Both the position numbers and the translations under genes were made by a program. A DNA stretch of 63,819 bases, counting the filler, from Reticulomyxa filosa (taxonomy: Eukaryota; Protista; Foraminifera), in the NCBI GenBank assembly GCA_000512085.1. It is 10 parts of 10 records of this genome, joined end to end, with 100 filler letters (N's around TTAATTAATTAA, not from the genome) between each part and the next. Parts side by side here need not be neighbours in the genome. Positions count along the whole stretch, not along the records: positions 17,006 to 23,933 come from ASPP01027742.1; 9 more parts are not named here. One strand, given 5' to 3'. A model generated the notes under the pieces. It worked only from the letters and a program-made list of their open reading frames with translations, was not told the DNA's origin and made no database searches. Shown here piece after piece: positions 1 to 63,819 of this stretch. Position 1 is the stretch's first letter. Each line of letters begins with the position of its first letter.

Positions 1-44
<44 letters not shown>

Positions 45-75
45 TCCAAAAAAAAAAGTGGAGTAAACAAACAAT

Positions 76-2390
76 CGTCACAGTGCTGACAATGATGCCG
101 ATACTGAGACCACTCCAAAGGCAAGATGGTATTGTCAACTAGAAGGAGCTCAAGTTTGTCTCTTTGCTTACCTATCATTTGTGTGTAATGTCTGTCGTCA
201 CACATAGGCTACATACGATATATACACACATGTACACACAAAAGAGTGAAAACTGTGAATGTGTATGTGTATGTGTATGTATGATTGATGGAAAGGGTCA
301 AGAGTATGACGCACAAACATCGCAAGAGATTGAACAAGCGTTTCAAGATAAAAACGTAGACAGCGTGGTACTGACCAAAGGCGTGTTTGCTCGCACTCGC
401 AACTTGTACATGGTTGAGTTTTGTCGGCGCAGCCGACACTCTGCCAACGCGTTTCAAATCAACCGACAGACGCAAACCCGTCGACCGGTGTACCGAGTTG
501 AACACACGCAATTGAAACAGAAATTGCATGACAACTCCTCCAAACAGTCTTCGAAAGAAAACAAGCTGCACCAATTCAAATCCTGTTTTCAATTGCTTAC
601 TGTCGATGACATTCAAGTTTGTGATATGCCATTACACTTACTATATACATATATATATATATATATGTACATATATATGTATTATATGTATATGTTATAT
701 ATTGATTGATTTATCGATTTAGTTACTCGGCTATTTATGTAATGACATTTTTTTGTTTGGTTTGAATGTGTGAAATGACAAGAACTTACCAACGACGGAG
801 TTGATATGTAGCATATGCTTTGATACGTTCGATACGCAACAAAATATCCTGCCATTGCAAGACGACGAGATAAAGCACATCCACGAGCAAATGGGAATGG
901 GCAAAGCACACAAACATGCATCCACCGACGAAAAGCAAGTCGATTCATCACATCATCCGCAGACACAACAAAAGCAGCCAGAACAACAAAAACAACCAGA
1001 ACAACAAAAGCAGTCAGAGCAACAACAACAACAACAACAACAACAATCATCGCCCAGCTCGTCTCGATTTTCTTCGCTTGTCCCCAGTTGGTTTTCCTTC
1101 ATGAAAACCTCGAACAATGACGATATTAAACAGAGCACTGGCCAAACACCATTACAATCGCAATCGCAATCACAATCGCAATCGCAATCACAATCACAAG
1201 TACAATTGCAATTGCAATTGCAATCAGCAAAACAAACAAACACAGAAGCTAATCCGAAGCAATCTCTCTCCAAGCCAATTCAAACTGGTAATCATACCAA
1301 CTCGACGAGCGAACAGCAAACAAGAAGTGAGCAGGAAAATAAGAGAGAGAAAGACAAGCAAAAGGCAGTAGACACCAGCAATGAAGTGCAAATAAAAACA
1401 AACGCAAAGACAGAAATGGAAACAGAAACAAAAGCAGAGGATGAACCAAAGGAGAAGGACAACAAAGATCAAGGTCAAGAGAAGGATAAAGATAACGATG
1501 TGAAAATGATAGAAAGGATGACATCATCAACAACGCGCAAGAACAACAACAGCAACAGCAACAACAGCAGCAAATCGAAGAACAAAAACAAGTTTCTGAA
1601 GGTAACAATGACTTAAACAATCCCACTCACGACACAACCTTGCCACAAAAAGAAGCCAACCGTAAAGACGTAGCTGTGTTGCGACATCAACGACTCAATT
1701 GCAAATTCATTGAAACAAGTCGATTAACAGGTATTCCCACATTGTGTGATTCATTTTTAGTTTGCGTTTGATTTTGATGTTGATTTATTTGGAAGGACAG
1801 GCATGTACATATATAGACATGCATACAAAATTTAAATAAAAAAACTAGACAATGTTGCAGTTGCTTTAAGTCGGTGCACCAATCACTTTTATCACATTGG
1901 ATGCATTTTGCAATGGATCCCCGAAAAGAACATGTGTCCAGTCTGCAAGAAAATGTACGGACACCAGATCGGCAACCAGCCCAATGGAACACTTGACATC
2001 AAAAAATTGAAAACTCATTGTCGAGGCTATGAACATTACAAAACCTATCAATTGATATTCCACTTCGAAGATGGTATCCAATCCCACAATCATCCTCATC
2101 CTGGAAAACCCTACTTTGGCGATACACGAGTCGCGTTTTTACCTGACACGGAAGAAGGTGTCGAGGTCTTGGAATTACTTAAAATTGCTTGGAAGAGAAA
2201 ATTGTTGTTCACTATTGGCTTTTCGATCACACGCAATATTGAAGATGTCATCGTTTTCAATGGAATCCATTTGAAAACAAGTATGCGTGGTGGAGCCGAA
2301 AGACATGGCTATCCTGACCAAGGCTATTTCCAAAGGGTGAAAGAGGAGTTGAGAAGTAAGGGAGTTGGAGTAGAAACTGAGGATTTGTAA
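76..2390 (+). CDS. Deltex-like E3 ubiquitin ligase (WWE + RING-H2 + Deltex C-terminal domain), multi-exon, 5' end truncated
   Basis: WWE-like RWYCQ..QEYD...SQEIEQAF..YMVEF..FQINRQTQTRRPVYR (about 120-500). RING-H2 ligands CSIC (807-818) and C-TN-H-FY-H-IG-C..W..CPVC (1875-1945). DTC domain GNQPNG..GIQSHNHPHPGKPY.GDTRVAFLPDTEEG..LKIAWKRKLLFTIG.S.T...VIVFNGIHLKT...HGYPD.GY..RVKEEL..KGV. Introns about 154-295, 617-782 and 1731-1848. One 1-nt frameshift near 1515. Confidence 0.9.
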
Positions 2391-2787
2391 TCTCTTTTAT
2401 GCTCGTTTGTTGGCTTTTTTTTTAGAGACAAAGTAATTGGCAATCTTCACTACATTTTTGAACCGAATACTTTTTTCTCACTTAAGCTTTCACGTCTTTT
2501 TTATAGCATGTGTTACATCTTTTTAAGTACTTGTTCGTCAAAAAATTCCGAGGCTGTCAGTGGGTGGCTCTTTGCATTTACATTTACGTTTTACTGTTCT
2601 ACTTACGAATTGTCAAGTGTTTTCCTAATCACAAGCAAAACTACTTTAACGTCTTGGAAACCTCAAAGTTCCAGGGGACAAAAAAAAACGTCAACAAAAA
2701 AAAAAACAAAGAAAAAAAAAACCTTTCCTGACAGAGAAGTCTAAGGAGTGCAATTAAATTTCTTCCGCTTCTCACAATATTCTGAAC

Positions 2788-3842
2788 ATGTCAGAAAAAG
2801 CGCCGGCTCAAGCCGCCCCAACAACATCAGCTAAACCTGCAGAATCAAAAGAGTCAAAGGAACCAAAAGACAAAAAAACCCGCGACAAGAATGTAATGAG
2901 AGTGATGCAAGTGGATAAGTTGATAATCAACTGTTGCGTTGGAGAATCAGGAGACAAATTGACCAAGGCAGCAAAAGTTCTGAGCAGTTTGACAGGACAG
3001 GCCCCTCAATTTGGCAGAGGTATTGAAAACAAAATGTATTGTTCAATGCTTTGTTGTTTTTTAATTCAATGAGACTGGTTCATCTCATATGCACATAAAA
3101 GAACTAGTCGTATATGATGACAGTTCTATCAATTCTTTTTTTTTTGATTTTTTTTTAGGGTTTGTTTATTTTTTTTATTTATTTAAATCATCTTCGACGA
3201 AATATCGCACATTCTCCTTTTTTAAAATTTTTCCTTTGTGCGTTTTTTTATTTGGTGATACTATTGAATGAAAAGAGCACTAATAAAATCTATTTTATTA
3301 TTGTTTTATGCTTGATTGACATATGAAAGCTCGATTCACTATCCGTGCATTCGGTATCCGAAGAAATGAAAAAATATCATGCTGGGTGACAGTCCGAGGT
3401 GAAAAAGCAGAGGAAATATTGGACCGCGCATTGAAAGTGAAAGAATACGAGTTGCCAGAACAAGCCTTCACTGACACTGGTATGTTAAAGAATTGAGAAG
3501 TGCACAGAGTGAGGGAGGATGGGGATTAAAAGATAAGGAGAAATGAAAAAAGAGAGTTTGAATAGAAAATAATTTTTGTTTGAATGAAATAATACAATAA
3601 TAGGCACCTTCGCATTTGGAATTGCAGAACACATCGATTTAGGTCTCAAATACGACCCATCCACTGGTATTTACGGCATGAATTTCATGGTTGTCTTGCG
3701 TAGACCTGGAGAACGTGTTCGTACCCGCAAAAGAAAAAGATCCCGCGTTGGAAAACCCCACCGTGTGTCAAGAAATGATGCTATGCACTGGTTTAAAACA
3801 AAATATGACGGTGTCATTGTATGGCCAGAGGATCTGCAATAA
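2788..3842 (+). CDS. RPL11: 60S ribosomal protein L11 (uL5), 3 exons
   Basis: [43 protein letters not shown] | [40 protein letters not shown] | [41 protein letters not shown]. Stop TAA at 3840-3842. Confidence 0.97.
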
Positions 3843-4377
3843 ATTTCTGCTGTTTGCTTTTTGTCTTTTTATTGAAAAAATGAAGAAAGTGTACTTGTTG
3901 CACTTATGTTGCATTATTCTCCAACCGCGTGAAGTTGGATTTGTTTGTTCGCATTAGCAACTACAGCAACATTTTTGTTACAATTAGAATCAAATCGGTC
4001 CTCAAAAGGCGCGAGATGCTTTGTTTTATTTGGCCTGTTTATTTGTTTTTGTTTGTTTTTTATGGGTAACTTCAACACGAAATGAACAATCAAAACTGAG
4101 TTACCCATTTCTTGCATTTTCTAATACACGAATCTACTCTTTCCCAGGTTCCAAAATGTCGTTTTTGAAAGTAAAACAGCTGTTCGACATTTCTTTTTGC
4201 TAAAGAAAGTTTTTCAACAAAGTCAATTCAATTAGAAATTTTTCGAATAAGGTTACCTTTTCATTTTTTTGTGATAAGGCGAATATTCGAGGAAAAATAT
4301 TGAAATCTTTTTTTTGTTTTCAAGAGTTTCCTACTGAACATGGAAAAAGCCCCCAAACATTAGATAAAGGAATAATA

Positions 4378-5685
4378 ATGGTTCTATATTTCGTTGGACT
4401 GGGGCTTGGTGACAAAGAAGATATAACAGTGAAAGGATTAGCAGCTGTAAAGCGTTGTAAACGCGTATTCCTTGAGCATTATACAGCAATTCTGACATAC
4501 ACTTCCAAAGAAGAACTAGTTAAGCATATGCTAACCCCACTGAGATATTTTAAAAAATTCAAATTGTTTACAGGAAGAATTTTATGGATGTCACATAATA
4601 TTGGCGGACCGTGAAATGGTGGAACAACATAGTGAAGAGATATTGAAAAACGCAAAGACAGTTGATACAGCATTTCTGGTAGTAGGCGATCCGTTTTGTG
4701 CTACGACACATACAGATTTGCTACTACGTGCTGCACAAGAGCAAGGTATCCCGACGAAAATAATACATAACGCAAGTATAATGAACGCAGTGGCGTGTTG
4801 CGGATTGCAACTATATCATTTCGGGCAGACAGTAAGCATACCATTTTTCACAGAAAAATGGAGACCAGATTCGTTTTATGACAAAATAAAACAAAACAAA
4901 TCCATTGGATTGCACACATTGTGTTTGTTGGACATTAAAGTTAAAGAAATTAGCGAAGAGAATTTGCTCAAGTATGCGCTCATTTTTAACATAACTAAAG
5001 ACTATTTTTATTGCCGCCATTATTTTTTGTTTAACTTTTTTTAAAATTGAACATCATACACACACAGAGGCCGAGAAATTTTTGATCCGCCCAGATTCAT
5101 GACTATCAATTTATGCATTGAACAGCTATTGGAAATCGAAAATCAACGAAAAGAAAACGGTTTTGTTTTATTTGTTGCAATTCTTTTCCTTTTTTCTATG
5201 TGTAAAATGTTTGTGTGAATGCCTAAAGTACAACTATATGCAATATATACATGTATGTATTTATATGTAAATATATACGTACCGAAGTGTATAACGAGGA
5301 GACCAAGTGCATTGGACTTGCGCGTGTTGGTAACGAAAACCAACAGATTGTGTATGGGACAATGAAAGAATTGAAACAACACGATTTTGGTGAACCTTTG
5401 CACTCCTTTGTTATTCCAGGAACTACTCATTATATTGAAGAAGAGGTATTGGATATGTATGCTATTGCCAAAGTGCATGCAAAAACTACTTCTACTGTAA
5501 CTCATCAACATCCCGAAGTTGAGCAAAAAACAGCTGATGAACCTACAAACAACGACAACAACTCTTTGGAACAACCAAGAGATGTTTCTCAATTAATCAC
5601 ACTTGCTGAAAACGAGCTCGAGGAGTTAAAAAAAAAAGCTTTGGCTAAAGGTCTCATTCAAAATCAAGATCAAACACAAAAATAA
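4378..5685 (+). CDS. DPH5: Diphthine methyl ester synthase, 4 exons
   Basis: [28 protein letters not shown]; ADREMVE; [17 protein letters not shown]; [53 protein letters not shown]; PPRFMTI; [19 protein letters not shown]. Confidence 0.97.
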
Positions 5686-6199
5686 CTAATTGATTTCTTT
5701 TTCCTCCAATTTTTGCCTAATGTTGAATAACCTTTCTAGTTTTGTTGTAATTATTGTCATTATTGGCAATTGTCTTGTTTGGGTCATTGATTTAACAGCC
5801 ACAAAAAATTAAGCATTTAAAATGAAATTACTTTTAGTCATAACTCTGTCCAAAACTTGACATTTTTGGAAATGTCCCTCTTACTTACTTTGCATTTTTA
5901 AGTTTGAATGAAACGGTTTCAAAAATTTTTTTCTGTTTTTTAATGGGCTTGCATTGCAAACTTTTTTGCATGACAATAAAATAAGAAATTAAAATGCTTT
6001 GTTGAAGAATATCATAAGAAGTCGCACCACAAATATTTTGTAACATTTGATAAAGTAACTGTATCTAAATTATCTTATATTCACAACAAATACTAATACA
6101 AATGACTTAGAAAAATATTTGAAAGACATGATTAATCGTTTAAAATGATTTAAGTGAAAAGGTTTACTTCAAAAAGAGAAATTTCTTGTTTTTTAAATT

Positions 6200-6543
6200 G
6201 TAATGAATCCTGCTACTTTAAACAAAAGAAACTAAACTGTTTGAAATTTTGTATAATTTACCTAATAATCTTTATCTTGGTCAATGTATTGTTCATAATT
6301 CTGAGTTATTTCTTTGTTGCCGAAATATTGATTGACAACCATTAGATGAAAATTCCATAACAAGAACAAAATTTGGTGGTAGAAGCATTTTAGTCTGGTC
6401 ATGTTTTGGAGCATTAGTAATAAATACGCTTTCAAGATGGAAGGTGGAGTAAATACTGATATATAACAAAATTTTATCTGACGAAATCTAAAGAGCGTAA
6501 ATTGCTGCTTATAAAATAAAGATAATTGGATTTTCAGCAAGAT
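6200..6543 (+). mobile_element. Degraded Tc1/IS630-type DDE transposase remnant, cut by the contig end
   Basis: Manual translation gives TRTKFGGRSILVWSCFGA (about 6359-6415; Tc1 consensus TVKHGGGSVMVWGCF) and ..KDNWIFQQD at the contig end (second catalytic Asp). Interrupted by stops and frameshifts. Confidence 0.7.
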
Positions 6544-6643
6544 NNNNNNNNNNNNNNNNNNNNNNNNNNNNNNNNNNNNNNNNNNNNTTAATTAATTAAN
6601 NNNNNNNNNNNNNNNNNNNNNNNNNNNNNNNNNNNNNNNNNNN
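6544..6643. other. Artificial contig spacer (N44-TTAATTAATTAA-N44)
   Basis: N runs flank a six-frame stop linker; the identical unit occurs 9 times in the window. Confidence 0.99.
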
Positions 6644-7442
6644 AATCTCTTCATCTTTATTCTCTTTTCAACTGTAACTCCACTTTAAGTCTTTCATTTT
6701 CCAAATTTAATTTGTTAATCTCTTCCTATTTGCATTTGTTCAAAATAGTTATTTTATTGTCTTATTAACAGCTTTTAAAAAATTATTGATACGATGCCTG
6801 ATGTTGTTGAATAGTTTGCGTTAATATTTCAAAAGATTTGATAACCAAATCAAAATGCAATTGTATATTCGAAGTTAAATGATCTTGTATCATATATTTT
6901 GAACATATGTGACTACATCCAAATGACTCAAACCAGCACTTTACTAATTGTAAACAGCAAGACTTTTTCAAATGATCATCCACATGTTTAATCTTTCCTT
7001 TAAAATCACAATTCACAAATCCAGGATTTTTTCCTTCTTCATGTACTTGCTGTGTTGTCATTTGTAGGTTTTGTCCTTGTCTGAATTGTCGCGGATATAT
7101 CACATCTAATTCTCCGATGTATCGTTTTGCCGATTGATTTTAAGAGTACAAACAGTTGTTATATTGCTCGATTGGACAAAAATTTGTGTTCTGACTAAGA
7201 AATTGCTTCAGACAATTCTCTCCGACGATCAATGATTCATCTATGTTTTCGTGCTGAGGACAACCAATTTCCATTGGATTATTGGCGACTTGTTTACAAA
7301 TTAAACAAATAAAATCGTTAATATCTTTCTGCTGGTTCAGTTGTAAAATCCAATTTTTATCAAAGCAAGGCTGTTGTTGAGCAATTGACGTCAGATTGGT
7401 TTCCGCAGTCCCTTTGTTTTTTCCCTCTTGCATCTTACTCAT
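6644..7442 (-). pseudogene. RING/TRAF-type zinc-finger protein of a lineage-expanded family, with premature stop
   Basis: CFDKNWILQLNQQ..FICLICKQVANNPMEIGCPQH...IVGENCLKQFL....CPIE, then an in-frame TAA at 7140-7142. The same frame continues NQSAKRYIGELDVIYPRQF...CDFKGKIKHVDDHLKKSC...CWFESFGCSHIC....DHL....HFDL (TRAF-like Zn fingers), followed by coiled coil. Confidence 0.7.
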
Positions 7443-10400
7443 TTTGTTCCTTAAAACTTCCTTTTAGTTCTTGCTTATCTATGTATATGACAACGTTTTT
7501 TCTAAGGTTTATTGAGCTGGGGAACTTTTGTGCGGTCAATTTCATTTTTTATTGTGAACAGAAATCACTATTTGAAAAAAACTTATGTCACATAGCTGTT
7601 TTACTTTTAAAATAACAAAGATTATATATTCTTAAAGACTGAGGCCATAAGAAGTAGAAAATATTTAATGTCAAAGTTAAAAGATGACATGCTAAACAGT
7701 TTGTCTTATTGTTTTGATTATAAAAATGACAGTTAATTTTAATACATCAAATACTATCACAAATCTCAAAACAAAACTCTTGATTTTTAATCGAGATTGC
7801 TTTTTCACCTTCATTTGCTTTTTTTAGGTGCTTGTTATTCTTTTGTTATTTTATTTTTTTCTTTTCTTCTTTGATTGTTTTATTGTTTTGTTGTTGTATT
7901 GTTTTTTTGTTGTTTAATACGTTGTCTATGTTTTCTTTTGAAGATTTGCAAAACTTTTGAAGATCTTTTGAATTATCTTTATATAGTATAAAAAGAAGAT
8001 TTATGAAAAAAATGTTTGGAAATATATTTTGGAAAAAAAAGAAAAAGAAGACAAACAAAATTAATCAGTTTCTTTTGTGTTAAAAAAAGTGTGATACATG
8101 AAAATTTGTATAAGGTAAGGAACTAGTGAAATACTTGACTTCAGTACTACCTCAAAGGTAGATATAACTAAAGTGTTATCTGGAACTTACCGGGGCTTGT
8201 CTGGTTATACTTCACAGTATGGCTGACCTTAAGACGGTGGGGCAGGCTTGCGTTTCGGCCAGATAACTTTTTTTTCATTAAAAATCTGAATTATAATGTT
8301 AAGAAATAATTTTTTTTTAAACGTTGTTTTACATGACTGAAAAATTTTGATTTGATTATTTTTTTAATATTTTTAAAACTATCTCATTCAATCTACAATA
8401 TAATTTTATATTTTTTGCTAATCTGAATATTTCGATAGTGCTTTGCAAAAAATGATCCGGTTGAAATGTTTAAATGCAATCTGATCAAAGCTGAATTGAT
8501 TATTACATGATTTACTATGCAATAAAATTGCACAAATTTGATGTAATTGAAGTGGATATTCAATATGTTCATGAATACATTATGACACAATATCTTCAAT
8601 TTATTTAATATCATTTACCTGATTATTGTAGCTTCTTAGGGATCAGATCAAATCTACTTTTGTAATTCATTATTTTGTGTTGTATGGATTTCCGACATGT
8701 TTTGAACGATTTGAAGTTTGTATGCATGATCAAATAATTTTATCTTAAAATGGAACACTCTTTGATAAACTAGATACTAATGAGCGTTTGTAAGGTACAA
8801 TTACTTGAATAATTGGGTAATGATGAAGATGTTTGTAAATATCGCCCATCATCGTTTATTTTTAATATTTATTGGCAAAATAAACGTTTACATCATTTTG
8901 TTTGTTATAGCAAAATAAACACACATATTAAAAATATTTATTGATACATATTGTAATAGTTTCATATCGTCAATACACAATAAAGAGTATAAGCTTTCAA
9001 TTTCCCAAAATACAAAAAATCGGAACTAAGTTTTTTCTTATCAACAATAAAACAAATTATTTTTTTAAAAATACTTTCCAGGATTACTATATGCTATGTT
9101 TGTTTGTATTAATCGTGACAGAATAATAACTTTTTTCAATTCAACAGTATACGATGCATTGTGAATTATTTTAAAAAAGACTAATTAGCTTTCCAAGAAT
9201 ATTTTGTTCAATGTCATTTTTGCATTAATTACAGTTTTTCGCGATAAGTAGTCCAATATTTTATTCATTTGACTAAACGTAAGTATAAATCATTGGGTAG
9301 ATCAAGATCATCTATCACAACATAGTGCTTGTATTACTAACTATACTTCCACGCCATCTGTTTTGGCTAATAATTTTATTTTTTTGCATTGAAAAAGCTC
9401 TCATGACACAAGCAATACCACAATTATTGTTTCCTTGCTTTTGAAAAAATCACTAGTAGCTTCATGTCAACTAACTCAATGCATTTTGTTTGGTCTCCTT
9501 TCTTGAAATTACACAATGCTTTCCTTGCTGCTTATCTTCCATAACTTTAGACCGTAAGCAAGCAAACACGGATGTTCGTCTCGCAAGTGCTATGCTTCTG
9601 TTTGGGTTTGTAGCTACTGCAATATGACCAATTTGTTGTGGCATGCAACAGTAAAAATCAAAATGAAATTCTTGTATATAATGATATGTTTTTGATGTCA
9701 GTGTTGTTACAGCATGGTTCCACGGACCTTGAAATAATACCTTTGGAAACGATCCGTTATTTTTTCCGCTCACATTGGGAAACATTATCCCCACATTAGA
9801 AAAATTTGTAAAATTACTATTTGGATCTGTTGCCATAAACCAGATGGTAAGTGCAAGAGTACTTGCTTGGTTAATTATATTGTCTGTCACCATTGTCAAA
9901 CACATCGCAAAATAATGATAAACAATATGATGGTTCGCAATGTCGACTAAGTGATTGATAAACTGGTTCGCCATATTGTCAACACATGAAATTCCAACAG
10001 AGCACATAATCTCATATGCACCAGAAGGGTTAACAAAGGATAAGTTTCACTGAGCAATAAATCGATAGTTTAAAAACAAATTAATAAGGGTAAGATCAAT
10101 TACATTAAAAGCGTTTCTAAGTGCGATCGCAGTTTGCGCATTATAGGGGTTTAACATAGTATTCACGTTCATTGTTTCTCAGTATAAGTCCGAGTACGCA
10201 ATAAAACAATATTTTCTTCTTAATAAAAAAGATAAAAAGATAAAAACTTGATAGAGTAAAGAGTGAACTAAAAAAAGCTTTGTAGGATCCCTGGGACCCT
10301 TGCAAAAATTTTTTAAAACTGGCAAAGAGTTTGTAATTAAAGGTCAAAGTCAAATTTTACATGTAAAAAAGCAACACACATTTACTTTAAACGCACAAAG

Positions 10401-13353
10401 TAATCAATCAAATGCACCTTACTTATTGATGTCATCTCATTCACTCTATCGTCGTCATTATAACACACCTCATACATACTCAATCATTAATCTTACATAA
10501 GTTCGACCCACAATGTTATTATACGAAGTCACCTCGACACAAGCCTCAAACGTTGTGACATGTTTTTTAGCTTTCGGGTAGTATAACATCATTGATGATT
10601 CCTTCTTCAGCGAAAATACTGAAATTTTTCACCGGTCGTCTTTTCATTGTAAACCATGGTTTCCATTCCTCACATAATTCAAACGCATCTTGCCAGCATT
10701 TTTTACTTATTTCTTCATAGTGCTTTTTTTTCCATTCATCACTACGCTCATGTTCATTCTCTTTTTCATCAACAGCCAGGCTCTTTGTTATCTTTCCTTC
10801 CACATCAAATTCTTTTTCATACATCATTTTAAATTCTTCTTTTGTTTCATGCTAATTTCATTGACGTCCAATTTTTCTTCTTTTTTCAACCACGAGTATG
10901 CTGTTGATTGAAAAAAGTTATTATAAACAAACATAGTATATAGCAATCCTGGAAAGTATTTTTAAAAAAATAATTTATTTTATTGTTGATAATAAAAAAC
11001 TTGGTTCCGATTTTTTGTATTTATTGTGTATTTAATTATATAATTCAAATTTTCAAACATTAAAAACCGAGAAATTCAACAATAGTAATTAAAGAAAGAT
11101 ATATAAAGTCCTATTAGTTCCTTTTGTTACTGTCTTAATATTTAAGTAAAACGAAAGTAGTTATAGTTTTAATTTCTACAAATAACAAATATTGCATAAT
11201 TTATAGAATACTTGAAATTATTTTCTACATAATTTGCATAACTATATAAAAGCAAAATTAAGGATTCATAAAGCTTAAAAAAAAGAACTTAATATCAAAC
11301 AAGCAATGCAAATATTCACTTATTTATCTAAAGAAAACGCAAAGTGTATTAATTGTGGAAAATGCTTTTCATCATATTCAATTATAACAAATTCAACAAT
11401 TTGCAAATGATTGCAATACATACCATTTTACTTAAACTTTATGTATCATCAATTTCACTTTTATATATAATGATAATTAGATTTTAAGAATTTCAAAAAT
11501 AATATATTCTTGAATGTTCAAATTTGGTTTTCTGCAAATACATATATAGAAAATTGATTTTAAGGATTCGACAAATAATAGAATACCTTGATCCTGAATT
11601 TTATTTTCTCACATGCTACAGTATGTTGCAAAGAAACTGAACGCTTAAAACGATATCTTATGATGATTGATTTTCTCCATGAAAAATCAACATTTAGACC
11701 TAATTTTTTTTTTTTAATAGCACGCTGGTGGGGTAGGGCCTACAATGGGAAAAGGCATAACTAGAAGCAAATACACTAGGACAAAAATCCTAAGCTTAAG
11801 GGGTTTGTGGCAATCAAGTGGGTATTGCCTAATGGTGGAAAATACCGAAAAGCCTAATAAATAAAAGAGCAAAGCCACACACAATGTCGTTATAACTATT
11901 GAGTGGGTTAGTCACAGTAAGCGAGACCGGTGTATGTGATTGCTTCTCGCACAAAATAATATGTTGTCTAGACCACTATCCTAAAGTTTTTATCTAAAAA
12001 TAGTAATTTAAATACTAGAGGATTATCGACGTTGTCAATGTAGTGATATTATGAAAAAAGCTTTTTTTTATTTAAAAAATTGTTTTAAATGACATACAGT
12101 CAACAACGTGATCCGCACAAAGATCGTGATTCACAAGAAGGTAAAGAAAAAGTTTTTATTTCAAGGAGGCCAAAAAGTTTTTGCAAAGAGCATGGCATAG
12201 GCTAAAAATCAATTAAAAAGAAAAACAAATTGACAAAGGTAGTACTTATTGCAAAAACTATACGAAATGTTTACAACCAAAGTTTTTTAATAACAAAAAA
12301 TAAGCCCTTAGAGGAAAAAAATAAGTTTTAATCATCTACTATATAAAGCATATTATCTTGATCATACTGACGTTTGTAGCGATAATTTCTTGTTATTTCC
12401 TCATTTGTAATGTAGCCAGAATCACGTTGGTAAACATCATAGCTTATTGCTATATTTCTTGATTTCTGCTCAATTAGCCCCAAATACTAGTAATTTAGCA
12501 AGTGATATCATATTATGCTGATTAAAGTCATTTGGACATTGGAACTATCATGTGAAGATTAGCAACCATTTTTGTATATAATCAATCATTTCTCTACTGC
12601 TTTTTTTTCCTATCCAAAAACTCACAAAAAATCAACTACTTAAAAAATTTTAACGACAAAAAACTTATAATAACATCTTCTGTTGAATTATGTTCATGTA
12701 TAATTCTCAACTACTATCTTTCAAAAATTATTTTTTCACATGTCTATATATTGCTGGACTGTCAAAATAAAAAATCAAAAAAAAATTTGTTACATATTAG
12801 ACCTTTATAAAACGAAATAATGAAGAACATATATAAAACTTTAAGTTGAGAAAATTTTTTTTTAAGTTCAATTGCATCCTATAAATTTTTCAATAGTAAC
12901 ATATGAAAATTGTCAAAACAGTGAAATAATAGCAAAATCGAATTCCCTTTAAAAAATAGACATCATTAAATGTTTTTAAAGAAAAAAAATTTTTACTTTT
13001 AAAAGTAATCACATTGGCAGCTACAGAATCTTATACATAACATTTTTGACCACTGGTATCATAAATATATATTAGCAATGAGTTTTAAAAAAATATTTTT
13101 TGTTGAACACCAGAGCGTTTCCCCTTTGAATTTTCACTTAAAAGATTTTACCTTTTGTTTATTTTTCTCAACCATGACAAGCCGTTTGCCTGTTTCCAAG
13201 CCTAACCTGCATACGCGATATGAGCTTGCGCAGACTTATTTTGAGTGATCAACTTTTAAGATAGCTCAGATTTGTTGATTTTCACACGACAAAAAATAAA
13301 AAAATTGACAATTTAGCATTGTACATGCTACATAATAATGTATTCAAAATTGA

Positions 13354-13453
13354 NNNNNNNNNNNNNNNNNNNNNNNNNNNNNNNNNNNNNNNNNNNNTTA
13401 ATTAATTAANNNNNNNNNNNNNNNNNNNNNNNNNNNNNNNNNNNNNNNNNNNN
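13354..13453. other. Artificial contig spacer
   Basis: N44-TTAATTAATTAA-N44. Confidence 0.99.
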
Positions 13454-14326
13454 CGGTGTAGGTCAGAACGTCGATCCGGAAGCCGCCCTCGCCAGCCACC
13501 TGCCGCAGAAAGTCGGCAGACCCCGGCACCGATCGGCCTTCCTCTGCGGTGGTGTAGCCGAACCGGGCCCAGAGGTCGGCCCCGGCGCGGATGATGGCCT
13601 TCATGCCTCGGCGTCCACCGATCCCATCAGTTTTATCCAGGCAAGGATATGCGCATTCTCTTCCAGAATGCCGGTCGGCTCGCCGTTCGCATCGCGGATG
13701 ATCACGCCGCCCGCCGGGTCCGGCGTGTCGCGGGTGATCCCAAGCAATTCCAGCGCCTTGGAATTCGCCGCCCCCATGTGGCTTGACTGGTGGATCAGGT
13801 AGATCGGGAACTCGGTCGAGATCGCATCGAGGTCTGCGCGGGTCGGGTCGCGCAGTTCCGCCAGCGTCGAGCGGTCATAGCCGAACCCCATGATCACGCC
13901 AGTGCGCTGCACGATGTCCTGGTTTTCCGCGATCCAGTCGCGCAAGGTCTGCTGGAGCGAGGGAATATCGGTCACGTCTCCGTCCGGCGGCGCAAGAATG
14001 TTCGCGGTCAGCGCCTGGATGCCGCCGATCATCACATGGCCATGGGCGTCGAAAAAGCCTGGAAGCAGGGCGCGGCCCTCAAGCTCAGTCACCTCGGTGC
14101 CCTCGCCCTTCAGCGCCATCACCTCCTCGACCGAGCCGACAGCGATGATCCGGCCATCCTTAACCGCAACGGCCTCGGCACGCGGTTGGGCGTCGTCCAT
14201 CGTCAACACCGGACCACCGGTGAAGATGCGGTCGGCCACCTCCTGCGCATGCACCGCCTGCGTCAGGACGAGCCCCGTCACCCCGGCCCTGACGGCCGCC
14301 CACGCCCTTGTCCGAAGCACAGACAT
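13454..14326 (-). CDS. Bacterial secreted amidohydrolase (YtcJ-like / Amidohydro_3), partial, with a 1-nt frameshift at about 13604
   Basis: Signal peptide ending AVHA-QE; ADRIFTGGPVLTMD..AEAVAVKDGRIIAVGS; LLPGFFDAHGH metal motif; PTRADLDAIS..PIYLIHQSSHMGAANSKAL..GI..DTPDPAGGVIIRD..GEPTGILEENA. Homology continues in ORF 13398-13604 (ARFGYTTAEEG). GC-rich and intronless. Confidence 0.9.
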
Positions 14327-14412
14327 GATCCCCCCCGATCAGATCGCACTTAACAAGTGTTGGGGCAATGGGCGCCCTGTGGCAAGGATTCCTTTGGGCG
14401 CGCTGTCTCGCG

Positions 14413-14572
14413 TCAGAAGAACCAGGGGTTCGACCAGGCGCGTCTGCCGGCCGCATCGATCACGGTCACCCGAACCCAGGGCGACCCCCGGAAGCGCTCC
14501 ATCGGCAGCGTGGCCTGCGTCATGGAATGGCCATGCACGGCTTTGGCGGCCGTGCCCGCGCCCTGCACGATG
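14413..14572 (-). CDS. 3' end of a bacterial PHP-domain (CehA/McbA-like) metallohydrolase gene, not in the ORF track
   Basis: Minus strand reads IVQGAGTAAKAVHGHSMTQATLPMERFRGSPWVRVTVIDAAGRRAWSNPWFF-stop. The terminal WxRxxVxDxxGRRAWSNP pattern is typical of this family's C-terminus. Confidence 0.6.
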
Positions 14573-14573
14573 A

Positions 14574-14673
14574 NNNNNNNNNNNNNNNNNNNNNNNNNNN
14601 NNNNNNNNNNNNNNNNNTTAATTAATTAANNNNNNNNNNNNNNNNNNNNNNNNNNNNNNNNNNNNNNNNNNNN
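14574..14673. other. Artificial contig spacer
   Basis: N44-TTAATTAATTAA-N44. Confidence 0.99.
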
Positions 14674-14684
14674 TTAAAAAAAAA

Positions 14685-15966
14685 TTAAATAAAATTACTT
14701 TTGTCGTCCGCCGAAGGCACTAAAGATTGTAGCTCTTGCAAAGCGATGGTGCTAGTGCTATCTTGGGACAAACACAAAGCTTCAATGTCGCGGGACTTGG
14801 CATCAGCGGCATCGGCGTCACGGTTGGCGTCACGGTCGACGTCGGCGTCGTTTTCGGTTCGCAATTTGGGGTCGAAGCGCGTAGCGGCATCCGTGCGCGT
14901 CGGGAGAAGAGGGAATGTCTTGCTCAAGTATGTCTTGGTCTTTTTCGCCTTGTGTTCACCCTGATCGTCTTCTTCGTTGTTCGGCACAATGTGCATCGTC
15001 ATCAAGTCCATCGCCGTCTTTGCTCGTTTGTCGTTGAGAAGGCCTTTCAACTCGCTTTGGATAGGGTGTACCAGATGCATATCCACATTGAACATACGTG
15101 GAGTGACACGAGCCAACTATTTCCAAAAAAGTTCAAATTCAAAACTTGACCCTTTTTTTTTTTTTTATTTTTTTTACACGTGCAACATGAACCTCCTCCT
15201 TTCCCCCCCCCTTCCCCTTTTTTTTTTTTGCGCAAACGTATACAAGTGAATAAATTAAACTTTTAAAGCGGATCTCAAGTGCGGGGTCATAGCCGTCTTA
15301 ACAGCAGCCGTTCGCTCTCGAGGGGTTCGGTAAAGCGGCTGAATCGCCGAAGCTGATGGCTCGGTCGTCCCCGTTTCCAGTTCTATCATTTGCTTCACCT
15401 TTTGCTGTGTCGGCGGGGGGCTGCGCATTCTCGGCAAAAAAAATTCATAGTATACGTATTGCACAAACGCCACCACTGTGACGGTTAAATACACAAAGGC
15501 CAGTGCAATGTTCGTTACTAAGTTACGTGTCAAAATGCAACCAACCAAATTGCAAATGTCTCCCACCAACCACAACAACCAAAACAAAAATGATTGCGAT
15601 TCCGCGCTTTGGTGGACGCAATTACTTATTATTTGCGGCAACAGGGCCACTGTCCATATGGCCACTGATATCCAACCGACCACGAATGACACTTCCTCAT
15701 ATGTCTGTTCTCATTTTTTTTTTTATGTGTACATGTTTATTTATATACACACACAATATATATACATATTATGTACATATTTTTTTTTTTTAAATGTTTG
15801 TGTTAATTTTTTTTTTATCTTTTCTTGCCCACCCTTCGGATAACGTAAAGCTTAGTTAATCTCTTACATTGTAGATACAAACACCTAAAGGTTCTGTCCT
15901 TCTCCAACGCAATTGCTCTCCAAATTCATTTGTTGGCTGACATGACACTCCATTTAGTGACGTCAT
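14685..15966 (-). CDS. PQ-loop lysosomal/vacuolar amino-acid transporter (PQLC2/Ypq-like), 3' end truncated by the contig end
   Basis: Exon 1 MTSLNGVSCQP..LGVCIYN (ATG at 15966), then an intron. Exon 2 SFVVGWISVAIWTVALLPQIISN...AESQSFLFWLLWLVGDICNLVGCILT..LAFVY..QYVYY is the first PQ-loop. A long hydrophilic loop follows. Confidence 0.85.
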
Positions 15967-16905
15967 GATATTTTAGATTTGTTCTTTGTCCGCCAAGCTC
16001 ACTTTTTCAACTTCCTAATAAACGGGAAACTCCAAAACTCGGTTTAGTACTTAAAAAAAATTTATTGTCCGTATTACAATCAATTGAAAAAACTTAATTA
16101 ATATTAAAAGTTAAGCTTGGGGAAAATTAATTAATAATCTTTTACAAGTTGCAAGAATGATTGTTATATGTGCCATACAACTAAAGATGGATATATGTGT
16201 TCGTATACACACTCAGTTATGTTATATAACATTGTATAGTGAAGCATATAAACAACGATTAGATAAAATTTATCACGTTGTTATTTTTATGTTAAAAGCC
16301 AAAATTTTGATGCGAAAAAAAGCAAATGTTTTGCCGAGAGAGAAGATTTTCAAGTGTGAAGTCTATTTTTATTACTTTTAAAAGCATAAAATCAATTCGG
16401 AGTTAGTATTTCTTCATAAAAACATTGACGTTTGATATTCAAATGTCTGACTTAAATGACTAGCATATAAATTTCACACACACAAACGAGTAAACAAATT
16501 GTCAATATATTGAATGTTATTCTATAAAGAGCTTTTCAGTTAGTGAACAAATGGTCTTGTTCATGAGAGGAAAACACTGTCAACAAACAAACACAAAGCA
16601 ATCCATTTTTTTCTTCTGTTCTGAAGATTTTCAAACAAAGGAGAATCAGATTTTGCCATAATTATTACACTTTAATGCATCAAATGCAGAAATAAGTAAG
16701 AAGTTATCTAGAAAAAACAAAAATCTATATTATTGTGCCAAAAAAACAATGGTGCATCACAATATCATATGTTCACTGAAGCAAAAACTAATATATTCAT
16801 ACGTTTGAAATTTGATAAATATACAATATTCTTAATGAAATTCAAATATATATTGTAATGGTTTTACAAACAAAACATTTTCTATTCAATAAGTTCATGT
16901 CATCA

Positions 16906-17005
16906 NNNNNNNNNNNNNNNNNNNNNNNNNNNNNNNNNNNNNNNNNNNNTTAATTAATTAANNNNNNNNNNNNNNNNNNNNNNNNNNNNNNNNNNNNNNN
17001 NNNNN
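16906..17005. other. Artificial contig spacer
   Basis: N44-TTAATTAATTAA-N44. Confidence 0.99.
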
Positions 17006-18499
17006 GGTTCAATTTATATGAAGTTCTTCGAAATTTTTAAAAATCATTTCAAAAAATCATATTTTTCATCAACCTAGAAAAAACATATTATAAAACCAAT
17101 TTAATATTTAAAAACTACAAGATTAGTAGATATTTTAAAAAAATTAAGTTTAAATTTTTATTTTTCATGGAGAAAATCGATTCTATTCTGTAGTGCCATT
17201 TAGATATGGCAGTTTTTTTTGTATTTGGACTATTTTCCATATATTACATGAGTTTTTTATTGGCGTTCTGAGCTTTTCTATTGCATTCCCACAACTAAAA
17301 GTATTGGATTACAGCAAAAGAAAATAGTGCAAGTATTCTTCAGTTTGCTCAAAAGTTTGTCATTTAAATAGATTTATTTAGAGATGACAAAGAATTTAGT
17401 TGTCTGAAACACACTTTTTTTTTTTAGCTTCTTGGTCTTTCTTAATCAAAAGACTTGTGTTTTTTTTTTGCACAGTCACACAATACCGAAAAAAGAACCT
17501 TGCGAACGAAATACTTTCTTGTGAATTAGGTGTGGTAAAGAGCAATTTTTTTCCTAAAGCACATATTGTTTTTTTAATAGCGATTTTCGTGTTGTCTTTT
17601 TACTTCTAAATTTTTGTCATTAATGACTCTGTGATTTAACTTTTTATCTTTTATATTGTTATTTTTGTTGTTCTTCTTTGTTATAATATTGTCCTTTTTT
17701 TATTTGGTTGTTACTAATGTGAAACATTGTACTTCACAAACTTTTTCAATATTTTTTTTGAAAGATATTTATGTTTGGAGATTCCTAAAAAACAAACAAA
17801 AATATTTGAAAAAGCAATAGGACTAATACAAGCGCAAATTATATGAAACCTCGCAAAATTTTCAAATCATTTAAAAGGATTACGTTTTTATCCAATGAAT
17901 TAACAAATATATATAAATACTTCAATTGAAAATTTTGCATCATACTGTTACTTATTTTTTTCTTTTAAATTATTAATACAACTTATGTCGATTATTTATA
18001 GGAGAGTTTACATTGAAAATTACATCAAAATTATAAAATTAAGGTTCTTTTATTTAAAAAAATTCACTAAAGAGATCTTGACATTGTATTTTAAAAAAAG
18101 CGTAAGTTTTTAATTATATTTTTGTAATAACTTGCAAATTTCAGTTTTTTGGATGTTATGAATAAGTACTGAGAAATTACAAATATATATTCAAAAGATC
18201 ATTTATCTACTCATTATTCCTTTTTAAAAAATAAATTGAAGATATTTCCCAAAAAAAGCCATATTTATGATATTTAATTTTTTTAAACAGACAGCTAGTA
18301 AGAGGTTGGTGTTTTGCATTTTAGCTATGAACCATAAAATGTTTTAACATCTTATCAAAGAAAGAAAAAAAGAAAAATATTTCTTTCTACACACATTGCA
18401 TAAATATGTTATAATAAAACGTGTTCTTTTATTGATTGAATATTAGTTGTTATCTTCAAAAAGTGAATCATGGACTTCACAGCTGTTGCCATTTCTGAT

Positions 18500-19400
18500 T
18501 CGTTTCCACTAATATCTCCATCTATTTTGATTTATCATATTCTTCTTAGTATTGGTTGTTCATTGTTAAAAAGTACATTATTACTTGTAAATACTCTTGG
18601 AAGGCCTTTAGGTATTTCAACATGCCATATTTTACGTTTATTGCTGTAGTTTCGTCTAAGTCTAATATATGAACCCGCTCTTCTATTGTCCAATTCACTA
18701 AATTCATATCATCAAATACAATTCCATCGTATAAAATATCTAATTTTTTTAACTGGTCTCTATAACTAACTAACAAATGTTTTTAAAAAGTGATAACGCA
18801 AATTGGGTTTTACCAGTTTAGTCTGCCCATGCAGCCATAATTCATGCTTCGAACGATTCCAATTTGATATATCATTTACGTTTTTAAATTTATATTTATT
18901 GTTTCTTTCGATATTACTTTTTGATAACCTTTCTACGCTTTGCTCCATACGTAGATTATCTCTTAAATAGTCTCTAGCTATTACTGGGTCATTTATTATT
19001 ATATTCATTGAGTCATCTAAATCTCCTTCTATTGCTGCTTTCACTGCTGGATTAATTATAGAAAAATTAATTATATTTGTTATATAATTTTTTTCCTTGC
19101 TGCAATATTTTTTTACAGCTAAAGATTTACGACAACTCTGGTAATTTCTATGAAATCCATTCATATATAATCTATTTACTGATAGTATATCTACTTTATT
19201 TTGACAATTAATGTAACAATGCAAATGTCTACCTTTATGTTCGTGACTTTCAACAGCAATTAAGTATTCATTAATTGGAAGTTTTTTCCCAATATTTCTG
19301 GAGTTTCTTCTAGTCCCAATTTACATTGTTTATAAATTAGAAATAAATTTTTTGCTTGTAATCGAAAATTTGTTTTTTTAATTTGTTTGATATCACTTAG
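18500..19400 (-). mobile_element. rep: Endogenous CRESS-DNA virus Rep pseudogene, geminivirus/genomovirus-like (HUH endonuclease + SF3 helicase)
   Basis: Read across frameshifts: FRLQAKNLFLIYKQC (motif I at 19332-19343; geminivirus FRINAKNYFLTYPQC), ESHEHKGRHLHCY (motif II, 19213-19227), GRS-like NRLYMNGFHRNYQ, KKYCSKE (motif III, 19096-19107), LWLHGQTK/TGKTQFA (Walker A, about 18806-18828), DGIVFDDM (Walker B, 18708-18722), IPKGLPRVFTSN (motif C, 18580-18597), ILRR (Arg finger, 18541-18552). Intronless. Confidence 0.92.
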
Positions 19401-19552
19401 TATGTAATCTTTATCATTGTCATCGCTTTCCTAATCACTTTCATCAGCATTTCTATCACTTTCACCATTTTTAAAATGTCATTTCTGCTTGATATATCTC
19501 TAATAAATATCTCTGTCTTTCCATAAGTTAAAAAATCGAGAAATGATAAAAC

Positions 19553-19915
19553 CTTTGCTGGGATTGACTGCCAACTTGGCAAATGCTGTCTCGTAGAGTT
19601 CAATGCACTTCCAAATACTTGTAAATTTGTTTTTTTTTAATTGCATTGCCATCATTTTTTCTTCATTGGTCCAGTTTTGATTGAATTTTAGAATGTGATC
19701 GCACAGCATCGAAGTTAAAGGATCTTTCAAACAAAACGATCGCGCAGCTACATTCACGATCGACTGCGTAATGACCTGATATATATTCATGGTCGCATAT
19801 ATAAATTTACCTATATTTTGTATTCTCGCTCGTTGCTTCTCTATAGGTGAATTTATATATGCGACCATGAATATCTCTTCGGTATTTGCCAAGTTGGCAG
19901 TCAATCCCAGCAAAG
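19553..19915. repeat. Inverted repeat, 32-bp perfect arms (19553-19584 / 19884-19915), extending imperfectly to about 19531/19937
   Basis: ctttgctgggattgactgccaacttggcaaat is the exact reverse complement of atttgccaagttggcagtcaatcccagcaaag. Confidence 0.95.
19783..19874. repeat. Hairpin: 33-bp stem (one mismatch, G-T on the + strand) with a 26-nt loop
   Basis: atattcatggtcgcatatataaatttacctata (19783-19815) pairs with tataggtgaatttatatatgcgaccatgaatat (19842-19874). Confidence 0.95.
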
Positions 19916-22900
19916 TTTTATTATTTATCGAGTTTTTGTATATTTCCAAAATCAAGTACAGTTGCAACGTTTGCTTCGCGCCAAATGTAAATTTGATTAT
20001 TCGATCTCGTCCCAACTGCTCAACGTTTGCGATCAATTTGTACAAAAATTTGAAGAAAAAGAAGCTGACAAAGTAACTCCGTATCTCTGACTTTTCTCGT
20101 GTATAATTCGTTATGTGGCATCGCACGCCTGGTTCCAATATCACCAAGATTTCTCCTACTAGCTTCATCAAATATGTACGTGAATTTAAATCATAGAGAT
20201 TTGACACTTACAAATTCACAAATTGCTTCAATTCTAGCGCTATCGCCCGTACGGCCAACGCCGTAAATCTACACTTACCCATCTTTGTGTAAAGATTCAC
20301 AATTTCCAAAGTTGAAAATAGAAAATATCGTGTCCCCTAGGAACCTTTGCAAGGTGTGACCTCATAAAGGAATTATGGCCACTGTGCATAAATATACATT
20401 TATATGTTATGGTATTGAATTTTGTAAAGCACATTAAAACAGCATATTGTTTTGTTGGACGAAAGTTGGCCTCATTTAATTTAGAAAGGAATTTGTCAAA
20501 AAGTTTTTTGTTCATCATCATTAGAACACATTACATGATCTTTTTGTTGTATCTCTTAGGTCACTATCTATTTATTCTATCATATTTCATTGATATAACT
20601 CACCACCTTCCATCAATGCTTGCCTTACAGCAATGTCATATAAAACATTGGGAATACCACACCATTGGTTCAATCGCAAGCACGCATTGCACAAATCAGC
20701 AATTTGTTTATTGAAATTTTGCTAGATAGTGAATTATTAAAAGGAAAGCAAATGCATTTCAACTTTGAAAAATTAATTTCACATTGTCTTTTTGATTTAT
20801 CATACGCTGAAAAGGATAATAAGACAATGAATCATTAATATGATTTTTTTTTTCTTGATAACATATATTTGGCTTCATCATTACAATTTGCAACATTTTG
20901 TCATATGCTTTGTTAACCAAACAAAAAAAAGTATAATGATTATAACTTCTTTTTCAAAAATCCTGTTTTTAGGCACTGTTTCTTTATCTTAAAACAATAT
21001 TTGATAATTTTAAACTTCGAATCAATGCGACAAATCATGATTCATAATAGTACATGTAGAATGCTTTTCTTATGGCCACACTTGATTCACAAAGAGAATC
21101 GAAATGAATCACGTTTGTAGAAGGATTTTCAAGAAATAGATTTTCTCTTTGATCGTATATGTAATGCTTCTTGGATGCATTGAGATGCAGTTCAACCTGA
21201 AATAGTGATCTGCAAAAATGATTTTTTTGTGTCTATTTTTTGTTTGGATAAAATGCATGTTTTTAATCTTACTATTCTTTTAACAAAACAAGTTTCCTTT
21301 TTTATTCCACAGCTGAAGGTATTTTGATAAGAATGACAGAAGATTTTCTCTCTATCTTTTGTTTGTTCTTTGAAATACTGTGCCTCTAGGCTCCCCTAAT
21401 CTGACATTTTTTTTGTTCACTTTTTTCAAAAAAAATTTCTTTGTTAAAACAGCTTGTCAAATGCAACTAAACACTCAAACAAGGTATGTGTCACACAAAT
21501 GAGCCAAACGCAAACAATAAAATTGATTTACATGAACAAAGACAAGGAAAAATTGTACATTTTTCAAAGTCTTTCTTGTAATTCTCATTGAAAAAGTATC
21601 CATAAGAGCACAAAGTTTTTTCCGCTGCAATGTAAAATTACATTTTTTTAAAAAGTATTGATCTTAAGGAATATTTGGAATTTGAAAATGTACGTATAAT
21701 TTTTCTACTATTGCAATTGTTTGGCTCTGGGATATACTTTTCATTTGTTTCTTTCGAATTTGATTCCTTATTAGCCATAATTGTAATAATTAAGTTCCGC
21801 TTTTATGGCCATTAATAAAAATTCTAAATAGAGATCACAATTACAACAAAAAGCATAGTGAAAAAAATCAACTGATTTCCTAATCACTTAATTGCAAAGT
21901 CATCCACAATGGAGATATACATTTGTGGTTTCAAAAAACAAAAAGATATCAAATAATAACAATTTGCAATTTGAATCAAGAACTAAATTTTTTTTTTTAC
22001 AAGACTTAAAGCAAAGCAAACGATATAAAACGATCAAATCCAAAACTGTTTTAGATAGCATTTTTTATTCTTAATTTTAAAATTCACGTTCCAACAGGTT
22101 TTTCTTTTGTTTTACACTTTTGGTAACTACGATTATTAAGTATTCGTAAATATTCTTTACTGTTTGTTTTAATTACAAAAAAGTTTTTTTCAAAAATTTT
22201 TTAGCTTTTTAAGTAAACAAGCACAAAAAAGTTATTCGCATAATACGTTGTTGAAAATGCTTTTAAAAAAGTTGGCAAATTTCATGATTACGACACAAGC
22301 ACAACTGTCAACTTTTTCTCGAAATTTTACATAAATCAATAAAAAATTCAAATTATTGAAAAATTAGGAAAGATAGAATAAAAATCAAAAACATATTTAA
22401 AAACAACGTGATTTGTAGATATTTTTTAAAAAAATGTTTGATTAAATCTACAACGCTGGCAGATCACGCGTTTTTTTTCGTGAAAGAGATCGAGATATAT
22501 TCGATAGCTTGATTTTTTATTTAATTTTTGTTATGCTGCAAGAAAAATTTTCTTTTGAAATGGTGATTGAAATTTTTGTTTTTCATGCATAGTATTCAAA
22601 CGATGTCTATCAATAAATGCCTTTGAATGAGTTAGATTAATTCTTATAAAAATTTTGCTCCAACCAATTAAAAAAGAAATTATTTGTAGAGCCTATTAAA
22701 TGATTTTGACTCCAAGTATGTTTGCATTTCTAAAAAGTGCCTTTTTTTGTTAAGCTATTACCGGCTTTCTTTGTATGCAGTTTCTTTTTCAGCAGTTGTT
22801 TCATTATTATTTGTTTGTTTGTTATAATTTAAGATTTTTAAATGTCCAATGCTATCTTTTTTGTTTTTGTTTTAATTATAATATCAATTTCAGGTTTTAT

Positions 22901-23299
22901 CATCAATTCAACAATCTCATCGCAATTATTAATGTCAAGCAATACTATTATTTATATCACGTAAACATACATAATGTAATATCCATTGATATTGCATTGA
23001 TTAATTTAATATCATTTTTACACATAGAAATTGTTTCATTTCTGAAGCAAGATGTGTTTGGCTGTCAATTGATTCCTTCATTGTATCACCTTTTTTGAAG
23101 TTGCACCTTTTGATGAAACACAAACCTAATTATTCAAATCATTTGAATGAGTTTTTCTTTAATTCTTTGACATCAATGCAATTTCCCTTTTCGTTTTATT
23201 CGTTTATCAATTTAAACGAAATGTTATGAAATCCAATACACCATCTATTTTATTATTATTCAAACCAACCTTTTTTTGTAATACGAACAAACTTAATGC

Positions 23300-23860
23300 T
23301 CTGAAAACGAATACATACCAATATTTGCGAATGATTTCTTGTGTCTCGAAATTGCTGCCTTCGACGGATTGGAAAATTGAAAAAAATATCTTTGACATAA
23401 ATTAGTGTACCTTTTTCATTTGTGTTGCTTTTGTGTGTGTGTCGTTTGGCTCTTCACTTACATTCAATATCACTTGTCCGCCTCGAATCACTTTCCGATT
23501 TTGCCTTCTTCTTTCTCTTTCATTCGATATTATCTCCAACAGACTTACTTGTCCTATTGATGACAATGCTTCTCCTTGATATCCCAATGTCATCTCCTTT
23601 CCGTTCTCACTTCCCATGCTCTTGCTTGAATAATATCTCTTTCCTATCTTTTCCATTTCTTCCGCGGTTATGCCTATTCCATCGTCTTTCACTGTTATTG
23701 AATACTCTCTCAAGTTTATTACTATTTTTATCTCACTTGCTTTGCTATCGATGCTGTTCATTATCAACTCGTCCATGATCCGGTAGATGTCGGTGATTAA
23801 AAGTGTGGAACGGAGTAATTGTTGTGTTTTGCCATTTAGGCAGTGTATTCGTCCTGATCG
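23300..23860 (-). CDS. MLH3: MutL homologue, MLH3-like, N-terminal GHKL ATPase part; frameshift at about 23415, remainder not recognisable
   Basis: RIHCLNGKTQQLLRSTLLITDIYRIMDELIMNSIDSKAS.I...ITVKDDGIG.....EKIGKRYYSSK...TLGYQGEALSSI. After the frameshift it reads KGTLIYVKDIFFNFPIRRR. The N-terminus resembles MLH3 (IKCL....LRSG...EELALNSIDA..EKVGNRYFTSK). Confidence 0.75.
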
Positions 23861-23933
23861 TGAAGTTGCCAGTTTTCTTTTTTTCGTCGACTTCAGTCTT
23901 ACCTGAAAACAAAAAAAAAAAAAAAAAAAAGGG

Positions 23934-24033
23934 NNNNNNNNNNNNNNNNNNNNNNNNNNNNNNNNNNNNNNNNNNNNTTAATTAATTAANNNNNNNNNNN
24001 NNNNNNNNNNNNNNNNNNNNNNNNNNNNNNNNN
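23934..24033. other. Artificial contig spacer
   Basis: N44-TTAATTAATTAA-N44. Confidence 0.99.
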
Positions 24034-24474
24034 ATGATGTAAAAGCATATTGTAAAATATGATATTTGGATGAATATTTTTGCTTTGCACAATTTTAATA
24101 ACTCGAGTGATTGAATTGGGAGATTTCAATTCTGAACATCTTTTAACAGCTGCAGCATAGAGAGATGTATCTTGAGATGAACTCTCATTGAGATATTGAA
24201 TAATTTCTTTATCAGATTCCATTTTTTGAATTAATGATCGTTCATGTCTTGATTCAGGGGATGGCGTTGTTTTTGATAATGCGCCTTGTTGTCCCTTTAG
24301 CTTTTTCATGTATTGAGTCATTTGATGTTGTTCGTTCAATCCGATTTGATGTGTACTGGGCTGACGAAGTTGTCTAATCAGAACACAAGGGATGAGGTTC
24401 CGGATTGGTCTCTTGTTTAGCTCTTTTTGTCTAAGGCTAGCCCTTTTGAGAGTTGTGCTCATCATTGTTGTCAT
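24034..24474 (-). CDS. Pentatricopeptide-repeat protein, 5' part
   Basis: Basic, acid-poor N-terminus resembling a presequence. DTSLYAAAVKRCSELK..SITRVIKIVQSKNIHPNIIFYNMLLH fits one PPR unit plus the start of the next (PN...YN.LL). Confidence 0.65.
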
Positions 24475-25463
24475 TTTTTTTTTTAATGATCAATTCAAAA
24501 CTTGAACTTTGAGTTTGAACTTTTTAATTAAAAAAAGATGTGACAAATTTCAAATTTAATTTTTGGTTGAAATGTATTGAAGTTGATGTGCATAATTGTT
24601 TAAAATATCACTTTATGACAACTTAGTGAATATTTGATGATGCTGAACGATCAACGTCCTTGTAAAAAGAACATAATATCCAGTTTTTAATGTTTGAAAA
24701 TAGAAAAACAAGAGATTGTTAATGTAGTAGCTAACGTAACGGTAATTAATTTTTTTGTAAAACACATGCTTAAAAAAGAAAAAAATCGCAAAAATAAGAA
24801 ACATGTTCTTCAACAAAAATTTTGCTTCAAACACTGTCGAGTTACCCTTTTTTTTTTAGTATTGTGTGATCACTTTATATAACGATTTCTGCCAGCTCGT
24901 TGTTTCTTATCACTTTTACATGTACTTTTAAGCTTGTACAAATCTCATTCATATAATAATGTATCGATTTTATATTTTTGGTTGACTGGAACAAATTCAT
25001 GACCTAAATCATTATTTTTAGAGAATTGAAAATATTGTAATTCTTTCTCAACTAATCAATGAATTTCTTGTTTTAAAAGTATTTTTGTGCTCTCATAGAT
25101 TTATCACAAATCGTATTTCAATGAGTAAAGAAAAAATTATGCACTATCACAAAGGCAATATCATTTGAATCTTGTTTAGACAAAGGAATACAAAAAATAA
25201 AGATTACACAAATTGTGATAGTCGGTGTTAAAAATATTCCAAAACAAAAAATTTGTTTAAATAAAATATTTGTAATCACGAAAAAATATCTTACAAAAAT
25301 ATTTTGTTATTTAATATAATTTTCATCTGTCATGATTTAGAAATCTTTAAACATTGAATACATTATTTTTCTTTCAACAAAATAGATCATTTAATGACCG
25401 CATTCAAACTAAGTCAAACAAATTCAATACCATTTGCATCAAATTTTTCAAAAAAAAAAAAAA

Positions 25464-25563
25464 NNNNNNNNNNNNNNNNNNNNNNNNNNNNNNNNNNNNN
25501 NNNNNNNTTAATTAATTAANNNNNNNNNNNNNNNNNNNNNNNNNNNNNNNNNNNNNNNNNNNN
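25464..25563. other. Artificial contig spacer
   Basis: N44-TTAATTAATTAA-N44. Confidence 0.99.
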
Positions 25564-27929
25564 ATACAAAGAAAATACTTTCAAACTACTAAAAAAAGAA
25601 TTTTTTTTTACCGTGATAAAAAATCTTTTTTTACTAGTTGAAAACTTTCAATATCTGATATTGCGATTTTGCGCGAGATCCGATATATACAAGATAACAA
25701 AACACCCAAGATGAACAGCCAAAACAAAATAATATTAACAAAAAAGAATGTCGAACAACTTTTCTATTAAATAAGCCTAAATGGCATACCAACATTCACA
25801 TGCTTTCTTTAATAATAAGTGTTTAAATTTTATTTTTGTTTTAGTTTGCTTTAATTTGTTAAAAGAAGTGAATTGAATATCAATACTTCGAAAACAAGTC
25901 TCAGATGATTCGGTTGAGCATTGGCATTACTCCTGTAATTCCCCCTGACCATTCCACAGGGAAGAGCCAAATTTGTTTTCACAACCGTTGATATCACCGT
26001 ACAACCTTTGAGATTTTATTTGTTTTTTGATATTTTAAAGATTAAATTAAAACTTAAAATTTTTTTTCTCACTTGCTGTTGTTGATTGTGTGTTAGTTTT
26101 TGATATGCTTTGTTGATATTTTCCTTTTTTTGTTTGTTTTTATTAGAGTACTGTGTTCCTTTTGAGACGAGGTGCTCGTTTTAACTTGGATCTTATTTTT
26201 GCTAAAAAAAAATTCTTAGAACGAGGTGATAGGGCAAAAAGAGTGTGAGTTGAGGATGAAGCGATAGAGTAGTCTAACACTTGACACGCCCCCACTGCAA
26301 CCCATCTAAAAAAAAAACCTTAGTGTGTATTCGGTGTTAGTGAGATGCTTGGTTACGATGTTTTTTCCTTTCTTTGAAATTTCAATATTACAACATTCTC
26401 CAAGCTAAAAAAAAAATAGTCATTGTTATTAAAAAAAATAAATTATTCTTCTTTCTATTGACCCTTTCTTTTGGTTTTTAATGTCCATTATTATTTTCAT
26501 TTCCATTTGATCTTTGCCCTTTGGCAGCATCGTATAAGAATAATTCTTTGGCTGCCGCTGCGCATTTGATTTAATTAGAATGTGTTTAGATGCCTTCTTC
26601 TTCAGGAATGTATTTTCCTTCATTGTCAATTTAATACCAAGCTTTTCTCTTGCTTTGCTGGTCACATCATTATGTAAGATTGATTATTCTGATTGATTGC
26701 AAGTTCGTGATTAATTCAATATTCAATAGATATAATTCTGTCAGAAGATTTGATATCATATAATGAATGTATAATTCATGTATCTATTGTATTAAATATC
26801 GTTTTGTGAAATGATAAATTGAATCTTGTTAGAATTGCAGCTGATTTGACTCAACATCATATATCAGTTGCATTCCTGAATAATCACATATTGAACTCCT
26901 TCTTTACATAGCAAAGAACAAATAATATATTTGTTAATGGACTTATACTTCAAGATATACAATGCCACGATATTTTCTAGTCATTTTAGTAAATTGTATT
27001 GCATTCATTAGTGAACGCGATGTCATTTGTTAGTATTACTGTCAAAGTTGAATTGAATTATTATTTGTATAACATCCAAAGATCATATTCTCCAAAATTT
27101 TGAAAGCTGCAAAGTTTGTGATCGATACCATACAAATTTCATTAAAAAATTAATTTTAAATAATCCAAAAAAATTCCTTTTATTCTTTTCTGCTCTTTCT
27201 TTCCAACAGTTCTTGTTAATTATTGCTTCAGTATATCTAATGACTATTTTGAAAATTTCTTTCAATAGCTTTAGAATGGCAAGTATTCTTAATTTCAGAA
27301 ATTTTCTCATCGAAATACAACCTTTTAAGTAAAAGTTAATATTGATTATGAATTTAGTCAATATTACTTTTTTTTTTCACAAAAAAAAAAAAGTATAACT
27401 TTTGCATTTGTAAAATATCAAAACTTGTAAATTTTTCACAAACGCAGTACTGTATCCAAAATAAACATCAAATCTCTGCAGGTGTTGAAGTATTTTGCAC
27501 TCAATAACATTCAATTTTATTGTTAAGTTAAATAAATATGAGTTATTCTAGAATTTTTTAAAAGCGAGTGTTCTCTCTATTTAACCTAAAGTTGCTTAGA
27601 GGAAAACTACTCCCATGTCTTTTGTTTCTTTTTAAGGGGTATTGGCGAAATAAAAGTGATTTTTTTTGTTTGTCCAACATTGCAGCTCTGAGACTTATTT
27701 TTCTCAAGATGTAAATATTTTTTTGTGTCATAACTGTAATAAACTTTACAGTGATTTTAACATTTGAGTTGTATTAAAAATGAATAAAAATTGGCATTTT
27801 GCCATATCTAAAACAATGATTCGGGTGACAACACATAACCTTACTTTATACCGTTTGTTGCTGGACCTTCAGAAGGAAGTCTTTGTATGGCACGACTGAT
27901 TCCCTGATTTTTTTTCTTACGCATTAAAC

Positions 27930-30900
27930 ATGACTATGGGCTCGTCTTACTTGCTCCTGGCTGCTTTAACTTTGGGACAATTAACACTAAGTTGGGATTT
28001 GTTGAATTATGACCCTGTGGCAATGCCTACCTCGACAGTAACAGTTGGTAACGTTACCCGGTTTACAGTGCTGACTGAACATCTGATACGCATGGAATAC
28101 AGGTAAAAATGCGTTTTAAAGAAGAAAATAGAACCAAAAAAAAGGTGTGTATTGTAAACGGGAGGAAGTGAGGAAGGAATATTCGAAGACCGTGCTACAG
28201 TTGCAATCGTAAACCGACGTTTACCAACCCCGAAATTCAGTCAATATATATCGAATAATGAATTAACAATTACCACAGCTGCACTTGAGCTGAAATATAT
28301 GATTGGGGAGCCACTTGGCCCCATGTCGCTTGTAATAAATGGATACAATGTGTCAGGATTGGCATTCCAATATGTACCCACCGGTGACCCATTTGAGTTT
28401 TGTGAAAGAACAAATATACGTATCAAAAGAAGGGTCGTTGTATTACGTTTGAAAACCTGGCTTTTTTCACAAACAAAAAAAATGACAGTGACAATAGTTT
28501 GAGTCGGAACGTATTTGGAACCATTCGATCATTAGATGACGTGAACGTGCCCATTTCATTGAATTGCACCAATGTGAGTTGAACAAATGTTGTAAAAATT
28601 GAGACTACTGTATGTTTGTGAACTTCGATAGAAGAGTGTACCAAAAAAACATACAGCTGCAAGGTGAAATCGTTCATGGAGAAAGCTTGCATTGCACGTG
28701 GTCAGTATTTGGTCGAAATGGATATGCGTTGATCGACGACACCAACACGACCATCATTGAAAATAATTGGATTCCAGTCGATGATTGGCGGAACAATAAC
28801 GATCAAGACTGGTATTTTTTTGGTCATGGCTTAGATTTCAAACAGGCTTTGCATGATTTCTCTTTAATCTCTGGAGCTATTCCAATGCTTCCGAGATATG
28901 CTCTCGGTTATCTTTCACTTTTTTTTTTTAAAAAAATGAGCTGTGAATCATCAATTTTCTTTTAAACTTCAAATTAAGGTTCGATGCATTGTCGTTGGTA
29001 TGATTACGGCGACTGGAACCTTCGTGAAGCTGTTCGAAATTACGAAGACCGTAATTTACCATTGGACGTTGCTGTCATTGATATGGTTTGCTAACAATCA
29101 AACAAAATTTATATACGTACATGTATGTGTTTGAAATATTTGTTTGCACTTTTTCAACGACACAAGGATTGGCACATATACGGGCCTTGGGGTGCTTACA
29201 CTTGGGATTATCACTTGTTTTCCAATCCGAATATTACGCAATATTGGTTTAAACAAAAATCGCTGCGAACTGCTGGTAAGTTAGTACATTCTACAATCTC
29301 ATGACACAAACACAAAGACAACTAATCAAAACAAACAGCAAATCTGCACGACGCCAATGGCATTGCGACCTACGAACAATACTACCCGGTTTGTAGAAAA
29401 AAAAAGAGAAGGAACAAAGCGAAGGGAACAAACTCTTTGCTTAAATAAAAAAGGAAGCAGCGCAAGCATTGAACTTTGACACATTACAAGGAGACATAAT
29501 GTTCAATTTGACCAATGAAACGTATATGCTGGTATTAGAAGACGTCGTATTGTATCCCATATCACAACGAACAAACGACCCCAGTGCTTCAGATTGGATA
29601 GGGTCTGATTTGTCCGCGCAACAACAAAGCAAAAAACGTCGTTATTTGCGAAAGCAGCGCGTTGCCAACAAACATTATTTACACAGCGCTTCCACCAAGC
29701 ATCCTCAATCACAAGAGCCTCCTACCATGGATGGATTTGATTTTTGGTTAGCTTTTTTTTGTCTTCTTTCTCTCTTCCCATCTGTCTTTATGTCACACTT
29801 TCTGCTCATGTCCGCATATTACATCAAAACAATAGGTGGATTGATTGGCAGCAAGGGCAATATTATGGTAAGTCAGTGTGCGGTTTTTCTCTTTTTTTTT
29901 AACATGACATTGTCTTGTTTTTCCATTCAAAAACAAAAATCAAGGAATCTATTACTCAAAAATAAATCCCACCATTTGGTTAAACTATGTCCGCGCTACG
30001 GATCACATTCGACGAAATGAAAATGTGAGAGGAATGGTGTTGGCAAGATATGGCGGATACGGAAATCAACGATATCAAGTAGGGTTCTCTGGTGATGTAG
30101 GACATAATTGGCAGTTGTTTTCTTTTGAGCCTTATTTCACCAGTACTGCTTCCAACGTCGGATATGGATATTGGTCTCATGACATCATGTCCGCTTTTTT
30201 TTTTGTGCGACAAAGTTACAAAATACCAACAGCAAAACGTCTTTTTTTTTGTATGTACGTCATAAATACAGGGGCGCAGCTGGGGATGATGAATTGGATA
30301 CTCGATGGGTATGTTGTATATGTATTGTTTTTTTGAAAAGTAAACAAATAGAATTTGGATAATAGATCCAATTCGGTACGGTCAGTCCAATATTTCGCAC
30401 ACACGATGCTGGTGAAGCTACTGGCGAATGTGTTGACACTTCCAAAGGCTGTCCCTTGGTAGACATATGGTTAAGATTTACGCTCACGTCTTTTTGTATT
30501 TTTAAAATGAAAAGTAATGTATTAAACCCACTCTACTTCGCACGAAAACGCAAAAAAAAAAAGGACACACCCTTGGAAAAATTTCAACATTGAAAGACAA
30601 GCACTGCAGCAAAGATCCGAGCTGTTGCCATATTGGTACAATGCTTCATATGAAGCATTTCGAACCGGAGTGAGTATCATTCGCCCTTTGTATTATGTTG
30701 ATCCTGACTTAGGTTTGTGTACTGAGAACACACAAACAAAGTCCATTCTTTGTCCAATTTTTCCAAAACAAAAATGATACACACATTTGAACTGAAGACG
30801 AAGCATATTTGAGTGGGCACGAATATTACATTGGCCATCACATATTGGTAGCACCAGTAACGAATACGTCGGGTGGTAGTTTCAACTTAACTCAATGGAA

Positions 30901-31986
30901 TGTCTGGCTTCCTCCGGGAGAGTGGTATGAAGAGCACAGTGGACGATATTTTGATGGCAACACCCAATTGGCACGTTGGTTTGATTTAAGCGAAATTCCA
31001 ATGTATATAAAAGCTGGGGCCATTCTTGTCAAACAGCCTTTTGAGCCTCGTTATACTTTAGGTAGAGCCGGAATGACTCATTACACTCATCTCCGCTTTG
31101 AAATTTATCCGAGATCGGATGTCTATGCAGGAAGCACTCAGGTTTTGTTATACGGAGGATGTATCAACAACAATTTGAGGACATAAACAAAACAAAAAAA
31201 GGTATATGAAGATGATGGATTTACGTACGACTACTTAGATACAACAGACTCAAATAGCCATGCATTTACTTATTTTGAGTACACACTGAATGGCTCTAAT
31301 TTTCAAGCACAAATTAAAACAATTGGTGATTACGAATATTTTCCAACTCGAAGACAATATTCGATTCTTGTATGTTGTTCACTTTAAATAGGAGTTTCTT
31401 AAAAATAAAATAAATCTGTGTTGTTTGATCGAGTACAGATACGTAATGTCCTTCCGCCCAACGTTGTACGCTGCGGTAATCAGCTAATGTCTTACGTGTA
31501 TAATTGGTTTGATGGTGGTGATGGGCTTGAAGGATGGTATTTTGATGGTATCAAAATGGCTGTTGTTGTCAACTGTCCTAACGTCACAACCAGGTTAAGT
31601 TGTTTGTTTAATAAAAATTCCAATTTATTTTTTAAAGAAAAAAACAAAACAGTACTGAATTTTCAATTGAAATGGTGTTTAACGACGAATGGAGTAATGA
31701 TTTGAAAAAAACGGATGGAATGAAAGGAAAAATATACCGTAGTTATTTATCCAAAAACACGTTAGATGAGCAAAATGTCCCCTATGGCTCCACCCGTGTC
31801 AATTTGACCGATTGTGCAGAGATGGGATTCCATCTAGGAAATATTGCCACTGATTTCAATTCTTTTCAAAGCTTGGTAAGTAACTTTGACACACTCTTTA
31901 GTGCTGCCATCAATCAAGTTCAAAACTTGCAAGGTGTTGATTATAACCGAGAAAGATATGCTATTAATTTGTTAGAAACAATTTGA
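27930..31986 (+). CDS. Secreted glycoside hydrolase family 31 (alpha-glucosidase/xylosidase type), many exons
   Basis: Signal peptide MTMGSSYLLLAALTLGQLTLS; RFTVLTEHLIRMEY; FEDRAT; DWYFFGHGLDFKQALHDF..ISGAIPMLPRYALG; LPLDVAVIDM|DWH; nucleophile DFW|WIDWQQG; ARYGGYGNQRYQVGFSGDV (acid/base); ASNVGYGYWSHDI; IFRTHD; ELLPYWYN; VWLPPGEWY; VYEDDG. Confidence 0.93.
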
Positions 31987-32349
31987 AGAAACATTTTGTT
32001 CTTCAATTATCAAAAAATATTTTATCTTTGCACTCTTTACTTAATTTTTTATCGCTGATTTCGATTTATTACAAAAAAATCTTAATGAACATCCACAAAC
32101 ATTTAACATGTTCAAAAACAGTACTTTTTGTAATATTCAAAATAGGATTTTTTTAGTTGAAAACGTTTGTAGATCTTCAGAGGATTTGTTTGTGATCAAG
32201 TTATACACACCAGCTGATTGTATTTTCGATAGAATGATCAACAGTTCGCGCAGCTAGATTATTTCTTAAGAAGATCCCCATAGCTTCCCACGAATTATAG
32301 AAATAAAATATTGCAACGCCTGGATCCAAATTTTGCCGATTACAAAGGA

Positions 32350-33697
32350 TTAAACCAAGACTTCATGTGGGGAATCAAAACTATCAACAAGTACTACAAA
32401 ATTTTTTCCAAAGAGAATTGTCTTAAAACATTTTTCCATGCATGCTCGAGCGTGTACATCCGTATGGCTGTAACCACAAGTGCAGATCAGTTGAAATATA
32501 TGATCCATCCAATTAAACGACAAAATCAAGACGATCAATGAAAAGACAACACCAGTGGCAATAAGTGTAGACAATTCTTTAGTTGCAAATGTAAGTCCAT
32601 AAATAACCACGACTGATACTAATGTCCACATATATAAACAAGCCAATTTGTAGGTTGTGTGTTGTAATACAAAAACTTCTTGTTGTTTGTGCAAGTTGTA
32701 ATTCAATTGAGCATGCGATTGACTGGGAGGAGTCGACGGTCGATCAATCACAGAACCTTTTGTGTATAAAGTACATATACATATTAGAGGATAGTGCAAG
32801 AAGGTAAACAGAGTAAAGAAAACGATTGGCGTGGAGTGCCAGCAAACTCGTGTGATCGAGCAAGTGTTTCATAGACAAATTTGCAAATTTTCTTAATTTC
32901 CAAACGAAAATGATTCCTAGTGTTATAGAAGTGAAAAAATCGATAACAGTGAAGACAGCACCAGCGTCAGTGATGGAATTGCAGCCAAATGCGTGCAGAG
33001 AAAACAAATAAAACCACCAAGCTACGACATAACTTAAGATAATCCATGCGATATACAAATAGAGAAAACGCAGATTGAACTCGTACATCGAGCCCAAAAA
33101 ACAGAAATAAATGCGATACACATATAATAAGTATAAGCCGACTCTTTCGATTATTGGTAATGAAACAAAAATTTCGTGCTGTACGCAGACTGATATCCAC
33201 GTAATATTAAAAAATATTAGTGGAACATTTCTTAAAATTTGAAATACTACATATACAAAAGTTACTGCAACCACCACACATAACAATGTCTTCACAATTT
33301 TATCAGGTGCGTCTACTGTCTTGTACACGATTTTGTGTGTTGCTATACTTTTGCTTTGAGCCAAGTCAGGGAAATCTGAAGTCTTCTGCTCGCTCCCTTG
33401 CATTGGTCCATCAAACCAACGTGTAGCAGTCATTTCTGATCTATTTCCAGCAGGGCTGTTTTGCACAGTTGATTGACCCTTTTCTACATCTGTTACTATA
33501 ACGTGATCGATTACAGGATACGTTATGCGATGACTGAAAAAAGAGTACAGCAACGTGTAGTATACCAAGCCACAACAGACGAAAAACAAAATAAAATCCC
33601 AGATGACAAAAAATATGGCCGAAGAAAGGCTGTCAAAATACCCTTCCCAATAAATCTTCATTGGCCGCTGTAGCAAGAAAATACGGAGGAAGTACAA
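32350..33697 (-). CDS. Seven-transmembrane (GPCR-like) protein, at least 2 exons
   Basis: Five hydrophobic helices lie in ORF 32744-33697 and two in 32350-32799. Cys precedes TM3 (SVCVQ) and occurs in ECL2 (FGCNS); YRIY ends TM3; a Cys-rich stretch follows TM7. Confidence 0.6.
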
Positions 33698-34006
33698 ATT
33701 TTTTTTCTCTGTTGGCCTGGTCGTCTGTTCCCTTTCTTGTTAAACAGTGGGATATTTGTTCTAGAAAATCCAATAAAAATTAAGAAGATTTATTTGCTTA
33801 ACGAAACTCCCAAAGTCTCAGTAATTACTCGTGCAAATGTTAGAAAGTTTTATCACATTGAAAAAGAAAACAGCAAAAGAAAAGGAAAAACAAATACAAA
33901 TGAAGTAAAAATTTGCACGTTGTGTCATCTTATTGGTATAAAGTTAATTATTGCTGGAAAAAAACTTAGTTGCGTTTTAAAAACATTTTTTACGTCAAAA
34001 TTGACA

Positions 34007-37000
34007 CTAGTTTGTTTGCTCTCCTTCTGAGATATCTTCTTCAACTTTTTTTCACACGACTTTTTTTTTTCTCTTTACCTTCGTTTTCTGCCGCACGGTT
34101 TTTTTTTATATGCTGCGACACACAAGCAATCACTGAGTATCTTTTCAAAAAAGATAAAAATATAAAATAAAGTATACCGTGTCGTTTTTCTTTGTTTTTT
34201 TCTTGGACTTTTTTTTCTTTTTCAGCTTCAATGGATTTGATTTGTTGCTTTGTTTTTTCTTTTTCGAAATTTCCTTTTTCGTTGACCGGCTCAGTTTTGA
34301 TGGTTGAAGAGCCAACACGTTGGAGGAAATCTTCTTCTAATTCTTCACTATCCGTCAATTGAACAGTGTCAACAACTTTTTGAAGTTTGCTTCTTTTTCC
34401 AATCGAAGATTTTGAGGATGCCTTTACATTTTTTTTGGAACTTTTTTTGGCCCCTTTTTTACGTTTGTTATTTTCTTGACTACTATCATCGTCAGATGTA
34501 TGTTTTTCATTCTCAACACTATCCTTATCGTCATCCTGTTCACGCTCATTTTCATTTCTCTCCCCTTCACTGTTACCATCGCTGCTGGCCTCTCCTTTGC
34601 GAGGATCAGCTTTTTGTAAGTTTTGGATTGAATCAGATATCTTTAAAGTTGTGTCTGTCTTTTCATTGGATGATAGCACTTTTTCTTTGTTTTCGATTGT
34701 ACTGTCTTTCAAGGTATTGATTATATCTTCCTTACGGCTTTGTGTACTTGTTATTGGCTCTGAATCTTTTTTTAACTCCTCGATTTTTCCAATGCTGTTT
34801 TGTGATCGATTTGCTTCTGTTGTTGCTATTATTGTAGTTGGCGCTGTTGGTACTACCGTTGCAATTTCCTTCTCTTTTTGTAATGACTCTTTATGTTCCT
34901 CAGGCGCGATCGATTGCGCTGCTTGTTGTGTGGCCGCACCGGTCAAGTTCGAACTACTCTTTTCGTTCTTTCTACTCTTATCTTCAGACGCCGCTGGCAA
35001 GGTAACTGTAGGCGTGGTCGCCAATGGAGGAGGCGGTTGAACTGTTGTATTTATTTCGACGGTGTTATTTTGAGTGTCTCCTAGGACTTGAGTATTATCT
35101 GATTTGGATGTGTCGGATACAATCTGCTTTGGTGTTTTTGCATCCGTTTGTTTCTGTTCTTCTTTATTTGTGGGATCATTATTCGTTAAAGAAATGTTGG
35201 TTTTGACGGTGGTCGCTATTGTATTATTTTCTATGCCTTTTTTCTCTACACGAGCTTTTGGAGTTATTTCATTGACATCATCGCTTTCACTTTCATTTTT
35301 CTTTTTTTTTTTTTCTTTATTCTTGTTCTTTGTATCCATGACTTTTTCGTTTTTTTAGGAATAACATCTTCGTCGTCACTTATTTCTGTTTCATCCAATG
35401 CTATTGGTCGAATTGGTCTTGTTTTTATTTTTTTTAGTTTGTCATTGGATTTGGATCCTGCACTTTTTTCTCTTTTCTCGCTTTCTTTCACACGTTCTTT
35501 CTCTTTTTCCTCTTCTTCTTCTTCTTCCTCTTCCTCCTCTTCCTCCTCTTCTTCTTCCTCTTCTTCTTCTTCTGGCTCTTCTACCACTTGTTTCTTCCCT
35601 TTCGACGCTCTAGCAGCCCCGTCTGTTGTGCACATTAAAAAAAAAAGATAATAAACTAAAGACAAATAAAGTTGCAAAAAATACCATTGAAAAAATCATC
35701 GTCCAAGCTCCCAGCTTCAAATGTATCAATGTCTTGTTCTTCGTGTTGTGACTTGGTTTTCAAAGTGGATTTGAGTTTGTTACCGTCGTTGGCAGTGATT
35801 TTCCCATTTGTGGATACTGTTTTGGCTTGTTTGTTTTTATCATCCATCTCTTCTTTCATTTGTTTTTTCTCCCTTTGTTCTTTTTCTCTTTGTTCCTTTT
35901 CCCGTTGTTCTTTTTCTCTTTGTTGCTGTTCTTGAAACAGCGGCAGATCTTTGCTGCTGGTCACGGTTTGTTTGACCCGTGGCGCGGGAATATTATCCAA
36001 CGAGGCAGTGGCTGGACTATCGGGAGTGGGCACATGTTTTTGTATCGGCGGCTCAGTGCTATTTGGACTAGTACCAGTCGGAAGAGGAAGAGGAGGTGGA
36101 GGCGGAGGTGGGACTTCTGCGTTTGCATGGCTTTCGTTCGTTTTTGCTGTCGCTTTGCCGAGATGAATGCCTTTGGGGCCTATCAAGCCAAAGCTCTGGT
36201 GCGGCTGTCTTTGCAAGTAACTGGCGTAGTCGTGGTTCTTTATTAATGTATCAACCTCGAGCTGAGATTGGTCCAACTCGAAGCGCACACGATCCAATTC
36301 TGTCTCCAACAGTTTACACTATCAATACACACAAATTGTAGCCATGAGAACAATAGACCATTTTACTGTTTATTTGCAAAGATTTGTATATAAATATATT
36401 TATTTATTTATATGTACATATATATCTTCTTCCTCTCTCTCTCTCTACTCTTTTCAAACTTTCATACGCAAAAATGGGACCGATAAGAACGTATACAATT
36501 CCTTCATCCCAAAACAATCTTTCAGCGACACTTCCAAATGTCTCACGTTTTTAGGCTGTTTCGCCATGAATTCCTTTATCTCTTCGCTTGTTAATGTCCA
36601 ATAGTGATTTAAGTCTTTCTTTATAAACTGTTTTGTTCAAAATTGATTTTGAAACAGCTTTTTTTTGATTTGGTTAATAAAACAAAGTTATTTTGCAAAC
36701 AACATAACACCGACTTAACTAAAATTAACACATCAATATTTTCATTTACTTCGGGGAGTCGATTTTTGACATATTCTAATGTCCATTTTTGCGTTGGATC
36801 GACCATAAATATGACTGCGTTTGTTCCTGATAGGTTGTGATAAGTGAATATATTTGGTATGTTGGCACTGTCAAATTGCACTGAATGACGAAATAAATAC
36901 ATTGATAATAATATTATTCATAATTAGAAATACCTTTGTAAACATCGACACAAGAAGCGTCCATCGGTTGGCCATTGGCAATTGGATGTGGCAGTGGTAT

Positions 37001-37538
37001 CTCGGAGTCATTCTCCAACTCGGCAACGATCGCTTTGTCAACTACATCCCATATCTCTAATTTCACTGTCTCTTCACTTGTTTTATAAGTCCAAGGCATG
37101 CTTGTGATATGAATTTGTGGGGTTGGAATATGTTCCAATCTGAATTTTCCACCTTCGAGGCGATGCAGTAGCGCTTGATTTGGATTGAAAAAGGGAAGGA
37201 GAACAAACGAGAATATATGTCTGTGTCTTATTTATCTACGTGCATGAGGTGGAAATTTCTAATATCATTTTTACCTGATTTTCCTGTTTGCCGGTCTCCT
37301 CGAATTATTAGCTTCACTGTATGTGTGTTGTCAGTGTTATGGACAATTGTGAGATCAAACATGAAATATGAACCATTCTTGTCACTTCTAAAAGAATCAC
37401 TGTCTAGTAACTGTTGTATGTATGCTGGTCAAGGACGCTTGGTTTAGTCTTTTCTCCAGAGACCGCCGATGCACCGGCTTGAGGGAATGGGCCTGGAGCG
37501 GGTGATGATTGGTGTCCATGGCCTGTATTGTTTCCCAT
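34007..37538 (-). CDS. RABL6: Rab-like protein 6 (RBEL1/PARF) with a very long acidic, low-complexity C-terminus
   Basis: VKLIIRGDRQTGK; LLHRLEGGKF..EHIPTPQIHITSMPWTYKTSEETVKLEIWDVVDK; DASCVDVYK|GTNAVIFMVDPTQKWTLEYV; LEVSLKDCFGMKELYTFLSVPFL. Collinear with RABL6 ([62 protein letters not shown]). Confidence 0.92.
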
Positions 37539-38146
37539 TTCAAATGTATTTGTGATTCTATTTGCAAAGTTTCAAGTGATCGCCTTCCAAACTAATAATT
37601 TTGTTCCTAAGTGCCTTTAAAAAAAATTAAAACGCGAAAAAACGAACCACGGTCAATGTTTTATAAGTTATTATAAAGATGCAATGTGGATGAAATTAAA
37701 CAAAATTCATCAAAAGAATCCACTTTCTTAAACCTCATCTGTGCATTTGTGAACCACAGTCTAATTGAAAATGTAAGGTTTTAGTCAATACAACAGATCA
37801 AAAAATTTTATTCTTTTCGGAGCAATTGCTTGATTGACACTTTTCTTCAAAAAATTTAAATGCACATTCTATATTTGCCAATATTTTTTGCGAGAAAAAT
37901 AAGAGGCTGCATTCTGAGATTTATTTTCATGCCAAACGGTGGAAAAAAAGAAACACAACAAAAAAAGGTAACATATCACAGTTTGTCTACTTTTTTTTTT
38001 TGTACAGAATATGACGAAAAAACTGATGTACAACTCTTCAATTGCTTGTTTTGCATTATCATTTATTTCTCTATGATCAGTAAAATTATTATTATTTTTG
38101 AACCACTGTCAATACTGTTGATTGGTTCAAAAATCAAAGAATGGCT

Positions 38147-41100
38147 TTACGATTTTTCATTGGTTTTGATCCAGGGAAACTTTAAGCGCTTGGAGGCGGT
38201 TGTTTGAACAGTTGCTTTGTTGGTAGAGTTTTTGACGGAAGGCTTAGCATGAGCTTTGCGTGAAGGAATGGCCTCAGGCAAGCTGTTCAACCACTTTTGT
38301 TTGCTTACTTGTAAGAAGTGCTTGCCTTTATCCAAATTCAAGTTCAAAGATATCTGTCGCTTGCGTGTTTGTTGAGATGGATGTTTAATTCGCAGTTCAG
38401 TTGCTAGTTTCAGCAGTTCAAAAGGATCAACTGTTGGATAAGATTGGAGCAATTGCAAATTTGACGCAAAGTTTCCTTCCATTAGCTCACTGCGCACATT
38501 TCTAAGAGGGAGGAGGGGAGGGGAACAAGGAAGAAAAGCGTGGTAAGTAACGTGTTGGAGTTTGCCAAAACAAAAAAAAAAGACAATATAAATTCTAACT
38601 GCATCATGGCAACGGCAAAATATGTCACAAGCTCAAATCGGTTAGTATCCGACAAGACTGTTATTTTTGACATTATAAGAAATAAAAAAAATTAAAAAAA
38701 AAAGCCAATGAAACGAATTTGAAGGAACGATAGACAGACAAAGACATACAGGAATCCCATAAGCGCAAAACATCAGGCAATTGAAATTCCATGGCCATAA
38801 GTAGCATAAGCCATCGCAAGGAATAAAACCTTGGGTCTAACGCTTGTTTTTTGAGGACGGTCCATAGATCCGGGTCGATGCGACGCAACAACACATCGAA
38901 TTCACTCACCACCGCCAAAATGCCAAACTGGGAGTTGTCGGCTTCGGCGATGAATCGATCACTCAAATGGGACATCAAATTGGTAAAGCAGAAGAACGTG
39001 TCTGCTTCCGCGAACATTCCATCGTCAGACGAGTCCGACGCAAACACATAATAAATGGGTGCCAACTATGTAGAATCATTCAAATGTCCGAGGACCCTTT
39101 CTCCATTCTCCAGCCATTTGTTTTTTTTTTTTTTTAAAAAAAGAAAGTATAACTATTTCGTTCATGCCTTGCACATAGTCAACACCTTTGTTAAGTCGAG
39201 CGTACACACAGAGAATGCGGATCATGACCTGGGCGTGAATTCCCAAGTCTTTGCCAGAGAGGGTATAGCGTTCGTATCGAAACTTTTTAATCCTTGCCGA
39301 CAGCATGTTTTTTTTATGATTGGATGGAGGAATGTTGGAGTTGGGACTCAAATGATTGCCATCGTCACGACTCTCTACAGTACTCGTACTATTTTCTGTT
39401 TCCACTCCGTTGATCATAACTCCACCTTTGCGTTGGATGCTCGCGCTTCGATATTTCATGTTTTTGTTTTGTTTTTGCGCTTTTTTTTTTTTTGGTTTTT
39501 GTAATCAAATTTTGGACTTGTCCTTCGCCAAATGTGGTCGAGTATCGATTCTCTCTCGTTTCCGTCTCTGTGGTCTGCGGTGATGATGTTGCTGGTGCAT
39601 TTGGATCATTTGGGCTATTTGGATCATTTGGACTATTTGAATCATTTGCATGTTTGCTCGTTGTCGTTGTGATTGTGGTTGTGGCTGCTGCTATTGCGGG
39701 TGCCAGATCCAAGCTCGGTGGCTGTGCTGATGATGCTCGAGCTCTGGTTTCTTCCATTTTAATATTCGGCATTCCGCCAATAGGAGTGACAACAATAACC
39801 GCGGAGACAGCGGAGACAGCGGACGCAGCTGACAAAGAGGGACTGGCAGGAGCGACTTGCAACGGCTCTTCTTTATTTCTCTCATCGTTGATTGGTGGCA
39901 TGTTGGCCATAATATTCAGATTGGCGACATTTGGTGCATTCCCCTGTTCCAATGCTGTCAAAATTTGTGCCACTCCCCTTGCAACAGGGTCGGCCACAGA
40001 TTGACTCGTTTCGTTTTCGCATTTATTTCCATTGGCATTGTCTGTTGTATTTGTTGTTGCAGCAGCTGTGTCTGTACTGTCCGTCGCAACAGGTATCGTT
40101 GGCAGTCCAATGACAGTGGCTCGGACTGGCACAATCGAAAAGTTGTCGGTTAAAGGCTTATCGCTATCTCCGAGGGTGCTCGTTCGTTGATGCTTTGGCT
40201 GAAGAGGATCGTCTTGCTCAGGAGGAGGGACAATCACGTGTTCGTGCGAATCGGATACACTTGCCTCGCGAACAGGCATGTCGTTATTTTGTTTCGTCTC
40301 GTGTTTACCTTTATTGTTGTTTGGATCGTTATTGTCGTTATTATTTTTATTTTTATTTTTGTTTTTGTTTTTGTTTTTGTTCTTGTCGTCTACGTTTTCA
40401 TCATTGTCGTCATTGTCGTCATTATTATCATTGTCGTCATTATTGTCATTGTCATCATCGTCAACATCGCTATCACCCGTTGGAGGTTCAAAGTTTCCAG
40501 CAGCCAACACTTTTGTTTATATTGCATTACAATATTACATTTACATATATATAATATATATTGTATTATGTGTTGCGTAATATATTTTGTTACAAATTGC
40601 GTGTACACACTCCAATATTTGATTAATAATAACTTTGTGCTAGGTTTGTGGCAGTATCCAATGGCTCTACATCGTTGTCACGATCAAAGGGAAAACGATA
40701 GGACTTGCTGGCAGACCTTTCATGGATCATTTTATTGCTTCGAAAAAAAGCAAAGGTTTGATGCGTGCGATGGATGTCTTTTTCAATTTTATTCCAAATT
40801 TCCCAATCGTCCAAATAAGACTTCCATGGGCTATTGTCAATGTCATTGTCATTTTCATCGTCAACTGTCTCAAAGAATTGCGAGGTATTGCTTGCCCCAT
40901 CTGTTGGAGGTTTCGAATGAGGGGTTCGCATATCCAGTTCTTCTGTATCGCTATCACTGTTGTTTGGATTTTCCTCCACTTTGATCTTTGGAATCGTTAC
41001 ACTTTCTTCTTTTTCTTCAGCCCCTTCTTTCTTATCGTTGTCTGTTGCATTTACATTTGCTTTGCATTTGCATTTGCTTTTGCTTTTGCTTTTTCCTCTG

Positions 41101-41874
41101 TCGTCACTGCTGTCTCTTTTGGCTTGGTCACGCCACTTATTACTATGTCGATTGTCTTTTCCTTTGTCTCTTCTGCTGAACAATTTATCTGCTCTGTCGG
41201 TTTTATCTCTTCGGCTTCTTTTGTTTGTTCTGCTTGCTTCGTCTCCTCTTTGCTTTCCTGCGTTTGCGTCTTTGCATTTGTCGTCTCTCCATTCTTCACT
41301 GTCTGGATCTCCGACTGCGTTTTTTGCAATGGCAATAGTCCGGGGCCCTTATTTCCTTCATTTTCATTCTCCTTTTTTTTGCCTTTCTGCATATTTGACA
41401 TACGTGCTGTCAGAGGTCTTGACAAATCTTTTTTTTTTTTTTAAGTGTGTTATGTTCATTTACTATATATTACATATAAATTTTTTTTTTTTTTTTTTTG
41501 TACCGTGGTGTACGTCTGGGGTTTGAAATAGTAGGTTAATATAAAACGAATACATCGTTCTTTGCTGCTCCAAATGTGTTTGCCATTTGCCCGTTTCGAG
41601 GGGTAAATATCCCAACAACAATTTCCAACATTTTGCTTTTAATGCCAGCTCTTCTTCTGGAACACCAGCAAAGCATAGTTCTTGTAGTTTTTTTAGATCC
41701 ACTCGTTCCTGTCCTAATAAAATTTCAAATGCTTCAATTCTGTATTCGTCAGTGTCAGGAAGGCCAAGTGTCCTTTCTCGTTTTCCTTTTCAATCACAAA
41801 CAACAAAAATACCTAGAGTCAGGTTGCTTTGGTTGCGGCTTCTTTGCACGCACTGCTTGCTTCAATATATTCAT
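38147..41874 (-). CDS. TBC1D13: TBC-domain Rab GAP, TBC1D13-like, with large low-complexity insertions
   Basis: RIEAFEILL...VDLKKLQELCFAGVPEE..LKAKCWKLLLGYLP; Arg finger IEKDIHRTH; RILCVYARLNKGVDYVQGMNEI (Gln finger); APIYYVFASD....AEADTFFCFTNLMS; LDPRFYSLRWL.LLM.MEFQLPDVLRLWDS; F..NLQLLQSYP. Confidence 0.9.
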
Positions 41875-42084
41875 TGCCAAATGTTCGACTTTAGTAGGAA
41901 AAAAAACTCTTGGATCCACAGAAGAGAAGTGTCATCGAACAGGTCTCATGTACTAAGACAATTCAGTAAAGTTCATAATGGCGCACTATGCATAGTCGCA
42001 TGTTAGCTAATATATCCCACAAAATAAATAAGCATATAGAAACGTCGGGTCAAAAGAAAACCCTTTTTTTGTAATGATATAAGG

Positions 42085-44260
42085 ATGTCGAAAGATTTAG
42101 TGCACCTGGTGGATGTAGTCAATGATTCAAAAACAAAGTTAAGTTGAAGTGTTAAATGTAGTAAAATTGTGCATAATAATAAATATTTTTAAAACTGGTA
42201 CACAGGAAACAGATACCAAGAACGATCACTGGCATAAACAAATCCGCCTTTTTCCACGAACATATTGAACGAGATGAAAAAGGGTTTTATTATCACATCA
42301 GATATTCCAAGACGCAGCAAGCGCCAAAGGTTACCAAGTGTCAAAAAAAAAAAGTGGGTTATGACAAAAAAAGAAGAAAAAATGTTTAAATATGACAGGG
42401 GGATCTGATCATGATAAATACCGAGGAAACCAAAGTGGCAGAGAAGTCGATAGAAGAACTCGCAAACAACGATTTGGCAAAGTTACCAAACTTTGGATCT
42501 CAAGACAGTTCATTTCAAGAAGCCAATCGTCGGTTGGTGTTTTGGGAATGCAAAATGAAACGAATCAGTGATATAAACACAACACAGGAGACATTTCGAT
42601 GTCGTTTTCACTATTACCTTACGTGGCTGGCGACCAAAGAAGAAGTCAGAGACTACGAAAACTTTATCAAATTCCACAAGAACACCACAGACACGGTCTT
42701 CTGGTACCCTCATTGGGTCCCTCGGTTGGAATTTACCAATGCCGTCGAAGTCATTCAATTTGAAGAGCATAGTTTTGTGTTTGTAAACTTGTAATTTATA
42801 TTGCGTGCAATAAAGCAACAATTTTTTGTTTGCTTGTTTGAATTTAAAGAAACAAAATTCACCAAAAACACGAATTGTGAATAGGTCCCAAATATGAAGT
42901 GCGAAATGCCACGAACCAAGCACAATTGCGCGAATCGTGGAAAAAAAATGCTCAAAAATATATTGAATTGCTGGGCTTTGATCCGTCTCACGGACAATGG
43001 ATTCGATGTCGTTATGAAGCTGACGTTGTATTTGCCGAGGAAATGGAACTGGAGAATTTCCCTTTTGATGTTTGTTTTGTTTTGAGTAATGACCACCACC
43101 AAAAAAAAAAAAAAAAAATTGAAAAAGTTAATAACGATAATAAGAATGACAACAATAATGGTAATAAACAATAACCAATGACTAAACAGTGCCAAGACTT
43201 TACTGCTTATTTCAAGGCAGAGCTAGAAACGACCGCATGTCGCTTGCTTCCATTTCCACGAGATCGAATATTTTGCTCTTTGGATGGACAGTTTAGTGTG
43301 TTGTCAGAATGGATATTGAAACGAGTTGTCATTGAATTTAAACAAACGGATAAAACACGATCGCGAGGCACGCGCACATACTCAATCGTTGCAATTCATA
43401 TTAAAGCATCCCGAAAATGGAACACCCGTGCAGGAGAAATTTTATTGACGTTTTGCATGATGACCATGGGACTAGGCGCCTTTGCTATGGACACTTCTTC
43501 CGACAGTATTCCTATTTGCTATTTAGTCTTCCCCCAATTTGTTTAGTGTTCCTCCTCAATACGTGCACACATACACAAATAGACCTTGGCAATCGTTTAA
43601 TCTTTGCCATTACCTTGCTCTTAGCTGACGTGACCTCCTTGCAATTGTTGATCCAACAGTTGCCGAACATTCCCTACTGGACTGAAATGGTTTTGTGTGT
43701 CTTTTTTCTCAGTGTGTATGCAGGCAATGTACAATGAAGGTGTGAGAATGGATGAGACTTCGAAACGACGCTGACACTATATATTATATCATACAATACA
43801 GGACTTCTACATGTACACTTGCTTTTTCTATCTATTCTTAATTACCTTGTGGTCAGCCTTGGTGGGTTTAACCAATAACTTATTGAGAGCTGCCGATACT
43901 TATGCGTTGATATTTTTTGTTGTATTGTGGTTTTTTGCAAACTTATTGTTTGCCGTCCGAGCTGTTATTCTCTTGAAGCAAGAAAGGGCAAGTCTTAATT
44001 ATGATACAAGTGACCTAAAAAAGTTTTATCGAAGCCGCCGTAGTGGTAATGACCGAAGTACTATTGAATGCAAATTCAATGCTGACAAGCTTATTGATCA
44101 AGAGGATGATGGAGTATTATTATTTAGTGGACGAAAGCTCAAACAAGGTATTGTTACCCCACAAATGTTCCAAAAAAAAAATGAATTGCTCAGATTAGGA
44201 ACATTTCTTGTTTATGACCGCAATGTTACCAGTGCGGTTGTCAACGCAGAATCTAGTTGA
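42085..44260 (+). CDS. Pentameric ligand-gated ion channel subunit (Cys-less Pro-loop type), multi-exon; 5' end uncertain
   Basis: ISDINTTQETFRCRFHYYLTW; WVPRLEFTNA; FAEEMELENFPFD|CQDF (Pro-loop); SEWIL; IKASRKW before M1; M2 LGNRLIFAITLLLADVT; LPNIPYWTEMDFYMYTCFFYL (M2-M3 loop); M4 ADTYALIFFVVLWFFANLLF. Confidence 0.85.
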
Positions 44261-44769
44261 CATACGATCGTTCCATTTTCTATCGTAGTTCTACTGACGG
44301 TGTTTTGAGTGTGTATGATGGACTGGATGGCATAAGATGATACGCCATGAAAAAAATTTGACAATAAAATTTTTGGTTTTTTTCTACTATTCTTGTCAAT
44401 GTTTCTAGCAAATCAATTGTAACGATTGCAATATCGAGACATATTTCACCTAAAAACTTTGGTCAATCAAAAACTAATAGATCTTTTTCAGACGTATATT
44501 AATTGAAGGTTTTTTGTGAATATTAAGACATTGATGTGAGCACTATCATTTTAATGAGAACAAAAATGTTTGTGTTTGTAAATATCAAATTTTAAATTTT
44601 TTTTTTGAAATTATCGAGAAAAGTTGAAAGTTTTGAATACTCCATACGCCAACAATAAAGATTTACGAAAAAGCTTTATCATTGCCATTGAAACAAAAAT
44701 TTCTTTGCTTAGTAGTTGCCTTTAGCTAAACTTTATCACCATTGAGATTCAGAATTTGTTTTGAAACAA

Positions 44770-47733
44770 TTACTTCATTTCTACAACGGTTGATTTGATC
44801 TCGGTGACCTCTTTGTACTTTGTTCGATTAAATCGTAAAATTAAATAGGCAAGCAAATGCATCCCACAGAACAAAAGCACCAAGTTCCGCAATGCGAACG
44901 AGACATCGTATCCGTCAAATGACATCCGTTTTAGTTGCTATTACAACATCAAATTACGTTTTTGATAAGTATGAGAGATACAAAAATGAAATAGGCAAAA
45001 AAAAAAAGACTAGTAACATCTTCTCCAGTACTAATGCATGCCGAATCGGTTGAGGAACAATGAAATTTTTCGTTTTTAAATTCATTGATACAAAAGGCCA
45101 TATACGCCCATCGAATTGAACTCAAATTTTGTAACCAACCTAACCAAACAGGGATATTTTTAATGTTGATATAAAACCCACCAAACAATATCATCAATAT
45201 CATAAAAGGCGGCGCCATAGCATTCGCAGCATCTACATTAGGAGCAAATGATGCAACCAAAAAACCTAGCGCCATTGCAGTGAAGGAGGTCAAAACTGTT
45301 ATCACAATGAACAAAATAAATTGTTCTGCGTGTGGGTTCAGATTAACAATCCAATACATGATGCAAGAAAATATGATCGGATAAATTGCGTCAATAGGAA
45401 CTGCTGTCAAAAACTTTGTCAAGTAGTAAGAAACGACGTGATAGCTTTTTGCCTGTGTTTATTGTAGCATATTTTTTAGTATTTTTTTTTCAAAGCAAAA
45501 AAAATACAAGTTACTTGTCTTTCTCTCATGACAATAGCTTTCTCCACAGTAAATGTATTAACCACTCCAATCATACCACCAAAGGACTGATTGATAGCTA
45601 CAAAAAACAATATTCCCGTCCGATCTTGAATCGACTTTTGTCCATAATTTGTGTCACTATAAATCGCCGACAAAAATAAACTGAAAAACAATGACATGAA
45701 TAAACGAATTATCAATGAAATTTTGTCTCGATAGACTTGTCGCGAACTTCGAAGCGCCAAAACTTGCAATTGAGTTAAAAATCCAGAACGAACTGTTTTT
45801 ATTTCTTCAAACTGTTCCAATACATGTCTATCTGCGTTTTCCTCTTGTTTGTCTTCTTGTTTTTCTTTCTATTTTCATTATTCATTAATTTTTTGGGTCA
45901 GTTTGCGTATTTATTTCTGTATTTCTTAGAAAGTAAAGCAGTGACAACGTGTTTAACTGAGCTCTCAAATTTTTTCCACGCTTCTTTTAACAATTCAATT
46001 CGTTGATCAGATACTCCATGACTTTTCGCATCACGAGATATCAAGTCCAAAAAGTAATCTGCCGGATTACTGTTATTTGTGTATACGTAAATGTAATGTT
46101 ATTTGCAGGTCACTGCGTTTGCAGAAAATGAAAAATGGAAGGAAAACATTTAAATAAAAGCAAAGCTATGAACAAACAAAAAAGAAAAGAATGAAAGTAT
46201 TTGTAACTAATATGATGGACAAGGAAATCCCAAATTGCTGAAGTAGGTAACTGCTTCGTTTCCTCCCTTACCATTATAAATAATATGTCCATCTGCCAAC
46301 AGTACCAACCGATCAAACTATTCATTTTCATTGCCCTTCGTGTATGTCTCGTATCCCAAAAAAAAAAGCAGAAACAGTTAGCTAAACTAGAGCATAAATG
46401 CTTGATCTTGGTTGATGAATGCTCGTGACAACAGTGCAACCATTGTCACACAATGACTTCAACGTCTCGATCACGTTCAATGCCTGAAAACTGTCTAATC
46501 CAGACCTTGTTTTTTTTTTTTTTTTTTGTGTGTGAAGGGATGGAATTCATTGACAAAAGAGCAAAAAAGAAAATTCGAAATTTTATTTTCATCTTTTTTT
46601 TTTTTTTTTTTTGCTGTTATTATTTTTCTGTTTTTAACGTTGGTTCATCCAGGAAAATTAATGACGGGTCTTGAATCAATTCCACGCCAATATTGGTACG
46701 TTTTCGTTCACCACCACTTACGCCTCTTCTCTTTGCATCACCAATTTTTGTTCCTTGGGCTCGTTGCAATCCTAATTCCGCAATGATCATGTCAACACGT
46801 TTTTCTTTTTCCTCCAACGACATTTCTTTTGGCAGACGAAATTTTGCAGCATTTAATAGCGTTTCTCGAACAGTCTTTAATTACATTTTTTTTTTTTTTT
46901 TTGAGAAATGGGGGGAGGGGTCACTTTTTTTAAGTTTCATTAAGATTTTAGAAAGTTCTAAAAAAATTTTGTTTTCAGTACTTGAACTATATAAAAATTG
47001 GTCAATGATTATAATCGACAGAAAAAAAAAAATTAATGACAAAAAAAGTTACCTGCATATTAAAAAGAACATCATCTTGTTGCACAAATGCTGCCAAACG
47101 AGCAAATTTCGAACCTAACTCCGAACGATTAATTCCATTTATAGTTATTTTTCCTTCCAAACGAGAGCCCTTTGCTTCTAATACCCGACCAGCCAAGACA
47201 TTGATTAATGTTGTCTTTCCTGAATTGTATTTGATTGTAATGTCAAAGATTTTTAAAAAAAGGAACAGAAATTTCCTGAAGTTTTGGAAATTTCAAGGTT
47301 TTTTTTTTGTTAAAAAAAAGAAAACTCAACCGCTGCCAGACGGTCCCATAATGGCAATCAGCTCCCCAACTTTGGCACATCCAGAAACGTTGCTCAATAT
47401 TTGCTTTTCAGTCTTGGGTTTGCAACATTTTTTTGAGGATTTCGCATCTGGGATCGAGACGCTATAATTGATGTCCTCCCATTTGAGTGTAATCGGTAAT
47501 CGTTTGCGATTAAAATTTAATCTTGATTCTCGTTTCTGCATTCGATTTTCATGTTGTAATAAAGTGGAATGACTTGAAGCTCCTCGAGTATTTGGGCTAT
47601 GTTCATGTGAAGGCTGGGTCAAATGGTTCTCATTACCATTTTGTTTTAACTCTTCCACTTCCGCTTCCACTGCGGGGTGTTGGCCGTCTTGAAGGATTTT
47701 ATCATTATGTTCTGAATCCGAATCTGCAGACAT
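44770..47733 (-). CDS. ABCG (White-family) half-transporter, multi-exon
   Basis: Walker A AIMGPSGS|GKTTLINVLAGR; AFVQQDD; signature RRGVSGGERKRTNIG; Walker B LIFLDEPT; HQPRS; NPADYFLD; ABC2 membrane domain QDRTGILFF..EKAIVMRER..LFGGFYIN..IPVWLGWL..INEF. Stop at 44770-44772. Confidence 0.95.
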
Positions 47734-48549
47734 ATTATGTCGGTAAATGCAACAAAAACCAAATTATTCAAGAAACACAAAGCAAACAAGCTTTATGAAA
47801 TCAAAGTCAAAAAACCCCCAATAGGCTCTAATATATTGATTGAAAACACATGTAGTCCATTTCTTCGTTTATTTTATTTATTACCTCTGTACATGAACTC
47901 GAGTAAGAAGCTAACATTGTTGCTGAAATGTATTTTCTGATTTTAATTGAGGGACAAACTTTTTTGACAAAGTAAATGTAGAGAATAACTGTTGTTTTAA
48001 AATGAGTTGTGTCAGAAAATACAATATTCCAACTTTTAATTTTTCTAAAGACAATCTAATTGCTCTGTTTTCATTAGATTGCTTGTGCTTCTTCACTTTT
48101 ACCTCAAAGGAGATATCTCATTCATTGGGCATAGTGACACATCCACAGTGAATAAATAAAATGTTTTTTTTCAGAGTTTTCGTACATAGTTGTTCCGTTG
48201 TTAAAATATGTGTTGTGTTTCATGTTGCCCAAACTAAAGACTTGAAATTCGGCTGCAGTCTTCTTTTTCTTTGGCTGCCACTATTCGTATCGACTTGAGT
48301 TTCATAGCTTGTTTGCTTGAGACAAACCGAAGTAAGTTTTGCTTTTATTGTTATTTACTGTGTAAGCTGCAGCGATTTTCCTAACTTTCAGTATCTGTTT
48401 TTCTTGCAAAAACGAGCGTAAAAGCCCCCTGAATCAATAATTTTGCGATCTATATTGAACAAAACTTATAGCGTTGAGAAGTAAAGCACTGCGTCAAATG
48501 AATAGGTTGAATATTTGGCTTTTTTTTAGTGTTTTTATTATGATAAGCT

Positions 48550-51500
48550 GCTGAAAGCACTGTGACGCTTGTTCACACAAAACGAAGGCGTCATCGAAAA
48601 TCTTCAATCACGACCGCAAATATCTTTGACGACTCAGATTTAGGTGCAATGTATTCGAAGGATAAATAAAAAAAGAGTGAAACAGATGTGTTTCTTGCAT
48701 TACAAGCCCAGGAAAAAAATAATAATCTTGCCAAACATAGATAATGAAGAAGCCATGGCAGCAGCAAATAGTTACGATTGGATCCAACTAGCAAAACAGC
48801 ATCTTGAAACAGAAACAGCTGAAACTGACTTAACATCCACTAGCGATCAACTTCCTAGACATCAACAAACATGGAGAGACCCTCTCTACAAAATCAGTTG
48901 ACTGACATTTTCTGAGTTATCAAAAATGATTGGTCCTAATTTTTTATCTTTTTTTTTTTTTTGCTGTTTTTATGTCCGTTTTTTTTTTTTAAAGTGTAAT
49001 ATGATTTAAACGTTTTTGATTGGGTGAGTTGTTTTTTTTTTTTTTTAATCATTAACGGCTCACAAAACCACGTTTTATAAAAGAATCTGAACAGACGCTT
49101 TGAAAGAGGGGAATAAGGAGTACTGACATATCAGCTGTGTTTGTTGACAGATGTAGACGAAGGTGTTAGTTCGATTAGATCTGATTCTTCTCTTGAGAGG
49201 TATGCGGATAATCTTCAACAAAAAAAAGAAAAACGATATCAAAAGCAAACAACTTTTTTTGAATCGACCTTTGTTTTTGTTCCATTTTTTTATTGATTAT
49301 ACTTTGCCACAATCCATTGATGACATAGAGAATCGGAAAAAGAAACAGACTCTGCCATTCGCTTATCTGCTGGAAGACAAAAAGAAAGTGAGTCTTTTTG
49401 TTTGTTTATTTATCTCTGCGCTCACAAGGAGAGGAGGAGGGGGGGAGAGAGAGAGAGAGAGAGAGGAGAATGAAAGAATTAGAAACAGCACGGAGTAACC
49501 AATAATAGAATCAGGACCAATGGAAAAAGAAAAAAGCAAAGAGAAAGATAATGAAGGTTCGAAAGTAGCTTTAGGCGATTTGCGTTTAAACGCTCCCTTC
49601 ACCCAAACACAAACACAAACGCAAGGCTCGCCGTCGCAACAAAAGCTAACGTCGGAGAGAAGACGTCGCACACATAGGAAGCGTTCTACTATTGTAAGCC
49701 CTATTGATTGTACCAAATTGTCTTTTGCTCAAGCTACTCCTTTCCCTGCCCCAGACCTGTCTGGTCAATGATCTGTTTGTTTTTCTGGCTTTTGTTTGTT
49801 GTTGTTGTTGTTAGGGTGAGAGAAGTTCAGTCTGCATTTGAAATGGAAATAATTATGTTTGCAATGGATAGAATCACCTCCTCCACCTGCTTTGTTGCAG
49901 ACTCAAAAAGGACAAGGACAAGCGAGTCAACAATCACCGAACAAAGCAGGCAAAAAACAGAGTGTAGGTCCCCATGAAAGCAAGACCACAGTGCCGTACA
50001 AAACCCCTTCGAACATTCACACGATTGCCAATTCCACGGTCGGCTTGAGTTGTATTCAAAGACTCGCCGACAGAACTCGGGCCAACGATAATCTAAACAA
50101 GAGCGATAGCAGGGACAATACCAATCCAAAGCAAGTCGAAAAAGAGTTAAACATCAACCATTCTGTCGTCTCACAAACAAGCAATCGCGAAGATGGTGAT
50201 GAAGACATTGCGCAAAATCTCGACAGAATAAACAGAGATTATAATCTCATTAGTTCTGGTTTGGACATTGTCAACAAGCACCTGAAACTCAACTTTCCTT
50301 CTCCCATCCCAGAGGTACCATCTCCGAGTGAACCACATAACAAAACCGCAGAGGCAGACAGCGAGCAAAAATACAAGGAGCCAACAACGGCAATAACACC
50401 AACCCAACAGTCCGAGTCATTGAGTTTTGTACATTTTTTTCTTTTGCTAAAAAAAAATTGTGGAGAAGTAGTGTTGTATAATTAATTAAACAAGCCGCTC
50501 AATCCAATCGAAACGGCCAAAGCATTTCCAATGATGAAACTCGTGAGGCATTGGGTTCGACGGACAACAATGACAATGAAGACATCGATGGCAATGTAAG
50601 TCCACATCTGAGCACAAAAGAGAAACATCCAAAGGACAATGAAATCAAATTGGACGACAATGCCGAAAATGGGAATAGTGACAATGATGACGGTAACGAA
50701 AAAGACAAAGGCAATGATGGCAACACATTTGCGCATAGCGATGATCGAGATCAGAATGCATCCACTCCCATCCATCTCACAGATGAACAGCAGTCGCCCA
50801 CAGTTAATTCTAGCCATTGCAACAGAGAAAAACAATATCATCACAGACCCCCAAACACAATTGCCACTCAAAATAAACAGAACGACGACAACAATTGCAA
50901 TGACAATAATAACAACGATAATCAATGCAACGAAGTGGATGAAAACAATCACAACGTGGAACTGGAGAAAGCGCGGCCAACCAGTCCTGATCGAAGCGAT
51001 AAACGAAGAAAATCGTCGCCTCTACAAGAAACACCCAAACAGTCGTCCTTCAAACCAAACAACAAAAGCAAACAGGACGAAGAGACCACTCCACAAGAGG
51101 ACTCTCTCTCATCGGACTTGTTGAATCTGAACGTTGCAAACGAGATCGATCATATGTCCTTGTCAAGGCGGACACCGAAGCATCAACACGCCAGCGATGA
51201 CACGAATGTAATCAGTAGTGTACAGTCAAAGCGCAGCAGCAATGCCCCTTCCACTGAAAGCGCAACCAAGACAATCTCCAGACGAAAACTCAGATCGCGT
51301 AAAGAGTCTCTCCTTTCTCAAGTTAAGTCTCGTTTCGATCTATATTGTATTAACCCACGCAAATGTTATTTTTTTAAAATGTAAAGACACTGTGATGATG
51401 ATGGGGGGGGGGACGGGACATTTGTTTTGAAAGGAAGAGATAAAAGAACCAATGGACGATGGTTTTGACAGTCCTGAACCACTTCCGCCAACAAGACGTC

Positions 51501-52782
51501 GTCGTCGACATTTAGCTCGTGATGAGAAACAAAATACAAACAAAGAGAAGACAAATCAAAAGGCAAAACGCAAGCCAAAGGTGCCACCAAAAAGAAAAAA
51601 CCAACCAAGCGCAAAATGTCTGCCTCTCCATCCAAGACAGTAAAGCCAAGTAAACGTATCAGAAGTTTATTGGATGTAGTTAAGTCAGCCATCTTTATCA
51701 AAGATTTTTTGTTGTCGTTGTTGTTGCATCTCTCCTTTGCGTTTTCCCTTTAACGCATGTTTTGTTTTGATGAATTGACAAACTTGACCCAAAGGCGATC
51801 CCTCCAAAGAAAAATAATAATCCCAATCTTCGTCGAAGTACTCGTGTCAGACTCAAACCTGTCAAACATTGGGCTGCAGAAACAGTCCCGTATTCCAAAG
51901 AAATACTAACTTATGACACATTGAAAGCGAAAGGAAATGTTTCCCTTGGCGGCATCGACTATTTGGAAGAAAATGAAAAATTGTTTGCAAAGCAACGAAG
52001 AAAAAAAGGCAAGGGTAAAAGTAAAAAACTTGGTGATGACAAATCCACAAAAAAAAAGACTGGGAAAAGTACCAAAGAAGAATCTGTAGATGAAAATTTG
52101 TCTAGTGATGGAGAGGGTAATAGTCATTCCGTATATGATTGCATGGCTTGGGTTTATGACAGTGTCTCTCAAAAAATCAAAGAAATGGGTTATTTGTTTG
52201 TTTTTTTATTTTTTTACTATTTTTTTTGTTTCTTTCAATAAAGGGAACATAGAAGGAGGCGGAAAATAACTGACATTTGTTGTCTCCTTAACACTGGTTT
52301 TACATGGTTTATCTATCTCAGCGGTAGTCCGTTGGAAAGATATGGTGTCACTAATTGAAATGGACCAGGGTTCTCAAGAGGAATCGTCAAATTCACTCTT
52401 AAAAATTCGTGGTGGAAAAGCATTTGAAAACGAAAAGTATTCTGTTGGAATGTTGGAAATCCCTCCAACTGGAATCAAATATCCTGAAGTAACCGCTACA
52501 GACGAAGTTTTGTTTTTAGTTTTTATGAAAAAGCAATTACTAAACAGAAGCAATTGCAAAAACATGCAAAAATTGATACAATAGATCTTTGTTGTCACAT
52601 CGGCGGAAAAGGATCAATTAGGAGTAAAAATTGGGCAAATGGCCGAAGAAAAACGCCTTGGAGCAGGCGCAATGTTTGTTGTTCCAAATGAAAATATGTA
52701 TTCGTTGAAAAACTATTCACAAACTCACACCGTAAAATTAACCTTTATCTTAGTGAAGCAAGATGAAGAAAGACCTTTGTGA
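48550..52782 (+). CDS. CENPC: Centromere protein C (Mif2/Cnp3) homologue, multi-exon; start uncertain
   Basis: A long disordered region precedes the CENP-C motif NLRRSTRVRLKPVKHWAAETVPY (51825-51893). C-terminal cupin KAFENEKYSVGMLEIPPTGIK...|IFVV...LGAGAMFVVPNENMYSLKNYS...VKLTF. Stop TGA at 52780-52782. Confidence 0.85.
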
Positions 52783-53740
52783 ACATTTTTTTTCTTTTTT
52801 CATTATCGCGAAAAATATCGCAATAACATCAATGAGAAGAGGAATGTATTACTTTTTTTTGCGAATTTTGGGAAGGTAATTTTATGACCATTTGTGATTT
52901 GTTTTAATTGTCACCAACACTTTTTCAACGAATTACTTTCCACATGATACATTGGAGAAACATTGCCTTGTAATTCGTTGCACATTGTCTTAGTAGTAGT
53001 TTTCAAAAGAAAGCAGCGATATCTAATTTCTATTCGGTCATAAAATGATATTTCTAAACTTATATTTACGTATCCACTGTGACTTTACATAGAAAATATA
53101 AATATTTATATATGCAAAACACTAAAATATTAAACATCTCACAATAAGCTTCATTTTTAATCTGATTTTGCATTATTTTGACATTTTAATATTTAAGTCT
53201 TTTGCAATTTGAATAATAATAGAATATGATTTTCATTAAGCTTAAAAAAAATGTTTAACATCACTGTAACCAGAAGCAAATTGAGTTGTTGGAGTATTAA
53301 ATTTATAGCACTAGTCAAATTACAATGATGCTATCATTTTGAAAATTTGTCAACACAAGTATGTATTGCAGAAAAAGGACGCAGAAAAAACTGTATTCTA
53401 AAAATAAAAAAAGAATGATGTATTAAAGCTTCGACAAAAAAAAATTAGCAACTCATAAAATATGAACTTTTTGTGTTTCTAACAAAAATTTTAGTATCAA
53501 ATTGTGATTTTTTTTTTGGTTTACTGGATATACGTTTGCACTTTTATAAGTAGTTTGTAAAAACAATAAACAAAAATTTATAAAAGTTGTTTGAAGAAAA
53601 AAATTTTCAAAAATGATTCAAATCACCTTAAGGTATGCAGCATAATGTATTTGCTTTTTACAAAATTATTTACAAGAAGAGGCTTCCACAGTATATATAT
53701 AATAACTACCGTTAAAAACAAAAAACACAAACAAAAATTC

Positions 53741-54560
53741 TTAATATTTTGTATGCACACCCCTTGCTTTGATCAAAGCTTTTATCATATCAGGCATGGA
53801 TTACACTAAAGTTTTACAAATATCTTTGTCAACTCTTACTATTCTTTCAACAAAGATTTAACCTCATGATTTTAGTGGATCTTCATATTTATAATTCGCT
53901 ACAGATTTTCGATTAAATTGATGTCTGTGCTATGCGGAGATGTTCTAATAGCGCTATTCGATTATCTTCAAAAAATTCAATAGTTGGATTTGACTTGTGA
54001 AAGTACATTGTCTTGCTGAAAGATAAGTCATCATGATACTTTTCTTCGAGACAATATTGACTAGAGTTCAATATTTTGTCAGCGATAATCTCTTTATACA
54101 ACTCAGATTTAACAGTTCACCTGATTTTGGAAGCATCCACAAATCATTATGCATCATCCACCACATTTAACAGAGGCTTAGTATTACTATCAGAAATCAT
54201 TTCGTTAGGTCTTCGCCAAATGTATTCTTTTAAGTCACTTCCGAAACGATTTATTTTCGTTTCATCGGAAAAAATCACTTTTCTACAATCACTTTTAGTC
54301 TATGATTTGTGTTTTTTAGCGAACTCTAAAATTAACTTTTTATATAGCTTAGTTAACATATGCTTTTTGATACGTATTCGACCATTTAAACCCTGGGACT
54401 TTAAAATGTTCTTCAAAGTGCTCATGATAACGATCTTTTATATGTTCGTGCGAGTAGTCGCTGCAAATCTACTGCTATTTTTGCCTCTCCAGAGTAAATT
54501 AAGCGTATCGCAATACTAACATCTCTATCAGTCCATGTTTTAAGACATCCAGAGCTTCTT
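53741..54560 (-). mobile_element. Degraded Tc1-family (approximately DD34E) transposase
   Basis: Minus strand reads RKVIFSDETKINRFGSDLKEYIWRRPNE, IFQQDN, SPHSTDINLIENL and SMPDMIKALIKARGVHTKY-stop (53741). All match the Tc1 consensus. Multiple frameshifts and stops; TIRs not identified. Confidence 0.9.
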
Positions 54561-55621
54561 TGCGTGTAATCGTTCCGCTATTGGTGATGCTTAGTTAAAA
54601 TTTTTTTGCTGTGTTATTATTTATCACAAATTGATTGTCAGAATCACGATATGACATTACCATACATATTCTTTCAAATAAAATTCATTGTTGTATTCCA
54701 GATAGCTTGTGAGTCATGACTAGAAGACAAAGAATAACAATAAAAACAAAAAACTTGTTTAAATGTTGAAAAAGAAAAGTTTATATAGAAAATTGTGACA
54801 TCAATTAAAGCAAGTCCAACATAAAAACTAACTCCTTACAATCATTTTTGAAATTTTTTTTATTCAAACAAATTTTCTAAATTTTTGTTTATTATTTTTA
54901 CAAACTACTTATAAAAGTGTAAACGTGTAATTTTTTAGTTTTTGTTATTTTATTCCATTAATTTCTAGTTGTGATTTGTTTGATTGAAATAATACAACTA
55001 GTTTTGTTTTTGCTTAATGCTTTGTTATGTGTGGTAATGCATGCAAACTTGTTTGCAAGTTTATATGTGAGTGCTTTGAACTATTTTAGAAAGATGAACA
55101 GTAACATTTGTGATTACGCTTTGTATTCTTTATTTTCTTTTTGTTTGTTACGTAACTTTTTTTTAATGTTTGTATTGCGTATATTGCGAAAAAGCGAAAG
55201 AATTTTGCTTAATTCTAAATGTTGCTTTCATTATCTGTAATTTTTCTTTAAAAAACTAATAACAGATATATTTTGTCAAAAGCAAGTAACATGCTATTGA
55301 AAGAAAAAAATAATTTTGCCTTAATAAACTGTAAACAAACACAACAGTTTTTTGAAATTTTACAGAATGCATAGTATGATTAGTTAGCTGTTCTTTTGAA
55401 TAATTTCGATAAAAAACAAAAGGAAATGTGGGACGTCAGCTGGAAGAGGTTGTACTAAATGTAATACGAAAATGGTTTTGCTCAAGAAACCAATGTTCGA
55501 TAAAACAAAAGTGAATTAAATAAAAGAAAGATGAATAACGCAACAAAAGAAGAAAACAAAAGAGTAAGTGAAGTTGGATGAGGAGTTTTAGCCCACTGGG
55601 GACTCCCAGGTTCCTTCAACG

Positions 55622-55721
55622 NNNNNNNNNNNNNNNNNNNNNNNNNNNNNNNNNNNNNNNNNNNNTTAATTAATTAANNNNNNNNNNNNNNNNNNNNNNN
55701 NNNNNNNNNNNNNNNNNNNNN
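55622..55721. other. Artificial contig spacer
   Basis: N44-TTAATTAATTAA-N44. Confidence 0.99.
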
Positions 55722-56859
55722 ACATATATATTGTGTTGTGTTTATTTAGGAATTTGAACTCCAAATTGGCTATTGCAATCGCGAATATAGTGAAGATATC
55801 ATTGGCATAATCGAAGAGATTTTGTCGAGTATTAACCCGAACCATAACAGTTTGAAACATGTGATTATTGGATATGCACTTCCTGGAGATCGCTACGTGC
55901 TTAATGATGTGCAGTCTTTGCGCTGGTGCCAGTTGCTACGTGCCTTATTTTACAAATCCAATCGTATTCAATATCTGGCTTTGTACGGCATCAAAATGAC
56001 AAATGAAGATGAAAAACTGCTGAAACTGTTGCTCCAAAATCAATTTCAAATTGTACTTCATGGACGAGCTCGTTCCTTTAACCAAGATGGCTATGTTCTC
56101 ACTGGAGCCGATCATTTTTTTTCTTCTCCAATCTAGATTTTTTTTTTCCTCTCCCATCTCTCGACGTTTAAATAAAATTCAAAGGAGGAGAGGAGAGATG
56201 TGGCAAGTGGAAATAGCTGTGCACATGTTTATGTGGTTGTGTGCATGTATGTGTGTGTGATGAAACTTAAGTTCTTTTTTTAGTGGTAACATCGGGAGGG
56301 TGTGAATGCGATGGTAAAATACTTTTTATTTTTTTTTTGTTTTTGTTTTTGTTTTTTAGAAAAAAATAATATGAATAAATTTCATTTAATTCAATCAAAA
56401 AATTGTCAAATCATGAAACATAACAAGTATATATAAACGTTGCATTTCCAAGAAAAGGTATTTTTGTTTGGATACACTTTTGTGAAATTCAACTTATTTG
56501 CGTTAATTATTTACAAATTTTTGGCGCTTTCTTGTTTGTTATTCAACAACTTTCAAATGTTTTTTTGTGGGTTATATGAAATAAAACAGCAGTGCTGTTT
56601 AGTCTCAAGCTGGAAGAAGAATGGGAGTTTGTGACTACTTTTTTTTGTTGGTTTTATTTAATAAATATAAAATTTGTAAAACATTAACATCCATTATTTA
56701 TACATACACATTAATGTTATTTTTTTCTGTAGGAAAGGACTTTTCTTTTGTCAAAAACTGATGCCACCCTTTTGGTGTTTTAAAAAGACTATGAATTTTT
56801 TTTTTTTGAAAGACAATGATCATCAAATTCCAAATCCTTTCGACCAAGTTCTCAAACAC

Positions 56860-57145
56860 AGACTTGCTTCATATGGATCGCATCAACTGATGGTGATACA
56901 GTCAAAGTTGGTACATTGAACCAACAATATGTTGATAATTCAGTCAGTATCGTTTGTCCACATGTATTGATATGCAGTCACAAAACCACTTTGGCTCCGA
57001 CTCAACAAATGCTCCAACTTACTATCCAACATTTGCTCCGACATATAGCATAATAGAAAGGACAACGGATAGCCCAACAAACAGCCTAACGGATAGTACA
57101 ACTTATATCACAACGGATAGCTCAAAACCAATGCCAAGACTAAGG
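56860..57145 (+). CDS. Fragment of a Pro/Thr-rich (PTxxPT) surface-protein-like gene
   Basis: TNAPTYYPTFAPTYSIIERTTDSPTNSLTDSTT in ORF 56954-57289; gene structure unresolved. Confidence 0.3.
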
Positions 57146-57979
57146 TCTGTTTTTTTTTTTAATTTATTTTTATTTTTATTTATTTATTTTTTTATTTATT
57201 TAGATTTAAACAGCGCACCTTTAAATAAAAGAGCTGTTGCCTGTATCTTGGCAAAGTCCCAAGATACAGGGGGGCCGGGTCTTAATTGATACAAGCACTA
57301 GTGTGTCGCTTGCTGATTTTTTAATCGTATAGCGAATATGCGGCATGCTATTTTATACTTGATAGCACTTATGAGCCCCAAGGTATGGCGAAACCGCATT
57401 AAGTTTTGTTTCATTTAATTTTGTTTTTATTTAATATCAATCGATAAAAACATTTTGTTTGTGCTTTTATTATTGATATGTTTTATTGCAAATGTATTGA
57501 ATTTGAAAATTTGATCATGAATGTATATTTGTACTTTATTAGTCGAAATATAATTTTATTAAAAGAAATGACTGAAATGTTTTATTCTGTTCATGTGATG
57601 TAATGCCATGTAACAAGGCTTGTGTTCACGAGACAACAAAAAGCACACTTTACAAAAAACTTCAGCTAACACAAAGATCTCTTTTAATGCATCACCAAAT
57701 ATCAGTTTTCCTTTTTTTTTTATGTTATAACCAAGAGAAAAAACAAACAGAAAATACAAAAAACCAGTTGAAGGTATGCAAGAATTTTTCAATCAAATCA
57801 TACACAACACTGGTCTTTTCTTAAAAAAAAATAATAGTACACGCACTTACAAATCACAATTCTAACTCGAAAATGACAAAGTTTTTTACTCCTTTTTTTG
57901 TTTCATTATTTTTGTGATTAATCTTTTCTTTTAATAGTTATTATTTTTATACAACATTTGTCATTCTTGACTGTAAAAC

Positions 57980-60814
57980 TTAGCTGTCGTTTTTACGTCC
58001 ACTTGGCCTTATTTTGAACCAAGAAGTGGCGACTATTTTTGAACAAAAAGTGTTCATTGAAAGCTCTTTCTTCATAACAGCATAATTTACAGCACTGCAA
58101 GAAACAAATGAAAAGGGGACTCCATACAAATGCGGAAAATACAAACATGACAACAGTAGCCACAATCCATCTTTCGACTGGTCCTAAATATTTGTTAAAC
58201 AAATTCACGTAATTGCTTGTATATTTATCGTCTGTCAATTCAATAAAGTATGGACTACTATTAAAATCCTCCACAAAGCTAGCAGTTGCATCTGTTTACA
58301 ACAACACATATCTCTGTTGATTATGATTAAGATTTGAATTTTTTGTAACAACAATCACAACAAATAATTTTTTTAAAAACTGTAATCTCGATAAGTTCGC
58401 AAAGGAATATCGACTAAAGAGCAATCGGATTGGATGCTGATATTGTTGCTTAGATGTAACACATTGAATTCCAATGAGCAAATGAAAATGACGAGGAAGC
58501 AAAAGATGGTCCAACTCCAGCATAAAAACCATGCAACATTTTTACAACCTCGTGGCAATCGGTAGTTTTTGTTCACTAAGTGTTGTCTCAGCTCATTTGC
58601 CATCACAAATCGACCCTATTTTTTTTGCACCCACCATATTCGTAGAGAGAGTTTTGCAAAAAAAATGAATAAATAAAACAATAACAATAAAAATAAAGAA
58701 GTGAAACTGCATCGAAATTGTTTTCATCCAATGCTTTTGCAACCATTTGGGTTTCTTTTGTCGTCAAAGACTTGATTTGATTTCGAGACAAGACCACTTC
58801 TAACTTTTTTTTTTGTTTTTTAGTATCCACAGGAAGTCCTCCGACAGATTGTGTTTGGAAATTGACTGGGCGTTGATTTTCATCAAAGTGGAAGTCATTT
58901 GCGTCTTGCTCTTGGCGCATTGGGTGTGGAGCATTCCATGAGGGTTGGTCAGGTGCGGCGTTATTGTCCAATGTATCTTCATCATTATCTTCATTGTCTC
59001 TGTCCCTGTTGTTTGATGGATTGGCAAAATTGTCAAAGTTAATTTGACTTGGTTTTTTCGCCTTGATTTCACTCGATTCACTCGACTCCTCTTCCTCGTT
59101 CTCTTCCTCATTGTCGTCATCTCTTCGGTTCCCTTCTATTCACAACAATCAAATTCCTTACTCAAATCGTTGTCTTTTTGCGTTTTATTTTGTTGTTCAA
59201 AAAAAAAAAAAAAAAATAATAATAATAAAAAAATATATATATATGTACATGTACACATATGTACAAATGATTAACGTTGATATTGTTTGTTAGCATAAGG
59301 TGGAAATTCTTGTTGCTTTTGTTTTTCAACTTGTACCCGAAACGATCCTGGTTGCTCTTCTTCTTGTTGCATGCTAAATCTGGCCTGTAAATTCCCTTCC
59401 TCCGGTGGGTTCGATGGATTGGGATTGAACTTTTGAGAAGGGAAAGGCCTCTGTTGAACAAACATACAAACAAACAAGCTGGCAGCGTATGAATAAGCGA
59501 TTTTATAACAATGCAATGTATTTGGAAATGCAAAACTGGGACAAATGACGAGGACGGATTAAATAATGGAGGTGGATTAAATAACGGAGGCGGATTGAAC
59601 GCCGGTGGAGGAGGAATGAAGGGATGATCTTCGACAGTGTTGTAAGGTTTATAAGGAGGAACGGGTGGATGTGGGTCAATGAAACCGCCCATTTCACTAA
59701 TGGTCGAACCTCTGTCCCGTTTGCGATTTTCGTCTTCGTCATCATTGTGTCCTTGTGGTTCTTCCTCTTGTTTCTTTTTCTTTTTGTTATTATTACTATT
59801 GTTATTGTTATTGTTATTGTTATGTTATTGTAATCTTTTGGTTTGTGAATGGGTTCGTTTTCTGATCCTGACTCGTTTCCGTTGTTACCTTTGTCCCTAC
59901 CGCCATGTCTATCATCACCACCTGGAGTTTCGGCTGTGGGGTCACTGCCTACATTTGATGGGCGATATCCCGGAGTTTCGCCAACGGCACCACTGTAAAT
60001 TCATATGCATATATGTGTATGTATATAAACGCTGATAACTTTCTTTCGAAAATAAACATATGAATTTTTTATTTTTTTTTAACACACACCCGTCTACACT
60101 TGCAGCATCATCATTGTCATCGTCTTTTGCGGGGGGTGATTCACCACGAGCACCACCACTACCACTACCGCTTTCCTCAGCAGGCTGATGTTGCTCGGCA
60201 TTGATGGCGCCTTTGGAGCCCAATTGTTGGGCCAGTTGAAAGGCATAGCTGTCGGCTCGGCGATCGACAATCTCGTCCTGGTCTTTTACTTTTTGATCTG
60301 CGACTGGTCCAGGCCTTTGCACTAGGGCTCGTTGAGATGGAGGTTGCTGCTGCTGCTGTGCCTGCGAATGATGGGGCGATTGAGCAGAGGCCGAACGATT
60401 CGTCGGCGAAGGGACACTCACCTCACTGTGAGACGAAACAGACGCATGCAATCCTTTCTTGCTCGGAAAACGTGCTTTGCTCTCTTGTTTCACCGCCTCT
60501 TGCGGAGGTGAAAAATTGAACTTGTTTTCCAATTGTCGAGCACTTCCTCCATTTTCGGCCAATTGTCGAGCGCTTGCTCCACTTCGAGCATTTCCTCCAT
60601 TTTCGGCCAATTGTCGGGCACTTCCTCCATTTTCAGCCAATTGTCGAGCACTTGCTCCACTTCGAGCGTTTCCTCCATTTTCAACCAGTTGTCGAGTGCT
60701 TCCTCTTTCTTCCGCCAATTGTCGAGCACTTCCTCCATTTGCAGCTAATTGTCGGACACTTCCTCCGCTTCCAGCATTCAAATTTTGGGCTTGTGGCTTT
60801 AACATGTCATACAT
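57980..60814 (-). CDS. 3' part of a large membrane protein: low-complexity loop plus two helices resembling polycystin-1 (PKD1/REJ family) TM4-TM5
   Basis: Several exons of Gln/Gly/Pro/Asp-rich sequence, then RLPRGCKNVAWFLCWSWTIFCFLVIFICSLEF ... ERWIVATVVMFVFSAFVWSPLFI. This resembles the PKD1-family pattern LPxxCxxVAWxL...xxF..W......S....P. Confidence 0.45.
60530..60770 (-). repeat. Coding minisatellite, ~30-bp units encoding GGSARQLAEN with NARSGA variants
   Basis: The unit aattgtcgagcacttcctccattttcggcc and variants repeat about 7 times inside ORF 59942-60814. Confidence 0.9.
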
Positions 60815-60866
60815 ACATATATATATGTATGCATATATGTATATATATATGTATGCATATATGTAT

Positions 60867-60966
60867 NNNNNNNNNNNNNNNNNNNNNNNNNNNNNNNNNN
60901 NNNNNNNNNNTTAATTAATTAANNNNNNNNNNNNNNNNNNNNNNNNNNNNNNNNNNNNNNNNNNNN
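60867..60966. other. Artificial contig spacer
   Basis: N44-TTAATTAATTAA-N44. Confidence 0.99.
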
Positions 60967-61021
60967 CAAAACAACAATTTTACAAACTAGTTGAAACGTT
61001 CCTCCTTGACAAAAAAACTAT

Positions 61022-61955
61022 CTATATTTTTTTGTTTTTGAAATGTTTCATAGAAACTTGAGAGGTTTTCTTCTTTTTTATTGTCACGCTCTTTTCAGTA
61101 TTTGATACATTTTGAAACATTGCTGCAGCTTTTGAGTTATTCTGATATTTATTATGAAACGCTTTTTTAATGTGGGTTTCAACAGGTTCTCCGAGCGCTT
61201 TTGTATTCAAGTTTGAATCAAATGGACATGAAAATACCCCGGGACGACTGGCAGTAGATAACAAATGGTGCATATTGTGCATCAAATGTTGAAATTTTTC
61301 TTTCCTCAATTGAGAATCGCGAACGGCTTGCTCTTTAATTTTTCTTGCTTGTTCATTGTTAAGTTCAGTCAACAAAAGATTGGACTGTGTTTGAATATCC
61401 AATAGATATTGTTTTCTTGAGTAATAATTAAGTTGATACTTTCGACAAATAAAACCACGAAATCTTCTTTGTATCAAAATTGCCATCGAGTTATATCGAT
61501 AACTTAATATTTCCATTTCATGGAATTGTCGCAATGGTTTGTAGACATACTTGCGGACTCTAAATCCGCGATAATTTCGTTGTATTATTCTAATACTGCA
61601 CAGTAATGTATGCTTTTGAATGTGATCCAGACACATTCTCACATAACATTGAATTGTCATTATATGTTGTAAATGTATTGTTTGTGTCTCTTCACATTGA
61701 GCAGGCGCAGGGGCTGTGTTTGCTACTTCAGACTGACACAGCTGCAACGATGCTGTGCTTTGCTCTTTGTTGCACAAAAAAATCGCACAGTTTTTTGAAG
61801 TCGTATGTTCATGGTGAGATAGTAGACAAAAAACCTAAAGTTGTGTCTGGACATGCTGTTTGCACAGTATGTGTATCATCATGTTCTGTAACAGTGTTTT
61901 GTTCTTCATTGATTTTTTCATCATTCTTTTGAACGTCTTCATTTGTCTCAGACAT
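61022..61955 (-). CDS. SPATA17: SPATA17-like IQ-motif (cilia/flagella-associated) protein
   Basis: Three IQ motifs (TIQCYVRM, IIQRNYRGFRVRK, LIQRRFRGFICRKY..NYYSRKQYL), a coiled coil, then MHHLLSTASRPGVFSCPF (SPATA17 MHYLLSTKQIPGIYNSPF). Probable first exon starts at ATG 61955. Confidence 0.85.
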
Positions 61956-62431
61956 TTGAGAAAGAAAAACCCCAAAATTAAAAGCAATATGAGTTGCCTA
62001 GTCCTAGTTACGTCCACAGGTCAAATATGAGTTTTTGCACGTTTCAGACATAACTTATAAAACATGGAAAGAATCCAAGTATTTGAAATTTACAATATGT
62101 CAAGCAAAATCTACACTGTATTTGAGATTTATCTCACCAATTGATCTTCTAAAAAAAGGGTTTTTATGTTGTACTTTGAATTTTTTTCAACGCACTTTTG
62201 CAGCTGCATTGGCAGATGCCATTTGCCACATTTGAAGAAAAAACACAAAAAAAAAAAAAAAAAAGGAGACCAACTTGTGACAGGAAAGTTGAAGTTTTAC
62301 GTGTGAACCAAAAAGTCTGTTATTGCTTTCCGAACAGTTTTTAACCACAAAGTCTCAAATTACAATTGACAAAAACTTAAGTATACCCAACAAAAATTCA
62401 TATTCCAGAAGGAGGGGTGTAAAAAAAAAAA

Positions 62432-62531
62432 NNNNNNNNNNNNNNNNNNNNNNNNNNNNNNNNNNNNNNNNNNNNTTAATTAATTAANNNNNNNNNNNNN
62501 NNNNNNNNNNNNNNNNNNNNNNNNNNNNNNN
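62432..62531. other. Artificial contig spacer
   Basis: N44-TTAATTAATTAA-N44. Confidence 0.99.
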
Positions 62532-62550
62532 TAGTAATATCAATAATAGC

Positions 62551-62622
62551 AATAACAATAACAATAACAATAACAATAACAATAACAATAACAATAACAA
62601 TAACAATAACAATAACAATAAC
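62551..62622 (+). repeat. (AATAAC)12 microsatellite, probably encoding poly-Asn
   Basis: 12 perfect hexamer units. Confidence 0.9.
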
Positions 62623-62796
62623 ATACAACAGCCATCAATATCACAGTCCATTACAGAACCAGTCAATTCTTCAGACGGATGCGAAGTATCAAAAAAAAAA
62701 AAAAAAAAGGGGGCCCCTTTGAGGGCAAACAAAAAAAGATCAACACACACATACACATAGAGAGAAAAAAAAAAAAAAAAAAAAATGAATTAAATA

Positions 62797-63760
62797 GGAA
62801 AAAGCGAGCGGGACTACTCCTCGGATATCAACAAGTATTCACATAGCAGCTCACGACAATAAAGTGCCACCTTTGGCACCGGCGGTGATGAGCAGCAATG
62901 GTAGTACGCATACGTCGCGTTTCAATGTCGGCTATGTGCAGCTCAATTCAAGCGGTGCAAACCTTCGAATGGACGCACCATCCGCCGCGAAATCGCAGTT
63001 GTCATCCAATAGCAACAGTAGCAGCAACACGCGTGCTTCGTTTGCTGAAGCATCCAATCGATTCATCAACACAAGCAAAAGCGGCAACACGCCGTCACCG
63101 TCATCGCCATCATCACCATCATCACCTTCAACAATAATGACAGCAATGACAATAACAGCTAACGCATCAAAGCGAGTGGTCACATCAGACAGTAATGTGG
63201 CATCAGGACAAGGGTCATCGTCATCATCATCTCGTCATGTGAACACAAGCAACGGCAATGGCTATTCGTATTTGAATCAAACGCGTAAGTACACCCGCAG
63301 AATGGACCCGTCATACAACCCATTGAATGACCCGGCATTAAATGTAGTGAACCCGTTGCAAATGACATTGGATCAAACGCTGATTGGAGTGACCACGAAT
63401 CGAAAGGCCAGCCCTTCGCCAAAGCAATCCCTGGCAACAATGGACTATTGGGAACAAACAACAACAACAACAACAACAATCTCAGTCTCAGTCTCAATCC
63501 CAGCTTTTATCTCCTTCATCTCCACAACTCGTCTTCGAACAGAAGGAAAACAATGTCCCCATTCCTTCGGCATTACATACTTGCTACGTCGAATCACTCT
63601 TGGCACAAATTAAACACAGCACCGACTGTCTCCACTCCTTTGCCAATGCCATCAAATCCTTCTCCAAAGAGCAAGTCAAACAGTGTGACGAAACGGTCAA
63701 GTTGCTCCACAAGTCCAAACAAGAGTTTCGCAAAAATAATAATAATCTCTCTAGCATATA
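62797..63760 (+). CDS. Internal exon(s) of a Ser/Asn/Thr-rich low-complexity hypothetical protein
   Basis: Long open frame 62864-63613 with coding-like composition, flanked by intron-like sequence. No recognisable domain. Confidence 0.45.
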
Positions 63761-63819
63761 CAAGAGGGAGTATTTATACATACTTATTTATATACGTATA
63801 CGTTGTTTTTTTTTTTTTC

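What the first reader, a model, noticed from the sequence alone, without database searches (positions are those of the whole stretch)
18500..19400. Endogenous geminivirus-like CRESS-DNA Rep in a protist (probably foraminiferan) genome
Seen: an intronless minus-strand sequence, broken by at least four 1-nt frameshifts, keeps the following in order: FRLQAKNLFLIY (motif I), HLHCY (II), GRS-like GFHRNYQ, YCSK (III), G..KTGKT (Walker A), IVFDD (Walker B), VFTSN (motif C) and ILRR (Arg finger). The ORF track shows only two fragments of it. Established: this motif set defines HUH/SF3 Reps of cressdnaviruses, and the FRxxAKNxFLxY start plus GRS-like motif are hallmarks of the gemini/genomovirus branch. 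Inference: this is a fossil of an ssDNA virus that infects this protist lineage. The helicase half looks to me like environmental CRESSV6-type Reps, so it could give a host assignment to an orphan clade. I cannot tell whether this copy has been described. No capsid gene or nonanucleotide origin was found on the contig.
Basis: partly seen in the sequence, partly recalled or inferred. Interest (0 to 1): 0.85.

Follow-up and report, generated by a model that had tools for sequence, protein, structure and literature searches.

The report
Decayed CRESS Rep fossil in foraminiferan
A broken copy of the replication gene of a small circular single-stranded DNA element sits among other broken genes on a contig of the foraminiferan Reticulomyxa filosa assembly; it is likely a chromosomal fossil showing that this protist hosted such an element, but its intact sister gene is already in a published dataset and it is not a geminivirus.

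Summary
Observation confirmed: window 19451-18446 (minus strand) is a full-length HUH plus helicase Rep with five one-base frameshifts and three stops. Read through with X, it is 65% identical (219/335) to an intact Rep of the same assembly, ETO15557.1 of Reticulomyxa filosa. The window is a chain of contigs; the Rep's 6,928-bp contig also carries broken NEMF and MutL-family genes and a repeat shared with another contig, so a host location is likely (no reads to test it). It is not gemini-/genomovirus-like in the strict sense: no Gemini_AL1_M domain, no GRS loop, Arg finger kept, and grouping with the geminivirus branch is rejected (AU p=0.003). It falls with Smittium (gut-fungus) Reps and environmental Reps, the 'P. 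pulchra-like' group of Kazlauskas 2019, whose supplement already lists ETO15557.1. A host link for the whole clade is therefore not unique to foraminifera. No capsid remnant or convincing origin was found. Open point: seven of ten close environmental relatives lie on 1.56-1.70 kb contigs with little room for a capsid, so the source may be a capsid-less minicircle rather than a virus. New member of a known kind; interest 0.4.

The parts
18446..19451 (-). Rep pseudogene (HUH endonuclease plus SF3-type helicase), aligned to residues 175-516 of ETO15557.1; five one-base frameshifts, three stops
19096..19367 (-). HUH domain: motif I (FLIY; invariant T changed), motif II (HLH), short GRS-like FHRNYQ without the geminivirus loop, motif III (YCSK)
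18541..18828 (-). Helicase motifs: Walker A (split by a frameshift), Walker B IVFDD, motif C VFTSN, arginine finger ILRR; three frameshifts inside
19368..19480 (-). Short acidic leader (ESD repeats, one stop), weakly like the 200-residue acidic extension of ETO15557.1; most of that extension is absent here
   Evidence: resemblance weak; inference
19500..20282 (-). Broken 5' part of a NEMF/Rqc2 (NFACT) gene directly upstream of the Rep: in-frame stop near 20210, then rearranged. The match is shown for 19920-20207 only; the part below 19850 gave no hit
19530..19937 (.). Nested inverted duplication inside the NEMF remnant (55-bp arms at 93%; inner 94-bp fold-back at 77%); no further copy in the window
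23150..23905 (-). MutL-family (PMS1/MLH-like) ATPase gene behind a poly-T plus CAG acceptor; the frame changes near 23410, so it is also broken
17137..17181 (.). 45-bp sequence 89% identical to 11666-11710 on another contig of the window (E 8e-10)
17006..23933 (.). The 6,928-bp contig that holds the Rep, bounded by N44-TTAATTAATTAA-N44 linkers

Best explanation
This is a dead Rep gene, broken by five frameshifts and three stops, likely integrated in the Reticulomyxa filosa nuclear genome and likely left by a small circular ssDNA virus of the 'P. pulchra-like' branch (CRESSV6 side, outside gemini-/genomoviruses). Shown: the motifs, the breaks, the intact 65%-identical sister Rep in the same assembly, the tree position and the broken eukaryote-type genes beside it. 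From established knowledge of CRESS Reps: the ancestral protein nicked a stem-loop origin with the motif III tyrosine (HUH metal site) and unwound the circle as an SF3 helicase for rolling-circle replication by host polymerase. Inferred: a replicating circle in the host nucleus was captured into the chromosome by non-homologous repair or Rep-mediated nicking and joining, next to a NEMF fragment; only the rep part was kept or stayed recognisable; it then decayed neutrally and makes no working protein. Confidence: about 0.85 for a host-integrated fossil of either source type, about 0.5 for a capsid-bearing virus as the source.
For: Decay independent of frameshifts: 13 of 59 columns conserved in 18 environmental Reps are changed, against 5 of 60 in the paralog (Fisher p 0.043). 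Window-only changes exceed paralog-only changes with 8 of 8 outgroups, p<0.05 in 4 of 8. End branch 0.36 against 0.12. Two adjacent stops are substitutions. Host context: human NEMF E 1.8e-8 directly upstream; yeast PMS1 is the best PDB hit (E 4e-11) for the MutL-family gene, which follows a poly-T plus CAG acceptor; 4-mer correlation 0.94 with the other contigs against -0.46 for the bacterial-looking contig, and a repeat shared with another contig. No relative in the prokaryote genome collection or among phages. Tree: window+ETO15557.1 100/100; 12-row clade with three Smittium and seven environmental Reps 93/84; split from the geminivirus branch 100/99, as. For a virus: the nearest relatives whose DNA I could read are 2.0-3.5 kb contigs, most with terminal repeats and a second large ORF; Circo_capsid E 3e-30 in L009, TNV_CP E 5e-4 in L001, no Pfam hit in the other 3 of 5 tested. 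Three of ten close relatives leave 910-1099 bases beside the Rep.
Against: No capsid remnant or origin on the contig. Seven of ten close relatives leave only 579-713 bases beside the Rep, and the published group is anchored on algal plasmids. The capsid-bearing loci are only 28-35% identical and lie outside the close clade. The assembly holds at least one bacterial-looking contig (13454-14573, GC 0.66), and the neighbouring genes are broken and partly fold-back rearranged, so misassembly or a co-cultured eukaryote is not excluded. The ESM Atlas put the NEMF fragment nearest to mostly bacterial NFACT clusters (recognition below its bar). Several environmental Reps also depart at 8-11 conserved columns, so the decay signal is moderate. 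No Pfam SF3 model hits the window fragments or the paralog.
Confidence: 0.5

Rival explanations
1. Same chromosomal fossil, but the source was a capsid-less Rep-only minicircle (a eukaryotic plasmid, or a satellite/segment packaged by a helper) of about 1.5-2.2 kb. The intact ETO15557.1, alone on a 2,232-bp contig, would be its living or younger form.
For: Seven of ten close environmental Reps lie on 1556-1700 bp contigs; two 97%-identical Reps lie on contigs of exactly 1556 bp and a third relative on 1565 bp. ETO15557.1 leaves 681 bases on its contig. PMC6668415 groups these Reps with Pyropia pulchra plasmids derived from CRESSV6 viruses (passages).
Against: Only contig lengths were seen, not the DNA. 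Partial contigs are common in this source (one cluster spans 1374-2157 bp), and repeated breaks at a hairpin could give equal lengths. Three of ten leave room for a capsid. The metagenome scan read only 23 of 64 parts and missed them.
Confidence: 0.33
2. Assembly artefact or foreign DNA: the Rep comes from an exogenous element or a co-cultured eukaryote and was joined or binned wrongly, with the frameshifts partly being sequencing under-calls.
For: A bacterial-looking contig in the same window; fold-back duplications just upstream; all five shifts are one base short, and the MutL-family gene also changes frame at an A run.
Against: Stops and changes at conserved columns are substitutions that an active exogenous Rep should not carry. 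Homopolymer context is not enriched: 5 of 5 breaks near runs of 3 or more against 74% background, 2 of 5 near runs of 5 or more against 15%. Composition and a shared repeat tie the contig to the others.
Confidence: 0.12
3. A rolling-circle transposon or integrating selfish element using a Rep-helicase as transposase, multiplied in R. filosa and Smittium genomes.
For: Several copies on contigs of 3.5-34 kb in Smittium; long N-terminal extensions in ETO15557.1 and two Smittium Reps, against 10-25 residues in environmental Reps.
Against: Only two copies surfaced for R. filosa in protein searches, and they are 35% apart; no element ends or second copy of the flanks in the window. Replitrons lack a helicase and Helitrons use a Y2 Rep with an SF1 helicase (passages).
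Confidence: 0.05

Closest known systems
'P. pulchra-like' Rep group of Kazlauskas et al. 2019 (PMC6668415): 3 Pyropia pulchra plasmid Reps, 8 with OLY/OMJ accessions (two of these, and a further OMJ Rep, named Smittium), and R. filosa ETO15557.1
   Same: Sister to ETO15557.1 (100/100, 65% identity); in one clade with listed members OLY79389.1 and OLY79699.1; short GRS-like motif; arginine finger kept.
   Different: This copy (gene model RFI_31564) is not among the 12 listed, is broken and lies among host-type gene remnants. The algal plasmid Reps were not available for my trees.
CRESSV6 viruses (now Geplanaviridae; the equivalence is recalled, not checked)
   Same: PMC6668415 nests the P. pulchra-like group inside CRESSV6; same side of the tree, away from geminiviruses.
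   Different: No capsid gene, no origin; no labelled CRESSV6 reference in my tree; capsid-bearing relatives only 28-35% identical.
Geminiviridae / Genomoviridae / phytoplasma pCRESS9 Reps
   Same: Gemini_AL1 HUH domain; best PDB hits of the close-clade profile include 1L2M and 7VG8, E 1e-18 and 6e-19 (that these are geminivirus Reps is recalled).
   Different: No Gemini_AL1_M domain, no GRS loop, Arg rather than Asn finger, different Walker A/B context; grouping rejected.
Endogenous cressdnavirus Reps used as host evidence in protists (Naryaviridae, Nenyaviridae, Kirkoviridae, CRESSV1 in PMC9615429; oomycete copies in bioRxiv 10.64898/2026.04.22.720165)
   Same: Same kind of fossil and the same use for host inference (passages).
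   Different: Different Rep lineage and host (Rhizaria); the clade here is shared with fungi and a red alga, so it does not point to one host group.

Membership tests
CRESS-type Rep (Cressdnaviricota and related plasmids) | HUH endonuclease with motifs I-III, one catalytic Tyr | tested here: met
   Gemini_AL1 above cut-off; motifs in alignment; motif I Thr changed
CRESS-type Rep (Cressdnaviricota and related plasmids) | Fused SF3 helicase (Walker A, B, motif C) | tested here: met
   Motifs align with environmental Reps; profile hits at positions 191-284; no Pfam SF3 hit on the window or paralog, weak PPV_E1_C (E 0.005) on P0003
Cressdnavirus (virus proper) | Linked jelly-roll capsid gene | tested here: not met
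   0 of 857 ORFs by tblastn, 0 true hits of 273 by phmmer on this contig; rest of the assembly not searchable
Cressdnavirus (virus proper) | Nonanucleotide stem-loop origin on a circular ssDNA | tested here: inconclusive
   Seven loose matches; the one folded is weak and far away; an origin can be lost on integration
Geminiviridae/Genomoviridae | Gemini_AL1_M central domain | tested here: not met
   Absent in window fragments, paralog and 3 of 3 relatives; present in 4 of 4 geminivirus-branch references
Geminiviridae/Genomoviridae | Asn in place of the arginine finger (PMC6668415 supplement) | tested here: not met
   ILRR kept
Geminiviridae/Genomoviridae | Full GRS motif | tested here: not met
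   FH.NYQ core only; the loop seen in L219 and L257 is absent
Geminiviridae/Genomoviridae | Monophyly with these Reps | tested here: not met
   AU p=0.0034, 30 rows, LG+G4; references are unlabelled IMG/VR contigs classed by Pfam, no verified genomovirus
'P. pulchra-like' Rep group | Clusters with the listed members | tested here: met
   With ETO15557.1 100/100; clade with OLY79389.1 93/84; algal plasmid Reps not in hand
'P. pulchra-like' Rep group | GRS-type motif with arginine finger conserved | tested here: met
CRESSV6 / Geplanaviridae | Nested among CRESSV6 Reps, with geminivirus-like capsid | not testable with these tools
   No labelled references; nesting taken from PMC6668415; no capsid here
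Endogenous viral element | Joined to host DNA | tested here: inconclusive
   Host-type genes, composition and a shared repeat on the contig; junctions not tested with reads
Endogenous viral element | Neutral decay | tested here: met
   Stops, frameshifts, excess changes at conserved columns
Replitron / Helitron transposons | Rep without helicase (Replitron) or Y2 Rep with SF1 helicase (Helitron); multicopy with defined ends | tested here: not met
   SF3-type helicase present; no ends found in the window; genome-wide copy number not testable

The most novel reading that the evidence does not exclude
The clade is a family of capsid-less, Rep-only rolling-circle minicircles of 1.5-2.2 kb, eukaryotic plasmids or satellites descended from CRESSV6 viruses, that has colonised foraminifera, insect-gut fungi and red algae. 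The window copy is its chromosomal fossil and ETO15557.1 on a 2.2-kb contig is a live episome, which would be a first extrachromosomal replicon of a foraminiferan and a culturable host for the group.
Probability: 0.2. Interest if true: 0.72.

Novelty: new member of a known kind. Interest (0 to 1): 0.4.

Why it matters
No foraminiferan ssDNA virus or plasmid turned up in my paper searches. The intact R. filosa Rep sits alone on a 2.2-kb contig and could be dismissed as contamination; a decayed sister copy among host-type gene remnants argues that the lineage really replicated in this protist over time. It makes a cheap test possible (rolling-circle amplification of R. filosa DNA) and points to ten environmental Reps whose host and capsid status are unknown. 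The gain is limited: endogenous CRESS Reps in protists are a known kind, the R. filosa lineage is already in a published alignment, and the clade spans unrelated hosts.

Tried and rejected
Whole-genome search: no genome held, so copy number and capsids elsewhere are untested. Sequencing runs: none was listed for 17100-23800; this is no evidence either way. DNA of the close environmental relatives: not recovered from viral contigs, metagenome contigs (23 of 64 parts read) or prokaryote genomes. Plasmids: no hit with the window fragment; one weak phytoplasma pCRESS9 hit with P0005; phages none. Nested inverted repeat as a MITE or origin: rejected; there is no other copy in the window and it duplicates sequence within the NEMF remnant. 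The 235-aa ORF upstream as a capsid or second viral gene: rejected, it is NEMF/NFACT. Twenty further ORF pieces of the contig gave no Pfam hit better than E 0.03. The neighbouring 2,232-bp contig has the same length as the ETO15557.1 contig but does not encode it (E 7.9): coincidence. Pyrosequencing under-calls as the cause of the frameshifts: not supported statistically, not excluded. R. filosa + Smittium as one clade: neither shown nor rejected (AU p=0.146). The careful mixture-model tree on 58 rows did not finish; its quick version is cited. Earlier findings of the scan: nothing. Exact look-up of two flanking ORFs: not in the collection. No structure prediction was run; the family is clear from sequence.

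Full report
Observation. Pfam Gemini_AL1 hits the first two fragments at consecutive model positions. A profile built from eight environmental Reps ranks five window pieces first among 3000, collinear with the model, and scores the X read-through at E 1.7e-112. A frameshift-aware alignment against the paralog covers 19451-18446 with 219 of 335 identities, five one-base frameshifts, two adjacent stops just after the arginine finger and one stop in the acidic leader.

Where it lies. The window is ten contigs joined by N44-TTAATTAATTAA-N44 linkers. The Rep is on 17006-23933 (6,928 bp). The gene model over it is RFI_31564 of Reticulomyxa filosa, recorded on a contig of 6,928 bp. Directly upstream on the same strand is a broken 5' part of NEMF/Rqc2 (human NEMF E 1.8e-8, the only PDB hits at E<=1; Pfam NFACT_N), with an in-frame stop and a nested inverted duplication. 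Against a eukaryotic reading, the ESM Atlas placed this fragment nearest mostly bacterial NFACT clusters, below its recognition bar, and the distal part of the remnant had no PDB hit. At the far end is a MutL-family ATPase gene (best hit yeast PMS1, E 4e-11; bacterial MutL 8e-9) behind a poly-T plus CAG acceptor; its next conserved motif lies in another frame (E 0.37). The contig's 4-mer profile correlates 0.94 with the other contigs, a bacterial-looking contig in the same window gives -0.46, and a 45-bp sequence is shared with another contig. No whole genome was held and the junctions could not be tested with reads, so they are untested. I put host integration at about 0.85.

Is it dead? Beyond the frameshifts, 13 of 59 columns conserved in 18 environmental Reps are changed, against 5 of 60 in the paralog (Fisher p 0.043). 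The eight closest environmental Reps depart at 1-5 columns, more distant ones at up to 11, and Smittium copies at 12-20. Window-only changes exceed paralog-only changes with 8 of 8 outgroups, significantly in 4 of 8. All five shifts are one base short, which sequencing under-calls could produce, but the homopolymer context is not enriched over background. The stops are substitutions, so the copy is broken either way.

Relatives. The fragment's only word-index hits were its own gene model and a 516-residue intact Rep of R. filosa, ETO15557.1, on a 2,232-bp contig. Searching with that Rep gave 95 proteins, led by environmental Reps at 44-53%; the exhaustive search gave 263 at E<=0.001. Of 28 of these hits looked up by name, five clusters were Smittium mucronatum, S. 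megazygosporum or S. culicis, one was ETO15557.1, and the rest were unnamed or 'hypothetical'. Trees: 202 rows by FastTree after removing rows 68% or more identical to a kept row and partial rows (P0009 and P0098 fell out as near-copies of P0007); 58 rows, mixture model, quick search; 30 rows, careful LG+G4. All join the window copy with ETO15557.1 (100), place the pair in a clade with Smittium and seven or eight environmental Reps (93/84 for 12 rows, not starred), and separate it from the geminivirus branch (100/99). Forcing the pair onto the geminivirus branch is rejected (p-AU 0.0034); forcing it with Smittium is not (0.146). The geminivirus references are unlabelled IMG/VR contigs; 4 of 4 tested carry Gemini_AL1_M, which the window fragments, the paralog and 3 of 3 relatives lack. 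The GRS loop is absent and the arginine finger is kept.

Virus or capsid-less circle? No capsid remnant was found on the contig and no convincing origin. The nearest relatives whose DNA I could read are 28-35% identical, mostly with terminal repeats and a second large ORF; 2 of 5 such ORFs tested hit a capsid model. For the ten close environmental Reps only contig lengths were visible: seven leave 579-713 bases beside the Rep and three leave 910-1099; two Reps 97% identical both lie on 1556-bp contigs. An eleventh, partial member (137 aa, 1141 bp) was left out of this count. That pattern fits Rep-only circles, but partial contigs are common in this source. I give the virus 0.5 and the capsid-less circle 0.33.

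Mechanism. Known for CRESS Reps (own knowledge): nicking at a stem-loop by the motif III tyrosine, SF3 helicase unwinding, rolling-circle copying by host polymerase. Inferred here: a nuclear circle was captured into the chromosome by end-joining or Rep-mediated joining beside a NEMF fragment, lost or never brought its other parts, and decayed. The gene model RFI_31564 bridges one break with a predicted intron and lacks motifs I and II; it is probably not a real protein.

Literature. PMC6668415 (main-text passages; supplement passages from files 6, 7 and 9; files 13 and 14 not searched) defines a 12-member 'P. pulchra-like' group nested in CRESSV6 that lists ETO15557.1, without naming Reticulomyxa in the main text; this window's copy is not among the 12. 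bioRxiv 10.1101/2022.12.15.520654 (passages; supplements closed) names R. filosa and Smittium for that group in a legend. PMC9615429, bioRxiv 10.64898/2026.04.22.720165, PMC11128263, PMC13689118 and bioRxiv 10.1101/2022.03.09.483724 were seen as passages only; none treats R. filosa. Ten searches found no paper describing this copy or a foraminiferan host. The library lacks most subscription papers: a 2021 survey of endogenous CRESS Reps across eukaryotes (Zhao, Lavington and Duffy; cited) was not held under the DOI I recalled and may list it. That CRESSV6 equals Geplanaviridae is recalled.

Verdict. A real, decayed, probably host-integrated Rep of a known group; new member of a known kind. What remains of interest is the host evidence it adds and the open, testable question of whether the clade consists of capsid-less minicircles. 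Interest 0.4.

Noticed in passing
window 13454-14573: Contig with GC 0.66 and an intronless amidohydrolase ORF (Amidohydro_3 E 2e-36); looks like bacterial contamination of the assembly.
   Followed up: partly
window, nine linkers (e.g. 16906-17005, 23934-24033): The window is ten contigs joined by N44-TTAATTAATTAA-N44, so adjacency across linkers means nothing.
   Followed up: yes
window 19500-20282: Scrambled NEMF/Rqc2 remnant with a fold-back duplication and what looks by eye like a short inverted segment near 20030-20075; decay or amplification artefact.
   Followed up: partly
window 23150-23905: MutL-family (PMS1/MLH-like) gene with a frame change near 23410; MutL, NEMF and Rep remnants all lie on the minus strand of one contig.
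   Followed up: partly
window 20300-21800: Minus-strand stretch of short ORF pieces that reads like another decayed gene; no Pfam hit.
   Followed up: partly
window 14674-16905: Contig of 2,232 bp, the same length as the ETO15557.1 contig, but it encodes a PQ-loop protein, not the Rep.
   Followed up: yes
P0002 residues 1-200; P0100; P0103: Genome-derived Reps of R. filosa and Smittium carry long low-complexity N-terminal extensions (acidic QSD repeats; Pro/Ser-rich), whereas environmental relatives start 10-25 residues before motif I; could be gene-model artefacts.
   Followed up: no
L071: A 4.8-kb viral contig with two divergent Rep ORFs (330-1412 and 3446-4555) that are sisters in the tree.
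   Followed up: no
L006, L008-L011, L015, L016, L021, L025, L031, L032: Many CRESSV6-side contigs have a 200-280-residue ORF overprinted on the Rep in another frame of the same strand.
   Followed up: no
window 17028-17144 and 22319-22435: 117-bp diverged direct repeat (74%) on both sides of the Rep/NEMF block, 5.3 kb apart; AT-rich, meaning unknown.
   Followed up: no
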